Virus record (IMG/VR): IMGVR_UViG_2529292911_000007
Length of the DNA: 49,111 nucleotides
Direction: 5' to 3' (one strand)
Source of the DNA: a virus
Taxonomy: Duplodnaviria; Heunggongvirae; Uroviricota; Caudoviricetes
Shown: positions 1 through 49,111 of the stretch, in pieces
Layout of the letters: every line of letters starts with the position of its first letter
How positions within the stretch are numbered: the stretch's first letter is position 1
Position numbers and translations under genes: made by a program
The notes under the pieces: generated by a model
The model's database searches: none
Told to the model about the DNA's origin: nothing
What the model saw: the letters and a program-made list of their open reading frames with translations, nothing else

Positions 1-9101: not shown

Positions 9102-10031
9102 ATGGCAAACACTGCTGAGATATTCAATTTTCCAGTGCCGGATGTGGCACAAAAGGAGCCGCGCGTGGCAGATCTCGACGATGGTTATACGCGCATTGCA
9201 AATGAGTTGCTGGAAGCTGTGATGCTGGCCGGATTAACACAGCACCAGCTTCTGGTCTTCCTGGCTGTCATGCGCAAAACATATGGCTTTAATAAAAGAC
9301 TGGATTGGGTGAGCAACGAGCAACTTTCCGAATTGACCGGGATATTGCCGCACAAGTGTTCTGCTGCAAAAAGCGTTCTGGTAAAGCGTGGGATTCTTAT
9401 TCAGAGCGGGCGGAATATCGGCATTAATAATGTGGTCAGTGAATGGTCAACATTACCCGAATCAGGTAAGAAAAATAAAGTTTACCTGAAAGAGGTAAAT
9501 TTACCTGAATCAGGTAAGAAAAGTTTACCCAAATCAGGTAAAGGCGTTTACCCGAATCAGGTAAACACAAAAGACAAACTAACAAAAGACAATATAAAAC
9601 CTTTTTCGTCCGAGAATTATGGCGAATCCTCTGACCAGCCAGAAAATGCCCTTCCTGTGGTGAAACCGGATGCTGCAATTCAGAGCGGCAGCAAGTGGGG
9701 GACAGCAGAAGACCTGACCGCCGCAGAGTGGATGTTTGACATGGTGAAGACCATCGCGCCATCAGCCAGAAAACCGAATTTTGCAGGGTGGGCTAACGAT
9801 ATCCGCCTGATGCGTGAACGTGACGGACGTAACCACCGCGACATGTGTGTACTGTTCCGCTGGGCATGCCAGGACAACTTCTGGTCCGGTAACGTGCTGA
9901 GTCCGGCCAAACTCCGCGACAAGTGGACCCAGCTCGAAATCAACCGAAACAAGCAACAGGCTGGCGTGACAGCCGGCAAACCAAAACTCGACCTGACAAA
10001 CACAGACTGGATTTACGGGGTGGATCTATGA
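9102..10031 (+). CDS. O: Replication initiator O (lambda O family)
   Basis: ATG 9102 with GGGAGG RBS; N-terminal region resembles lambda O (VADLDDGY...RKTYG.NK); ori iterons lie inside the gene as in lambda. Confidence 0.8.
   Translation: MANTAEIFNFPVPDVAQKEPRVADLDDGYTRIANELLEAVMLAGLTQHQLLVFLAVMRKTYGFNKRLDWVSNEQLSELTGILPHKCSAAKSVLVKRGILIQSGRNIGINNVVSEWSTLPESGKKNKVYLKEVNLPESGKKSLPKSGKGVYPNQVNTKDKLTKDNIKPFSSENYGESSDQPENALPVVKPDAAIQSGSKWGTAEDLTAAEWMFDMVKTIAPSARKPNFAGWANDIRLMRERDGRNHRDMCVLFRWACQDNFWSGNVLSPAKLRDKWTQLEINRNKQQAGVTAGKPKLDLTNTDWIYGVDL
9453..9600. repeat. Origin of replication: five about 18-bp iterons (TTTACCYRAATCAGGTAA) plus A/T-rich tract
   Basis: Direct repeats at 9453, 9481, 9500, 9524 and 9547 followed by an A-rich segment (acaaaagacaaactaacaaaagacaatataaaac); lambda ori architecture. 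Confidence 0.75.
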
Positions 10032-10741
10032 AAAACATCGCCGCACAGATGATTAACTTTGACCGTGAGCAGATGCGCCGGATCGCCAACAACATGCCGG
10101 AACAGTACGACGAAAAGCCGCAGGTACAGCAGGTAGCGCAGATCATCAACGGTGTATTCAGCCAGTTGCTGGCAACTTTCCCTGCGAGCCTGGCTAACCG
10201 TGACCAGAACGAACTGAACGAAATTCGCCGCCAGTGGGTTCTGGCTTTCCGGGAAAACGGGATCACCACAATGGAACAGGTTAACGCTGGAATGCGCGTA
10301 GCCCGTCGGCAGAATCGACCATTCCTGCCGTCGCCCGGCCAGTTCGTAGCGTGGTGTAAGCAGAGTGGCGGGGCGTTAGGTATCACTGTTGACCAAGTCA
10401 TAACCGAATACTGGGATTGGCGTAATCGTTCCTTCGAATTCACTTCCAGCGAGCATTTCCCGTGGTCACAGCCTGTCATGTACCACATCTGCGTCGAACT
10501 GCGCCACCGCAGCACAGAGCGCCAGTTAACGCATGGTGAGCTGGCGCGTGAAGCCGGCGATCTGCTGGACATGTGGGAGAGGCGCGTCACCGAGGGCAAA
10601 CCAGTACCGCCTGTGCGCCGGGCGATTGCAGCACCGGCTGCCGAGCATGGCCCGACGCCAATCCAGCTGCTTCAGGCGAAGTACAACCGCAACAAGTCGA
10701 ACGGGATGGTGCGAAGTGGTAAAGAAGATAATAAAGAATAA
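10028..10741 (+). CDS. P: Replication protein P (DnaB helicase loader)
   Basis: MKNIAAQMINFDREQMRRIANNMPEQYDEKPQVQQVAQIINGVFSQLLATFPASLANRDQNE... matches lambda P N-terminal two-thirds from memory; ATGA overlap with the O stop. Confidence 0.85.
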   Translation: MKNIAAQMINFDREQMRRIANNMPEQYDEKPQVQQVAQIINGVFSQLLATFPASLANRDQNELNEIRRQWVLAFRENGITTMEQVNAGMRVARRQNRPFLPSPGQFVAWCKQSGGALGITVDQVITEYWDWRNRSFEFTSSEHFPWSQPVMYHICVELRHRSTERQLTHGELAREAGDLLDMWERRVTEGKPVPPVRRAIAAPAAEHGPTPIQLLQAKYNRNKSNGMVRSGKEDNKE

Positions 10742-10819
10742 TATTTAGGGTTATAGGTCTTAGCCCATTTTAAATGGAAGGCAGACATGCAGCCATGCAT
10801 ACTTCGCATGGCAACATAA

Positions 10820-11248
10820 TTATTTAGACAAACTATCTAATTTTTGCGTCGCTTTTTGTGTTAGGTCGCTGTAACTGATAAACCCTACGTTAGCACCTAC
10901 AATTAACACTAAGAACACTAAGCTGCATATGGATAGAGTGGCAGATTTATGCTTATGGAAAACAAAATATGCTACTATTGCACTTAATATGAAGGAAATG
11001 AATAGAAATATAGATGTTGATGTTTTTAGATATTTTTCAGGAAATAATGGGTGAGCAATAATGTATACAAGATTAAGTAGTATATAAATTGCTACCGGAA
11101 TGAAAATCATGCTCCAGTGTGTATCTTTTTTGGGAGGGATTGGCTGCAAATAATCAGACACCGTTTTTCCATCAGTTTCAAGAAGAATTACTAGATCTCT
11201 TACTTCACCACTGACTTGAGTGCCATCCTTAGTAGTAATGTTAATCAT
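10820..11248 (-). CDS. Small membrane protein with three predicted TM helices (unknown function), distal gene of an AT-rich two-gene module
   Basis: About 45-aa soluble N-terminus followed by three hydrophobic segments (IFIPVAIYILLNLVYIIAHPLF, IFLFISFILSAIVAYFVF, LSICSLVFLVLIVGANVGFI); ATG 11248 overlaps the upstream stop (ATGA); alternative start at 11305. Confidence 0.45.
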   Translation of the reverse strand: MINITTKDGTQVSGEVRDLVILLETDGKTVSDYLQPIPPKKDTHWSMIFIPVAIYILLNLVYIIAHPLFPEKYLKTSTSIFLFISFILSAIVAYFVFHKHKSATLSICSLVFLVLIVGANVGFISYSDLTQKATQKLDSLSK

Positions 11249-11622
11249 TTTTTCCCTCCAAATACGATGCCCTCTACGTCTTTGGAAGCTTTTTGTGATG
11301 ACCACTCCTCTGAATCAGGTGATTTAATTAAAAATATTGTATCTCCATCAAAAATCGTATTTGTTCCGTAAAAATTTACATTTGATAGATCACCACCAAA
11401 AACCCTCTGCCCACTCGAGGTAATTGCCTCACCTAATTTAGTAAAATTACCTGCAATAGATGATTTTCTTTTTCCACTTCTATTCAAAGTGGCTTTAATT
11501 ACACCACCACCATCCTTAGAGTTAAATAATTGAATGTCCACTCCAGCAGTTGGTTGTATATATTTTGAAAGCTCTTTCTTGAACTTGTTAATATATTTAT
11601 CTTTGTTTTCTTTGTTGGTCAT
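11245..11622 (-). CDS. Hypothetical soluble Lys/Gly-rich protein (unknown function), proximal gene of an AT-rich two-gene module
   Basis: 125-aa ORF, AT-rich, antisense to the flanking phage operons; no domain recognised. Confidence 0.45.
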   Translation of the reverse strand: MTNKENKDKYINKFKKELSKYIQPTAGVDIQLFNSKDGGGVIKATLNRSGKRKSSIAGNFTKLGEAITSSGQRVFGGDLSNVNFYGTNTIFDGDTIFLIKSPDSEEWSSQKASKDVEGIVFGGKK

Positions 11623-11794
11623 TGGTTAGATCCATAGTTCTGGCTGTGATTAGGTGAAAGTATACAAGGTTTTTAAAGCGAAGATCACTGTTTTGGCTTC
11701 AAGATAGTTTTGATTTATCGTAATCAATCCGCCATAATCCTCTCATCGGAGCCTGAACAACTCCGGTGACTTCTGCGCATTTAAGGGGACTTAA

Positions 11795-11890
11795 ATGCGA
11801 CCACAATCTGAACTCATCACCTTGTCACAGATGCAGAAATGCACCTGCGATTTTCTGCATTCTGCGGTTTCCGTTAGGGAGGCCGTATGA
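11795..11890 (+). CDS. Small ORF (31 aa) translationally coupled to ybcN; ylcH-like position
   Basis: ATG 11795 with AAGGGGA RBS; stop overlaps the ybcN ATG (gtATGA). Confidence 0.3.
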   Translation: MRPQSELITLSQMQKCTCDFLHSAVSVREAV

Positions 11891-12342
11891 CTCTGCCAGT
11901 AGACGGCATCAAACTCCATCGCGGTAACTTCGCGGCCATCGGCCAGCAGATTCAGCCATTGCTGGATGCCGGGCAATGCTTACGCCTGCAGGTTAAGCCG
12001 TGGCGCGAGAAGCGCAGCCTGTCGCAGAACGCGCTCAGCCACATGTGGTACACGGAGATCAGCGAATATCTCATCGCCCGCGGCAAGACCTTCGCTACGC
12101 CTGAGTGGGTCAAAGACGCGATGAAGCACACCTATCTCGGCTACGAAAGCAAAGACCGTGTAGATGTCGTGTCCGGCGAGGTCACCACCGTCCAATCCCT
12201 CCGCCATACGTCAGAGCTGGAAACCGGCGAGATGTACATCTTCCTGTGCAAAGTCGAAGCCTGGGCGATGAATATCGGCTGCCACCTGACAATTCCGCAG
12301 AGCTGTGAATACCAGCAGCTGCGCGATAAGCAGGAGGCGTAA
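11887..12342 (+). CDS. ybcN: YbcN-like nin-region protein (DLP12 YbcN family)
   Basis: 151 aa MTLPVDGIKLHRGNFAAIGQQ...; size and sequence match DLP12 YbcN as I recall it. Confidence 0.65.
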   Translation: MTLPVDGIKLHRGNFAAIGQQIQPLLDAGQCLRLQVKPWREKRSLSQNALSHMWYTEISEYLIARGKTFATPEWVKDAMKHTYLGYESKDRVDVVSGEVTTVQSLRHTSELETGEMYIFLCKVEAWAMNIGCHLTIPQSCEYQQLRDKQEA

Positions 12343-12513
12343 TGGCTACACCGCTTATTCGTGTCATGAACGGGCACATCTACAGAGTATCAAATCGTCG
12401 TAAGCGTAAGCCTGAGCTGAAGCCATCCGAAATACCAACACTGCTCGGATATACCGCTAGCCTGGTTGATAAAAAATGGTTGCGACTGGCAGCAAGGAGG
12501 AATCATGGCTGAT
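12343..12513 (+). CDS. ninE: NinE-like protein
   Basis: 56-aa ORF ([56 protein letters not shown]) after an AGGAGG RBS; basic, ends like lambda NinE (W.RLA.R). Below the ORF-track length cutoff. Confidence 0.55.
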
Positions 12514-12795
12514 TTGAGAAAAGCAGCGCGTGGTCGGGAATGCCAGGTAAGAATCCCTGGCGTATGTAATGGCAATCCTGAAACGTCAGTACTGGCACAT
12601 ATCCGGCTGGCTGGATTGTGCGGTACCGGTATCAAACCGCCAGACCTGATTGCCACCATTGCATGTTCTGCCTGTCACGACGAAATCGACCGCCGCACAT
12701 ATTTTGTCGATGCTGAGTATGCAAAAGAATGCGCGCTGGAAGGTATGGCGAGAACGCAGGTTATCTGGCTGAAAGAGGGGGTTATTAAGGCGTGA
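12505..12795 (+). CDS. ybcO: YbcO-like protein (DUF1364-like, Cys-rich)
   Basis: 96 aa from ATG 12505 (AGGAGG RBS); cysteine motifs [11 protein letters not shown]...CSACHDE. Confidence 0.6.
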
Positions 12796-13154
12796 ATACC
12801 TACAGCATCACATTACCCTGGCCTCCGAGCAATAACCGCTATTACCGCCATAATCGCGGGCGCACACACATCAGCGCAGAAGGGCAGGCATACCGCGATA
12901 ACGTCACCCGAATCATTAAAAACGCAATGCTGGATATCGGCCTGGCTATGCCAGTGAAAATCCGTATTGAGTGCCACATGCCGGATCGCCGTCGCCGTGA
13001 CCTGGATAATCTGCAAAAAGCCGCTTTTGACGCACTCACCAAAGCAGGTTTCTGGCTGGATGATGCTCAGGTCGTTGATTACCGCGTTGTGAAGATGCCT
13101 GTTACCAAAGGTGGGAGGCTGGAACTGACCATCACCGAAATGGGGAATGAATGA
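12792..13154 (+). CDS. rusA: RusA Holliday-junction resolvase
   Basis: 120 aa; matches the RusA family ([16 protein letters not shown]...[17 protein letters not shown]). Confidence 0.85.
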
Positions 13155-13291
13155 TGTTTGAGTTTTATATGGCAGAACTTCTTCGCCACCGCTGGGGGCA
13201 TCTGCGCTTATATCGTTTCCCCGGTTCTGTTTTGACCGATTACCGAATACTGAAGAATTACGCCAAAACCCTGACAGGAGCAGGAGTATGA
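13151..13291 (+). CDS. ylcG: Small protein, YlcG-like
   Basis: 46-aa ORF overlapping the rusA stop; DLP12-like gene order. Confidence 0.35.
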
Positions 13292-13376
13292 AGTCAGAGA
13301 TAACAATCAACTAATACTGTTTTGTTGATTTTTGCTTGTAATTGGCGTTCTGGTCTGATTTTTGTGGAGTAAGTTG

Positions 13377-13760
13377 ATGCGTGATATTCAGATGGTTCTT
13401 GAGCGTTGGGGAGCGTGGGCGGCTAATAATCATGAAGATGTGACCTGGTCGTCCATTGCCGCCGGTTTTAAGGGATTAATTACTTCAAAAGTAAAATCTC
13501 GCCCGCAATGTTGTGACGATGACGCGATGATTATTTGCGGGTGCATGGCCCGTCTGAAAAAGAACAACAGCGATTTGCACGATTTATTAGTAGATTATTA
13601 TGTAGTCGGTATGACATTCATGTCACTGGCAGGTAAGCATTGCTGCTCTGATGGTTATATCGGGAAAAGGTTACAGAAGGCTGAGGGCATAATTGAAGGG
13701 ATGTTAATGGCATTAGATATCCGGTTAGAGATGGATATCGTTGTTAATAACTCTAATTAA
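13377..13760 (+). CDS. Late-gene antiterminator Q (DLP12 QuuD-like)
   Basis: 127 aa from ATG 13377 (GGAG RBS); sits between the nin genes and the lysis cassette; Cys-rich putative zinc-binding region. Confidence 0.6.
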
Positions 13761-13948
13761 TATGCCAATTGTTTACTAAAAATTATTAAAAATGGGGCGT
13801 TGCAACGCCCCCAAAAATAAAGGGTAATATATAACAGAAGGTTTATATAGTTAGAAGCAAGGTTGTGCTCCTAAAGGAAGTGGCTTGAGGGAGCCACTTA
13901 TATGTTGGGGAGGCAAAGCCTCCCGCAACATATCTTTTAGTAATCAAA

Positions 13949-15031
13949 TTAGAACTGGTAAACCATACCTACAGCAACGATATCATCGGTAGCAACGCCA
14001 GATGCTTTCGTGAAATCGCTCTTATCAATCAGGTTGATTTTGTAATCAACAAAAGTGGACATATTTTTGTTGAAGTAATAGGTTGCACCTACATCAATAT
14101 ATTCAACCAGGTCCTGATCACCCCACGCACCCAAGTCTTTTCCTTTAGATTGCAGGTAAGCAACGGACGGACGCAGACCGAAGTCGAACTGATATTGTGC
14201 AACTACTTCGAAGTTTTGTGCTTTGTTGGCAATATGGTTATTACCAAAAACAGTCATGTTCTGGGTTTCAGAATAGGTGGTAGCCAGATAGATGTTGTTC
14301 GCATCATATTTCAGACCAGCTGCCCATACTTCAGCATTTTGACCAGATGCATTCAGGCTGTTGTTACCGTAGATAACCTGATTATTAGTGCGGTCAGATT
14401 TAGCATAGGTTGCACCTACACCGAATCCTTCATACTCATAAGTAGTGGAGAAACCGAAACCATCACCATTAGCTTCAGTTACGTCAGTGCGGTCATTTTT
14501 ACCCTGATACTGAGCAGCAAAGTTCAGACCATCAACCAGACCAAAGAAGTCGTTGTTACGATAAGTTGCAACACCAGTGGTGCGACCAGTCATGAACACA
14601 TCTGTTTGGGTCCAGGTATCGCCACCGAATTCTGGCAGAACGTCAGTCCACGCACCGATGTCATATGCTACACCGTAGTTACGGCCGTAATCGATTGAGC
14701 CGTAGTCCCCGAATTTCAGGCCTGCAAATGCAAGACGGGTTTTGTCTTTGGAGGAGCCTTGAGATTCAGCGCGGTTGCCTTTGAATTCATATTCCCACTG
14801 ACCGAAACCAGTCAGTTGATCGTTGATTTGGGTTTCACCTTTGAAGCCAAGACGGGCATAAGTAGTATCACCATCATCTGCATCATTAGAGGAGAAGTAG
14901 TGCTTGGCATTAACTTTCCCATATAGATCCAGCTTGTTACTGTCTTTATTATAAATTTCAGCTGCCTGAGCAGACATCGCCATCAGTACTGATGCAGCTA
15001 CAGCAGAAATTGCCACTGTTAATTTTTTCAT
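13949..15031 (-). CDS. nmpC: Outer-membrane general porin (NmpC/OmpD-like)
   Basis: 360 aa with signal peptide ([23 protein letters not shown]) and C-terminal beta-barrel signature ending in F; OmpC/OmpF-family motifs; sits between Q and the holin as in DLP12. Confidence 0.85.
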
Positions 15032-15458
15032 CGTGAGCCCTTTTTTTTGAACTATTATTAAAAAATGATGTCACTGCGCGATAAATATTCATCTAATCAA
15101 TGTGATTATTTCAAGATGTAAGTTTTGGTTTCTCGTTTGATTTGTGAAGTAGATCTCTATTTTTATCTGAACTTTTTTCTATCGAATCCTATTCATGGCT
15201 CTTGGCTGAATAAAAATAAATCTATTAGCCAATTTATATTAACGGCTGTTATTTATAAGTGCTCTGTAATTTGAAGGTTCAATTTAAATCGGCTAAAAAT
15301 AACGCTGGAAATTATTTGCTGGTTATTTGTTGAGATTTGCTTATGTATTTGTAGTGGTGTTTTCAATACTCGGTAGCATTCTCGCAAATATCATTTTGTG
15401 GTTTACGTACGTAAAAAATTGGTTATGCTGTTAAGAGTGGTTACTTCGTCACACAGCT

Positions 15459-15492
15459 TAAACCCGCCGTCGAGCGGGTTTTTCCATTTTTT
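15459..15492 (+). terminator. Rho-independent terminator upstream of the holin (candidate tR')
   Basis: Stem AACCCGC-cgtcga-GCGGGTT followed by TTTCCATTTTTT. Confidence 0.45.
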
Positions 15493-15604
15493 GAGTCTCG
15501 ATATTAGCTGATAACCCAATACCTGAGTTATTCACTGACTCCGAGTCTGTTACGTTTCGTAGTATTCCCTCAATTTACACCCGCTTTGTCTGCGAGGTGG
15601 GGTT

Positions 15605-15820
15605 ATGAAATCCATGGATAAGTTAACAACGGGTGTCGCCTATGGCACCTCAGCAGGTAGTGCCGGTTACTGGTTTTTACAGCTGCTCGATAAAGTCACG
15701 CCCTCACAGTGGGCAGCAATAGGTGTGCTGGGTAGCCTGGTATTTGGCCTGCTGACGTACCTGACAAACCTTTATTTCAAGATTAAAGAAGATAAGCGCA
15801 AGGCTGCGAGAGGTGAATAA
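15605..15820 (+). CDS. essD: Holin (class II, DLP12 EssD-like) with dual-start motif MKSM
   Basis: 71 aa with two hydrophobic segments and a charged C-terminus; ATG overlaps the lysozyme start (TAATG). Confidence 0.8.
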
Positions 15821-16164
15821 TGCCTCCATCATTACGAAAAGCCGTTGCTGCTGCTATTGGTGGCGGAGCAATTGCTATAGCATCAGTGTTAATCACTGGC
15901 CCAAGTGGTAACGATGGTCTGGAAGGTGTCAGCTACATACCATACAAAGATATTGTTGGTGTATGGACTGTATGTCACGGGCATACAGGAAAAGACATCA
16001 TGCTCGGTAAAACGTATACCAAAGCAGAATGCAAAGCACTCTTGAATAAAGACCTTGCCACTGTCGCCAGACAAATTAACCCGTACATCGAAGTCGATAT
16101 ACCGGAAACAACGCGCGGCGCTCTTTACTCATTCGTTTACAACGTGGGTGCTGGCAATTTAGAC
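15820..16164 (+). pseudogene. rrrD: Phage lysozyme (RrrD-like), 5' fragment interrupted by IS2
   Basis: [27 protein letters not shown]... lysozyme N-terminus; the reading frame runs into the IS2 left end at 16160. Confidence 0.8.
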
Positions 16165-16250
16165 TGGCCCCCTGAATCTCCAGACAACCAATATCACTTA
16201 TTTAAGTGATAGTCTTAATACTAGTTTTTAGACTAGTCATTGGAGAGCAG

Positions 16251-16616
16251 ATGATTGATGTCTTAGGACCGGAGAAACGCAGACGGCGTACTACACAGGA
16301 AAAGATCGCTATTGTTCAGCAGAGTTTTGAACCGGGAATGACAGTCTCCCTTGTTGCCCGGCAACACGGTGTGGCAGCCAGCCAGTTATTTCTCTGGCGC
16401 AAGCAATACCAGGAGGGAAGTCTTACTGCTGTGGCCGCAGGAGAACAGGTCGTTCCTGCCTCTGAACTTGCTGCCGCCATGAAGCAGATTAAAGAACTCC
16501 AGCGCCTGCTCGGCAAAAAAACGATGGAAAATGAACTCCTTAAAGAAGCCGTTGAATATGGGCGTGCAAAAAAGTGGATAGCGCACGCGCCCTTATTGCC
16601 CGGGGATGGGGAGTAA
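16251..16616 (+). CDS. insC: IS2 transposase OrfA (InsC)
   Basis: [56 protein letters not shown]... matches IS2 InsC from memory. Confidence 0.9.
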
Positions 16617-16814
16617 GCTTAGTCAGCCGTTGTCTCCGGGTGTCGCGTGCGCAGTTGCACGTCATTCTCAGACGAACCGATGACTGGAAAGATGGTCGCC
16701 GCAGCCGTCACTCAGATGATACGGATGTGCTTCTCCGTATACACCATGTTATCGGAGAGCTGAACCGCCCCGGAAATCCTGGAGACTAAACTCCCTGAGA
16801 AAGAGGTAAACAGG

Positions 16815-17141
16815 ATGACTAAAAATACTCGTTTTTCCCCCGAAGTCCGTCAGCGGGCGATTCGTATGGTTCTGGAAAGTCAGGATGAATATGACTCACA
16901 GTGGGCGGCAATTTGTTCCATTGCCCCAAAGATTGGCTGTACGCCGGAGACTCTGCGTGTCTGGGTTCGCCAGCATGAGCGGGATACCGGGGGCGGTGAT
17001 GGTGGGCTCACCAGCGCTGAACGTCAGCGTCTGAAAGAGCTGGAACGTGAAAATCGTGAACTGCGCCGCAGTAACGATATCCTTCGCCAGGCTTCCGCTT
17101 ATTTTGCGAAGGCGGAGTTCGACCGCCTCTGGAAAAAATGA
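16815..17141 (+). CDS. IS3-family transposase OrfA (HTH)
   Basis: 108 aa [22 protein letters not shown]... with a leucine-zipper-like C-terminus. Confidence 0.85.
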
Positions 17142-18028
17142 TGCCACTGCTGGATAAGCTGCGTGAGCAGTACGGGGTCGGACCGGTATGCAGCGAACTG
17201 CATATTGCCCCGTCAACGTATTACCATTGTCAGCAACAGCGACATCATCCGGATAAACGCAGTGCCCGTGCGCAGCACGATGACTGGCTGAAGAGAGAGA
17301 TACAGCGCGTATACGATGAAAATCATCAGGTGTACGGTGTGCGTAAAGTCTGGCGTCAGTTGTTACGGGAAGGAATCAGGGTGGCCAGATGTACAGTGGC
17401 GCGCCTCATGGCGGTTATGGGACTTGCCGGTGTTCTCCGGGGTAAAAAGGTCCGTACGACCATCAGCCGGAAAGCCGTTGCCGCAGGCGACCGCGTAAAC
17501 CGTCAGTTCGTGGCAGAACGACCTGACCAGCTGTGGGTGGCTGATTTTACTTACGTCAGCACATGGCGGGGCTTCGTCTATGTGGCGTTCATCATTGATG
17601 TGTTTGCCGGATACATCGTGGGGTGGCGGGTCTCATCGTCTATGGAAACGACATTCGTGCTGGATGCGCTGGAGCAGGCGTTGTGGGCCCGTCGTCCGTC
17701 TGGCACCATCCATCACAGCGATAAAGGCTCTCAGTATGTGTCACTGGCCTATACGGAGCGACTAAAAGAAGCCGGATTACTGGCATCAACAGGGAGTACA
17801 GGCGACTCGTATGACAACGCGATGGCTGAGAGCATCAATGGTCTTTACAAAGCGGAGGTAATACACCGTAAGAGCTGGAAAAACCGTGCAGAAGTGGAAC
17901 TGGCCACACTAACGTGGGTGGACTGGTATAACAATCGACGATTGCTGGGAAGGCTGGGCCATACTCCTCCGGCAGAAGCAGAAAAAGCTTATTATGCTTC
18001 CATCGGAAACAATGATCTGGCAGCTTGA
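17138..18028 (+). CDS. IS3-family transposase OrfB (DDE integrase core)
   Basis: 296 aa with a DDE-type catalytic region (WVADFTYV...HHSDKGSQY...DNAMAES); overlaps orfA in the -1 frame. Confidence 0.85.
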
Positions 18029-18803
18029 GTTCACAGATAAAACACTCTCCAGGAAACCCGGGGCGGTTCAAGCTGCCCACATATGGTTATCGTCGGGTAT
18101 GGGCGCTGCTTCGCAGACAGGCCGAACTTGATGGTATGCCTGCGATCAATGCCAAACGTATTTACCGGATCATGCGCCAGAATGCGCTGTTGCTTGAGCG
18201 AAAACCCGCTGTACCGCCATCGAAACGGGCACATACCGGCAGAGTGGCTGTGAAAGAAAGTAATCAGCGATGGTGCTCTGACGGGTTCGAGTTCCGCTGT
18301 GATAACGGAGAAAAACTGCGAGTCACGTTCGCGCTGGACTGCTGTGACCGTGAGGCACTGCACTGGGCGGTCACTACGGGCGGCTTCAACAGTGAAACAG
18401 TACAGGACGTCATGCTGGGAGCGGTGGAACGCCGTTTCGGCAACGAGCTTCCGGCGTCTCCAGTAGAGTGGCTGACGGATAATGGTTCATGCTACCGGGC
18501 TAATGAAACACGGCAGTTTGCCCGGATGTTGGGGCTTGAACCGAAGAACACGGCGGTGCGGAGTCCGGAGAGTAACGGCATAGCAGAGAGCTTCGTGAAA
18601 ACGATAAAGCGTGACTACATCAGTGTCATGCCCAAACCAGACGGGTTAACGGCAGCAAAGAACCTTGCAGAGGCATTCGAGCATTATAACGAATGGCATC
18701 CGCATAGTGCACTGGGTTATCGCTCGCCACGGGAATATCTACGGCAGCAAGCCAGTAATGGGTTAAGTGATAACAGGTGTCTGGAAATATAGGGGCAAAT
18801 CCA

Positions 18804-18966
18804 CAATTTCAGAACATCGACGCTTCTTCGCAAAATAAACCAGGGCGATATCAAAGGCGCATGTGATCAGCTACGTCGCTGGACATATGCTGGCGGTAAG
18901 CAATGGAAAGGTCTCATGACTCGTCGTGAGATTGAGCGTGAAATCTGTTTGTGGGGTCAGCAATGA
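18804..18966 (+). pseudogene. rrrD: Phage lysozyme (RrrD-like), 3' fragment downstream of IS2
   Basis: In-frame continuation ...[51 protein letters not shown] immediately after the IS2 right end and target duplication. Confidence 0.8.
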
Positions 18967-19424
18967 ACAGAGTAACCGCGATTATCTCCGCTCTGGTTAT
19001 CTGCATCATCGTCTGCCTGTCATGGGCTGTTAATCATTACCGTGATAACGCCATTACCTACAAAGCCCAGCGCGACAAAAATGCCAGAGAACTGAAGCTG
19101 GCGAACGCGGCAATTACTGACATGCAGATGCGCCAGCGTGATGTTGCTGCACTGGATGAAAAATACACGAAGGAGTTAGCTAATGCGAAAGCTGAAAATG
19201 ATGCTCTGCGTGATGATGTTGCCGCTGGTCGTCGTCGGTTGCACATCAAAGCAGTCTGTCAGTCAGTGCGTGAAGCCACCACCGCCTCCGGCGTGGATAA
19301 TGCAGCCTCCCCCCGACTGGCAGACACCGCTGAACAGGATTGTTTCACCCTCAGAGAGAGGCTGATCACTATGCAAAAACAACTGGAAGGAACCCAGAAG
19401 TATATTAATGAGCAGTGCAGATAG
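18963..19424 (+). CDS. rzpD: Rz-like spanin (inner-membrane subunit)
   Basis: 153 aa from ATG 18963 overlapping the lysozyme stop; N-terminal TM segment then coiled-coil-like region. Confidence 0.7.
19183..19365 (+). CDS. rzoD: Rz1-like spanin (outer-membrane lipoprotein), embedded in the Rz +1 frame
   Basis: 60 aa with lipobox (LVVVGC) and a proline-rich tract, nested inside Rz. Confidence 0.6.
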
Positions 19425-19455
19425 AGCTGCCCATATCGATGGGCAACTCATGCAA

Positions 19456-19749
19456 TTATTGTGAGCAATACACACGCGCTTCCAGCGGAGTATAAATGCC
19501 TAAAGTAATAAAACCGAGCAATCCATTTACGAATGTTTGCTGGGTTTCTGTTTTAACAACATTTTCTGCGCCGCCACAAATTTTGGCTGCATCAACAGTT
19601 TTCTCCTGTCCAATTCCCGAAACGAAGAAGTGATGGGTGATGGTTTCCTTTGGTGTTACTGCTGTCGGTTTGTTTCCAACAGTAAACGTCTGTTGAGCAC
19701 ATCCTGTAATAAGCATTGCCAGAGCGGCAGAAAACAACATTTTTTTCAT
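19456..19749 (-). CDS. bor: Bor lipoprotein (serum-resistance family)
   Basis: 97 aa MKKMLFSAALAMLITGCAQQTFTV... with lipobox; matches lambda/DLP12 Bor. Confidence 0.8.
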   Translation of the reverse strand: MKKMLFSAALAMLITGCAQQTFTVGNKPTAVTPKETITHHFFVSGIGQEKTVDAAKICGGAENVVKTETQQTFVNGLLGFITLGIYTPLEARVYCSQ

Positions 19750-20111
19750 CTTATTATCCTGCATTGTTAAAAACGGCAGAATCCTATGTGACAACAATTA
19801 AACGATAGTTAAATGGATTGATGAAAATTAAAACTATATAGGTGTACGCTCAGACTATTGGAGGAAGTTGGGGACACTCAGAATCCTGTGGAATGAAATA
19901 AACCGGTCTATCCGTCTATTACCCTTTTAGCTGCGCTGTATCGTCGCCGTATTCCCGCATTAACCATGACCGTAGCCCGACGGGGAATTCCTTCTGCGTG
20001 AGTGTGCGGGAATAATCAAAAACGATGCACACCGGGTTTTACTGTGCTGACAGACGCAGGGTTACCCTCATAGTCGCTTTTCCGGTGCGATGGTGGAAGA
20101 AACCGGGATGT

Positions 20112-20306
20112 TCATCCATCATCACTTTGGATTGATGTATATGCTCTCTTTTCTGACGTTAGTCTCCGACGGCAGGCTTCAATGACCCAGGCTGAGAAAT
20201 TCCCAGACCCTTTTTGCTCAAGAGCGATGTTAATTTGTTCAATCATTTGGTTAGGAAAGCGGATGTTGCGGGTTGTTGTTCTGCGGGTTCTGTTCTTCGT
20301 TGACAT
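20112..20306 (-). CDS. Small ribbon-helix-helix-like protein (YlcI/DUF3950-like)
   Basis: 64-aa ORF between bor and cos. Confidence 0.35.
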   Translation of the reverse strand: MSTKNRTRRTTTRNIRFPNQMIEQINIALEQKGSGNFSAWVIEACRRRLTSEKRAYTSIQSDDG

Positions 20307-20505
20307 GAGGTTGCCCCGTATTCAGTGTCGCTGATTTGTATTGTCTGAAGTTGTTTTTACGTTAAGTTGATGCAGATCAATTAATACGATACCTGCGTCA
20401 TAATTGATTATTTGACGTGGTTTGATGGCGTAGATGCACGTTGTGACATGTAGATGATAATTATTATCATTTTGCGGGTCCTTTCCGGCGATCCGACAGG
20501 TTACG

Positions 20506-20517
20506 GGGCGGCGACCT
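20506..20517. other. cosN cohesive-end site (GGGCGGCGACCT); lambda genome left end
   Basis: The 12-nt lambda cohesive-end sequence is present; it is preceded by CGATCCGACAGGTTACG (lambda right end) and followed by the lambda cosB/Nu1 leader. Confidence 0.85.
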
Positions 20518-20694
20518 CGCGGGTTTTCGCTATTTATGAAAAATTTCCGGTTTAAGGCGTTTCCGTTCTTCTTCGTCATAACTTAATGTTTTTATTTAAA
20601 ATACCCTCTGAAAAGAAAGGAAACGACAGGTGCTGAAAGCGAGCTTTTTGGCCTCTGTCGTTTCCTTTCTCTGTTTTTGTCCGTGGAATGAACA

Positions 20695-21214
20695 ATGGAA
20701 GTCAACAAAAAGCAGCTGGCTGACATTTTCGGTGCGAGTATCCGTACCATTCAGAACTGGCAGGAACAGGGAATGCCCGTTCTGCGAGGCGGTGGCAAGG
20801 GTAATGAGGTGCTTTATGACTCTGCCGCCGTCATAAAATGGTATGCCGAAAGGGATGCTGAAATTGAGAACGAAAAGCTGCGCCGGGAGGTTGAAGAACT
20901 GCGGCAGGCCAGCGAGGCAGATCTCCAGCCAGGAACTATTGAGTACGAACGCCATCGACTTACGCGTGCGCAGGCCGACGCACAGGAACTGAAGAATGCC
21001 AGAGACTCCGCTGAAGTGGTGGAAACCGCATTCTGTACTTTCGTGTTGTCGCGGATCGCAGGTGAAATTGCCAGTATTCTCGACGGGCTCCCCCTGTCGG
21101 TGCAGCGGCGTTTTCCGGAACTGGAAAACCGACATGTTGATTTCCTGAAACGGGATATTATCAAAGCCATGAACAAAGCAGCCGCGCTGGATGAACTGAT
21201 ACCGGGGTTGCTGA

Positions 21215-21240
<26 letters not shown>
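20695..21240 (+). CDS. nu1: Terminase small subunit Nu1
   Basis: 181 aa; matches lambda Nu1 from memory (MEVNKKQLADIFGASIRTIQNWQEQGMPVLRGGGKGNEVLYDSAAVIKWYAERDAEIENEKLRREVEEL...). Confidence 0.95.
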
Positions 21241-24921
<3,681 letters not shown>

Positions 24922-24941
<20 letters not shown>

Positions 24942-26241
24942 TCTCCCGCATATTGCCAGCATGGCTTTTAATGAGCCGCTGATGCTTGAACCCGCCTATG
25001 CGCGGGTTTTCTTTTGTGCGCTTGCAGGCCAGCTTGGGATCAGCCGCCTGACGGATGCGGTGTCCGGCGACAGCCTGACTGCCCAGGAGGCACTCGCGAC
25101 GCTGGCATTATCCGGTGATGATGACGGACCACGACAGGCCCGCAGTTATCAGGTCATGAACGGCATCGCCGTGCTGCCGGTGTCCGGCACGCTGGTCAGC
25201 CGGACGCGGGCGCTGCAGCCGTATTCGGGGATGACCGGTTACAACGGCATTATCGCCCGTCTGCAACAGGCTGCCAGCGATCCGATGGTGGACGGCATTC
25301 TGCTGGATATGGACACACCGGGCGGGATGGTGGCGGGAGCATTTGACTGTGCTGACATCATCGCCCGTGTGCGAGACATAAAACCGGTATGGGCGCTGGC
25401 CAACGACATGAACTGCAGTGCAGGTCAGCTGCTTGCCAGCGCCGCCTCCCGGCGTCTGGTCACGCAGACCGCCCGGACAGGCTCCATCGGCGTCATGATG
25501 GCTCACAGTAATTACGGTGCTGCGCTGGAGAAACAGGGCGTGGAAATCACGCTGATTTACAGCGGCAGCCATAAGGTGGATGGCAACCCCTACAGCCATC
25601 TACCGGATGATGTCCGGGAAACACTGCAGTCCCGGATGGATGCAACCCGCCGGATGTTTGCACAGAAGGTGTCGGCATATACCGGCCTGTCCGTGCAGGC
25701 TGTGCTGGATACCGAGGCTGCAGTGTACAGCGGTCAGGAGGCCATTGATGCCGGACTGGCTGATGAACTTGTGAACAGTACCGATGCGATCACCGTCATG
25801 CGTGATGCACTGGATGCACGTAAATCCCGTCTCTCAGGAGGGCGAATGACCAAAGAGACTCAATCAACAACTGTTTCAGCCACTGCTTTGCAGGCTGACG
25901 TTACTGGCGTAGTGCAAGCGACGGAGGGCGAGAACGCCAGCGCTGCGCAGCCGGACGTGAACGCGCAGATCACCGCAGCGGTTGCGGCAGAAAACAGTCG
26001 CATTATGGGGATCCTCAACTGTGAGGAGGCTCACGGACGCGAAGAACAGGCATGCGTGCTGGCCGAAACCCCCGGTATGACCGTGGAAACGGCCCGCCGT
26101 ATTCTGGCCGCAGCACCACAGAGTGCACAGGCGCGCAGTGACACTGCGCTGGATCGTCTGATGCAGGGGGCACCGGCACCGCTGGCTGCAGGTAACCCGG
26201 CATCTGATGCCGTTAACGATTTGCTGAACACACCAGTGTAA
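24922..26241 (+). CDS. C: Head protease / minor capsid protein C
   Basis: GTG 24922 after GGAGGAG RBS gives 439 aa starting VTAELRNLPHIASMAFNEPLMLEPAYARVFF, the lambda gpC start; ClpP/S49-like fold. Confidence 0.9.
25636..26241 (+). CDS. nu3: Scaffolding protein Nu3 (in-frame internal start within C)
   Basis: In-frame ATG at 25636, corresponding to the lambda Nu3 start offset. Confidence 0.55.
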   Translation: MDATRRMFAQKVSAYTGLSVQAVLDTEAAVYSGQEAIDAGLADELVNSTDAITVMRDALDARKSRLSGGRMTKETQSTTVSATALQADVTGVVQATEGENASAAQPDVNAQITAAVAAENSRIMGILNCEEAHGREEQACVLAETPGMTVETARRILAAAPQSAQARSDTALDRLMQGAPAPLAAGNPASDAVNDLLNTPV

Positions 26242-26250
26242 GGGATGTTT

Positions 26251-26583
26251 ATGACGAGCAAAGAAACCTTTACCCATTACCAGCCGCTGGGCAACAGTGA
26301 CCCGGCTCATACCGCAACCGCGCCCGGCGGGTTGAGTGCGAAAGCGCCTGCAATGACCCCGCTGATGCTGGACACCTCCACCCGTAAGCTGGTTGCGTGG
26401 GATGGCACCACCGACGGTGCTGCCGTTGGCATTCTTGCAGTTGCTGCTGACCAGACCAGCACCACACTGACGTTCTACAAGTCCGGCACGTTCCGTTATG
26501 AGGATGTGCTCTGGCCGGAGGCTGCCAGCGACGAGACGAAAAAACGGACCGCGTTTGCCGGAACGGCAATCAGCATCGTTTAA
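26251..26583 (+). CDS. D: Head decoration protein D
   Basis: 110 aa [27 protein letters not shown]...; lambda gpD. Confidence 0.9.
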
Positions 26584-26638
26584 CCTGACCCTTCATCACT
26601 AAAGGCCGCCTGTGCGGCTTTTTTTACGGGATTTTTTT

Positions 26639-27664
26639 ATGTCGATGTACACAACCGCCCAGCTGCTGGCGGCAAATGAGCAGAAATTTAAGTTTGATCC
26701 GCTGTTTCTGCGTCTCTTTTTCCGTGAGAGCTATCCCTTCACCACGGAAAAAGTCTATCTCTCACAAATTCCTGGACTGGTAAACATGGCGCTGTACGTT
26801 TCGCCAATTGTTTCCGGTGAGGTTATCCGTTCCCGTGGCGGCTCCACCTCTGAATTTACGCCGGGTTATGTCAAGCCGAAGCATGAGGTGAATCCGCAGA
26901 TGACCCTGCGTCGCCTGCCGGATGAAGATCCGCAGAATCTGGCGGACCCGGCTTACCGCCGCCGTCGCATCATCCTGCAGAACATGCGTGACGAAGAGCT
27001 GGCCATTGCTCAGGTCGAAGAGATGCAGGCAGTTTCTGCCGTGCTCAAGGGCAAATACACCATGACCGGTGAAGCCTTCGATCCGGTTGAGGTGGATATG
27101 GGCCGCAGTGAGGCGAATAACATCACGCAGTCCGGCGGCACGGAGTGGAGCAAGCGTGACAAGTCCACGTATGACCCGACCGACGATATCGAAGCCTACG
27201 CGCTGAACGCCAGCGGTGTGGTGAATATCATCGTGTTTGATCCGAAAGGCTGGGCGCTGTTCCGTTCCTTCAAAGCCGTCAAGGAGAAGCTGGATACCCG
27301 TCGCGGCTCTCATTCCGAGCTGGAGACAGCGGTAAAAGACCTGGGCAAAGCGGTGTCCTATAAGGGAATGTATGGCGATGTGGCCATCGTCGTGTATTCC
27401 GGACAGTACGTGGAAAACGGCGTCAAAAAGAACTTCCTGCCGGACAACACGATGGTGCTGGGGAACACTCAGGCTCGCGGTCTGCGCACCTATGGCTGCA
27501 TTCAGGATGCGGACGCACAGCGCGAAGGCATTAACGCCTCTGCCCGTTACCCGAAAAACTGGGTGACTACCGGCGATCCGGCGCGTGAGTTCACCATGAT
27601 TCAGTCAGCACCGCTGATGCTGCTGGCTGATCCTGATGAGTTCGTGTCCGTTCAACTGGCGTAA
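26639..27664 (+). CDS. E: Major capsid protein E
   Basis: 341 aa MSMYTTAQLLAANEQKFKFDPLFLRLFFRESYPFTTEKVYLSQIPGLVNMALYVSPIVSGEVIRS...; lambda gpE. Confidence 0.95.
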   Translation: MSMYTTAQLLAANEQKFKFDPLFLRLFFRESYPFTTEKVYLSQIPGLVNMALYVSPIVSGEVIRSRGGSTSEFTPGYVKPKHEVNPQMTLRRLPDEDPQNLADPAYRRRRIILQNMRDEELAIAQVEEMQAVSAVLKGKYTMTGEAFDPVEVDMGRSEANNITQSGGTEWSKRDKSTYDPTDDIEAYALNASGVVNIIVFDPKGWALFRSFKAVKEKLDTRRGSHSELETAVKDLGKAVSYKGMYGDVAIVVYSGQYVENGVKKNFLPDNTMVLGNTQARGLRTYGCIQDADAQREGINASARYPKNWVTTGDPAREFTMIQSAPLMLLADPDEFVSVQLA

Positions 27665-27705
27665 TCATGGCCCTTCGGGGCCATTTTCTCTCTGTGGAGG
27701 AGTTC

Positions 27706-28101
27706 ATGACGAAAGATGAACTGATTGCCCGTCTTCAGGTGCTGGGTGAGCAACTGAACCGTGATGTCAGCCTGACGGGGACGAAAGAAGAACTGGTGCT
27801 CCGTGTGGCAGAGCTGGAAGAGGAGCTTGATGACACGGATGACGCTGCCGGTCAGGACACATCTGTCAGCCCGGAAAATGCGCTGACCGGACATGAAAAT
27901 GAGGTGGTATCAGCGCAGCCGGATACCGTGATTGATACGGCTGCTCTGGTCACGGTTGTGGCACTGGTGACGCTGCATACTGATGCACTTCACGCCACGC
28001 GGGATGAGCCTGTGGCATTTGTGCTGCCGGGAACGGCGTTTCGTGTCTCTGCCGGTGTGGCAGCCGAAATGACAGAACATGGCCTGGCCAGAATGCAATA
28101 A
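27706..28101 (+). CDS. FI: DNA-packaging protein FI
   Basis: MTKDELIARLQVLGEQLNRDVSLTGTKEEL...; lambda gpFI; GGAGG RBS. Confidence 0.85.
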   Translation: MTKDELIARLQVLGEQLNRDVSLTGTKEELVLRVAELEEELDDTDDAAGQDTSVSPENALTGHENEVVSAQPDTVIDTAALVTVVALVTLHTDALHATRDEPVAFVLPGTAFRVSAGVAAEMTEHGLARMQ

Positions 28102-28112
28102 CGGGAGGCGCT

Positions 28113-28466
28113 GTGGCTGATTTCGATAACCTGTTCGATGCTGCCATTGCCCGCGCCGATGAAACGATACGCGGGTACATGGGAACGTCAGCCACCATGA
28201 CATCCGGTGAGCAGTCAGGTGCGGTGATACGTGGTGTTTTTGATGACCCTGAAAATATCAGCTATGCCGGACAGGGCGTGCGCGTTGAAGGCTCCAGCCC
28301 GTCCCTGTTTGTCCGGACTGATGATGTGCGGCAGCTGCGGCGTGGAGACACACTGACCATCGGCGAGGAAAACTTCTGGGTGGACCGGATTTCGCCGGAT
28401 GATGGCGGAAGCTGTCATCTCTGGCTTGGGCGTGGCGTGCCGCCTGCCGTTAACCGTCGCCGCTGA
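28113..28466 (+). CDS. FII: Head-tail connector FII
   Basis: 117 aa MADFDNLFDAAIARADETIRGYMGTSATMTSGEQSGAVIRGVFDDPENISYAGQGVRVEGSSPSLFVRTDD...; lambda gpFII. Confidence 0.9.
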   Translation: MADFDNLFDAAIARADETIRGYMGTSATMTSGEQSGAVIRGVFDDPENISYAGQGVRVEGSSPSLFVRTDDVRQLRRGDTLTIGEENFWVDRISPDDGGSCHLWLGRGVPPAVNRRR

Positions 28467-28477
28467 AAGGGGGATGT

Positions 28478-29056
28478 ATGGCCATAAAAGGTCTTGAGCA
28501 GGCCGTTGAAAACCTCAGCCGTATCAGCAAAACGGCGGTGCCTGGTGCCGCCGCAATGGCCATTAACCGCGTTGCGTCATCCGCGATATCGCAGTCGGCG
28601 TCACAGGTTGCCCGTGAGACAAAGGTACGCCGGAAACTGGTAAAGGAAAGGGCCAGGCTGAAAAGGGCCACGGTCAAAAATCCGCAGGCCAGAATCAAAG
28701 TTAACCGGGGGGATTTGCCCGTAATAAAGCTGGGTAACGCGCGGGTTGTCCTGTCCCGACGCAGGCGTCGTAAAAAGGGGCAGCGTTCAGCCCTGAAAGG
28801 TGGCGGCAGTGTGCTTGTGGTGGGAAACCGTCGTATTCCCGGCACGTTTATTCAGCAACTGAAAAACGGCCGGTGGCATGTTATGCAGCGTGTGGCCGGG
28901 AAAAACCGTTACCCCATTGATGTAGTGAAAATCCCGATGGCGGTGCCGCTGACCACGGCGTTTAAACAGAATATTGAACGGATACGGCGTGAACGTCTTC
29001 CGAAAGAGCTGGGCTATGCGCTGCAGCATCAACTGAGGATGGTAATAAAGCGATGA
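28478..29056 (+). CDS. Z: Tail completion protein Z
   Basis: 192 aa; lambda gpZ position and length. Confidence 0.9.
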   Translation: MAIKGLEQAVENLSRISKTAVPGAAAMAINRVASSAISQSASQVARETKVRRKLVKERARLKRATVKNPQARIKVNRGDLPVIKLGNARVVLSRRRRRKKGQRSALKGGGSVLVVGNRRIPGTFIQQLKNGRWHVMQRVAGKNRYPIDVVKIPMAVPLTTAFKQNIERIRRERLPKELGYALQHQLRMVIKR

Positions 29057-29448
29057 AACATACTGAACTCCGTGCAGCCGTACTGGATGCACTGGAGAAG
29101 CATGACACCGGGGCGACGTTTTTTGATGGTCGCCCCGCTGTTTTTGATGAGGCGGATTTTCCGGCAGTTGCCGTTTATCTCACCGGCGCTGAATACACGG
29201 GCGAAGAGCTGGACAGCGATACCTGGCAGGCGGAGCTGCATATCGAAGTTTTCCTGCCTGCTCAGGTGCCGGATTCAGAGCTGGATGCGTGGATGGAGTC
29301 CCGGATTTATCCGGTGATGAGCGATATCCCGGCACTGTCAGATTTGATCACCAGTATGGTGGCCAGCGGCTATGACTACCGGCGCGACGATGATGCGGGC
29401 CTGTGGAGTTCAGCCGATCTGACTTATGTCATTACCTATGAAATGTGA
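29053..29448 (+). CDS. U: Tail terminator protein U
   Basis: 131 aa; lambda gpU position and length. Confidence 0.9.
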
Positions 29449-29455
29449 GGACGCT

Positions 29456-30196
29456 ATGCCTGTACCAAATCCTGTAATGCCGGTGAAAGGTGCCGGGACC
29501 ACCCTGTGGGTTTATAAGGGGAGCGGTGACCCTTATGCGAATCCGCTTTCAGACGTTGACTGGTCGCGTCTGGCAAAAGTTAAAGACCTGACGCCCGGCG
29601 AACTGACCGCTGAGTCCTATGACGACAGCTATCTCGATGATGAAGATGCAGACTGGACTGCGACCGGGCAGGGGCAGAAATCTGCCGGAGATACCAGCTT
29701 CACGCTGGCGTGGATGCCCGGAGAGCAGGGGCAGCAGGCGCTGCTGGCGTGGTTTAATGAAGGCGATACCCGTGCCTATAAAATCCGCTTCCCGAACGGC
29801 ACGGTCGATGTGTTCCGTGGCTGGGTCAGCAGTATCGGTAAGGCGGTGACGGCGAAGGAAGTGATCACCCGCACGGTGAAAGTCACCAATGTGGGACGTC
29901 CGTCGATGGCAGAAGATCGCAGCACGGTAACAGCGGCAACCGGTATGACCGTGACGCCAGCCAGCGCTTCCGTAGTGAAAGGGAAGAGCACCACGCTGAC
30001 CGTGGCATTCCAGCCGGAAGGCGCAACCGACAAGAGCTTCCGTGCGGTGTCAGCGGATAAAACAAAAGCCACCGTGTCGGTCAGTGGTATGACCATCACC
30101 GTGAATGGCGTTGCTGCAGGTAAGGTCAACATTCCGGTCGTATCCGGTAATGGTGAGTTTGCTGCGGTTGCAGAAATCACCGTCACCGCCAGTTAA
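29456..30196 (+). CDS. V: Major tail tube protein V (with C-terminal Ig-like domain)
   Basis: 246 aa starting [45 protein letters not shown]...; lambda gpV. Confidence 0.9.
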
Positions 30197-30211
30197 TCCG
30201 GAGAGTCAGAG

Positions 30212-30634
30212 ATGTTCCTGAAAACCGAATCATTTGAACATAACGGCGTGACCGTCACGCTTTCTGAACTGTCAGCCCTGCAGCGTATTGAGCATCTCGC
30301 CCTGATGAAACGGCAGGCAGAACAGGCGGAGTCAGACAGCAACCGGCAGGTTACTGTGGAAGACGTCATCAGAACCGGTGCTTGTGTGGTGGCGATGTCC
30401 CTGTGGCATAACCATCCGAAGAAGACGCAGATGCCGTCCATGAATGAAGCCGTTAAACAGATTGAGCAGGAAGTGCTTACCACCTGGCCTACAGAGGCAA
30501 TTTCTCATGCTGAAAACGTGGTGTACCGGCTGTCCGGTATGTATGAGTTTGTGGTGAATGATGCCCCTGAACAGGCAGAGGACGCTGGGCCTGCAGAGCC
30601 TGTTTCTGCGGGAAAGTGTTCGACGGTGAGCTGA
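30212..30634 (+). CDS. G: Tail assembly chaperone G
   Basis: 140 aa; lambda gpG position; ends just after the slippery site. Confidence 0.9.
   Translation: MFLKTESFEHNGVTVTLSELSALQRIEHLALMKRQAEQAESDSNRQVTVEDVIRTGACVVAMSLWHNHPKKTQMPSMNEAVKQIEQEVLTTWPTEAISHAENVVYRLSGMYEFVVNDAPEQAEDAGPAEPVSAGKCSTVS
30610..30616 (+). promoter_or_regulatory. Programmed -1 ribosomal frameshift slippery heptamer GGGAAAG (G to G-T fusion)
   Basis: Heptamer present at the 3' end of G with the T frame open downstream (30616-31050), as in lambda. Confidence 0.75.
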
Positions 30635-31050
30635 GTTTTGCCCTGAAACTGGCGCGCGAGATGGGGCGACCCGACTGGCGTGCCATGCTTGCCGGGATGT
30701 CATCCACGGAGTATGCCGACTGGCACCGCTTTTACAGTACCCATTATTTTCATGATGTTCTGCTGGATATGCACTTTTCCGGGCTGACGTACACCGTGCT
30801 CAGCCTGTTTTTCAGCGATCCGGATATGCATCCGCTGGATTTCAGTCTGCTGAACCGGCGTGAGGCTGACGAAGAGCCTGAAGATGATGTGCTGATGCAG
30901 AAAGCGGCAGGGCTTGCCGGAGGCGTTCGTTTTGGCCCGGACGGGAATGAAGTTATCCCCGCTTCCCCGGATGTGGCGGACATGACGGAGGATGACGTAA
31001 TGCTGATGACAGTATCAGAAGGGATCGCAGGAGGAGTCCGGTATGGCTGA
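30616..31050 (+). CDS. T: T portion of the tail assembly chaperone G-T frameshift product
   Basis: -1-frame ORF overlapping the G end and H start; conserved lambda arrangement. Confidence 0.7.
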   Translation: MFDGELSFALKLAREMGRPDWRAMLAGMSSTEYADWHRFYSTHYFHDVLLDMHFSGLTYTVLSLFFSDPDMHPLDFSLLNRREADEEPEDDVLMQKAAGLAGGVRFGPDGNEVIPASPDVADMTEDDVMLMTVSEGIAGGVRYG

Positions 31051-33622
31051 ACCGGTAGGCGATCTGGTCGTTGATTTAAGTCTGGATGCGGCCAGATTTG
31101 ACGAGCAGATGGCCAGAGTCAGGCGTCATTTTTCCGGTACGGAAACTGATGCGAAAAAAACAGCGGCAGTCGTTGAACAGTCGCTGAGCCGACAGGCGCT
31201 GGCTGCACAGAAAGCGGGGATTTCCGTCGGGCAGTATAAAGCCGCCATGCGTATGCTGCCTGCACAGTTCACCGACGTGGCCACGCAGCTTGCAGGCGGG
31301 CAAAGTCCGTGGCTGATCCTGCTGCAACAGGGTGGTCAGGTTAAGGACTCCTTCGGCGGGATGATCCCCATGTTCAGGGGGCTTGCCGGTGCGATCACCC
31401 TGCCGATGGTGGGGGCCACCTCGCTGGCGGTGGCGACCGGTGCGCTGGCGTATGCCTGGTATCAGGGCAACTCAACCCTGTCCGATTTCAACAAAAGGCT
31501 GGTCCTTTCCGGCAATCAGGCGGGACTGACGGCAGATCGTATTCTGGCCCTGTCCAGAGCCGGGCAGGCGGCAGGGCTGACGTTTAACCAGACCAGCGAG
31601 TCACTGACGGCGCTGGTGAATGCCGGTGTGCGTGGTGGTGAGCAGTTTGAGGCGATCAGCCAGAGTGTGGCGCGTTTCTCCTCTGCATCCGGCGTGGAGG
31701 TGGACAAGGTCGCTGAAGCCTTCGGGAAGCTGACCACAGACCCGACGTCGGGACTGACAGCGATGGCACGTCAGTTCCATAACGTGACGGCGGAGCAGAT
31801 TGCGTATGTTGCTCAGTTGCAGCGTTCCGGAGATGAAGCCGGGGCATTGCAGGCGGCGAACGAGGCCGCAACGAAAGGGTTTGATGACCAGACCCGCCGC
31901 CTGAAAGAGAACATGGGCACGCTGGAGACCTGGGCAGACAGGACAGCACGGGCATTCAAATCCATGTGGGATTCGGTGCTGGATATTGGTCGCCCGGACA
32001 CTGCCCAGGGAATGCTGGAGAAAGCAGAAAAGGCTTTTGATGAGGCGGACAAAAAATGGCAGTGGTATCAGAGCCGGAGCCACCGGCGCGGTAAAACCTC
32101 AGCATTTCTTGCCAATCTCCGGGGAGCATGGGAGGACAGAGCGAATGCGCAACTTGGGCTTTCAGCCGCCACGTTGCAGGCCGATCTTGAAAAGGCCAGA
32201 GAGATGGCAGCAAAGGACTGGGCCGAGTCTGAGGCATCACGGCTGAAATATACCGAAGAGGCGCAGAAGGCTTACGAACGCCTGCAGACGCCGCTGGAGA
32301 AATATACCGCCCGTCAGGAAGAACTGAACAAGGCACTGAAAGACGGGAAAATCCTGCAGGCAGATTACAACACGCTGATGGCGGCGGCGAAAAAGGATTA
32401 TGAAGCGACGCTGAAAAAGCCGAAACAGTCCGGCGTGAAAGTGTCTGCGGGCGATCGTCAGGAAGACAGTGCTCATGCTGCCCTGCTGACGCTTCAGGCT
32501 GAACTCCGGACGCTGGAGAAGCATGCCGGAGCAAATGAGAAAATCAGCCAGCAGCGCCGGGATTTGTGGAAGGCGGAGAGTCAGTTCGCGGTACTGGAGG
32601 AGGCGGCGCAACGTCGCCAGCTGTCCGCACAGGAGAAATCCCTGCTGGCGCATAAAGATGAGACGCTGGAGTACAAACGCCAGCTGGCTGCACTTGGCGA
32701 CAAGGTTACGTATCAGGAGCGCCTGAACGCGCTGGCGCAGCAGGCGGATAAATTCGCACAGCAGCAACGGGCAAAACGGGCCGCCATTGATGCGAAAAGC
32801 CGGGGGCTGACTGACCGGCAGGCAGCGCGGGAAGCCACGGAACAGCGCCTGAAGGAACAGTATGGCGATAATCCGCTGGCGCTGAATAACGTCATGTCAG
32901 AGCAGAAAAAGACCTGGGCGGCTGAAGACCAGCTTCGCGGGAGCTGGATGGCAGGCCTGACGTCCGGCTGGAGTGAGTGGGAAGAGAGCGCCACGGACAG
33001 TATGTCGCAGGTAAAAAGTGCAGCCACGCAGACCTTTGATGGTATTGCACAGAATATGGCGGCGATGCTGACCGGCAGTGAGCAGAACTGGCGCAGCTTC
33101 ACCCGTTCCGTGCTGTCCATGATGACAGAAATTCTGCTTAAGCAGGCAATGGTGGGGATTGTCGGGAGTATCGGCAGCGCCATTGGCGGGGCTGTTGGTG
33201 GCGGCGCATCCGCGTCAGGCGGTACAGCCATTCAGGCCGCTGCGGCGAAATTCCATTTTGCAACCGGAGGATTTACGGGAACCGGCGGCAAATATGAGCC
33301 AGCGGGGATTGTTCACCGTGGTGAATTTGTCTTCACAAAGGAGGCAACCAGCCGGATTGGCGTGGGGAATCTCTACCGGCTGATGCGCGGCTATGCCACC
33401 GGTGGTTATGTCGGTACACCGGGCAGTCTGGCTGACAGCCGATCGCAGGCGTCCGGGACGTTTGAGCAGAATAACCATGTGGTGATTAACAACGACGGCA
33501 CGAACGGGCAGATAGGTCCGGCTGCTCTGAAGGCGGTGTATGACATGGCCCGCAAGGGTGCCCGTGATGAAATTCAGACACAGATGCGTGATGGTGGACT
33601 GTTCTCCGGAGGTGGACGATGA
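31043..33622 (+). CDS. H: Tail tape-measure protein H
   Basis: 859 aa MAEPVGDLVVDLSLDAARFDEQMARVRRHF...; lambda gpH. Confidence 0.95.
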   Translation: MAEPVGDLVVDLSLDAARFDEQMARVRRHFSGTETDAKKTAAVVEQSLSRQALAAQKAGISVGQYKAAMRMLPAQFTDVATQLAGGQSPWLILLQQGGQVKDSFGGMIPMFRGLAGAITLPMVGATSLAVATGALAYAWYQGNSTLSDFNKRLVLSGNQAGLTADRILALSRAGQAAGLTFNQTSESLTALVNAGVRGGEQFEAISQSVARFSSASGVEVDKVAEAFGKLTTDPTSGLTAMARQFHNVTAEQIAYVAQLQRSGDEAGALQAANEAATKGFDDQTRRLKENMGTLETWADRTARAFKSMWDSVLDIGRPDTAQGMLEKAEKAFDEADKKWQWYQSRSHRRGKTSAFLANLRGAWEDRANAQLGLSAATLQADLEKAREMAAKDWAESEASRLKYTEEAQKAYERLQTPLEKYTARQEELNKALKDGKILQADYNTLMAAAKKDYEATLKKPKQSGVKVSAGDRQEDSAHAALLTLQAELRTLEKHAGANEKISQQRRDLWKAESQFAVLEEAAQRRQLSAQEKSLLAHKDETLEYKRQLAALGDKVTYQERLNALAQQADKFAQQQRAKRAAIDAKSRGLTDRQAAREATEQRLKEQYGDNPLALNNVMSEQKKTWAAEDQLRGSWMAGLTSGWSEWEESATDSMSQVKSAATQTFDGIAQNMAAMLTGSEQNWRSFTRSVLSMMTEILLKQAMVGIVGSIGSAIGGAVGGGASASGGTAIQAAAAKFHFATGGFTGTGGKYEPAGIVHRGEFVFTKEATSRIGVGNLYRLMRGYATGGYVGTPGSLADSRSQASGTFEQNNHVVINNDGTNGQIGPAALKAVYDMARKGARDEIQTQMRDGGLFSGGGR

Positions 33623-33948
33623 AAACCTTCCGCTGGAAAGTGAAACCCGGTATGGATGTGGCTTCGGCCCCTTCTGTAAGAAAGGTGCGCTTTGGTGATG
33701 GCTATTCCCAGCGAGCGCCTGCCGGGCTGAATGCCAACCTGAAAACGTACAGCGTGACGCTTTCTGTCCCCCGTTGGGAGGCCACGGCGCTGGAGTCGTT
33801 TCTGGAAGAGCACGGGGGCTGGAAAGCCTTTCTGTGGACGCCGCCTTATGAGTGGCGGCAGATAAAGGTGACTTGCGCAAAATGGTCGTCGCGGGTCAGT
33901 ATGCTGCGTGTTGAGTTCAGCGCAGAGTTTGAACAGGTGGTGAACTGA
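33619..33948 (+). CDS. M: Tail tip protein M
   Basis: 109 aa; lambda gpM position and length. Confidence 0.9.
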   Translation: MKTFRWKVKPGMDVASAPSVRKVRFGDGYSQRAPAGLNANLKTYSVTLSVPRWEATALESFLEEHGGWKAFLWTPPYEWRQIKVTCAKWSSRVSMLRVEFSAEFEQVVN

Positions 33949-34646
33949 TGCAGGATATCCGACAGGAAACACTGAATGAATGCACCCGTGCGGAGCAGTC
34001 GGCCAGCGTGGTGCTCTGGGAAATCGACCTGACAGAGGTCGGTGGAGAACGTTATTTTTTCTGTAATGAGCAGAACGATAAAGGTGAGCCGGTCACCTGG
34101 CAGGGGCGACAGTATCAGGCGTATCCCATTCAGGGGACGGGATTTGAACTGAACGGCAAAGGCAGTGCTGCCCGTCCGACACTGACGGTTTCTAACCTGC
34201 ACGGCATGGTCACCGGGATGGCGGAAGATCTGCAGAGTCTGGTCGGCGGAACGGTGGTCCGGCGTAAGGTTTACGCCCGTTTTCTGGATGCGGTGAACTT
34301 CGTCAACGGAAACAGTGACGCCGATCCGGAGCAGGAGGTGATCAGCCGCTGGCGCATTGAGCAGTGCAGCGAACTGAGCGCGGTGAGTGCCTCTTTTGTA
34401 CTGTCCACGCCGACGGAAACGGACGGCGCTGTTTTTCCGGGACGTATCATGCTGGCCAACACCTGCACCTGGACCTATCGCGGCGATGAGTGCGGTTATC
34501 ACGGTCCGGCGGTCGCGGATGAATATGACCAGCCAACGTTCGATATCACGAAGGATAAATGCAGCAAATGCCTGAGTGGCTGTAAGTTTCGCAATAACGT
34601 CGGCAACTTTGGCGGCTTCCTTTCCATTAACAAACTTTCGCAGTAA
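33948..34646 (+). CDS. L: Tail tip protein L
   Basis: 232 aa; lambda gpL position and length. Confidence 0.9.
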   Translation: MQDIRQETLNECTRAEQSASVVLWEIDLTEVGGERYFFCNEQNDKGEPVTWQGRQYQAYPIQGTGFELNGKGSAARPTLTVSNLHGMVTGMAEDLQSLVGGTVVRRKVYARFLDAVNFVNGNSDADPEQEVISRWRIEQCSELSAVSASFVLSTPTETDGAVFPGRIMLANTCTWTYRGDECGYHGPAVADEYDQPTFDITKDKCSKCLSGCKFRNNVGNFGGFLSINKLSQ

Positions 34647-34650
34647 TCCC

Positions 34651-35394
34651 ATGACAGAGACAGAATCAGCGATTCTGGCGCACGCCCGGCGATGTGCGCC
34701 AGCGGAGTCGTGCGGCTTCGTGGTGAGAACGCCGGAGGGGGAAAGATATTTTCCCTGCGTGAATATTTCCGGTGAGCCGGAGGATTATTTCCGGATGGCT
34801 CCGGAGGACTGGCTGCAGGCAGAAATGCAGGGTGAGATTGTGGCGCTGGTCCACAGCCACCCCGGTGGTCTGCCCTGGCTGAGTGAGGCCGACCGGCGGC
34901 TGCAGGTGCAGAGTGATTTGCCGTGGTGGCTGGTCTGCCGGGGGACGATTCATAAGTTCCGCTGTGTGCCGCATCTCACCGGGCGGCGCTTTGAGCACGG
35001 TGTGACGGACTGTTACACACTGTTCCGGGATGCTTATCATCTGGCGGGGATTGAGATGCCGGACTTTCATCGTGAGGATGACTGGTGGCGTAACGGCCAG
35101 AATCTCTATCTGGATAATCTGGAGGCGACGGGGCTGTATCAGGTGCCGTTGTCAGCGGCACAGCCGGGCGATGTGCTGCTGTGCTGTTTTGGTTCATCGG
35201 TGCCGAATCACGCCGCAATTTACTGCGGCGACGGCGAGCTGCTGCACCATATTCCTGAACAACTGAGCAAACGAGAGAGGTACACCGACAAATGGCAGCG
35301 ACGCACACACTCCCTCTGGCGTCACCGGGCATGGCGCGCATCTGCCTTTACGGGGATTTACAACGATTTGGTCGCCGCATCGACCTTCGTGTGA
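34651..35394 (+). CDS. K: Tail tip assembly protein K (JAMM/MPN plus NlpC/P60-like); start uncertain
   Basis: HSHPGG JAMM-like motif and a Cys/His peptidase-like C-terminal region; alternative start at ATG 34795, which has the better GGAGG RBS. Confidence 0.8.
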   Translation: MTETESAILAHARRCAPAESCGFVVRTPEGERYFPCVNISGEPEDYFRMAPEDWLQAEMQGEIVALVHSHPGGLPWLSEADRRLQVQSDLPWWLVCRGTIHKFRCVPHLTGRRFEHGVTDCYTLFRDAYHLAGIEMPDFHREDDWWRNGQNLYLDNLEATGLYQVPLSAAQPGDVLLCCFGSSVPNHAAIYCGDGELLHHIPEQLSKRERYTDKWQRRTHSLWRHRAWRASAFTGIYNDLVAASTFV

Positions 35395-35963
35395 AAACGG
35401 GGGCTGAAGCCATCCGGGCACTGGCCACACAGCTCCCGGCGTTTCGTCAGAAACTGAGCGACGGCTGGTATCAGGTACGGATTGCCGGGCGGGACGTCAG
35501 CACGTCCGGGTTGACGGCGCAGTTACATGAGACTCTGCCTGATGGCGCTGTGATTCATATTGTTCCCAGAGTCGCCGGGGCCAAGTCAGGTGGCGTATTC
35601 CAGATTGTCCTGGGAGCAGCCGCCATTGCCGGATCATTCTTTACTGCCGGAGCCACCCTTGCAGCATGGGGGGCAGCCATTGGGGCCGGTGGTATGACCG
35701 GCATCCTGTTTTCTCTCGGTGCCAGTATGGTGCTCGGTGGTGTGGCGCAGATGCTGGCACCGAAAGCCAGGACGCCCACGGCAGCCAGTACAGATAACGG
35801 CAAACAGAACACGTATTTCTCGTCACTGGATAACATGGTTGCCCAGGGCAATGTTCTGCCTGTTCTGTACGGGGAAATGCGCGTGGGATCACGTGTGGTT
35901 TCTCAGGAGATCAGCACGGCAGACGAAGGGGATGGTGGTCAGGTTGTGGTGATTGGTCGCTGA
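35292..35963 (+). CDS. I: Tail tip assembly protein I
   Basis: 223 aa; overlaps the K end as in lambda; ubiquitin-like N-terminus and hydrophobic Gly/Ala-rich segment. Confidence 0.9.
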   Translation: MAATHTLPLASPGMARICLYGDLQRFGRRIDLRVKTGAEAIRALATQLPAFRQKLSDGWYQVRIAGRDVSTSGLTAQLHETLPDGAVIHIVPRVAGAKSGGVFQIVLGAAAIAGSFFTAGATLAAWGAAIGAGGMTGILFSLGASMVLGGVAQMLAPKARTPTAASTDNGKQNTYFSSLDNMVAQGNVLPVLYGEMRVGSRVVSQEISTADEGDGGQVVVIGR

Positions 35964-36023
35964 TGCAAAACATTTTATGTGAAACCGCCTGCGGGCGGTT
36001 TTGTCGTTTATGGAGCGTGACGA

Positions 36024-39000
36024 ATGGGTAAAGGCAGCAGTAAGGGGCATACCCCGCGCGAAGCAAAGGACAACCTGAAGTCCACGCAGTTGCTGAGTGT
36101 GATCGATGCCATCAGCGAAGGGCCGATTGAAGGTCCGGTGGATGGATTAAAAAGCGTGCTGCTGAACAGTACACCGGTGCTGGACAGTGAGAGGAATACT
36201 AACATCTCCGGTGTCACGGTGGTGTTCCGGGCAGGTGAGCAGGAACAGACACCGCCGGAGGGATTTGAATCATCAGGTTCCGAGACGGTACTGGGTACGG
36301 AAGTGAAATACGACACGCCGATCACCCGGACCATCACGTCGGCAAACATTGACCGTCTGCGCTTTACCTTCGGTGTGCAGGCACTGGTGGAAACCACCTC
36401 AAAGGGGGACAGGAATCCGTCGGAAGTCCGCCTGCTGGTTCAGATACAACGTAACGGTGGCTGGGTGACGGAAAAAGACATCACCATTAAGGGCAAAACC
36501 ACCTCGCAGTATCTGGCCTCGGTAGTGGTGGATAATCTGCCGCCGCGCCCGTTCAACATCCGGATGCGCAGGATGACGCCGGACAGCACCACAGACCAGC
36601 TGCAGAACAAAACGCTCTGGTCGTCATACACCGAAATCATCGATGTGAAACAGTGCTACCCGAACACGGCACTGGTCGGCGTACAGGTGGATTCGGAGCA
36701 GTTCGGCAGCCAGCAGGTGAGCCGTAATTATCATCTTCGCGGGCGTATTCTGCAGGTGCCGTCGAATTATAACCCGCAGACGCGGCAATACAGCGGTATC
36801 TGGGACGGAACGTTTAAACCGGCATACAGCAATAACATGGCCTGGTGTCTGTGGGATATGCTGACCCACCCGCGCTACGGCATGGGTAAACGTCTTGGTG
36901 CGGCAGATGTGGATAAATGGGCGCTGTATGTCATCGGCCAGTGTTGCGACCAGTCGGTGCCGGACGGTTTTGGCGGCACGGAGCCGCGCATCACCTGTAA
37001 TGCCTGGCTGACCACACAGCGTAAGGCGTGGGATGTTCTCAGTGATTTCTGCTCGGCGATGCGCTGTATGCCGGTATGGAACGGGCAGACGCTGACGTTC
37101 GTGCAGGACCGACCATCAGATAAGGTGTGGACCTATAACCGCAGTAATGTGGTGATGCCGGATGATGGCGCGCCGTTCCGCTACAGCTTCAGCGCCCTGA
37201 AGGACCGCCATAATGCCGTTGAGGTGAACTGGATTGACCCGGATAACGGCTGGGAGACGGCGACAGAGCTTGTGGAGGACACGCAGGCCATTGCCCGTTA
37301 CGGTCGTAACGTCACGAAGATGGATGCCTTTGGCTGTACCAGCCGGGGGCAGGCACACCGCGCCGGGCTGTGGCTGATTAAAACGGAACTGCTGGAAACG
37401 CAGACCGTGGACTTCAGCGTGGGTGCCGAAGGGCTTCGCCATGTACCAGGTGATGTCATTGAAATCTGTGATGATGACTATGCGGGGATCAGCACCGGCG
37501 GGCGCGTGCTGGCGGTGAACAGCCAGACCCGGACGCTGACGCTCGACCGTGAAATCACGCTGCCATCCTCCGGTACCACGCTGATAAGCCTGGTTGACGG
37601 AAGTGGCAATCCGGTCAGCGTGGAGGTCCAGTCCGTCACCGACGGCGTGAAGGTAAAAGTGAGCCGTGTTCCTGACGGCGTTGCCGGATACAGCGTGTGG
37701 GGGCTGAAGCTGCCGACGCTGCGCCAGCGCCTGTTCCGCTGCGTGAGTATCCGTGAGAACGATGACGGTACGTATGCCATCACTGCCGTGCAGCATGTAC
37801 CGGAAAAAGAAGCCATCGTGGATAACGGGGCGCACTTTGACGGCGACCAGAGCGACACGGTGAATGGTGTCACGCCGCCAGCAGTGCAGCACCTGACTGC
37901 CGAAGTCACCGCAGACAGTGGGGAGTATCAGGTACTGGCCCGCTGGGATACGCCGAAGGTGGTGAAGGGCGTGAGTTTCATGCTTCGCCTGACCGTGGCA
38001 GCGGATGACGGCAGTGAGCGGCTGGTCAGCACAGCCCGGACGGCGGAAACCACATACCGCTTCACACAACTGGCGCTGGGGAACTACAGGCTGACAGTCC
38101 GGGCAGTAAATGCGTGGGGGCAGCAGGGCGATCCGGCATCGGTATCGTTCCGGATTGCCGCACCGGCAGCGCCGTCGCAGATTGAGCTGACACCGGGGTA
38201 TTTTCAGATAACCGCCACGCCGCATCTTGCGGTTTATGATCCGACGGTACAGTTTGAGTTCTGGTTCTCGGAAACGCGGATTACCGATATCAGGCAGGTT
38301 GAAACCACAGCCCGCTACCTTGGCACGGGGCTGTACTGGATAGCCGCCAGTATCAATATCAAACCGGGCCATGATTATTACTTTTATATCCGCAGTGTGA
38401 ACACCGTTGGCAAATCGGCATTCGTGGAGGCCGTCGGTCGGGCGAGCGATGATGCGGAAGGTTACCTGGATTTTTTCAAAGGCAAGATAACCGAATCCCA
38501 TCTCGGTAAAGGGCTGCTGGAAAAAGTCGACCTGACGGAAGATAACGCCAGCAGACTGGATCAGTTTTCGAAAGAGTGGAAAGACGCCAACGATAAATGG
38601 AATGCCATGTGGGGCGTCAAAATTGAGCAGACCGAAGACGGTAAGCATTATGTCGCGGGACTTGGCCTCAGCATGGAGGATACAGAGGAAGGCAAACTGA
38701 GCCAGTTTCTGGTTGCCGCTAACCGTATCGCGTTTATTGACCCGGCAAACGGGAATGAAACGCCGATGTTTGTGGCGCAGGGCAACCAGATATTCATGAA
38801 CGAAGTGTTCCTGAAACGCCTGACGGCCCCCACCATTACCAGTGGTGGAAATCCACCGGTATTTTCCCTGACACCGGACGGAAAGCTGACCGCTAAAAAT
38901 GCGGATATCAGTGGCAGTGTGAATGCGAACTCCGGGACGCTCAACAACGTCACGATAAATGAAAACTGTACGATTAAGGGTATGCTGGAGGCGAATCAGG

Positions 39001-39437
39001 TCAGAGGTGATTTTGTTAAAACAGTATCCAAATCATTCCCGAAAAAGGCTGGTACGTGGGGTAACACGGAAACACCAGACGGGACGGTTACAGTCACCAT
39101 CAGCGATGATCATAACTTTGACCGTCAAATCATTATTCCGCCCATTATCTTTAACGGTATAGCGTATGACGATCCGGGAAGTGGTGATAACCCGGGAGGT
39201 ACAAGGTACACGGGGTATGGTTTTGAAGTTCGCAAAAACGGCGTATTAATCGCATCCAGAGAAACTAAAGGGGCCATTCCCGGTAGTTACAGTGCGGTTA
39301 TTGATATGCCGAGTGGCAGGGGAAGCGTCACTCTGGAGTTTAAGATTTTCCAGAAAGGCAATCAGGGGGCAGGCAATATCACCGACTGTACGGTGATTGT
39401 GACCAAAAAGGCTGCTTCCGGCATCAGTATTCGTTGA
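36024..39437 (+). CDS. J: Central tail fibre / host-specificity protein J
   Basis: 1137 aa [44 protein letters not shown]...; lambda gpJ over most of its length; the extreme C-terminus appears divergent. Confidence 0.95.
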
Positions 39438-39507
39438 AATTGTTATAACCCCAATAAAGGGCGTCAGGAATGACGCCTTTTTTATTGCAGAAAAGCGAGA
39501 GGTAATT

Positions 39508-40107
39508 ATGCGTAAAGTTTGTGCAGCCATTTTGTCCGCAGCCATCTGTCTGGTCGTATCCGGTGCGCCTGCATGGGCGTCTGAACATCAGTCCACGCTG
39601 AGCGCGGGGTATCTTCATGCCTCGACGAACGTTCCCGGCAGCGATGATCTTAACGGGATTAACGTGAAATACCGTTATGAGTTTACGGACACGCTGGGGA
39701 TGGTGACGTCATTCAGCTATGCAGAAGACAAGAATCGCCAGCTGACTCATTACAGCGATACCCGCTGGCATGAAGATTCCGTGCGTAACCGCTGGTTCAG
39801 CGTGATGGCGGGGCCGTCTGTGCGCGTGAATGAATGGTTCAGCGCGTATGCGATGGCGGGTGTGGCTTACAGCCGTATTTCGACTTTCTCCGGGGATTAT
39901 CTCCGCGTAACTGACAACAAGGGGAAAACGCACGAAGTGCTGACCGGAAGTGATGACGGTCGCCGCAGCAACACGTCTCTGGCGTGGGGGGCTGGCGTGC
40001 AGTTTAACCCGACCGAATCCGTGGCCATTGATATTGTTTATGAAGGCTCCGGCAGTGGCGACTGGCGCACTGACGGTTTCATCGTGGGTGTCGGTTATAA
40101 GTTCTGA
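39508..40107 (+). CDS. lom: Lom outer-membrane protein (Ail/Lom family)
   Basis: 199 aa with signal peptide and beta-barrel pattern ending in YKF; immediately after J as in lambda. Confidence 0.85.
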   Translation: MRKVCAAILSAAICLVVSGAPAWASEHQSTLSAGYLHASTNVPGSDDLNGINVKYRYEFTDTLGMVTSFSYAEDKNRQLTHYSDTRWHEDSVRNRWFSVMAGPSVRVNEWFSAYAMAGVAYSRISTFSGDYLRVTDNKGKTHEVLTGSDDGRRSNTSLAWGAGVQFNPTESVAIDIVYEGSGSGDWRTDGFIVGVGYKF

Positions 40108-40165
40108 TTAGCCAGGTAACACAGTGTTATGACAGCCCGCCGGTTCAGGCGGGCTTTTTTGTGGG

Positions 40166-43100
40166 GTGAATATGGCAGTAAAGATTTCAGGTGTACTGAA
40201 AGACGGTGCAGGTAAACCGGTACAGAACTGCACAATCCAGCTGAAAGCAAAACGTAACAGCACCACGGTGGTGGTGAACACGGTGGCATCTGAAAATCCG
40301 GATGAAGCAGGGCGTTACAGCATGGACGTTGAGTACGGTCAGTACAGCGTTATTCTGTTGGTGGAAGGCTTCCCGCCATCGCATGCCGGGACCATCACCG
40401 TGTATGAAGATTCTCAACCCGGTACGCTGAATGATTTTCTCGGTGCCATGACGGAGGATGATGCCCGTCCGGAGGCACTGCGCCGCTTTGAACTGATGGT
40501 GGAAGAGGTGGCGCGTAACGCGTCCGCAGTGGCACAGGACACGGCAGCCGCGAAGAAGTCAGCCAGCGATGCCGGCACATCAGCCCGTGAGGCGGCAACC
40601 CATGCGACTGATGCTACAGGCTCAGCACGCGCAGCCAGCACGTCAGCCGGACAGGCCGCGTCGTCGGCTCAGTCAGCGTCTTCCAGCGCAGGAACGGCAT
40701 CAACAAAGGCTACTGAAGCATCAAAAAGTGCTGCCGCTGCAGAGTCCTCAAAAAGCGCGGCGGCCACCAGTGCCGGTGCGGCGAAAACGTCAGAAACGAA
40801 TGCGGCAGCGTCACAACAATCAGCCGCCACTTCTGCATCCACCGCGACCACGAAAGCGTCAGAAGCTGCCACCTCAGCCCGGGATGCGGCGGCCTCAAAA
40901 GAGGCAGCGAAATCATCAGAAACGAACGCATCATCAAGTGCCAGTAGTGCAGCTTCCTCGGCAACGGCGGCAGGAAATTCCGCGAAGGCCGCAAAAACGT
41001 CTGAGACGAATGCGGATAACAGCGCACAGGCGGCAGCGGCCTCACAAACTGCATCGGCAAACTCCGCGACAGCAGCCAAAAAATCAGAAACCAACGCGAA
41101 AAATAGCGAGGCAGCAGCAAAGAGCAGCGAAACAAACGCTAAAGCCAGCGAAACTAATGCTAAATCCAGTGAAACAAACGCGGCGAAATCTGCGGCGGAC
41201 GCACTTAATTATCGCAACCAGGCGCAAGTAATTGTTGGCGATAATATCGGTCTTGGCTCAGCCCCGCGTGATTGTCCTGATATTTCCGGCAACCCATCAG
41301 GGTATATCGGATTTATGCGCATTATGAGTAATGCAAAAGGCTTTCCATCGATTGCATCCGGTGAAAGCAGTCTTACGGGGTTTATTAGTCAGGTAGATGG
41401 AACACCAGCGTATACAGGTGTATTTCAGGGATGGGCTACGCGCTCGCTTTATACTTATCGCTGGAATCCGACAATAGGCCCGCAGTGGACGCGTCACGCA
41501 AGAAAAGATGCAGTGGACAGGCTTACTCAACTAACAGGTAATACACGCGTATATTGTCAAAATGCAAGCAAATTTTTTAGTATCTACGATTCAGGAACAT
41601 GGGGTTATTACGATGCAGAGAATAGCGAATGGATTCCGCTTTCGATCGCGGCCGGAGGTACTGGTGCGGCAACTATTGATGGTGCCAGAACGAATCTTGG
41701 CTTAGGTAGGAACAACAGCCCTCAACTTAACAGTCTATTTCTTGATAGATATAGTGATTCGACCAATACATACACATCTAGTGGAATTCTCCATACAAGA
41801 CTGTTAGCAACTGACAGCACTGTGCGTCTTGGTGCTGATATGTATGTTGAGACTTTATCAAATGAGCCAGGTCAATTAACAATAAGGTTTACATACGATG
41901 GTTCAACTGGTGCTTCAAAATATCTAAACCTTAACTCAGAAGGTAATTTAATTGTAGATAGTGCGATACTGAGATCAACGGTTGAAAAACCTTTACAAAT
42001 AAGGAGCGCTAACCCAGCAATAAGATTTAATGAAACAGATCGCCCGGCTAACACGCCTACTTATACTCTCATTGCTAATGCTGGCGACTGGTTTATTCAG
42101 AAACGCGATTATGATGATGCCGGAAGCGTTAGTAACGCAATTGCATATAATTTCGCAAACGACAGAATTGATGTGCAAAATCTTAAAGCGTCTGGGTTAA
42201 TTACAGCTAACTCAGGAATCGCAACATTAACAGGTCATGACTGGAACTCTCAGCATACTGATAACGTCGACAAATTTAGACCAATCGCAGGCAGTACAAA
42301 CGGCCCGGCAGGCTCTATGGTTCTTGGCGGCATTCATGTTCAATTTAGTAAAAATTATGCTGTGCAGTTCGGAGGCCGCAATTCCGGTTTTTGGGGAAGA
42401 ACAATTGAAAATGGAACGACGCAGGAATGGAAGAAATTACTAACAGTAGACGATCTCAATTCATCTACCGATCTTGCTGTCAGGTCATTAACCACATCTA
42501 ACCCGGTAAAATCTGGCGGAGGGCGAATTGATGTCCTTGGAAGCACGTCAGACTATAGCAAAATGGATTGCTTTGTACGTGGGTTTGATAGCACCGGTAA
42601 TTCTCTCGCGTGGGCGTTGGGTTCATCAGTCGGCGTAAGTAAGATGCTGTCGCTAAAAAATTTCTTTAGCGGAGCTGAGATACTGCTAAATGGTAATGAC
42701 GGCGCGGTTCAACTCAAAACAGGTGCTGTTAACGGGGCTAAAGCGCAGGCGCTCACTATCAACAAGGATGAGGTTAACTCAACTGTTGATTTAACTCTTA
42801 CAAAACAAACAGGGACTGGAAATCGTTTTGTTTTACAGAACTTAGGTAATACAGAACTATCATTTGCCGCAAAAGTATGGGGATCAAGTGATCGACAAAA
42901 CGTTTTTGAGGTTGGAACGTCTGCTGCGTATCTGTTTTATGCGCAAAAAACGTCAGCAGGCCAGTTGTTTGATGTAAATGGCGCTATTAATTGCACAACG
43001 CTGAATCAGTCATCAGACCGCGACCTTAAAGACGATATTCTCGTTATCAGCGACGCGACGAAAGCAATCCGTAAAATGAACGGATACACCTACACGCTCA

Positions 43101-43447
43101 AGGAAAACGGGATGCCTTATGCTGGCGTTATTGCACAGGAAGTAATGGAGGCGATACCAGAAGCTGTGGGATCGTTTACTCATTATGGTGAAGAGTTGCA
43201 AGGTCCGACCGTTGACGGCAACGAGCTACGCGAAGAAACTCGCTATCTTAATGTTGACTACTCCGCCGTGACGGGTTTACTTGTTCAGGTCGCCCGTGAA
43301 ACAGATGATCGCGTTACCGCGCTGGAAGAGGAAAACACAACGCTACGTCAAAATCTGGCAACAGCAGGCACCCGGATCAGCACTCTGGAAAATCAGGTAA
43401 GCGAACTGGTTGCACTTGTCCGGCAGTTAACAGGAAGCGAACATTGA
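40166..43447 (+). CDS. stf: Side tail fibre protein with C-terminal self-cleaving intramolecular chaperone (S74-like) domain
   Basis: N-terminus MAVKISGVLKDGAGKPVQNCTIQLKA... and Ala/Ser-rich shaft match lambda Stf; distal part is AT-rich; the C-terminus (SSDRDLKDDILVI...GYTYTLKENG...GVIAQEV...LNVDYSAVTGLLVQ...coiled coil) resembles the endosialidase/T5 L-fibre chaperone domain. Confidence 0.8.
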   Translation: MNMAVKISGVLKDGAGKPVQNCTIQLKAKRNSTTVVVNTVASENPDEAGRYSMDVEYGQYSVILLVEGFPPSHAGTITVYEDSQPGTLNDFLGAMTEDDARPEALRRFELMVEEVARNASAVAQDTAAAKKSASDAGTSAREAATHATDATGSARAASTSAGQAASSAQSASSSAGTASTKATEASKSAAAAESSKSAAATSAGAAKTSETNAAASQQSAATSASTATTKASEAATSARDAAASKEAAKSSETNASSSASSAASSATAAGNSAKAAKTSETNADNSAQAAAASQTASANSATAAKKSETNAKNSEAAAKSSETNAKASETNAKSSETNAAKSAADALNYRNQAQVIVGDNIGLGSAPRDCPDISGNPSGYIGFMRIMSNAKGFPSIASGESSLTGFISQVDGTPAYTGVFQGWATRSLYTYRWNPTIGPQWTRHARKDAVDRLTQLTGNTRVYCQNASKFFSIYDSGTWGYYDAENSEWIPLSIAAGGTGAATIDGARTNLGLGRNNSPQLNSLFLDRYSDSTNTYTSSGILHTRLLATDSTVRLGADMYVETLSNEPGQLTIRFTYDGSTGASKYLNLNSEGNLIVDSAILRSTVEKPLQIRSANPAIRFNETDRPANTPTYTLIANAGDWFIQKRDYDDAGSVSNAIAYNFANDRIDVQNLKASGLITANSGIATLTGHDWNSQHTDNVDKFRPIAGSTNGPAGSMVLGGIHVQFSKNYAVQFGGRNSGFWGRTIENGTTQEWKKLLTVDDLNSSTDLAVRSLTTSNPVKSGGGRIDVLGSTSDYSKMDCFVRGFDSTGNSLAWALGSSVGVSKMLSLKNFFSGAEILLNGNDGAVQLKTGAVNGAKAQALTINKDEVNSTVDLTLTKQTGTGNRFVLQNLGNTELSFAAKVWGSSDRQNVFEVGTSAAYLFYAQKTSAGQLFDVNGAINCTTLNQSSDRDLKDDILVISDATKAIRKMNGYTYTLKENGMPYAGVIAQEVMEAIPEAVGSFTHYGEELQGPTVDGNELREETRYLNVDYSAVTGLLVQVARETDDRVTALEEENTTLRQNLATAGTRISTLENQVSELVALVRQLTGSEH

Positions 43448-43618
43448 TATCCTTCAAGCCCTGAAGGAGGCTGTTCCTGGTACGTTCAGACTGTTGCTGA
43501 GCTGGAGATCGCAACGGAGGAAGAGAAAGCGTTTCTGGCCGCATGGAAAACATATCGGGTATTGCTGAACCGTGTTGATACAGTAAACCCCGTCTGGCCT
43601 CCACCTTCGAAGCGATAG
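43448..43618 (+). pseudogene. tfa: Tail fibre assembly protein (Tfa) C-terminal remnant, in frame directly after the stf stop
   Basis: Translation ...[29 protein letters not shown]... resembles the lambda Tfa C-terminus (EIATKEE...[22 protein letters not shown], from memory); no start codon or N-terminal part. Confidence 0.45.
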
Positions 43619-43922
43619 CCCAGCAACTCCTAAATAGCTGCGCATAATACCGCTACACCTGCCGTTTTACTGACATTTGGAATATTGCGTGAGGGCAACA
43701 TATCGAGGGGCAGATACAGCTCGGTCAAATAGAAAAACAGCCCCACTATTTACCATGCAATAGCTGGTCAAAAGGAGAGCACTATTCCGCTCCGCGTAGT
43801 ATTTTGTGTTTATAGTGATAACTTAGGTAATGCTTAGTCACTAAGATACTTTGCTATTGGAGAGCGATTTATAATGTGGGCGCAACAGATTTTTACTATT
43901 GCGCCACTTGCTCTTGTGAGTA

Positions 43923-49111: not shown

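What the first reader, a model, noticed from the sequence alone, without database searches (positions are those of the whole stretch)
10820..11622. AT-rich, translationally coupled two-gene module (soluble protein plus 3-TM membrane protein) inserted antisense between P and the nin genes; no recognisable family
Between replication gene P and ylcH/ybcN, where lambda carries ren, two minus-strand genes form a compact operon (stop and start overlap as ATGA). Composition is visibly AT-rich compared with neighbours, which suggests horizontal acquisition. The upstream gene encodes a 125-aa Lys/Gly-rich soluble protein and the downstream a small protein with three predicted TM helices. Small soluble-plus-membrane pairs carried as prophage morons are a recurring architecture of superinfection-exclusion and abortive-infection systems. 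I cannot assign either protein to a known family, so this is a candidate for an undescribed system.
Basis: partly seen in the sequence, partly recalled or inferred. Interest (0 to 1): 0.75.

Follow-up and report, generated by a model that had tools for sequence, protein, structure and literature searches.

The report
Uncharacterised two-gene prophage membrane module
Two small real genes (a soluble protein and a three-helix membrane protein) sit as a self-contained AT-rich insert in an E. coli lambda-like prophage; the same gene pair recurs across several bacterial phyla, matches no described family, and is a reasonable but unproven candidate for a new anti-phage or toxin-like system.

Summary
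Two minus-strand genes, A (11245-11622, 125 aa, soluble) and B (10820-11248, 142 aa, three TM helices), overlap as ATGA. They form a 34% GC cassette between P and ybcN, antisense to the phage early genes.

Both evolve under strong purifying selection (dN/dS about 0.1). Neither matches Pfam, NCBIfam, PADLOC or any PDB sequence. PHROGs holds both only as 'unknown function'.

New here: the pair is not an enterobacterial orphan. An exhaustive profile search found 111 representative clusters of A. In 56 loci examined (Proteobacteria, Bacteroidota, Verrucomicrobia, Cyanobacteria, viral contigs), A was directly followed by a small membrane protein wherever the locus allowed a check (two copies damaged or cut off). 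Most partners are B homologues, and many overlap A by the same four bases.

Contexts are prophages, a conjugative element, toxin-antitoxin or restriction islands, and ordinary chromosome. One A variant is fused to a McrA-like HNH nuclease instead.

My best reading (about 0.4) is a conflict module in which cytoplasmic A controls or senses and B is the membrane effector. This is analogous to RexAB but not homologous to it. Function is untested, and the structure models were weak.

The parts
11245..11622 (-). Gene A: 125-aa soluble, Lys/Gly/Ser-rich protein (pI 9.5). It belongs to a broad unannotated family with the conserved motif F.GTN....N.I.LIKD....W....A..DV. It matches phrog_18061.
   Evidence: ORF and sequence. 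Composition. Family. No Pfam, NCBIfam, PADLOC or PDB match. dN/dS 0.08-0.11.
10820..11248 (-). Gene B: 142-aa inner-membrane protein. It has an acidic N-terminal soluble mini-domain of about 40 aa, three TM helices and a short C-terminal helix. Predicted topology is N-in/C-out. It matches phrog_16940.
   Evidence: Family alignment A7 and positive-inside count (loop 2 K+R 1.9 against D+E 0.35). hhalign to the partners of distant A homologues gives 85.6% probability, E 5.6e-6. dN/dS 0.08-0.13.
11245..11248 (-). ATGA stop/start overlap between A and B, taken as translational coupling.
   Evidence: Read directly. The same 4-base overlap occurs in L009, L013 and L017 and in at least 10 of 22 GTDB loci.
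11255..11259 (-). GGAGG Shine-Dalgarno sequence for B, lying inside the 3' end of A.
   Evidence: Read directly.
11659..11664 (-). TATACT, a candidate -10 hexamer 36 nt upstream of A's ATG. It aligns with TGaTATAGT, which is preceded by TAGACC at about 17 nt, in diverged cassettes. This is an inference; the consensus scan did not call it.
   Evidence: Alignment of upstream regions. The promoter scan found no site here.
10787..10817 (-). Stable hairpin (GCCAUGC-N7-GCAUGGC core) immediately after B's stop codon. It is conserved in diverged Klebsiella and other cassettes. It is a likely 3' end or terminator element of the cassette.
   Evidence: stem invariant in 5 cassettes. (MFE -23 kcal/mol, z -2.8 to -3.2).
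10742..11708 (.). Approximate extent of the inserted cassette (about 0.97 kb), comprising the promoter-like region, A, B and the hairpin.
   Evidence: Homology to other E. coli prophages resumes at window ~11708-11721 on the right and ends at or within P on the left. Related prophages carry other cargo in this slot.

Best explanation
The module is a self-contained moron cassette carried by a lambda-like prophage. It consists of its own promoter-like region, gene A, gene B and a 3' hairpin, and I read it as a two-protein, membrane-anchored conflict module (phage exclusion or abortive infection type).

Proposed working:
- The cassette is transcribed antisense to the phage early-right operon, so it can be expressed in the lysogen (inferred from orientation and the conserved -10-like element).
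- A and B are made together through the ATGA overlap and the internal GGAGG (shown in sequence, conserved across phyla).
- B inserts in the inner membrane N-in/C-out and exposes its conserved acidic N-terminal mini-domain (consensus EGTPEEI.DL..N.GL....Y) to the cytoplasm (inferred from the positive-inside rule).
- A is a cytoplasmic alpha/beta protein that binds or controls B and acts as the sensor or regulator (inferred).
- On a trigger such as infection by another phage, B acts as the effector that damages membrane function and stops the infection (inferred by analogy with RexAB and other TM effectors).

The A domain appears to be the constant part and the effector the exchangeable part. 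More than 95% of loci pair it with a small polytopic membrane protein, and one lineage fuses it to a McrA-like HNH nuclease.
For: Real, selected genes: dN/dS 0.08-0.13.

Moron anatomy:
- GC 0.34 against 0.50 for the window.
- Present in only 46 of 5426 complete E. coli genomes, while the flanks occur in about 3700.
- The slot holds other cargo in related prophages.
- A conserved -10-like element and a conserved 3' hairpin.

Position: always antisense between the replication and nin genes in lambdoid prophages with different replication and head modules.

Obligate pairing:
- A was followed by a B-type membrane protein in 29 of 29 distinct genome or metagenome loci. HMM detected 27 of these. L024 is cut by the locus end, with only B's N-terminus visible. 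L020 has a divergent 3-TM protein.
- In the 27 IMG/VR contigs, 25 had B by HMM (one of them N-terminally shortened), one had B split into two ORFs, and one had a 2-TM variant.
- There is no third conserved gene.

B homology across phyla: hhalign 85.6%, E 5.6e-6.

Effector swap: P0104 is the A domain plus an HNH nuclease (PDB 6ghc McrA, E 2.6e-5; Pfam HNH on record) and occurs on two contigs.

Conflict-type neighbourhoods:
- BrnA and Gp49/HTH toxin-antitoxin genes and Hypoth_Ymh, and an Xre-MbcA antitoxin.
- A Type III MTase plus an HKD-Snf2 helicase directly upstream, PDC-M49A, and a PtuA/HEC-04-like ATPase.
- An ICE with a caspase-like peptidase directly upstream and DUF4238 nearby.
- A GHKL-like ATPase upstream.
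- Integrases and transposases.

TM proteins in known systems are regarded as suicide effectors (PMC9122126).
Against: - No phenotype has been measured.
- No PADLOC model matches either protein.
- Most of the 139 neighbouring ORFs in GTDB loci are single housekeeping genes. Strong defence hits were pinned to only 3 of 22 loci, with further hits such as BrxA/BrxB and PDC-S45 left unmapped, so defence-island enrichment is modest and not tested statistically.
- The structure models are weak (A pLDDT 58.5, B 67.7). Fold searches returned only generic alpha/beta sandwiches and helical bundles.
- The promoter in this window's copy is weak and was not called by the scan.
- No isolated phage (50,697 records) or plasmid (72,556 records) carries the family at tblastn sensitivity.
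- The HNH fusion rests on one protein cluster on short contigs.
Confidence: 0.4

Rival explanations
1. A toxin-antitoxin or addiction module. B would be a membrane toxin and A a protein antitoxin made just upstream, type II/IV-like and comparable in layout to SdhE(CptB)-YgfX(CptA). Its role would be to stabilise the prophage or island rather than to respond to phage. This reading partly overlaps with the best explanation.
For: The gene order is small soluble protein then small membrane protein, with a 4-base overlap. The module is carried on mobile elements and sits next to other toxin-antitoxin genes. In the HNH fusion, A could act as an inhibitory domain.
Against: A has no DNA-binding or known antitoxin domain, and no Pfam family matched at all. 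In E. coli CV839-06, IS1 disrupts A while B stays intact and the strain is viable. That insertion may simply be polar on B, so this point is weak. The reverse decay, with B split and A intact, also occurs.
Confidence: 0.2
2. A lysogenic-conversion or general membrane function unrelated to phages, such as envelope stress tolerance, transport or signalling. B would act as an anchor that holds A at the membrane.
For: Many chromosomal copies in Bacteroidota and Proteobacteria sit among housekeeping genes. The window's prophage carries other conversion genes, namely a porin and an acyltransferase. No defence model matches.
Against: The distribution is very patchy: 0.85% of E. coli genomes and 22 GTDB species hit by the search pattern. 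The module is repeatedly carried by prophages, viral contigs and an ICE. The HNH-nuclease fusion does not fit a transport or stress role.
Confidence: 0.2
3. Classical superinfection exclusion at the inner membrane. B would block genome injection by incoming phages, as SieA, T4 Imm or HK97 gp15 do, with A as a helper.
For: B is an inner-membrane protein encoded by a prophage gene positioned for expression in the lysogen.
Against: Known injection blockers are single membrane proteins and none matches by sequence. The strictly conserved cytoplasmic partner, the non-phage chromosomal copies and the nuclease fusion all point to an intracellular step.
Confidence: 0.1
4. A function in the phage's own lytic cycle, for example lysis timing (holin/antiholin-like) or replication control replacing ren.
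For: It occupies the ren slot and encodes a small membrane protein.
Against: It lies opposite to all lytic transcription. It shows no similarity to Ren by hhalign (0.14%), and no Pfam family, holin families included, reached its curated cut-off for either protein. It is absent from nearly all related prophages. It is present in non-phage chromosomal and ICE contexts.
Confidence: 0.04

Closest known systems
Lambda RexA/RexB exclusion system
   Same: A prophage-encoded pair arranged as a soluble protein then a polytopic inner-membrane protein of about 140 aa, positioned for expression in the lysogen. The proposed logic is the same: a cytoplasmic sensor activates a membrane effector.
   Different: No sequence relationship: hhalign gives 0.04% for A against RexA and 1% for B against RexB. 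A is 125 aa against RexA's 279 aa, and B has 3 TM helices where RexB has 4 by the textbook description. The module lies between P and the nin genes on the opposite strand, not in the cI operon. In this window the rex position holds a Peptidase_M78 gene and a DUF4411 gene.
Type IV toxin-antitoxin pair SdhE(CptB)/YgfX(CptA)
   Same: A small soluble protein is encoded just upstream of a small inner-membrane protein, giving a two-gene unit.
   Different: No Pfam family of any kind reached significance for 79 A and 24 B members. B has 3 TM helices plus an N-terminal soluble domain. Toxicity is untested.
HAD-like hydrolase + transmembrane protein system of P4 satellites (Rousset et al. 2022, PMC9122126)
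   Same: A two-gene anti-phage system carried in a mobile-element hotspot, with a TM protein as the presumed abortive effector.
   Different: A has no hydrolase domain or any other Pfam match, and there is no PADLOC match. The host element and insertion site also differ.
PHROG families phrog_18061 and phrog_16940
   Same: The window proteins are full-length members (E 9e-85 and 2e-96). All 79 A-family representatives match phrog_18061.
   Different: These families carry no function or name. Only 4 of 24 B-family members match phrog_16940, so PHROGs does not capture the wider B family or the pairing.
Single-protein superinfection exclusion factors (P22 SieA, T4 Imm, HK97 gp15)
   Same: Small inner-membrane proteins expressed from prophage accessory genes.
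   Different: No homology was detected. This module always includes a conserved cytoplasmic partner and also occurs outside phages.

Membership tests
RexAB (lambda) | Soluble component homologous to RexA | tested here: not met
   hhalign of A3 (79 sequences) against lambda RexA: probability 0.04%.
RexAB (lambda) | Membrane component homologous to RexB | tested here: not met
   hhalign of A7 (24 sequences) against lambda RexB: probability 1%, 23 columns aligned.
RexAB (lambda) | Encoded downstream of cI in the immunity operon | tested here: not met
   The module lies between P and ybcN. The genes downstream of cI (7415-8143) are a Peptidase_M78 gene and a DUF4411 gene.
RexAB (lambda) | Exclusion of superinfecting phage through loss of membrane potential | not testable with these tools
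   This needs infection and membrane-potential assays.
Ren (lambda, same slot) | Homology to Ren and the same strand as P | tested here: not met
   hhalign probability 0.14%. The module is on the opposite strand.
Known or candidate defence systems in PADLOC-DB v2.0.0 | A match to any of the 5027 defence protein models | tested here: not met
   No families at E<=1 for A or B.
Moron (independent transcription unit added to a phage genome) | Inserted between genes that are adjacent or differently filled in related phages, with deviant composition | tested here: met
   46 of 5426 genomes carry it while about 3700 carry the flanks. Related prophages hold other cargo in the slot. GC is 0.34 against 0.50.
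Moron (independent transcription unit added to a phage genome) | Own promoter and terminator | tested here: inconclusive
   A conserved -10-like element (TATACT/TATAGT) and a conserved 3' hairpin are present. The scan called no promoter upstream of A, and the hairpin lacks a clear U-tract on the coding strand.
Moron (independent transcription unit added to a phage genome) | Expressed from the repressed prophage | not testable with these tools
   This needs RNA-seq or a reporter in a lysogen.
Toxin-antitoxin modules (type II/IV, e.g. SdhE/YgfX) | Homology to a known toxin or antitoxin family | tested here: not met
   Among 79 A members the only Pfam hit at E<=0.01 was a single chance XPD_arch match. 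For 24 B members there was only sub-threshold TM noise. NCBIfam gave none.
Toxin-antitoxin modules (type II/IV, e.g. SdhE/YgfX) | B toxic alone and neutralised by A | not testable with these tools
   The only indirect hint is that IS1 in A with B intact is viable in strain CV839-06, and polarity is possible.
Holins and lysis regulators | Membership of a holin family, located in the lysis cassette and transcribed late | tested here: not met
   No Pfam holin family matched. The lysis genes lie at about 15.8-19.4 kb on the other strand.
phrog_18061 / phrog_16940 | Full-length HMM match | tested here: met
   E 9.3e-85 (residues 1-125 of 125) and 2.3e-96 (1-142 of 142). Both are annotated 'unknown function'.

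The most novel reading that the evidence does not exclude
The A domain (about 120 aa, motif F.GTN...LIKD...W...A..DV) would be a previously unrecognised sensor or regulator domain of a widespread prokaryotic conflict system. It would couple to interchangeable effectors, usually the dedicated 3-TM protein B and in one lineage an HNH nuclease. The A/B pair would then be a new anti-phage abortive-infection or exclusion system spread by prophages, ICEs and islands across Proteobacteria, Bacteroidota, Verrucomicrobia and Cyanobacteria.
Probability: 0.35. Interest if true: 0.7.

Novelty: new variant of a known kind. Interest (0 to 1): 0.55.

Why it matters
If the pair is a defence or toxin-type module, it adds a compact (0.8 kb), easily testable system. 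Both of its protein families are absent from Pfam, NCBIfam, PADLOC and the PDB, yet they are conserved as a pair across at least four phyla.

It would show that the ren/nin slot of lambdoid prophages is a cargo site for such systems. It would also give a new small sensor/effector pair in which to study how a 3-helix membrane protein is controlled by a cytoplasmic partner.

If it proves unrelated to phage conflict, it still defines two new protein families and an obligate gene pair that annotation pipelines currently label 'hypothetical'.

Tried and rejected
- Pfam, NCBIfam and PADLOC on both window proteins gave nothing except sub-threshold TM noise for B.
- Pfam run on 79 A and 24 B family members individually also gave nothing.
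- PDB sequence searches with single sequences and with profiles gave nothing significant.
- AlphaFold2 used shallow, enterobacteria-only alignments and gave weak models (pLDDT 58.5 and 67.7).
I replaced it with a hand-made degenerate DNA pattern.
- RexA, RexB and Ren homology was rejected by hhalign.
- A conserved third gene was rejected by all-against-all BLAST of neighbours.
- The literature held no paper with the RefSeq accessions or PHROG ids. The E. coli prophage defence screen of Brenes & Laub 2025 is not held, so I could not check whether it tested this pair.
- Megablast and tblastn against isolated phages and plasmids found no match.

Full report
**1. What is there**

The window is a lambda-like prophage of E. 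coli. Its gene order is int, xis, exo, bet, gam, kil, cI, cro, a YdaT-like gene, O, P, the module, ybcN, ninE, ybcO, rusA, ylcG, quuD, a porin, the lysis genes, terminase, and head and tail genes. In close relatives the prophage is integrated next to icd.

Two minus-strand ORFs lie between P (10028-10741) and ybcN (11887-12342):
- Gene A is 11245-11622 and encodes 125 aa.
- Gene B is 10820-11248 and encodes 142 aa.

A's stop and B's start overlap as ATGA, and a GGAGG lies 6 nt upstream of B's ATG.

GC is 0.337 over the two genes against 0.501 for the window, with sharp steps at both ends.

A has no hydrophobic segment and is rich in Lys, Gly and Ser. B has three hydrophobic segments, and AlphaFold models them as three long helices after a short N-terminal beta-beta-alpha unit.

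**2. The genes are real and form a cassette**

Full-length homologues at 60-92% identity occur in Enterobacter, Klebsiella, Shigella and other Enterobacteriaceae. Between three diverged copies, dN/dS is 0.08-0.13 for both genes, with dS near saturation.

In 5426 complete E. coli genomes the 971-bp module is found in 46, always at 99% identity or more and always annotated as two hypothetical proteins. The flanking P and ybcN sequences are found in about 3700 genomes.

Homology to other prophages resumes about 86-100 nt upstream of A's start codon (window ~11708-11721) and stops at the end of P. The insert is therefore about 0.97 kb. Related prophages fill the same slot with other genes in the sense orientation.

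Diverged cassettes share two non-coding elements:
- A -10-like element about 36 nt upstream of A. It reads TGaTATAGT preceded by TAGACC in Klebsiella-type copies and TATACT in the window.
- A stable hairpin directly after B's stop codon.

The consensus scan did not call a promoter in the window's copy, so the promoter remains an inference.

In lambdoid prophages with quite different replication modules (O/P, DnaB-type, DnaC-type) and different head genes, the pair always lies antisense between the replication genes and the nin genes.

**3. No described family matches**

- Pfam, NCBIfam and PADLOC give nothing for A, and only sub-threshold transmembrane noise for B.
- PDB sequence searches are empty.
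- PHROGs contains both proteins as full-length families (phrog_18061 and phrog_16940), both labelled 'unknown function'.
- All names given by public sources are 'hypothetical protein'.
- No paper in the held library cites the accessions or PHROG ids.

**4.

An exhaustive profile search of 1.84 billion representative proteins found 111 clusters (E<=1e-3). Nearly all are full-length proteins of 120-135 aa.

Their alignment shows a conserved N-terminal helix (I..YINNFRR.L...LKP..G) and the C-terminal motif F.GTN....N.I.LIKD....W....A..DV. None of 79 members has a credible Pfam domain, and all 79 match phrog_18061.

Distant members (28-35% identity) are each followed by a gene of about 125-128 aa that overlaps by four bases. 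Its product has B's architecture. Profile-profile comparison supports homology with the enterobacterial B proteins (85.6%, E 5.6e-6 over 108 columns).

A degenerate DNA pattern for the A motif retrieved 22 loci from one-genome-per-species GTDB contigs. All 22 are true family members by HMM. They come from:
- Bacteroidota: Flavobacterium, Chitinophaga, Pedobacter, Chryseobacterium, Bacteroides, Cellulophaga, Algibacter, Mariniflexile and others.
- Alpha-, Beta-, Gamma- and Deltaproteobacteria.
- Horticoccus (Verrucomicrobia).
- Synechococcus.

Pairing counts:
- Across 29 distinct genome or metagenome loci, a B homologue follows A in 27 by HMM. Of the other two, L024 is cut by the locus end with B's N-terminus visible, and L020 has a divergent 3-TM protein.
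- In 27 IMG/VR viral contigs, 25 have B by HMM (one N-terminally shortened), one has B split into two ORFs, and one has a 2-TM, 103-aa partner.
- No third gene is conserved.

The unit of selection is therefore the pair.

**5. Features of the pair**

The best-conserved part of the B family is its acidic N-terminal mini-domain (consensus MK.G..EGTPEEI.DL..N.GL....Y, net charge -1 to -6 in nearly all of the 24 members). Also conserved are the TM2/loop-2 motif WL....H.RFK and the motif LG..TP.E after TM3.

Loop 2 is net positive (K+R 1.9 against D+E 0.35) while loop 1 is neutral. This favours N-in/C-out topology, with the N-terminal mini-domain in the cytoplasm, where A is.

**6. Context and variants**

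Besides prophages, the pair occurs in these settings:
- A variable region after smc-zipA-ligA, near an Xre-MbcA antitoxin.
- An island with BrnA, Gp49/HTH toxin-antitoxin genes, acetyltransferases and Hypoth_Ymh.
- Directly downstream of a Type III methyltransferase and an HKD-Snf2 helicase in Bacteroides.
- Next to PADLOC candidate PDC-M49A.
- Near a PtuA/HEC-04-like ATPase (covering the last three).
- In the cargo region of an integrative conjugative element, just after a caspase-like peptidase and near DUF4238.
- After a GHKL-like ATPase near a phage O-type replication gene.

Most other neighbours in the 22 GTDB loci are ordinary housekeeping genes, with three integrases and two transposases among 139 ORFs. 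The association with defence islands is real in some loci but modest, and I did not test it statistically.

One cluster (P0104, on two contigs) fuses the A domain to a McrA-like HNH nuclease (E 2.6e-5 to PDB 6ghc; Pfam HNH on record).

One variant (P0083) is an orphan with an N-terminal hydrophobic segment and no B.

Decay occurs in both directions. IS1 disrupts A in E. coli CV839-06 with B intact, and B is split in one viral contig.

No isolated phage or plasmid record carries the family at tblastn sensitivity.

**7. Interpretation**

Shown:
- A self-contained, horizontally mobile, strongly selected two-gene cassette.
- An obligate, translationally coupled pair of a cytoplasmic protein and a small polytopic membrane protein.
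- An orientation compatible with expression from the repressed prophage.
- Carriage by prophages, an ICE and islands.
- An alternative nuclease partner for the A domain.

Inferred:
- A binds or controls B through B's cytoplasmic mini-domain.
- B is a membrane-damaging effector.
- The trigger is phage infection.

This is how RexAB and other systems with TM effectors are thought to work (PMC9122126). The module is not a member of the Rex family: hhalign probabilities are 1% or below, the sizes and TM number differ, and so does the locus. It is also unrelated to Ren, whose slot it occupies.

I give the conflict-module reading about 0.4. The rivals are:
- A toxin-antitoxin or addiction reading, about 0.2. 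It overlaps mechanistically with the best reading.
- An unrelated membrane or conversion function, about 0.2.
- A pure injection block, about 0.1.
- A lytic-cycle role, about 0.04.

**8. Novelty and verdict**

Both protein families and their pairing are undescribed in the libraries and literature I could search. The general architecture (a soluble partner plus a TM effector carried as a prophage moron) is a known kind. I therefore rate the module a new variant of a known kind, with function unproven.

I could not consult the 2025 E. coli prophage defence screen or newer DefenseFinder models, and this limits the novelty claim.

Interest is 0.55. The module is a clean, compact, widely conserved and directly testable candidate, but candidates of this type are numerous and nothing here demonstrates a phenotype.

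Noticed in passing
window 5639-7286 (-): A 379-aa Peptidase_M78/IrrE-like protein (6147-7286) and a DUF4411 (PIN-like) ORF (5639-5974) lie directly downstream of the cI repressor gene (7415-8143), the position rexAB holds in lambda. The DUF4411 ORF matches only profile positions 56-154 and may be truncated. This is another accessory pair of possible defence or toxin type.
   Followed up: partly
window 17096-18792 (+): Two IS3-family transposase ORFs with rve domains (17138-18028 and 18025-18792) and an ALIL frameshift pseudoknot (17096-17212, 121 bits) are inserted between the endolysin (16206-16616) and Rz (18951-19424). The prophage's lysis cassette is therefore interrupted by IS elements.
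   Followed up: partly
window 46047-49111 (+): A McrB-like AAA_5 ATPase (660 aa) is followed by an overlapping McrC-family protein. This is a McrBC-type restriction system at the far end of the window, and the McrC ORF runs to the window edge.
   Followed up: no
window 43923-44789 (-) and 13949-15031 (-): Other lysogenic-conversion-type cargo on the minus strand. One is an Acyl_transf_3 acyltransferase after the tail-fibre genes. The other is an OmpC/NmpC-like porin between quuD and the lysis genes.
   Followed up: no
window 2405-2962 (-): A phage Dam-type N6-adenine methyltransferase (Pfam Dam, E 2e-56) lies in the early-left region.
   Followed up: no
L034 1790-2299 (-), L003 4519-5043 (+), L013 8745-9032 (+): An unannotated protein family of about 170 aa (motif ENWY..L.LPDICG ... 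FL.G.D.YALRCA.LHEGS) appears within a few kb of the A/B pair in three unrelated loci. It is directly upstream of A in L034. It may be another mobile accessory gene.
   Followed up: partly
L070 (E. coli CV839-06) 1093-1950: An IS1A element is inserted in gene A, leaving a 49-aa N-terminal fragment, while gene B remains intact. Over the 2.2-kb P-to-ybcN query (window 10200-12400) the strain is otherwise 100% identical to the window.
   Followed up: yes
L002 5665-7348 and 9118-10971: In the most diverged enterobacterial prophage carrying the pair, the same replication-to-nin interval also holds a DndB-like gene with an HNH gene, and a weak colicin-like gene with a weak colicin-immunity-like gene. 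The interval appears to accumulate accessory cargo.
   Followed up: no
L074/L075 246-1589: A 447-aa protein joins an N-terminal A-family domain to a McrA-like HNH nuclease and an uncharacterised C-terminal region of about 200 aa. It was seen on two short metagenomic contigs, so its genomic context is unknown.
   Followed up: partly

Follow-up and report, generated by a model that had tools for sequence, protein, structure and literature searches.

The intact nmpC/lc porin of lambdoid prophages, its location, its promoter and its small RNA have been known since the 1980s–2000s, and the allele described here is widespread. In lysogens of phage PA-2, the phage-borne porin Lc is made, OmpC is reduced and the adsorption of PA-2 is blocked, which is the classic case of lysogenic conversion by a porin. 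For the gene family of Lc (PA-2) and NmpC (DLP12), lysogenic conversion is well established as the interpretation, and by analogy it may be extended to the locus considered below. Lc belongs to the same family as the phage-borne porin studied here and has an ipeX-like sequence downstream; the likeness between the two is taken from source labels that carry the name 'LC'. In the DLP12 prophage of Escherichia coli K-12, the gene order is quuD–nmpC::IS5–essD, and an IS5 insertion close to the 3' end splits nmpC. Other accessory genes in the late regions of lambdoid phages, such as bor/iss, lom and stx (933W), alter the host surface or virulence, as the porin may. OmpD, which belongs to the same porin subgroup, is a major porin of Salmonella according to the cited literature, which does not present it as prophage cargo.

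The transcription start site (a 'G') of the K-12 promoter PnmpC was mapped by 5'RACE, and the activity of the promoter was abolished by deletion of the 199-bp stretch before the nmpC ATG (PMC11677980). According to the same paper, CRP activates PnmpC, while OmpR, IHF and MprA repress it and sRNAs contribute to its control; in glycerol minimal medium the K-12 transcript is readily detected, and the IS5 transposase is expressed mainly from this promoter. Expression of nmpC was also reported to raise the sensitivity of the cells to certain colicins and phages (PMC11677980). PMC12197685 and PMC5069750 describe ipeX as an sRNA of 167 nt that is part of the transcript of the phage porin and arises from the promoter of the porin gene, and these papers, together with PMC3333887, report that IpeX represses ompC and ompF.

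The stretch of DNA analyzed here (hereafter, the window; 49,111 nucleotides of the Caudoviricetes record IMGVR_UViG_2529292911_000007) comes from a lambda-like prophage of E. coli and is collinear with the prophage of strain CV839-06 at an identity of 99.97–100%, apart from differences in IS elements, and the CV839-06 copy, which runs from int through the head and tail genes, adjoins icd. By this collinearity the prophage is placed next to icd, whereas DLP12 adjoins argU. The porin gene has the same position and orientation as in DLP12, but it is intact.

We conclude, with a probability of about 0.88, that the gene at positions 13949–15031 (minus strand) is an allele of NmpC/Lc, the porin of lambdoid prophages, that it is intact, and that it forms a self-contained moron of ~1.7 kb between Q and the late promoter, for which a porin-swap mechanism is proposed.

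The coding region consists of 360 codons and a stop codon (13951–13949), begins with ATG and, in the open reading frame listing of the window, contains no frameshifts and no internal stops. The Pfam model Porin_1 (PF00267) covers the product end to end (model positions 1–337 of 337, E = 3.1e-153), and because the match spans the full model, this is no chance reading frame. In the PDB, the structures of OmpK37, OmpC, OmpK36, PhoE and OmpF match the protein at E values of 1e-108 to 1e-137. The mature chains of the solved porins begin to align at residue 24, which gives a predicted Sec signal peptide of 23 residues (residues 1–23, nt 15031–14963, minus strand), followed by the mature chain (residues 24–360, nt 14962–13952, minus strand), the N-terminus of which, AEIYNKD, fits the pattern AE(I/V)YNKD of the alignment. 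A 182-aa open reading frame on the plus strand (14150–14698) was also considered as a real gene and was rejected as an antisense shadow of the strongly supported porin.

The charged residues of the porin eyelet, K16, R42, R82, R132, D113 and E117, were established by the crystal structures of OmpF. All six are conserved in the phage-borne porin, as K39, R60, R99, R150, D130 and E134, respectively; the PEFGG motif of the constriction loop L3 occupies residues 133–137, and the C-terminus (...VGMVYQF) keeps the terminal Phe, the beta-signal of outer-membrane assembly. The fold, PEFGG, the charge constellation and the C-terminal Phe are common to K-12 OmpC, OmpF, PhoE and OmpN and to Klebsiella OmpK36 and OmpK37; however, the identity to the K-12 paralogues is only 62–68%, and their genomic context is different. 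Loop L4 is short and without the OmpC-type insertion, and FMTGR stands in place of the FMTKR of PhoE, so that the PhoE-specific Lys before R150 is missing.

An AlphaFold2 model built on 32 homologues (pLDDT 69, pTM 0.69) has 16 long strands and a short N-terminal strand, with L3 at low confidence. Using Foldseek, the model was superimposed on OmpC, OmpK36, OmpF and PhoE at TM values of 0.82–0.88.

The porin was aligned with OmpF, OmpC, PhoE and OmpN of K-12 (from NC_000913.3), Salmonella OmpD and one NmpC-type protein, to which it is 62, 64, 65, 68, 82 and 91% identical, respectively. When IS5 and one copy of the 4-bp duplication were removed in silico from K-12 nmpC, a restored NmpC of 365 aa was obtained; the 360-aa porin is 90% identical to it, and the first 148 residues are the same in both. 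OmpD of Salmonella enterica has the same constriction residues, but its loops differ, and its L6 is longer. Judged by these features of its sequence, the protein is a bona fide general porin with the OmpC/OmpF fold and a member of the NmpC/Lc/OmpD subgroup, and by analogy with its relatives it would assemble as a trimeric, water-filled general-diffusion channel. These data agree well with the original prediction, which had described a complete OmpC/OmpF-type porin, NmpC/OmpD-like, with a signal peptide and, unlike the copy in K-12 DLP12, apparently intact; the alignment to nmpC and ompD that it had proposed reveals neither a frameshift nor a premature stop.

The gene could still be a decayed pseudogene, intact in appearance only, as the prophage is degrading (its endolysin gene is disrupted by IS elements) and the K-12 copy of the porin has itself been disrupted by IS5. 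The sequence refutes this reading: it shows neither a frameshift nor a stop nor a truncation, the HMM match covers the full length, all the diagnostic residues are kept, and the exact 360-aa protein is found on at least 1000 public contigs. We regard it as hardly credible.

The name under which the gene is annotated requires a comment. RefSeq names it ompC, and the product scores 518 bits against the cutoff of 484 bits in the NCBIfam 'porin OmpC' subfamily model NF007841, on which basis it might be taken for the ordinary OmpC gene of the host, or its orthologue, and not for phage cargo. Against this, the identity to K-12 OmpC is far below the values for OmpD and NmpC given above. The neighbors of the gene are Q, the holin, RusA, the terminase and other phage genes in a prophage adjoining icd, whereas the ompC locus is marked by micF and rcsD, and the porin is also carried by free phage genomes. 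Synteny and identity thus refute the orthologue reading, which deserves practically no weight; the RefSeq label follows from a subfamily model (no equivalog) and not from orthology and is therefore misleading for this gene.

The gene on the left of the porin encodes the antiterminator Q (13377–13760, plus strand; PF06530, E = 4e-53), which is of the QuuD type in the Q21/Q933W family and is 99.7% identical to K-12 quuD at the DNA level. On its right is a phage-21-type holin gene, a homologue of essD (15605–15820, plus strand; PF04971, E = 2e-35). Further left of Q lie the genes for a YbcN family protein, YbcO and RusA, and further right of the holin those for a phage lysozyme and an Rz protein; the YbcN assignment is based on NCBIfam NF007281 and on the RefSeq annotation of a 100%-identical record, while Pfam gives a weak NinB match. 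The same Q–porin–holin arrangement is present in K-12 DLP12 and in 36 sequenced lambdoid phages. The antisense position of the porin between antiterminator and holin and its status as prophage cargo, both proposed earlier, are thus borne out by both flanking genes and by the prophage setting.

Q matches the Q21 structures 6P18/6JNX only distantly (E = 8e-7). For this reason, the late promoter was sought by its homology to the pR'/qut/tR' region of 933W and not by means of the Q21 QBE. In hundreds of Stx phages, the DNA directly 3' of Q matches an 83-bp segment of the porin–holin spacer (15401–15483); the annotations of 933W and VT1-Sakai assign this DNA to pR', qut and the first tR' terminator, with an overlap between Q and pR'. 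In the window, the homologue of pR' (TTTACG, 16-bp spacer, TATGCT) is at 15402–15429 (plus strand), and the initial transcribed, qut-like segment that follows it to ~15455 (plus strand) aligns with the 933W and VT1-Sakai qut sequences and is invariant. A tR'-like intrinsic terminator, the putative target of Q antitermination, was identified at about 15460–15490 (plus strand) by a terminator scan and by the 933W alignment, ~115 nt upstream of the holin start; its stem is that of 933W, and only the loop differs. The pR'/qut/tR' homologue (15402–15490) lies ~170 nt upstream of the holin gene. Among eight relatives, the pR'/qut stretch is the most conserved part of the Q-to-holin module, with a mean pairwise difference of 0.003 compared with 0.09–0.12 beside it.

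The DNA homology of Q to the Q genes of Stx phages ends at ~13709, and that of pR' begins at 15401, which indicates that ~1.7 kb (roughly 13710–15400) has been inserted between Q and its promoter. Since the porin lies upstream of pR', it is outside the Q-dependent late operon and antisense only to early-right/Q read-through, not to the late transcript. In this it differs from stx of 933W, which is located downstream of pR'/tR' and is Q-dependent, while the porin gene precedes pR', is encoded on the opposite strand and has its own promoter; by comparison with stx, it would be expected to be expressed in the repressed prophage and not upon induction. The explicit mapping of the porin unit upstream of pR' is a mildly useful addition to what is known of this family.

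The distribution of the locus was examined using the 2351-bp Q–porin–holin block as a query, the full arrangement being scored where at least 80% of the query was covered in one place. Matches were found in 4733 of 5426 complete E. coli genomes, with at least 80% coverage in 2395 of the 5426, and the block is 100% identical in two pig strains of the ETEC type, CV839-06 and ETEC1731. The 90% cluster of the porin has 2741 members, which bear the source names 'porin OmpD', 'outer membrane porin protein LC' and 'porin OmpC'. For the phages ev243 (850–1993) and 3W (1413–2556), the annotation gives two overlapping CDSs in place of one porin gene; the translation is continuous in both (360 aa, MKKLT to YQF), and the division looks like an artefact of annotation or a miscalled upstream start and not like a true frameshift.

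The comparison with K-12 shows that the variation is concentrated in the porin gene. At the DNA level, the identity is 96.3% in the Q–porin spacer, 98.6% in the porin–holin spacer and 98.6% in the holin gene, compared with 87.1% in the porin coding region, where nearly all the differences fall in the 3' two-thirds and are concentrated in the segments encoding loops L4–L8. The eight phage and prophage alleles that were compared fall into three classes. In these alleles the signal peptide, the barrel core and loops L1, L2 and L3 are almost invariant, and 32 of the 45 variable protein columns lie within the 59 residues of the predicted surface loops L4–L8. The pattern is a familiar one, in which exposed loops diversify or recombine while the channel that bears them stays constrained, and the hypervariability of L4–L8 would be compatible with selection at a phage or colicin receptor interface.

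The 5'UTR and the promoter region of the porin (15032–15160, minus strand) were assigned by their near-identity to K-12; the 199 bp upstream of the porin ATG are 99.5% identical to the K-12 sequence. A standard sigma-70 scan of the DNA from the porin to the holin gave no promoters, and the PnmpC-like and pR'-like hexamers were given only by a relaxed scan. The relaxed pattern places a candidate −10 element, GAATAT, at 15090–15085 and a candidate −35 element, TTGAAA, at 15114–15109, with a spacer of 18 bp, and a pattern scan places a putative CRP-like site at 15158–15143, all on the minus strand. There are G residues 6–8 nt downstream of the candidate −10 element, and the CRP-like site is centered ~72 nt upstream of them.

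In E. coli B, nmpC is reportedly a 'quiescent' porin gene, to use the word in the title of Prilipov et al. 1998. Accordingly, even an intact porin gene may yield little product in many conditions, and the porin of the window might be effectively silent cargo under ordinary conditions, causing no measurable lysogenic conversion. The reported repression of PnmpC by three regulators and its control by sRNAs (PMC11677980) favor such silence, as does the description of nmpC mRNA in the literature as a target of RybB. On the other hand, the nearly identical K-12 promoter gives a readily detected transcript (PMC11677980), and the retention of the intact allele in very many genomes, with conservation of the residues outside the loops, argues for selection on the protein and against quiescence. 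We consider it unlikely that the gene is silent, although silence in many growth conditions is an alternative to be taken seriously.

The porin gene is followed by a 3'UTR of ~165 nt (13784–13948, minus strand), which ends in an intrinsic terminator found by a terminator scan (stem 13811–13794, then a T-run, minus strand). Given its position, its own promoter, its own terminator and the lower G+C content of its DNA (0.30–0.48 across 13800–15400 vs. 0.51–0.57 in the nin region, 11800–13200), the porin unit fits the definition of a moron.

The 3'UTR is 96% identical to the K-12 and 434B sequences and folds as a series of hairpins, with a minimum free energy of −63.2 kcal/mol (z = −8.8 relative to shuffled sequences). 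K-12, 434B and six other phages have almost the same sequence here, and the substitutions are found only in loops or are compatible with G-U pairing. A test of the fold for covariation in eight relatives gave no compensatory pairs, as the sequences are too similar. At the gathering threshold, the only Rfam match in the whole window was the frameshift pseudoknot of an IS3-family element, outside the porin unit, and in the e-value mode the only match in 13700–15650 was a chance one to the Trp leader (E = 0.36). Rfam apparently has no IpeX model, so the identification of IpeX is based on the 96% identity to K-12 and on the literature. Positions 13784–13948 correspond to the published IpeX sRNA region, and the role of this segment as an sRNA is predicted.

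The mean pairwise difference among eight relatives is 0.046 in the 3'UTR and 0.150 in the adjacent porin coding region. This better conservation, the strong secondary structure and the repression of ompC and ompF ascribed to IpeX in PMC12197685, PMC5069750 and PMC3333887 are all in line with the view that the RNA is the main selected function of the unit: IpeX would shut down OmpC and OmpF and block superinfection by OmpC-dependent phages, and the porin would replace the lost permeability. However, the barrel core and the constriction residues are strictly conserved while the loops diversify, which points to selection on a functioning, surface-exposed porin. A unit maintained mainly for its RNA is therefore possible but, in our opinion, unlikely.

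Under the reading that we favor, that of a self-contained porin moron, the cargo unit comprises not only the porin but also a promoter of its own and the IpeX 3'UTR; a porin swap would therefore be expected and not merely an added channel. In the lysogen, transcription of the porin from PnmpC by the host sigma-70 RNA polymerase would not depend on the phage operons, which are repressed; it would be activated by CRP and repressed by OmpR, IHF and MprA, as extrapolated from K-12. After export, the porin would form a trimeric general-diffusion channel, while its 3'UTR would yield IpeX and thereby lower the synthesis of OmpC and OmpF. The net result would be a change in permeability and the removal or replacement of surface receptors, which may exclude OmpC-dependent phages and create sensitivity to phages and colicins specific for NmpC/Lc.

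Phage-borne porins alter traffic and docking at the outer membrane, including the entry of antibiotics and the repertoire of phage and colicin receptors. An intact nmpC/lc gene with a 3'UTR repressing OmpC and OmpF can shift the phage susceptibility and permeability of a strain, which bears on phage therapy and on the interpretation of resistance due to porin loss in ETEC-like strains.

A more far-reaching reading combines two proposals: that the placement of the porin and IpeX is functional and not accidental, and that the loop alleles make up a 'porin serotype' system. According to the first, the unit, placed between Q and pR', converges with the early-right/Q transcript, and N-antiterminated read-through from PR upon induction would run antisense to its full length and silence both porin and IpeX, which would restore OmpC and OmpF and alter the envelope just before lysis. 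According to the second, three or more L4–L8 allele classes could decide, for each lysogen, which phages and colicins are admitted and which are kept out. We consider this combination improbable and mention it as speculation.

Of the neighboring lysis genes, the SAR-endolysin gene (rrrD homologue, 15820–19424) is split at 16164–18803 by an IS2-like element, inside which a 1308-bp IS3-family element is nested (16763–18070). The nested element is the source of the Rfam match, an ALIL frameshift pseudoknot (17096–17212). Because the endolysin gene is disrupted, the prophage is probably defective in lysis and a fixed resident, in which the porin unit would behave as a host gene. In the CV839-06 prophage, the endolysin gene contains only the outer IS element, and the counterpart of positions 10800–11650 carries an IS1 that is missing from the window.

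The prophage has two other outer-membrane morons: a Bor/Iss-type lipoprotein (19456–19797, minus strand; PF06291), encoded just after Rz, and a beta-barrel protein of the Lom/Ail type (39508–40107, plus strand; PF06316), encoded after J. The C-terminal domain of J (38901–39434) is about equally remote from the OmpC-binding gpJ of A8 (9WCA/9WCB) and from the LamB-binding J of lambda, and because the tip diverges from both, the receptor of the prophage is not predictable from sequence.

In the immunity region, an ImmA/IrrE protein (Peptidase_M78; 6147–7286, minus strand) is paired with a DUF4411 protein (L001 11561–12073), and this two-gene accessory cassette, which may serve as an antirepressor-type switch or in defence, adjoins an S24/HTH CI-like repressor (7415–8143). 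Between the replication genes and ybcN there is a block of low GC content (0.33–0.35; 10800–11650), which is possibly another moron. Its minus-strand open reading frames, of 161 aa (apparently a membrane protein) and 125 aa, gave no significant Pfam match; the 161-aa frame has a sub-threshold match to 7TMR-DISM_7TM only.

At the right end of the window (46047–49111, plus strand), a 660-aa AAA_5 ATPase is followed by a McrBC-component-like protein that runs to the window edge; together they look like a McrBC-type restriction pair. Upstream of this pair, on the opposite strand, lies a gene for a membrane acyltransferase (Acyl_transf_3; 43923–44789, minus strand).

Follow-up and report, generated by a model that had tools for sequence, protein, structure and literature searches.

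Two successive transpositions, of IS2 and then of an IS629/IS1203-type element, into the endolysin gene of a phage-21-like prophage at icd

Introduction

In a tailed-phage sequence from IMG/VR (record IMGVR_UViG_2529292911_000007), the endolysin gene of an otherwise complete-looking prophage is occupied by mobile DNA, which raises the question of how and in what order this gene was broken and whether its loss marks an old, domesticated prophage or a recent accident. A first-pass annotation, made from the letters of the sequence, had claimed that the endolysin frame is interrupted at about codon 113 by IS2 with a 5-bp CAATT duplication, that insD of this IS2 is split by a 1310-bp IS3-family element with a 3-bp AGC duplication, and that the prophage is cryptic or domesticated and retained for its cargo. 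Here we examine these claims against reference elements and public genomes, using "the window" for the whole stretch of 49,111 nucleotides analysed.

Results

The endolysin gene and its restored product

Excision of both insertion sequences together with one copy of each flanking duplication yields a 165-aa endolysin that agrees with RrrD of K-12 (PDB 4ZPU) at 163 of 165 residues, matches the P21 endolysin (3HDE) with E~1e-110 and aligns to the Phage_lysozyme domain PF00959 over positions 3-125 of 125 (E=2.8e-45). Its N-terminal 90 residues are identical to 4ZPU in the alignment, and this includes the weakly hydrophobic, Gly/Ala-rich signal-anchor-release (SAR) segment at residues 8-27. The residues E35, D44 and T50, read from the sequence, form the E-X8-D-X5-T motif, which is the canonical lysozyme triad (PMC9239132). 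In length, SAR N-terminus and triad, the restored protein is thus like R21 of phage 21 and RrrD of the K-12 prophage DLP12 (PDB 3HDE, 3HDF, 4ZPU).

In the window, the gene starts with an ATG at 15820 and its frame is broken after nt 340, that is, after codon 113 and one base, much as had been claimed; native sequence resumes at 18809, past the insert and a CAATT copy, and the stop codon ends at 18966 (Table 1). As judged from its sequence, rrrD is no longer an intact, functional SAR-endolysin gene for pinholin-dependent lysis, being split and having a predicted product that ends after 113 native residues. This 129-aa product aligns to positions 3-83 of 125 of the Pfam lysozyme domain only; it was indexed in 47 blocks of a public-assembly collection, from which 24 contigs carrying it were read. 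RefSeq relatives annotate the two parts of rrrD as pseudogenes, the 5' part as "missing C-terminus" and the 3' part as "missing N-terminus".

The cassette order S21-R21-Rz/Rz1-bor is shared with phage 21 and DLP12, and an OmpC-like porin gene lies upstream, as in DLP12. In contrast to DLP12, rrrD is present here in two fragments, the prophage occupies icd and not the DLP12 site, and it is of full length and not a remnant. A promoter and terminator scan of 13700-19500 gave hits at a frequency not above that in shuffled sequence. A hairpin followed by a T-run lies at 15460-15481, upstream of S, and is a candidate tR'.

Table 1. Features of the interrupted lysis cassette (positions in the window)
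Feature	Position	Strand	Description
essD / S21-type pinholin gene	15605..15820	+	71 aa, intact, immediately 5' of endolysin gene; Pfam PF04971 "Bacteriophage P21 holin S", E=2e-35; annotated essD in relatives
rrrD 5' fragment (R21-type SAR endolysin)	15820..16159	+	codons 1-113 plus one base; SAR anchor and E35-X8-D44-X5-T50 triad
Truncated rrrD ORF as now encoded	15820..16209	+	129 aa, 113 RrrD residues plus 16 from IS2 left end
IS2 left part	16160..16760	+	IRL, intact insC, A6G run, first 62 insD codons; AGC 16758-16760 is left IS629 target copy
IS629/IS1203-type element, complete	16761..18070	+	exactly 1310 bp; same orientation as IS2 and rrrD
orfA	16815-17141	+	108 aa
ALIL pseudoknot (frameshift-stimulating RNA)	17096..17212	+	at orfA/orfB overlap; Rfam RF01497, 121.5 bits against gathering score of 50, full length 1-117
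orfB	17138-18028	+	296 aa
IS2 right part	18071..18803	+	right AGC copy 18071-18073, 3' part of insD (stop ends 18792), IRR ending ...GGGGCAAATCCA
rrrD 3' fragment	18804..18966	+	right CAATT copy 18804-18808, then codons 114-165 and stop
Rz i-spanin gene (rzpD)	18963..19424	+	intact, 3' of insertion; Pfam PF03245, E=1.9e-52
Rz1 o-spanin gene	19183-19365	+	embedded in rzpD, intact; PF06085, E=4.9e-19

A variant IS2 in rrrD

The IS2 copy, a member of the IS2 group of the IS3 family, spans 16160-18803; it is 2644 bp long as it stands and 1331 bp once the nested element and one AGC are taken out. It is flanked by the direct repeat CAATT at 16155-16159 and 18804-18808, as had been claimed, and the same five bases occur once in the uninterrupted rrrD of strain ETEC1747. 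Alignment of the junctions to reference ends gave a match to the termini of the annotated IS2A of K-12 MG1655, with identity over 41 nt at the left end and 26 nt at the right end. IS2A and the reconstructed copy have in common the length of 1331 bp, the termini, the insC/insD arrangement with its A6G slippery run and the 5-bp duplication; the present copy differs in belonging to a variant clade, with 1273 of 1331 bases identical (95.6%, 58 substitutions), and in being disabled by the nested insertion. By convention, isoforms share about 95% nucleotide identity, and the present IS2 lies just above this value. The variant clade is also found in strains PKF8, ET490 and FACU2024.

Intact insC (16251-16616, 121 aa) encodes a protein that scores 276 bits with the NCBIfam model "IS2 repressor TnpA", against a cut-off of 229. 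The slippery run lies at 16568-16574 and insD begins at 16574; the reconstructed insD frame is open to its stop and is interrupted in the window itself. The InsCD transposase would therefore no longer be made by this copy; both ends are kept, so it should be mobile only with the help of other IS2 copies.

A complete IS629/IS1203-type element in insD

The second element was inserted after nt 601 of IS2, which is codon 63 of insD, and its predicted length of 1310 bp proved exact. AGC flanks it at 16758-16760 and 18071-18073 and is single in the uninterrupted IS2 of strain CV839-06, in agreement with the claimed 3-bp duplication. Its terminal inverted repeats are imperfect, starting with TGAACCGCCCCGG, with 22 of 25 positions alike at the two ends; a full-length copy in E. 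coli O157:H7 strain Z1835, which has its own 3-bp duplication, shows identical termini. With this copy as a proxy for the Shigella sonnei type sequence, the element was assigned to IS629 on the basis of 99.47% identity over 1310 bp (7 differences); copies in porcine ETEC genomes are 99.9% identical. In the literature, the abundant element of O157:H7 goes by the name IS629, with IS1203v described as similar, and NCBI PGAP labels elements of this type "IS1203 family".

IS629/IS1203 of O157:H7, of the IS3 group within the IS3 family, likewise has a length of 1310 bp, an orfA of 108 aa, an orfB of 296 aa, the ALIL pseudoknot and a 3-bp duplication. The two open reading frames stand in a -1 frame relation, and the transposase is recognised by NCBIfam as IS3-family (315 bits) and by Pfam as carrying rve (E=1.6e-27) and HTH_21. 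Given that the ends, orfA, orfB and the frameshift pseudoknot are all intact, this copy is probably still active. Taken together, nothing contradicts the structural account, and its coordinates, lengths and repeats are confirmed as correct to the base.

Predicted effect on lysis

A lysis defect of the prophage is likely, as predicted from established lysis biology and the sequence of the window. The 129-aa fragment keeps the SAR domain and the catalytic triad and lacks the last third of the lysozyme fold, so that muramidase activity is expected to be abolished. Upon induction, killing by the pinholin should still take place, but the murein would stay undegraded and virions would be unable to escape, save where a second endolysin encoded elsewhere in the genome steps in. 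Downstream, the same late transcription unit continues into Rz/Rz1 and into the packaging and morphogenesis genes, which should still be expressed if Q-modified polymerase crosses the 2.6-kb insert.

The insertion might instead be silent for lysis, either by virtue of a truncated SAR-lysozyme that is active enough, in line with its retention of the SAR domain and all three catalytic residues, or through complementation by the endolysin of another prophage. One E. coli genome often holds several rrrD-like copies, in up to 6 places, and in E. coli O157 Sakai, prophages that are defective still leave the cell as particles and are transferred, which the authors of that study credit to inter-prophage interactions (PMC2669165). 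We nevertheless regard a silent insertion as unlikely, since the truncation removes 52 of the 165 residues and 42 of the 125 positions of the Pfam domain, and a compact single-domain lysozyme that has lost a third of its fold would normally neither fold nor be active; complementation, for its part, requires co-induction of another prophage.

The background of the prophage

Across all 49 kb, the window is 99.97% identical to the prophage of ETEC1731, and the differences are single bases or changes in homopolymer length, none of which frameshifts a structural gene. The ETEC1731 record has the integrase, excisionase, repressor region, replication genes, Q, terminase, portal, capsid, tail and tail-fibre genes annotated as intact. 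The prophage resembles phage 21 and resides at icd according to the annotation of relatives; no tRNA gene was found in the window by ARAGORN, and the ALIL pseudoknot was the sole hit of an Rfam gathering scan of the whole window, so that the attachment site is not a tRNA gene.

These observations bear on the suggestion that the prophage is cryptic or domesticated, with lysis lost long ago and the host keeping the cargo. Cargo genes are indeed present, namely the OmpC-like porin (13949-15031), Bor/Iss (19456-19749, Pfam) and Lom, and domestication has been argued for the homologous lysis module of DLP12 in K-12 (PMC7918800). The suggestion is not supported, however: the remaining phage modules are annotated as intact in the near-identical ETEC1731 prophage, an essentially identical prophage with an intact rrrD exists in ETEC1747, and neither long-term decay nor selection on the cargo is apparent. 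We therefore hold domestication to be improbable. IS2 is identical between strains and its flanks show 0-1 differences, so the insertion is recent; on these sequence comparisons, the IS2 event is a very recent first hit on a complete-looking prophage and not the signature of long domestication.

Similar damage is known from the prophage pool of O157 Sakai, in which insertion sequences likewise inactivate single essential genes of well-conserved lambdoid prophages, such as nu1 of Sp4 (PMC2669165). In contrast to the present case, all lambdoid prophages of Sakai keep the full set of lysis genes (PMC2669165), whereas here a lysis gene was hit and the insertion sequence was itself hit by a second one.

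Order of the two insertions

All three stages of the locus were seen in public genomes. The empty site is represented by ETEC1747, with rrrD intact and 1 mismatch in the 1177-bp lysis cassette; the IS2-only stage, at the same site, by CV839-06, ETEC1731 and the draft assemblies GCA_000249735.2 and GCA_000225245.2; and the nested stage by GCA_000249695.2, the one assembly in which it was found and which is 100% identical to 11820-20209 of the window. The IS2 of CV839-06 equals the reconstructed IS2 at 1331 of 1331 bases. The existence of the three stages argues that IS2 came first and the IS629-type element second, both recently, and the single CAATT of ETEC1747 and single AGC of CV839-06 show that the flanking duplications are not chance repeats. 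We thus conclude, with a probability of about 0.9, that two successive recent transpositions struck the lysis cassette of a phage-21-like prophage, complete in other respects, at icd in E. coli of the porcine ETEC type. First, the variant 1331-bp IS2 entered rrrD, duplicating CAATT and breaking the frame at codon 113; then, the 1310-bp IS629/IS1203-type element entered insD of that IS2 and duplicated AGC. The polarity of the second step is given by parsimony and mechanism, insertion being assumed over precise excision in the relatives.

The reverse polarity would make the nested state ancestral, with IS2-only strains arising through precise excision of IS629, for instance by an IS-excision enhancer, and precise transposase-dependent excision of IS629 has been documented (bioRxiv 10.1101/2023.06.07.543989; PMC9330008). 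It would require the exact loss of the element and one AGC in separate strains (from China, Belgium and the drafts) or in their common ancestor, yet the nested state is known from one assembly only and no iee gene lies within the window, which makes this polarity very improbable.

Even less credible is the idea that IS2 transposase brought in the 2644-bp IS2::IS629 composite ready-made from another copy. Such a composite retains both IS2 ends, and E. coli genomes commonly carry an IS629-type element within IS2, many of them giving 2644-bp matches. We rejected a circulating composite on the grounds that four other nested cases have the element at IS2 positions of about 742, 974, 1114 and 1237, as opposed to 601, and that the junction is unshared: a junction-specific search found it in 0 of 5426 complete E. 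coli genomes, with two records of >=80% coverage being split matches. The IS2-only stage at the same CAATT in four public genomes or assemblies, one with the very IS2 reconstructed here, speaks against it as well. The one orientation shared by the top nested examples is an effect of the search, which joins same-strand pieces only, and carries no conclusion.

Finally, insertion sequences are a classic source of misassembly and the nested state comes from a single assembly, but a repeat collapse or chimera that placed them into rrrD can be dismissed as exceedingly improbable, given perfect 5-bp and 3-bp duplications, the exact restoration of both host sequences upon removal and the independent occurrence of the IS2 stage in two complete and two draft assemblies.

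A recurrent IS2 target in endolysin genes

In endolysin genes of the R21/RrrD type, IS2 has struck the CAATT at nt 336-340 in at least three independent cases. These are the variant-type IS2 in the icd prophage of the window and two IS2 copies of the K-12 type, one in a Rac-region prophage of strain PK8566 and one, oppositely oriented, in strain 400660. Nearby positions in rrrD or Rz hold at least four further IS2 copies. It is tentatively possible, if still rather doubtful, that CAATT and roughly 240 bp downstream into Rz constitute a true hot spot of IS2, or else that selection for lysis-defective prophages repeatedly favours insertions there. A literature search on IS2 target preference returned nothing specific; classical work on phage P1 reportedly dealt with IS2 hot spots.

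Implications

The disruption of rrrD is ordinary prophage damage, already recorded in public genome annotations. For annotation, rrrD is best given as a pseudogene, the IS2 copy as predicted not to be self-mobile and the IS629-type copy as probably active. The clean series of empty site, IS2 and IS2::IS629 places both events in the recent past of one porcine E. coli lineage, and domestication should not be deduced from a single IS in a lysis gene. Beyond such book-keeping the locus has little importance, with the recurrent IS2 target as the only point worth following up: the repeated, independent use of one target in the endolysin genes of different prophages may reflect a preference of IS2 or selection against prophage-induced lysis. 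If this were true, the precise excision known for the IS3 family would mean that such insertions could serve as reversible off-switches for prophage lysis.

Structure of the interrupted endolysin gene

Direct reading of positions 15300-19500, together with exact-match location of the IS termini, confirmed the arrangement proposed in the first-pass annotation, namely an endolysin gene interrupted by IS2 that is itself split by a 1310-bp element. The coordinates, lengths, duplications (CAATT and AGC) and interruption at about codon 113 given there were all correct; the structure is real and is built of well-known elements. The outer element begins TAGACTGGCCCCC and terminates ...GGGGCAAATCCA, the inner element begins TGAACCGCCCCGG and terminates ...CCGGGGCGGTTCA, and rrrD, IS2 and IS629 all share one orientation. 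In silico removal of the inner element with one AGC leaves an outer element of 1331 bp, and removal of the latter with one CAATT as well yields a 498-nt open frame of 165 aa.

Features of the window and of related loci from other E. coli genomes
Feature	Position	Remark
N6-adenine methyltransferase ORF	window 2405-2962 (-)	185 aa; T-run at 2835
OmpC-family porin gene	window 13949-15031 (-)	360 aa
GC-rich hairpin	window 15460-15490 (+)	hairpin with T-run, 15460-15481
Endolysin ORF (rrrD)	window 15820-16159	in frame from start to 16159
CAATT copies	window 16155-16159, 18804-18808	flank IS2
IS2	window 16160-18803	
A6G run	window 16568-16574 (ETEC1731 one A shorter at 16568-16573)	
AGC copies	window 16758-16760, 18071-18073	flank IS629
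IS629/IS1203-type element	window 16761-18070	exactly 1310 bp
Apparent leftovers of another element	window about 43900-49111	past tail-fibre gene, at icd
AAA ATPase and McrC restriction pair	window 46047-49111	
IS2 at CAATT, PK8566	L010 3556-3560	orientation as in window
IS2 at CAATT, strain 400660	L011 3556-3560	opposite orientation
Further IS2 loci	L012 about 2126; L013 2114-3444; L014 2274-3604; L015 2297-3627	
Two further IS2 in rrrD	nt about 395, about 406	
Two further IS2 in Rz	about nt 553, about nt 572 of R-Rz string	duplications CTGTC, CACGG
IS629/IS1203 type within IS2 (L004-L007)	IS2 about 1114 (PEC422), 1237 (AJ5), 974 (NZRM4169), 742 (pEP91B-3)	

The restored protein matches E. coli K-12 RrrD (PDB 4ZPU) at 163 of 165 residues and the phage P21 endolysin (3HDE) with an E value of about 1e-110, and fully covers the Pfam Phage_lysozyme domain. 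It has an N-terminal Gly/Ala-rich segment and E35-X8-D44-X5-T50, E-X8-D-X5-T being the canonical lysozyme triad motif of SAR endolysins (PMC9239132). An S21-type pinholin gene lies upstream of rrrD, and Rz, the embedded Rz1 and bor/iss lie downstream. The hairpin precedes the pinholin gene by about 115 bp, in the place expected of the late-operon terminator tR', which is read through by Q-modified polymerase, and is a candidate tR'.

The outer element has 95.6% identity to IS2A as annotated in MG1655, with which it shares the first 41 nt and the last 26 nt; its InsC passes the cut-off of the NCBIfam model "IS2 repressor TnpA", and the A6G slippery run is present. Both ends are kept and the transposase frame is lost after insD codon 62, and this copy could move only with transposase supplied by another IS2. 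The inner element encodes orfA (108 aa) and orfB (296 aa, with the rve core), contains a full-length Rfam ALIL frameshift pseudoknot (121.5 bits) and looks fully functional. E. coli O157:H7 strain Z1835 has a copy, with a 3-bp duplication of its own, to which the inner element is 99.47% identical across 1310 bp. Such copies are named "IS1203 family" by PGAP, the NCBI annotation pipeline; in the literature, IS1203v is similar to IS629, and the abundant O157:H7 element is named IS629.

Order of the insertions

Searching 5426 complete E. coli genomes with the flanks returned three very close relatives. In ETEC1747, rrrD is uninterrupted with one CAATT, and a single base out of 1177 sets the lysis cassette apart from that of the window. 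CV839-06 carries IS2 alone at the same site, identical at 1331/1331 bases to the IS2 reconstructed from the window and therefore with only one AGC. In ETEC1731 the site likewise holds IS2 alone, in a copy (L003/L009) of 1330 bp whose A6G run is one A shorter; were the missing A real, insC and insD would be joined in frame, a homopolymer error being more likely. A look-up of the truncated 129-aa product among public assemblies brought in two IS2-only drafts (GCA_000249735.2 and GCA_000225245.2) and GCA_000249695.2, in which contig AIGA01000034.1 matches window 11820-20209 at 100% identity, nested element included; the window presumably comes from this last assembly. The IS2/IS629 junction of the window was absent from the 5426 complete genomes.

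The simplest history suggested by these comparisons runs from empty site to IS2 to IS2::IS629. The reverse polarity, precise excision of IS629 from the nested state, is mechanistically possible and less parsimonious. Arrival of IS2::IS629 as one unit is rejected in view of the IS2-only intermediates and of the differing nested positions in other genomes. Both stepwise insertions are recent and belong to one lineage found mostly in pigs, and both stages are already on record, the first in RefSeq, where rrrD is annotated as a split pseudogene, the second within a public assembly.

IS629/IS1203-type elements inside IS2 recur on other E. coli chromosomes and plasmids; since they occupy differing IS2 positions, nesting of this pair appears to be common and to have arisen independently. 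In CV839-06 (NZ_CP025753.1 4012122-4029059, against window 1-16159), the prophage left arm has about 779 extra bases, a size that fits another small IS.

Repeated use of the site by IS2

The same rrrD CAATT holds IS2 in another prophage type, in the Rac region adjoining trkG, in the unrelated strains PK8566 and 400660. These copies are K-12-type IS2 and differ from the window IS2 at 57-59 positions, so that at least three of the insertions at exactly this CAATT are independent. More IS2 copies lie up to about 240 bp downstream in other genomes, in both orientations, and an uninterrupted copy of the rrrD site occurs in 3832 of the 5426 complete genomes. The pattern suggests a local IS2 target preference (a regional hot spot), selection for lysis-defective prophages, or both. 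IS2 target choice has long been known to be non-random, so the recurrent site is only a modest point.

State of the prophage and consequences for lysis

With the 1313-bp nested insert set aside, the whole window aligns to the ETEC1731 chromosome at 99.97% identity, and the ETEC1731 record has a lambdoid prophage adjoining icd. Annotated as intact there are integrase, excisionase, recombination genes, immunity region, replication genes, quuD (Q), OmpC-like porin, lysis cassette (its rrrD interrupted by IS2), terminase, portal, capsid, tail, J, lom and tail fibre. The differences between the window and this relative are few, single bases or homopolymer lengths, and break no structural gene; the prophage therefore shows no visible decay, rrrD being the only essential phage gene seen broken.

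The intact porin gene, above the NCBIfam porin OmpC cut-off, is on the opposite strand, in the interval that separates the Q antiterminator gene from the lysis cassette, a position held by nmpC in K-12 DLP12. The methyltransferase ORF is intact here and annotated as frameshifted in ETEC1731; the two differ by one base in the T-run, probably a sequencing error in one record. By comparison with ETEC1731, the apparent leftovers at icd comprise a truncated tail-fibre-assembly gene, an acyltransferase pseudogene (a 288-aa ORF here), a recombinase fragment and the restriction pair.

SAR endolysins are exported and stay tethered in the membrane until its depolarisation by the pinholin frees them (PMC9239132). 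The current rrrD product, 113 native residues plus 16 read out of IS2, spans just positions 3-83 of a lysozyme profile 125 positions long and, lacking the C-terminal third of the fold, would be expected to be inactive. From established lysis biology, the pinholin should still kill the induced cell, with neither murein breakdown nor virion release. Rz/Rz1, nu1 and downstream genes would need late transcripts across 2.6 kb of IS DNA, which Q-modified polymerase is expected to cross. Another prophage may complement the endolysin loss. Release of defective prophages is known from O157 (PMC2669165). Since the prophage is otherwise intact and an almost identical one keeps an intact rrrD, there is no support for the proposal of the first-pass annotation that the prophage is cryptic or domesticated and retained for its cargo. 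Loss of rrrD is an early stage in the inactivation of a prophage, of an ordinary kind, and not evidence of domestication.

Follow-up and report, generated by a model that had tools for sequence, protein, structure and literature searches.

A prophage gene J joining a lambda-like tail fibre body to a receptor-binding domain of the phage 434 allele

Gene J and its neighbours

The stretch of viral DNA analysed here (the window, 49,111 nucleotides) is a lambdoid prophage in integrated order. Over positions 38000-46000, it shares 99.9% identity with prophages in ETEC1731 and CV839-06, two porcine ETEC strains in which the prophage adjoins an icd fragment. The features considered first are gene J, its two parts, and what follows it downstream:

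36024-39437, plus strand: gene J, tip attachment/host-specificity protein; intact open reading frame of 1137 residues
36024-38942, plus strand: J body, residues 1-973, with hub domains, FNIII/Ig domains, helical shaft, and central straight fibre
38943-39437, plus strand: J receptor-binding domain (RBD), residues 974-1137 plus the stop codon; phage 434 allele and predicted OmpC binder, from alignments, Pfam, PDB, and AlphaFold2 (AF2)
39460-39486, plus strand: J-lom hairpin, GGCGTCA-GGAA-TGACGCC followed by T6, read from the sequence (the hairpin scan reports it on the minus strand)
39508-40107, plus strand: lom, an Ail/Lom outer-membrane beta-barrel protein of 199 residues (Pfam Ail_Lom, 408.8 bits)

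The full-length protein carries six J-specific Pfam domains in the lambda order (Phage-tail_3, FNIII-A_GpJ, Ig_J, Ig_J_second, Phage_Tail_Tip, and Ig_GpJ_C), with the RBD at the C-terminus. In the records of phages 434 and mEp460, the site homologous to the J-lom hairpin carries the annotation of a rho-independent terminator.

Divergence of the J C-terminus from lambda

J was aligned globally with lambda J (NC_001416, 15505-18903), phage 434 J (OL657226), and mEp460 J (JQ182728). An earlier sequence-only reading had held that J matches lambda over most of its length, and the pairwise alignment to lambda gpJ bears this out, with 940 of 973 positions identical (96.6%) across residues 1-973 and 86-100% identity in each 50-residue window up to residue ~950. 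Beyond this point, identity in successive 50-residue windows declines through 48%, 40%, 34%, 30%, and 27%. The final long run of identity between the two proteins, 27 amino acids, ends at residue 973 in both. Residues 974-1137 are identical to lambda in 64 of 170 alignment columns (37.6%), and the contrast between body and C-terminus is strong (Fisher p = 7e-74).

The same reading had proposed that the C-terminus diverges from lambda, and the alignment contradicts the opposite outcome, that this end is as similar to lambda as the rest of the protein. Its interval, 38950-39437, corresponds to residues 976-1137 plus the stop codon, a boundary accurate within 3 residues. The divergence was thus placed correctly at the C-terminus, but its length had been put at roughly 150 residues, where the alignment gives ~164.

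Family and fold of the divergent end

Residues 1001-1136 match the Pfam family PF12421 (Ig_GpJ_C, "C-terminal receptor binding domain") over profile positions 1-134 of 135, scoring 87.7 bits against a gathering cut-off of 26.2. A PDB sequence search with the RBD returned gpJ chains only, aligned across the full domain, the best being A8 gpJ (9wca, E 3e-55) and others being lambda gpJ (8xcj and 8iyk, E ~1e-44). We also built an AF2 model of residues 964-1137 as a monomer from an alignment of 20 homologues. The model is all-beta, with a mean pLDDT of 80.7 (moderate confidence), and its top four Foldseek matches are 8xck, 9wcb, 9wca, and 8xcj (E ~1e-15 to 1e-16, TM 0.69-0.71). Of these, 8xck and 8xcj show the lambda central fibre in its closed and LamB-bound states, and 9wca and 9wcb show the corresponding states of the A8 gpJ fibre, its bound partner being OmpC of EDL933. 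The next match after the gpJ tips is eleven orders of magnitude weaker (E 4e-5). Structure prediction, a check proposed along with the sequence-only reading, therefore places the C-terminus closest to the solved gpJ tips, whose Ig-like/jelly-roll fold the model shares.

Sequence and model together show that J, for all its divergence from lambda, still ends in a gpJ receptor-binding domain, which can be aligned end to end with that of lambda. It shares with the lambda RBD (8xck closed, 8xcj with LamB) both PF12421 and the fold (TM ~0.70, 41% identity over the model); it differs from it in sequence, at the 37.6% given above, and in its expected receptor, which would be OmpC where that of lambda is LamB. 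By analogy with the lambda and A8 structures, the domain would form the distal trimer of the central fibre.

Allele identity of the receptor-binding domain

A homologue search covering 5.8 billion proteins showed that RBD homologues fall into discrete classes, which are either at least 85% identical to the window RBD (the 434 class) or at most 52% identical (the others, including lambda-like RBDs); no full-coverage homologue in that search lay between 52% and 85%. Comparison with J proteins of phages that use other receptors, likewise proposed at the outset, puts the RBD in the allele class of phage 434, an OmpC phage.

Phage 434 J (central tail fibre, UMO75286, OL657226) is likewise 1137 amino acids long and is followed by the same terminator and lom type. 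It is 96.8% identical to the window J overall and 94% identical over residues 974-1137, with 36 substitutions in total and 10 in the RBD (E980Q, N991T, T1000A, S1004A, A1009V, D1055N, R1099G, I1108V, Q1110H, and G1115R). The side tail fibre of phage 434 is unrelated to that of the window after its N-terminal part. The mEp460 host specificity protein (AFM76055, JQ182728) is closer still, at 98.6% overall (16 substitutions) and 99% in the RBD, where only D1055N and I1108V separate the two and the DNA is 99.3-99.4% identical. We found no published receptor assignment for mEp460 in a literature search. J is also mosaic outside the tip, DNA identity to mEp460 being 90-95% across ~37424-38400 and 97-100% at the two ends of the gene.

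Against 434, the RBD has a dN/dS of 0.075 and the remainder of J one of 0.067, giving no signal of positive selection within the 434 class. Within the class, purifying selection thus acts on the RBD as it does on the remainder of the protein. The gpJ modules of A8 and 1A2 bind OmpC and have been grafted at lambda residue 964, a position inside the 27-residue stretch of identity ending at residue 973. They were considered as the same allele and rejected, as they belong to other classes and are ~47-52% identical to the window RBD (1A2 was compared by eye only). By sequence, the window RBD is the h434 host-range allele of phage 434 and stands apart from the other classes.

Variable and conserved parts of the tip

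Alignment of the RBD with 15 RBDs of other allele types revealed four stretches with essentially no conservation:

39042-39077, plus strand: hypervariable stretch 1, residues 1007-1018 (12 residues), near 0% identity to the other types
39159-39221, plus strand: hypervariable stretch 2, residues 1046-1066 (21 residues), longest in the 434 type
39255-39287, plus strand: hypervariable stretch 3, residues 1078-1088
39342-39383, plus strand: hypervariable stretch 4, residues 1107-1120, in which I1108, Q1110, and G1115 differ from 434

Several of the 10 changes relative to 434 fall in these stretches. Stretch 2 is an insertion relative to other RBD types, six residues longer than in lambda, and holds D1055, a position occupied by N in both 434 and mEp460. 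Scaffold motifs are kept across the RBD classes, namely a 10-residue motif, DDxxFDRQI, NG, DMPxGxG..TL.F, and KK..GISI. We considered and rejected a concentration of the divergence in loops of the AF2 model (loops compared with strands: mean identities 0.42 and 0.36, Mann-Whitney p 0.38, not significant). The variability is patchy, falling in the four stretches, and does not follow the DSSP division into loops and strands.

Lambda inserts four bottom loops, L1-L4, into LamB (PMC11101478), and by analogy the four hypervariable stretches are probably their counterparts. An extra long loop of 434 J is predicted to contact OmpC (PMC12502783); stretch 2 would correspond to this loop.

The 434-class tips also differ in their cysteines (39024-39437). 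Around residues ~1060-1122 they are without a cysteine (..SSCRL.. / ..SMCYL..) that is present in all other aligned classes and have one at residue 1122 (ITDCTV) instead, while Cys982 is invariant across all classes.

A block of DNA spanning the J tip, the terminator, and most of lom

Module exchange, which the sequence-only reading had offered as an explanation, predicts a sharp DNA breakpoint joining a different RBD allele to a lambda-like body, and the DNA supports it. Homology to lambda runs at 95.4% over 33519-38993, then stops, and resumes only at ~39980-40024. In steps of 100 nt, DNA identity to lambda is 87-100% until ~38943, decays over ~50 nt, and is ~50% (unalignable) from ~38995 to ~40020. 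Homology to 434 is unbroken over 33000-40593 at 94.8%, covering J, the intergenic region, and lom, and that to mEp460 is likewise continuous through all three. The non-lambda block, ~38945-40020, consists of the RBD, the J-lom terminator, and most of lom: the first ~510 nt of this 600-nt gene lie within it, and lambda homology is back in the last ~100 nt. The block recurs at 92-99% identity in 434, mEp460, cdtI, and Stx phages that have otherwise different J bodies. As a separate observation, lom is co-inherited with the J tip in 434 and mEp460.

The same C-terminus might instead have diverged in place from a lambda-like ancestor, by point mutations under diversifying selection and with no exchange of a block. 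The lambda and window RBDs are indeed homologous over their entire length, and the decay of identity at the 5' edge is graded over ~50 nt. We nevertheless regard this history as highly improbable, since within the same ~50 nt DNA identity falls from ~95% to unalignable, with an abrupt return near 40000, and the unalignable stretch takes in a noncoding terminator and ~510 nt of a neighbouring gene. The discreteness of the RBD allele classes and the recurrence of one block beside differing J bodies also speak against it. A sharp-edged block that includes noncoding DNA and part of a neighbour gene, and that recurs across J bodies, points to recombinational exchange rather than divergence in place. 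The DNA thus indicates that the RBD was acquired by recombinational exchange between long-diverged alleles. One qualification of this exchange reading is that the module is a homologous gpJ RBD with the same fold, not an unrelated domain.

Frequency of the 434 and lambda alleles

To count the 434 allele, we used as query the strictly divergent 444 nt (38994-39437) at a threshold of at least 90% identity, with megablast sensitivity (roughly at least 85% identity). DNA of this type is present in 2112 of 5426 complete E. coli genomes (~39%), with up to 7 copies per genome, and in 74 phage records, which include 434, lambda h434 imm21, mEp460, cdtI, phage 2851, and many Stx1a-, Stx2c-, and Stx2a-converting phages. 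The 429-nt equivalent from lambda is found in 98 of the 5426, always at 99% identity or more, and the five matches listed are K-12, B, and DE3 laboratory strains. The 434 allele is therefore ~20 times more frequent than that of lambda in complete E. coli genomes. At megablast sensitivity, the window allele is a common natural variant and the lambda allele is the rare one, so that "diverged from lambda" is a matter of reference.

Expected receptor and mode of binding

Host specificity is set by the gpJ C-terminus (PMC3509688; PMC11101478). For phage 434 and the lambda h434 hybrid, the receptor is OmpC and not LamB (PMC3509688, PMC11101478, PMC12502783), and lambda comes to bind OmpC, as 434 does, when its J gene is exchanged for that of 434 (PMC3509688, PMC11101478). 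According to a 2025 study, OmpC is the target of the 434 fibre and LamB that of lambda J; the study also reports 35-40% identity among the RBDs of lambda, 434, and phi330, a phage that depends on OmpC (PMC12502783). The 37.6% measured here agrees with that figure. Brodel et al. (2024) fused natural gpJ C-termini at lambda residue 964 and obtained OmpC-dependent particles; their gpJ chimeras also told OmpC variants apart (PMC11338833).

From the identity of its allele, the window J would be expected to use OmpC. We consider it very likely that this J is a central tail fibre of the lambda type ending in the 434 (h434) RBD allele, which makes up its last ~164 residues, is directed to the OmpC porin, and was acquired as a recombinational block. 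The block at ~38945-40020 would, in this proposal, have brought in the allele along with the J-lom terminator and the greater part of lom. On the model of lambda gpJ, a distal Ig-like/jelly-roll tip would be built from three copies of the protein, and its variable bottom loops would dock in the extracellular mouth of a trimeric porin, as in the lambda model (PMC11101478); with the 434 allele, this porin would be OmpC in place of LamB. In the lambda model, binding to the porin spreads the tip, which leads to a rearrangement of the shaft and opening of the tail (PMC11101478), and a lambda-like trigger of this kind may, by homology, also operate in the window J.

A general assignment to OmpC has to reckon with the polymorphism of OmpC in E. 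coli. A 434-like RBD could have been retuned by substitutions to another porin (OmpF, LamB, or a prophage porin) or to a narrow subset of OmpC variants. The RBD does carry its 10 substitutions relative to 434, some of them in hypervariable stretches, a few J mutations are enough for lambda and phage 21 to gain the use of OmpF or OmpC (PMC11336670), and OmpC variants can be discriminated by gpJ chimeras (PMC11338833). Replacements are not in excess, however, at a dN/dS of 0.075 against 434, and the presence of the allele at 90% nucleotide identity or more in so many E. coli genomes and phage records suggests one conserved function. We therefore think retuning unlikely and expect OmpC to be the receptor, as for 434.

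Other genes of the prophage

Several genes elsewhere in the prophage are damaged. Relative to phage PhiR30_1, the endolysin gene R (start 15820; region 15820-18803) carries a 2.64-kb insertion that breaks it at ~16164. The ends of this insertion are those of IS2, with inverted repeats at 16169-16200 and 18764-18795 and an IS2 TnpA reading frame at 16206-16616, and a second IS3-family element is nested within it (inverted repeats 16761-16785 and 18046-18070). With its endolysin gene interrupted by insertion sequences, this prophage copy is probably lysis-defective and may no longer lyse its host or make infectious particles. Such damage (the nested insertion at 16164-18803, and a tail-fibre-assembly remnant and pseudogenes downstream of J) would be in keeping with J itself being a decaying remnant in a defective prophage, its C-terminus without current function. 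We find this scarcely credible, since the J reading frame is intact at 1137 residues, is only 16 substitutions from the J of an isolated phage, mEp460, and has a low dN/dS; decay of the prophage would in any case leave the identity of the domain unchanged.

Downstream of lom, the side tail fibre gene (40166-43447, plus strand, 1093 residues) encodes an N-terminal domain like that of lambda (phage_tail_N), a repeat region rich in Ala and Ser, and, at the C-terminus, a Peptidase_S74 intramolecular chaperone with a coiled coil after it. Compared with mEp460, the gene is mosaic, lacking homology at 41525-42229, and G+C falls to 0.39-0.46 over 41300-43000. The tail-fibre-assembly remnant, a truncated gene, lies 3' of it at 43496-43618. 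At the right end of the prophage (~43900-49111; gene coordinates carried over from the annotation of ETEC1731) are pseudogenes of an acyltransferase and a recombinase, together with a gene for an AAA-family ATPase (~46078-48033) and an McrC-like gene that runs from ~48078 to the window end, where it is cut off. The last two suggest a McrBC-like restriction module beside the icd attachment site.

An intact porin gene (13949-15031, minus strand, 360 residues) lies between the Q antiterminator and the lysis genes. Its product belongs to the NCBIfam "porin OmpC" subfamily (518 bits), and its DNA shares 89.1% identity with lc, the porin gene of phage PA-2 (J02580.1). Porin genes of the lc type are carried by 36 phage records, and at least 12 of the ~26 distinct porin-carrying phages have a 434-type J tip. 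The two are not strictly linked, as the porin is absent from mEp460, cdtI, and the Stx phages, all of which carry the tip. Phage PA-2 uses OmpC, and expression of the Lc porin lowers OmpC. We entertained the idea that the RBD of this porcine-ETEC prophage lineage, with its private D1055 in the longest hypervariable loop, is tuned to a particular OmpC variant and possibly acts together with the PA-2 lc-type porin of the prophage, and we hold it to be distinctly unlikely. If it were true and the lc-type porin lowered OmpC in lysogens, released virions and related phages would be kept from adsorbing to lysogens, and the J tip and porin would make up a receptor-targeting plus receptor-replacement system on one prophage.

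Implications for lambdoid host range

The h434/OmpC host-range allele is already known, widespread, and exploited in engineering, and its occurrence here is no new biology. The natural breakpoint in J coincides with the junction, in the region of lambda residue 964, already chosen by engineers for redirecting lambda particles. The result is of use chiefly in annotation: OmpC, not LamB, should be the predicted target for this prophage and for the ~39% of complete E. coli genomes that carry the allele.

Follow-up and report, generated by a model that had tools for sequence, protein, structure and literature searches.

In Ur-lambda, the side tail fiber gene lies after J and lom, and the distal part of Stf (orf-401/orf-314) requires the product of the neighboring tfa gene (orf-194) as a separate chaperone. 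Recombination in stf/tfa between lambda and defective prophages has been observed experimentally, including crossovers inside tfa (PMC3945230), and a functional lambda-P2 Stf chimera has been described (10.1101/2022.09.30.509847). Other fibers carry their chaperone with them. T5 pb1 and the endosialidase of phage K1F (4UW8-type, 3GW6) end in a chaperone of ~133-145 residues that has a mixed alpha/beta part, a long helix, and a Ser followed five residues later by a Lys. For pb1, the S1264A substitution abolishes cleavage (PMC4690869). The lateral tail fiber of the virulent phage FritzHoffmann (Nonagvirus, Bas20, QXV79286.1) combines an N-terminal domain with a chaperone of this S74 type in a protein of about 1060-1091 aa, and it is followed by an unrelated small gene and no tfa stub. 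Finally, phage mEp460 (JQ182728, AFM76057.1) places an stf gene with a lambda-type N-terminal domain and an S74 end after J and lom, and this gene is followed by a 37-nt linker and a tfa stub.

The locus examined here, in an Escherichia coli prophage, has the same plan as that of mEp460. It lies in a stretch of 49,111 nt of tailed-phage DNA, hereafter the window, and its features are collected in Table 1. Our favored reading, to which we assign a probability of roughly 0.85, is that the locus specifies a lambdoid prophage side tail fiber of the self-chaperoned type, and that the tfa stub behind it derives from the ancestral replacement of a tip cassette. The arrangement is known and ordinary, and does not constitute a new kind of system. 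RefSeq already names the fiber from a locus of E. coli CV839-06 that is 100% identical to this one (WP_000268788.1, 'prophage tail fiber N-terminal domain and S74 family endopeptidase-containing protein'), and marks the stub as a pseudogene ('tail fiber assembly protein, incomplete, missing N-terminus').

Table 1. Features of the side tail fiber locus, in window coordinates
Feature	Position	Strand	Basis or remark
Terminator-like hairpin between lom and stf	40134-40155	+	8-bp GC-rich stem, then T-run
stf, side tail fiber gene, 1091 aa	40172-43447	+	ORF list, RefSeq, PHROG
N-terminal virion-attachment domain (phage_tail_N)	40172-40573	+	PF08400; lambda Stf identity 87%
Ala/Ser/Thr-rich shaft with repeated AAK(T/S)SETNA motifs	40574-41206	+	composition, repeats
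Distal fiber/receptor-binding modules, aa 346-947	41207-43012	+	low GC; unrelated to lambda distal Stf
C-terminal intramolecular chaperone/Peptidase_S74 domain, aa 948-1091	43013-43444	+	PF13884, conserved residues, AF2
Predicted scissile/catalytic Ser948	43013-43015	+	
Predicted Lys953 of S74 site	43028-43030	+	
Linker, 37 nt, from stf stop to tfa-derived sequence	43448-43484	+	
tfa stub core, ~ lambda Tfa aa ~147-179; putative right homology arm	43485-43582	+	PF02413, lambda tfa identity
Lineage-specific Tfa-like tail, 11 residues + TAG	43583-43618	+	linked to downstream acyltransferase region

The proximal part of the fiber is of the lambda type. RefSeq starts the gene at the ATG at position 40172, whereas the mechanically called open reading frame (ORF) begins at a GTG at position 40166; the Pfam coordinates given below follow the latter numbering. 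The gene order is J-lom-stf, with lom recognized by PF06316 (E 4.9e-123), and the full PF08400 profile (positions 1-134) matches aa 3-136 of the fiber (E 1.2e-71). The protein also matches the tail fiber family phrog_6578 with 1120 bits, and aa 3-286 are 87% identical to lambda orf-401. The lambda-type N-terminus and Ala/Ser-rich shaft described in the initial annotation are thus borne out. The shaft, 90% of which is A, S, T, E, K, or N, extends to aa 345. It contains a 28-nt repeat family with copies at 40778, 40904, 40988, and 41072 and a spacing of 84 nt, as well as a tandem repeat with a 21-nt unit at 41125-41181.

The initial annotation had placed the switch to unrelated sequence near codon 350. 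This agrees with the end of the shaft, where GC content falls from 0.58 to 0.435 for the distal region (GC3 there is 0.34), but DNA homology to lambda is lost earlier, at position 41013 (~codon 281). This break, which recurs in the comparison with the related phage mEp460_ev081, lies inside or at the end of the repeat copy at 40988-41015. Many loci show another break at 41145.

Beyond the shaft, we detected no similarity between the distal part of Stf and lambda orf-314 (best E 0.16), as the initial annotation had proposed, and the fiber therefore does not belong with the Tfa-dependent tips of the lambda kind. Its tblastn matches are instead in T5-like, rV5-like, and Queuovirinae phages. The fiber of FritzHoffmann is 35% identical to Stf in the N-terminal domain, 61% identical over aa 318-509, and 72% identical over aa 670-1064, a segment that includes S74; DNA similarity between the two stops at 43334, ahead of the stf stop codon and the linker. 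Stf of mEp460 is longer (1202 aa) and has a different central segment, with homology interrupted between 41524 and 42230. Indeed, the breakpoint map defines a hypervariable center of the distal part that runs from about 41145, 41315, or 41524 to 42229 or 42479.

Judged from these sequence relationships, the distal part is a lateral-tail-fiber module common to virulent siphoviruses and myoviruses. The resemblance to endosialidase-type fibers that was initially suggested holds for the chaperone domain only: the remainder of the distal part is not endosialidase-like, and the receptor-binding region has no detectable sequence relation to either the T5 bullet domain or a sialidase. When the distal 744 aa were searched against PDB sequences, the sole match was phage S16 gp37 (6F45), in its S74 part. 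A single-sequence AlphaFold model of aa 800-1091 (pLDDT 40) was too poor for a fold search.

The C-terminus of Stf is an S74 chaperone domain that is probably self-cleaving. The profile search proposed with the initial annotation was positive: positions 1-57 of 58 of PF13884 match aa 950-1001 in the GTG-started numbering, and the score of 49.7 bits (E 4.5e-13) is well above the cut-off of 22. A search of NCBIfam gave no match for either the fiber or the stub. The sequence S948-D-R-D-L-K953 places a Lys five residues after a Ser, which is the spacing of S1264 and K1269 in T5 pb1 (PMC4690869). Among 117 S74 representatives (one per cluster at 50% identity, from proteins of many lengths), the Ser and the Asp equivalent to Asp949 are each present in 116 and the Lys in all; both Ser948 and Lys953 are invariant in our alignment A1. 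As in Stf, the domain is located at or near the protein C-terminus in the best 150 representatives.

Structure prediction points in the same direction. An AF2 model of the chaperone domain, built as a monomer rather than a trimer with an alignment of 34 sequences, reached a pLDDT of 89.4 and combines a mixed alpha/beta part with a long C-terminal helix. At E <= 0.001, Foldseek matched this predicted model only to 7DC3 (MyRF ICA), 3GW6 (endoNF chaperone), and 3GUD, each with a probability of 1.00, so its fold is that of solved chaperone domains even though sequence identity to them is only about 15-24%.

Most likely, three Stf chains would join the tail tip through their N-terminal domains and extend outward through the shaft, such that the distal region would be the first to touch the cell surface, in a reversible manner. 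A trimer of the final 144 residues would template the folding of the preceding fiber tip, after which the S74 domain would excise itself at Ser948 by using Lys953. Because a built-in chaperone would fold the tip, a separate Tfa protein would be dispensable. That phages can be viable without tfa is suggested by mEp460, Ayreon, and PhiR70_1, which are isolated phages with the same joint between the stf end and the stub, and with no intact tfa after stf.

No intact tfa gene is present in the window. After the stf stop codon, 56 codons (43448-43615) continue in the stf frame to a TAG at 43616-43618. All 56 had been described as encoding a Tfa-like motif, which proved correct from codon 13 onward (~43485; ~45 last codons of tfa), whereas the first 12 codons form a linker that is not Tfa-like and that matches only lambdoid phages of the S74 type. 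RNA folding predicts a 7-bp hairpin in the linker at 43450-43468. The core of the stub is 79.6% identical to lambda tfa at the nucleotide level and, as the initial annotation had anticipated, clearly Tfa-like in translation, with 70% aa identity to Tfa aa 147-179. PF02413 (Caudo_TAP) matches only with its C-terminal portion (positions 87-127 of 131; E 2.7e-11), and in this frame no ATG, GTG, or TTG opens a stretch of at least 20 codons. The stub is therefore a gene fragment. Its in-frame position is most likely a coincidence, because one in three such junctions is expected to be in frame by chance and the frame has been inherited from a single junction.

After position 43582, the tail of the stub in the window differs from that of all other stub lineages, although its match to the Tfa profile continues as far as the W-P motif and it resembles P1-like tails of the TfaE type. 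There are 32 E. coli genomes in which this tail occurs together with the acyltransferase. It terminates a stub in the two of these 32 that were inspected, and no intact tfa with this tail was found beside the acyltransferase in E. coli genomes. The stub of mEp460 has another tail and is followed by DinI and integrase genes.

The initial annotation attributed the arrangement to recombination that replaced the fiber tip and its assembly system and left a fragment of tfa. A replacement is supported by mEp460_ev081, in which the tip is conventional and tfa is intact: what its cassette shares with that of mEp460 is limited to the shaft up to the equivalent of 41013 and to ~100-120 nt at the 3' end of tfa. 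However, the event was not local to this prophage. Its junction is ancestral and widespread, being identical in all 60 fully readable loci among 62 that carry the linker, with ~2 variable sites in the linker across the 60. The search pattern for these loci was a 30-nt piece of the linker itself, such that loci with other junctions are invisible to this count. Of 5426 complete E. coli genomes, 802 (about 15%) have the joint between the stf end and the stub. The junction 30-mer had no match in a collection with one genome per species, and its known spread is therefore among E. coli prophages.

It seems reasonable to propose that the tip cassette replaced a conventional distal stf and tfa through a single ancestral illegitimate join, which would have left the linker and the last codons of tfa. 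Subsequent spread among lambdoid prophages probably proceeded by homologous or homeologous recombination, with the shaft motifs on the left and the tfa 3' end on the right. Breakpoints recur at 41013, 41145, 41315, 41524, 42229, 42479, and 43582, and the homology of almost all related loci stops at the last of these. The stub exists as 36 distinct variants in which blocks of tfa alleles have been reshuffled, and its tails match the C-termini of different intact Tfa proteins (e.g., lambda WPAVPVME). Because of this allelic patchwork and the end of homology at 43582, the stub looks like the right arm, and the shaft repeats the left arm, of a cassette exchange. Such an exchange would cause the stub blocks, tail, and downstream cargo of each lineage to come from a different tfa allele or region. 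A point against this proposal is that the conserved core of the stub is only about 80-87% identical to intact tfa alleles over about 100 nt. By the standards of RecA-type recombination this is a short and diverged stretch, and the exchange presumably relies on relaxed phage recombinases.

A stronger version of this proposal is that the stub, with its roughly 100 nt of the most conserved part of tfa, has been kept as a 'docking arm' for two-way swaps with the conventional stf-tfa cassettes of co-resident prophages, perhaps while also serving as an IS009-like 3'-UTR RNA. The suggestion arises because all 60 fully readable loci have the stub, 59 of them with an uninterrupted frame up to a Tfa-like C-terminal end, and because its sequence is pieced together from live tfa alleles. 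We consider retention for this purpose to be rather unlikely.

Another possibility is that stf is a decaying relic of a defective prophage, with an inactive S74 domain or a fiber that is no longer made, in which case the arrangement would be uninformative about any functioning assembly route. An IS3-family element in the window (ALIL pseudoknot at 17096-17212), a nonsense codon in J of a sister strain, and truncated versions of the stf locus in other strains could be taken as signs of such decay. Yet stf has an intact ORF, and its product shares 93-98% identity with many full-length proteins, mostly of 1090 aa. All S74 catalytic and signature residues are retained, J is intact in the window, and phages that have been isolated and propagated have this cassette too. 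Thus, we regard decay of the fiber gene as quite unlikely.

The conservation of this region might alternatively reflect a regulatory RNA, in which the 3' end of stf, together with the linker and the stub, forms a small RNA or 3'-UTR-derived sRNA of the Rfam IS009 type. The model RF02111 aligns end to end with positions 43387-43587 on the plus strand (69.1 bits; E about 1e-15). Matches to IS009 are reported to be associated with prophages and to be frequent near the prophage sRNA PasB (10.64898/2026.05.13.724894), and other lineages have a terminator-like hairpin 3' of the stub. However, the score is well short of the gathering threshold of 117 bits, the match is absent from a scan at that threshold, and we do not accept the region as a member of the family. 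The structured 5' half of IS009 aligns poorly, whereas the well-aligned half (model positions 113-199) is annotated as unstructured and is itself tfa 3' coding sequence. Furthermore, the predicted RNA fold of 43430-43640 is no more stable than those of shuffled sequences (z = -1.3), and scans for promoters and terminators 3' of stf and flanking the match in the window yielded nothing above chance. IS009 was also among the Rfam entries left out of the ncRNA analysis in a study of EHEC (PMC5331693). We therefore judge a regulatory RNA to be a very improbable explanation.

Least credible of all is translation of the stub, by readthrough of the stf stop codon or by initiation of its own behind a Shine-Dalgarno-like GAAGGAGG in the linker (43463-43470), to give either a mini-Tfa or additional C-terminal residues on Stf. 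The frame of the stub, its openness in nearly all loci, and the GAAGGAGG motif are hints in this direction. However, the frame carries a one-in-three prior and lacks a usable start codon, Tfa residues 1-146 are absent, and residues added to Stf would be attached to a chaperone domain that is predicted to be removed anyway. The openness is explained by repeated replacement from intact tfa, as indicated by the reshuffled blocks and by tails identical to those of intact alleles. Programmed readthrough was rejected as a specific candidate: most loci use TGA to end stf but strain M217 uses TAA, a variation that a programmed signal would not be expected to show, and no supporting feature was found. 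The stub is most likely an untranslated remnant of tfa, and it should not be called a gene in prophage annotations.

The self-chaperoned reading makes this locus a natural example of a lambda-type fiber base on which a separate Tfa and a built-in self-cleaving chaperone have been exchanged as cassettes, with exchange points that are legible in the sequence. For the design of chimeric lambda Stf proteins for targeted delivery, a tip of the S74 type should need no chaperone gene.

Two additional observations concern the surroundings of the fiber gene. An IS element at ~17.1 kb, and a nonsense mutation in J of the sister strain CV839-06, raise the possibility that the prophage as a whole is defective. 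In addition, the annotation of phage mEp460 lists a rho-independent terminator at the site equivalent to the hairpin that separates lom from stf.

The window is a lambdoid Escherichia coli prophage in which positions 40100-44000 are 100% identical to E. coli CV839-06 (NZ_CP025753), and the 41200-43900 segment is carried with 100% identity by CV839-06 and two porcine ETEC strains. The side tail fibre gene stf is the long open reading frame (ORF) listed below. RefSeq places its start at ATG 40172, giving a 1091-residue protein whose N-terminus (MAVKISG) is the same as that of lambda Stf, and Stf residues are counted here from this ATG. At position 38205 the J gene has a CAG codon, whereas the otherwise near-identical CV839-06 has TAG and is annotated with an 'internal stop'. 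With J intact in the window, the DNA comes from a sister strain, and the tail tip is potentially functional. An IS3-family insertion sequence within the prophage, recognised by its ALIL pseudoknot (17096-17212, + strand; Rfam, 121 bits), may have inactivated a phage gene.

Coordinates of the tail genes and of the McrBC-like pair at the prophage end
Feature	Coordinates	Position in gene order
J	36024-39437	first in the order J, lom, long ORF
lom	39508-40107	between J and the long ORF
long ORF (stf)	40166-43447	after lom
AAA ATPase of McrBC-like pair	46047-48029	
McrC of McrBC-like pair	from 48026	

The lambda-type proximal part described in the initial annotation is well founded. The Stf N-terminus matches the Pfam family phage_tail_N (PF08400; E 1.2e-71), and the first ~284 residues are 87% identical to lambda orf-401, with no similarity beyond. 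A switch to unrelated, AT-rich sequence had been placed near codon 350. That position is indeed the end of the shaft, since Ala, Ser, Thr, Glu, Lys and Asn make up 90% of the shaft-like sequence up to residue 345. Furthermore, GC content drops from 0.58 to 0.435 (GC3 0.34) over 41207-43012 and rises again to 0.50 in the C-terminal domain, and sequence comparison finds the distal part unrelated to that of lambda (orf-314). However, the break with lambda itself lies earlier, at about codon 281: DNA homology ends at 41013, which is the end of one copy of a 28-nt repeat encoding AAK(T/S)SETNA at 84-nt spacing.

The proposed intramolecular chaperone at the fibre end is backed by three independent lines of evidence: a Pfam match, conserved residues and a predicted fold. 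Peptidase_S74 (PF13884) matches near the Stf C-terminus with E 4.5e-13 and 49.7 bits against a cut-off of 22. A HMMER search with residues 930-1091 retrieved 4080 cluster representatives from the full library at E <= 0.001, and the domain forms the C-terminal end of representatives of widely differing lengths. When Stf is aligned with 116 representatives, Lys953 is present in 117 of 117 sequences and Ser948 and Asp949 each in 116, and Gly971, Gly985, Ala988, Gln989 and Pro996 are likewise invariant or nearly so. The Ser948/Lys953 spacing corresponds to Ser1264/Lys1269 of T5 pb1. In that protein the S1264A exchange prevents self-cleavage, and the C-terminal 133 residues assemble into a chaperone trimer that has a central coiled coil (PMC4690869). 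Residues 925-1091 of Stf were modelled with AlphaFold from a 34-sequence alignment; the model has a mean pLDDT of 89.4 and a long C-terminal helix. When the PDB was searched with this model using Foldseek, just three entries matched at E <= 0.001, each with probability 1.00: 7DC3 (MyRF ICA domain), 3GW6 (endosialidase intramolecular chaperone) and 3GUD. We infer that Stf cleaves itself at this domain.

The intervening residues 346-947 have no Pfam assignment and are not endosialidase-like. Instead, they are common to the lateral tail fibres of virulent phages. The lateral fibre of Nonagvirus FritzHoffmann is 61% identical to Stf over residues 318-509 and 72% over 670-1064, and even its N-terminal domain is 35% identical; other Queuovirinae, T5-like and rV5-like phages share the distal region. 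Thus, Stf follows a general siphovirus lateral-fibre design, of which the lambda type with its separate assembly chaperone Tfa is one variant. Besides 41013, recurrent breakpoints fall at 41145, 41315 and 41524 on the left and at 42229 and 42479 on the right. In 51 IMG/VR loci, the central part of stf that these breakpoints enclose (41145-42479) is hypervariable, while the last ~320 residues (42479-43447, fibre end and chaperone) are 82-98% conserved. Given this pattern in the sequences, specificity may reside mid-fibre instead of being confined to the extreme tip; a second lateral binding domain, like that described for T-shaped fibres, is a possible site.

Beyond the stf stop codon (TGA, 43445-43447), 56 more codons can be read in the same frame before the next stop, TAG 43616-43618. 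These codons had been called Tfa-like as a whole, which holds from codon 13 onward, where the stretch shows 70% identity to lambda Tfa residues 147-179. Before that comes a 37-nt linker (43448-43484) that matches nothing but other S74-type lambdoid phages. Directly 3′ of the stop codon, a 7-bp hairpin (UCCUUCA-AGCCC-UGAAGGA; 43450-43468, + strand) without a T-run is kept in every lineage examined, with only its loop varying; it may be a relic of the donor's 3′ end.

Among 5426 complete E. coli genomes, 802 carry the region that runs from the stf 3′ end into this tfa stub (43250-43582). Three phages that have been isolated, mEp460, Ayreon and PhiR70_1, have the joint too, and in each of them stf is not followed by an intact tfa. 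A 30-nt linker pattern retrieved the 51 IMG/VR viral contigs, a set therefore blind to any different junction, and 62 loci in total with the window and reference loci counted. Because the linker is common to all 60 fully readable loci, with about two variable sites, these sequences make it most likely that tfa was truncated once. Two linker types exist at the protein level, one being YPSSSEGGCSRY. The stub, in turn, occurs as 36 variants of reshuffled blocks. Middle blocks include EEEKALLAAW, EEETSLLEVW, EEETLLLEAW and EEENSLLEAW, and there are at least seven kinds of C-terminal tail, several of which are the ends of intact Tfa proteins (e.g., lambda DIEWPAVPVME). Homology between lineages stops at 43582 in almost every case, and the genes beyond differ (DinI/integrase, a GIY-YIG protein, a methyltransferase or, in the window, an acyltransferase). 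Moreover, the shaft to the 41013 equivalent and the final ~120 nt of tfa are all that mEp460 shares here with mEp460_ev081, whose tip is conventional and whose tfa is intact.

The locus is best explained if a conventional distal-stf and tfa cassette was exchanged, a single time, for a tip cassette that encodes its own chaperone, an event that left the tfa 3′ end behind. The cassette would later have spread by recombination, with shaft repeats and the stub as homology arms, so that each transfer would gain the recipient's tfa tail and retain its downstream cargo. Published experiments lend plausibility to this scenario: lambda recombines with defective prophages by relaxed homologous recombination in stf/tfa, with one third of right-hand crossovers within tfa (PMC3945230), and lambda Stf chimeras bearing a foreign distal part are functional (10.1101/2022.09.30.509847).

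An RNA function for the stub region is suggested only by an end-to-end Rfam match to IS009 (RF02111; 43387-43587, + strand), which at 69.1 bits (E about 1e-15) stays below the gathering score of 117. Its well-aligned half is the part that the model marks as unstructured and is tfa 3′ coding sequence, and the RNA fold in this region is not unusual. That the stub is translated, whether by readthrough or from a start of its own, is unlikely: no ATG, GTG or TTG opens the Tfa frame behind stf, one lineage ends stf with TAA, and three quarters of Tfa are absent. Although the stub is open in 59 of 60 loci (frameshifted in one), constant replacement from live tfa alleles accounts for this. That the stf ORF is intact, highly conserved and carried by viable phages contradicts the idea that the locus as a whole is decaying.

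Given the coding nature of the IS009 half, it may be asked whether tfa remnants essentially underlie this Rfam 'sRNA gene' family. There is also a weak isrG-like match (20 bits, E 0.035) at 40751-40865 (- strand). A 2026 preprint reports IsrG and IS009 as the most frequent Rfam matches flanking PasB, a prophage sRNA located within a phage structural operon, which ETEC strains usually have as their single Pas sRNA (10.64898/2026.05.13.724894); a PasB-like sRNA may therefore lie near the J-lom-stf region.

Every element of the initial observation is real, and the finding is correct yet ordinary. The NCBI pipeline already annotates a 'prophage tail fiber N-terminal domain and S74 family endopeptidase-containing protein' and a partial tfa pseudogene, which RefSeq labels 'tail fiber assembly protein, incomplete, missing N-terminus'. 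The same stf gene is in the 2012 mEp460 record and is covered by PHROG 6578. What the analysis adds is incremental: a map of the breakpoints, the single junction that the loci share, and the patchwork make-up of the stub.

In two of the linker-bearing loci, L013 (E. coli AR_0369, 4717-5049) and L045, the whole of stf is deleted. There, an in-frame junction at a short stretch of ATAT microhomology connects lom codon ~55 (…NGINVK) directly to linker and stub, so that the defective prophage carries an ORF for a Lom(1-55)-stub fusion.

The low-GC (0.32) acyltransferase gene (PF01757; 43923-45010, - strand) comes immediately after the stub and is read in the opposite direction. It is one 362-aa coding sequence in CV839-06, whereas in the window a T/A homopolymer 1 nt shorter causes a frameshift (~44814-44821) that splits it into two ORFs. 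Five further homopolymer indels and three substitutions separate the two sequences across 14 kb; this has the look of errors from long-read sequencing, with phase variation as a possible alternative. The cargo at the prophage end (45200-49111) is a recombinase pseudogene and then the McrBC-like pair. In CV839-06 a truncated isocitrate dehydrogenase-family gene follows this pair, which suggests that the prophage integrated at icd, as did e14 and phage 21.
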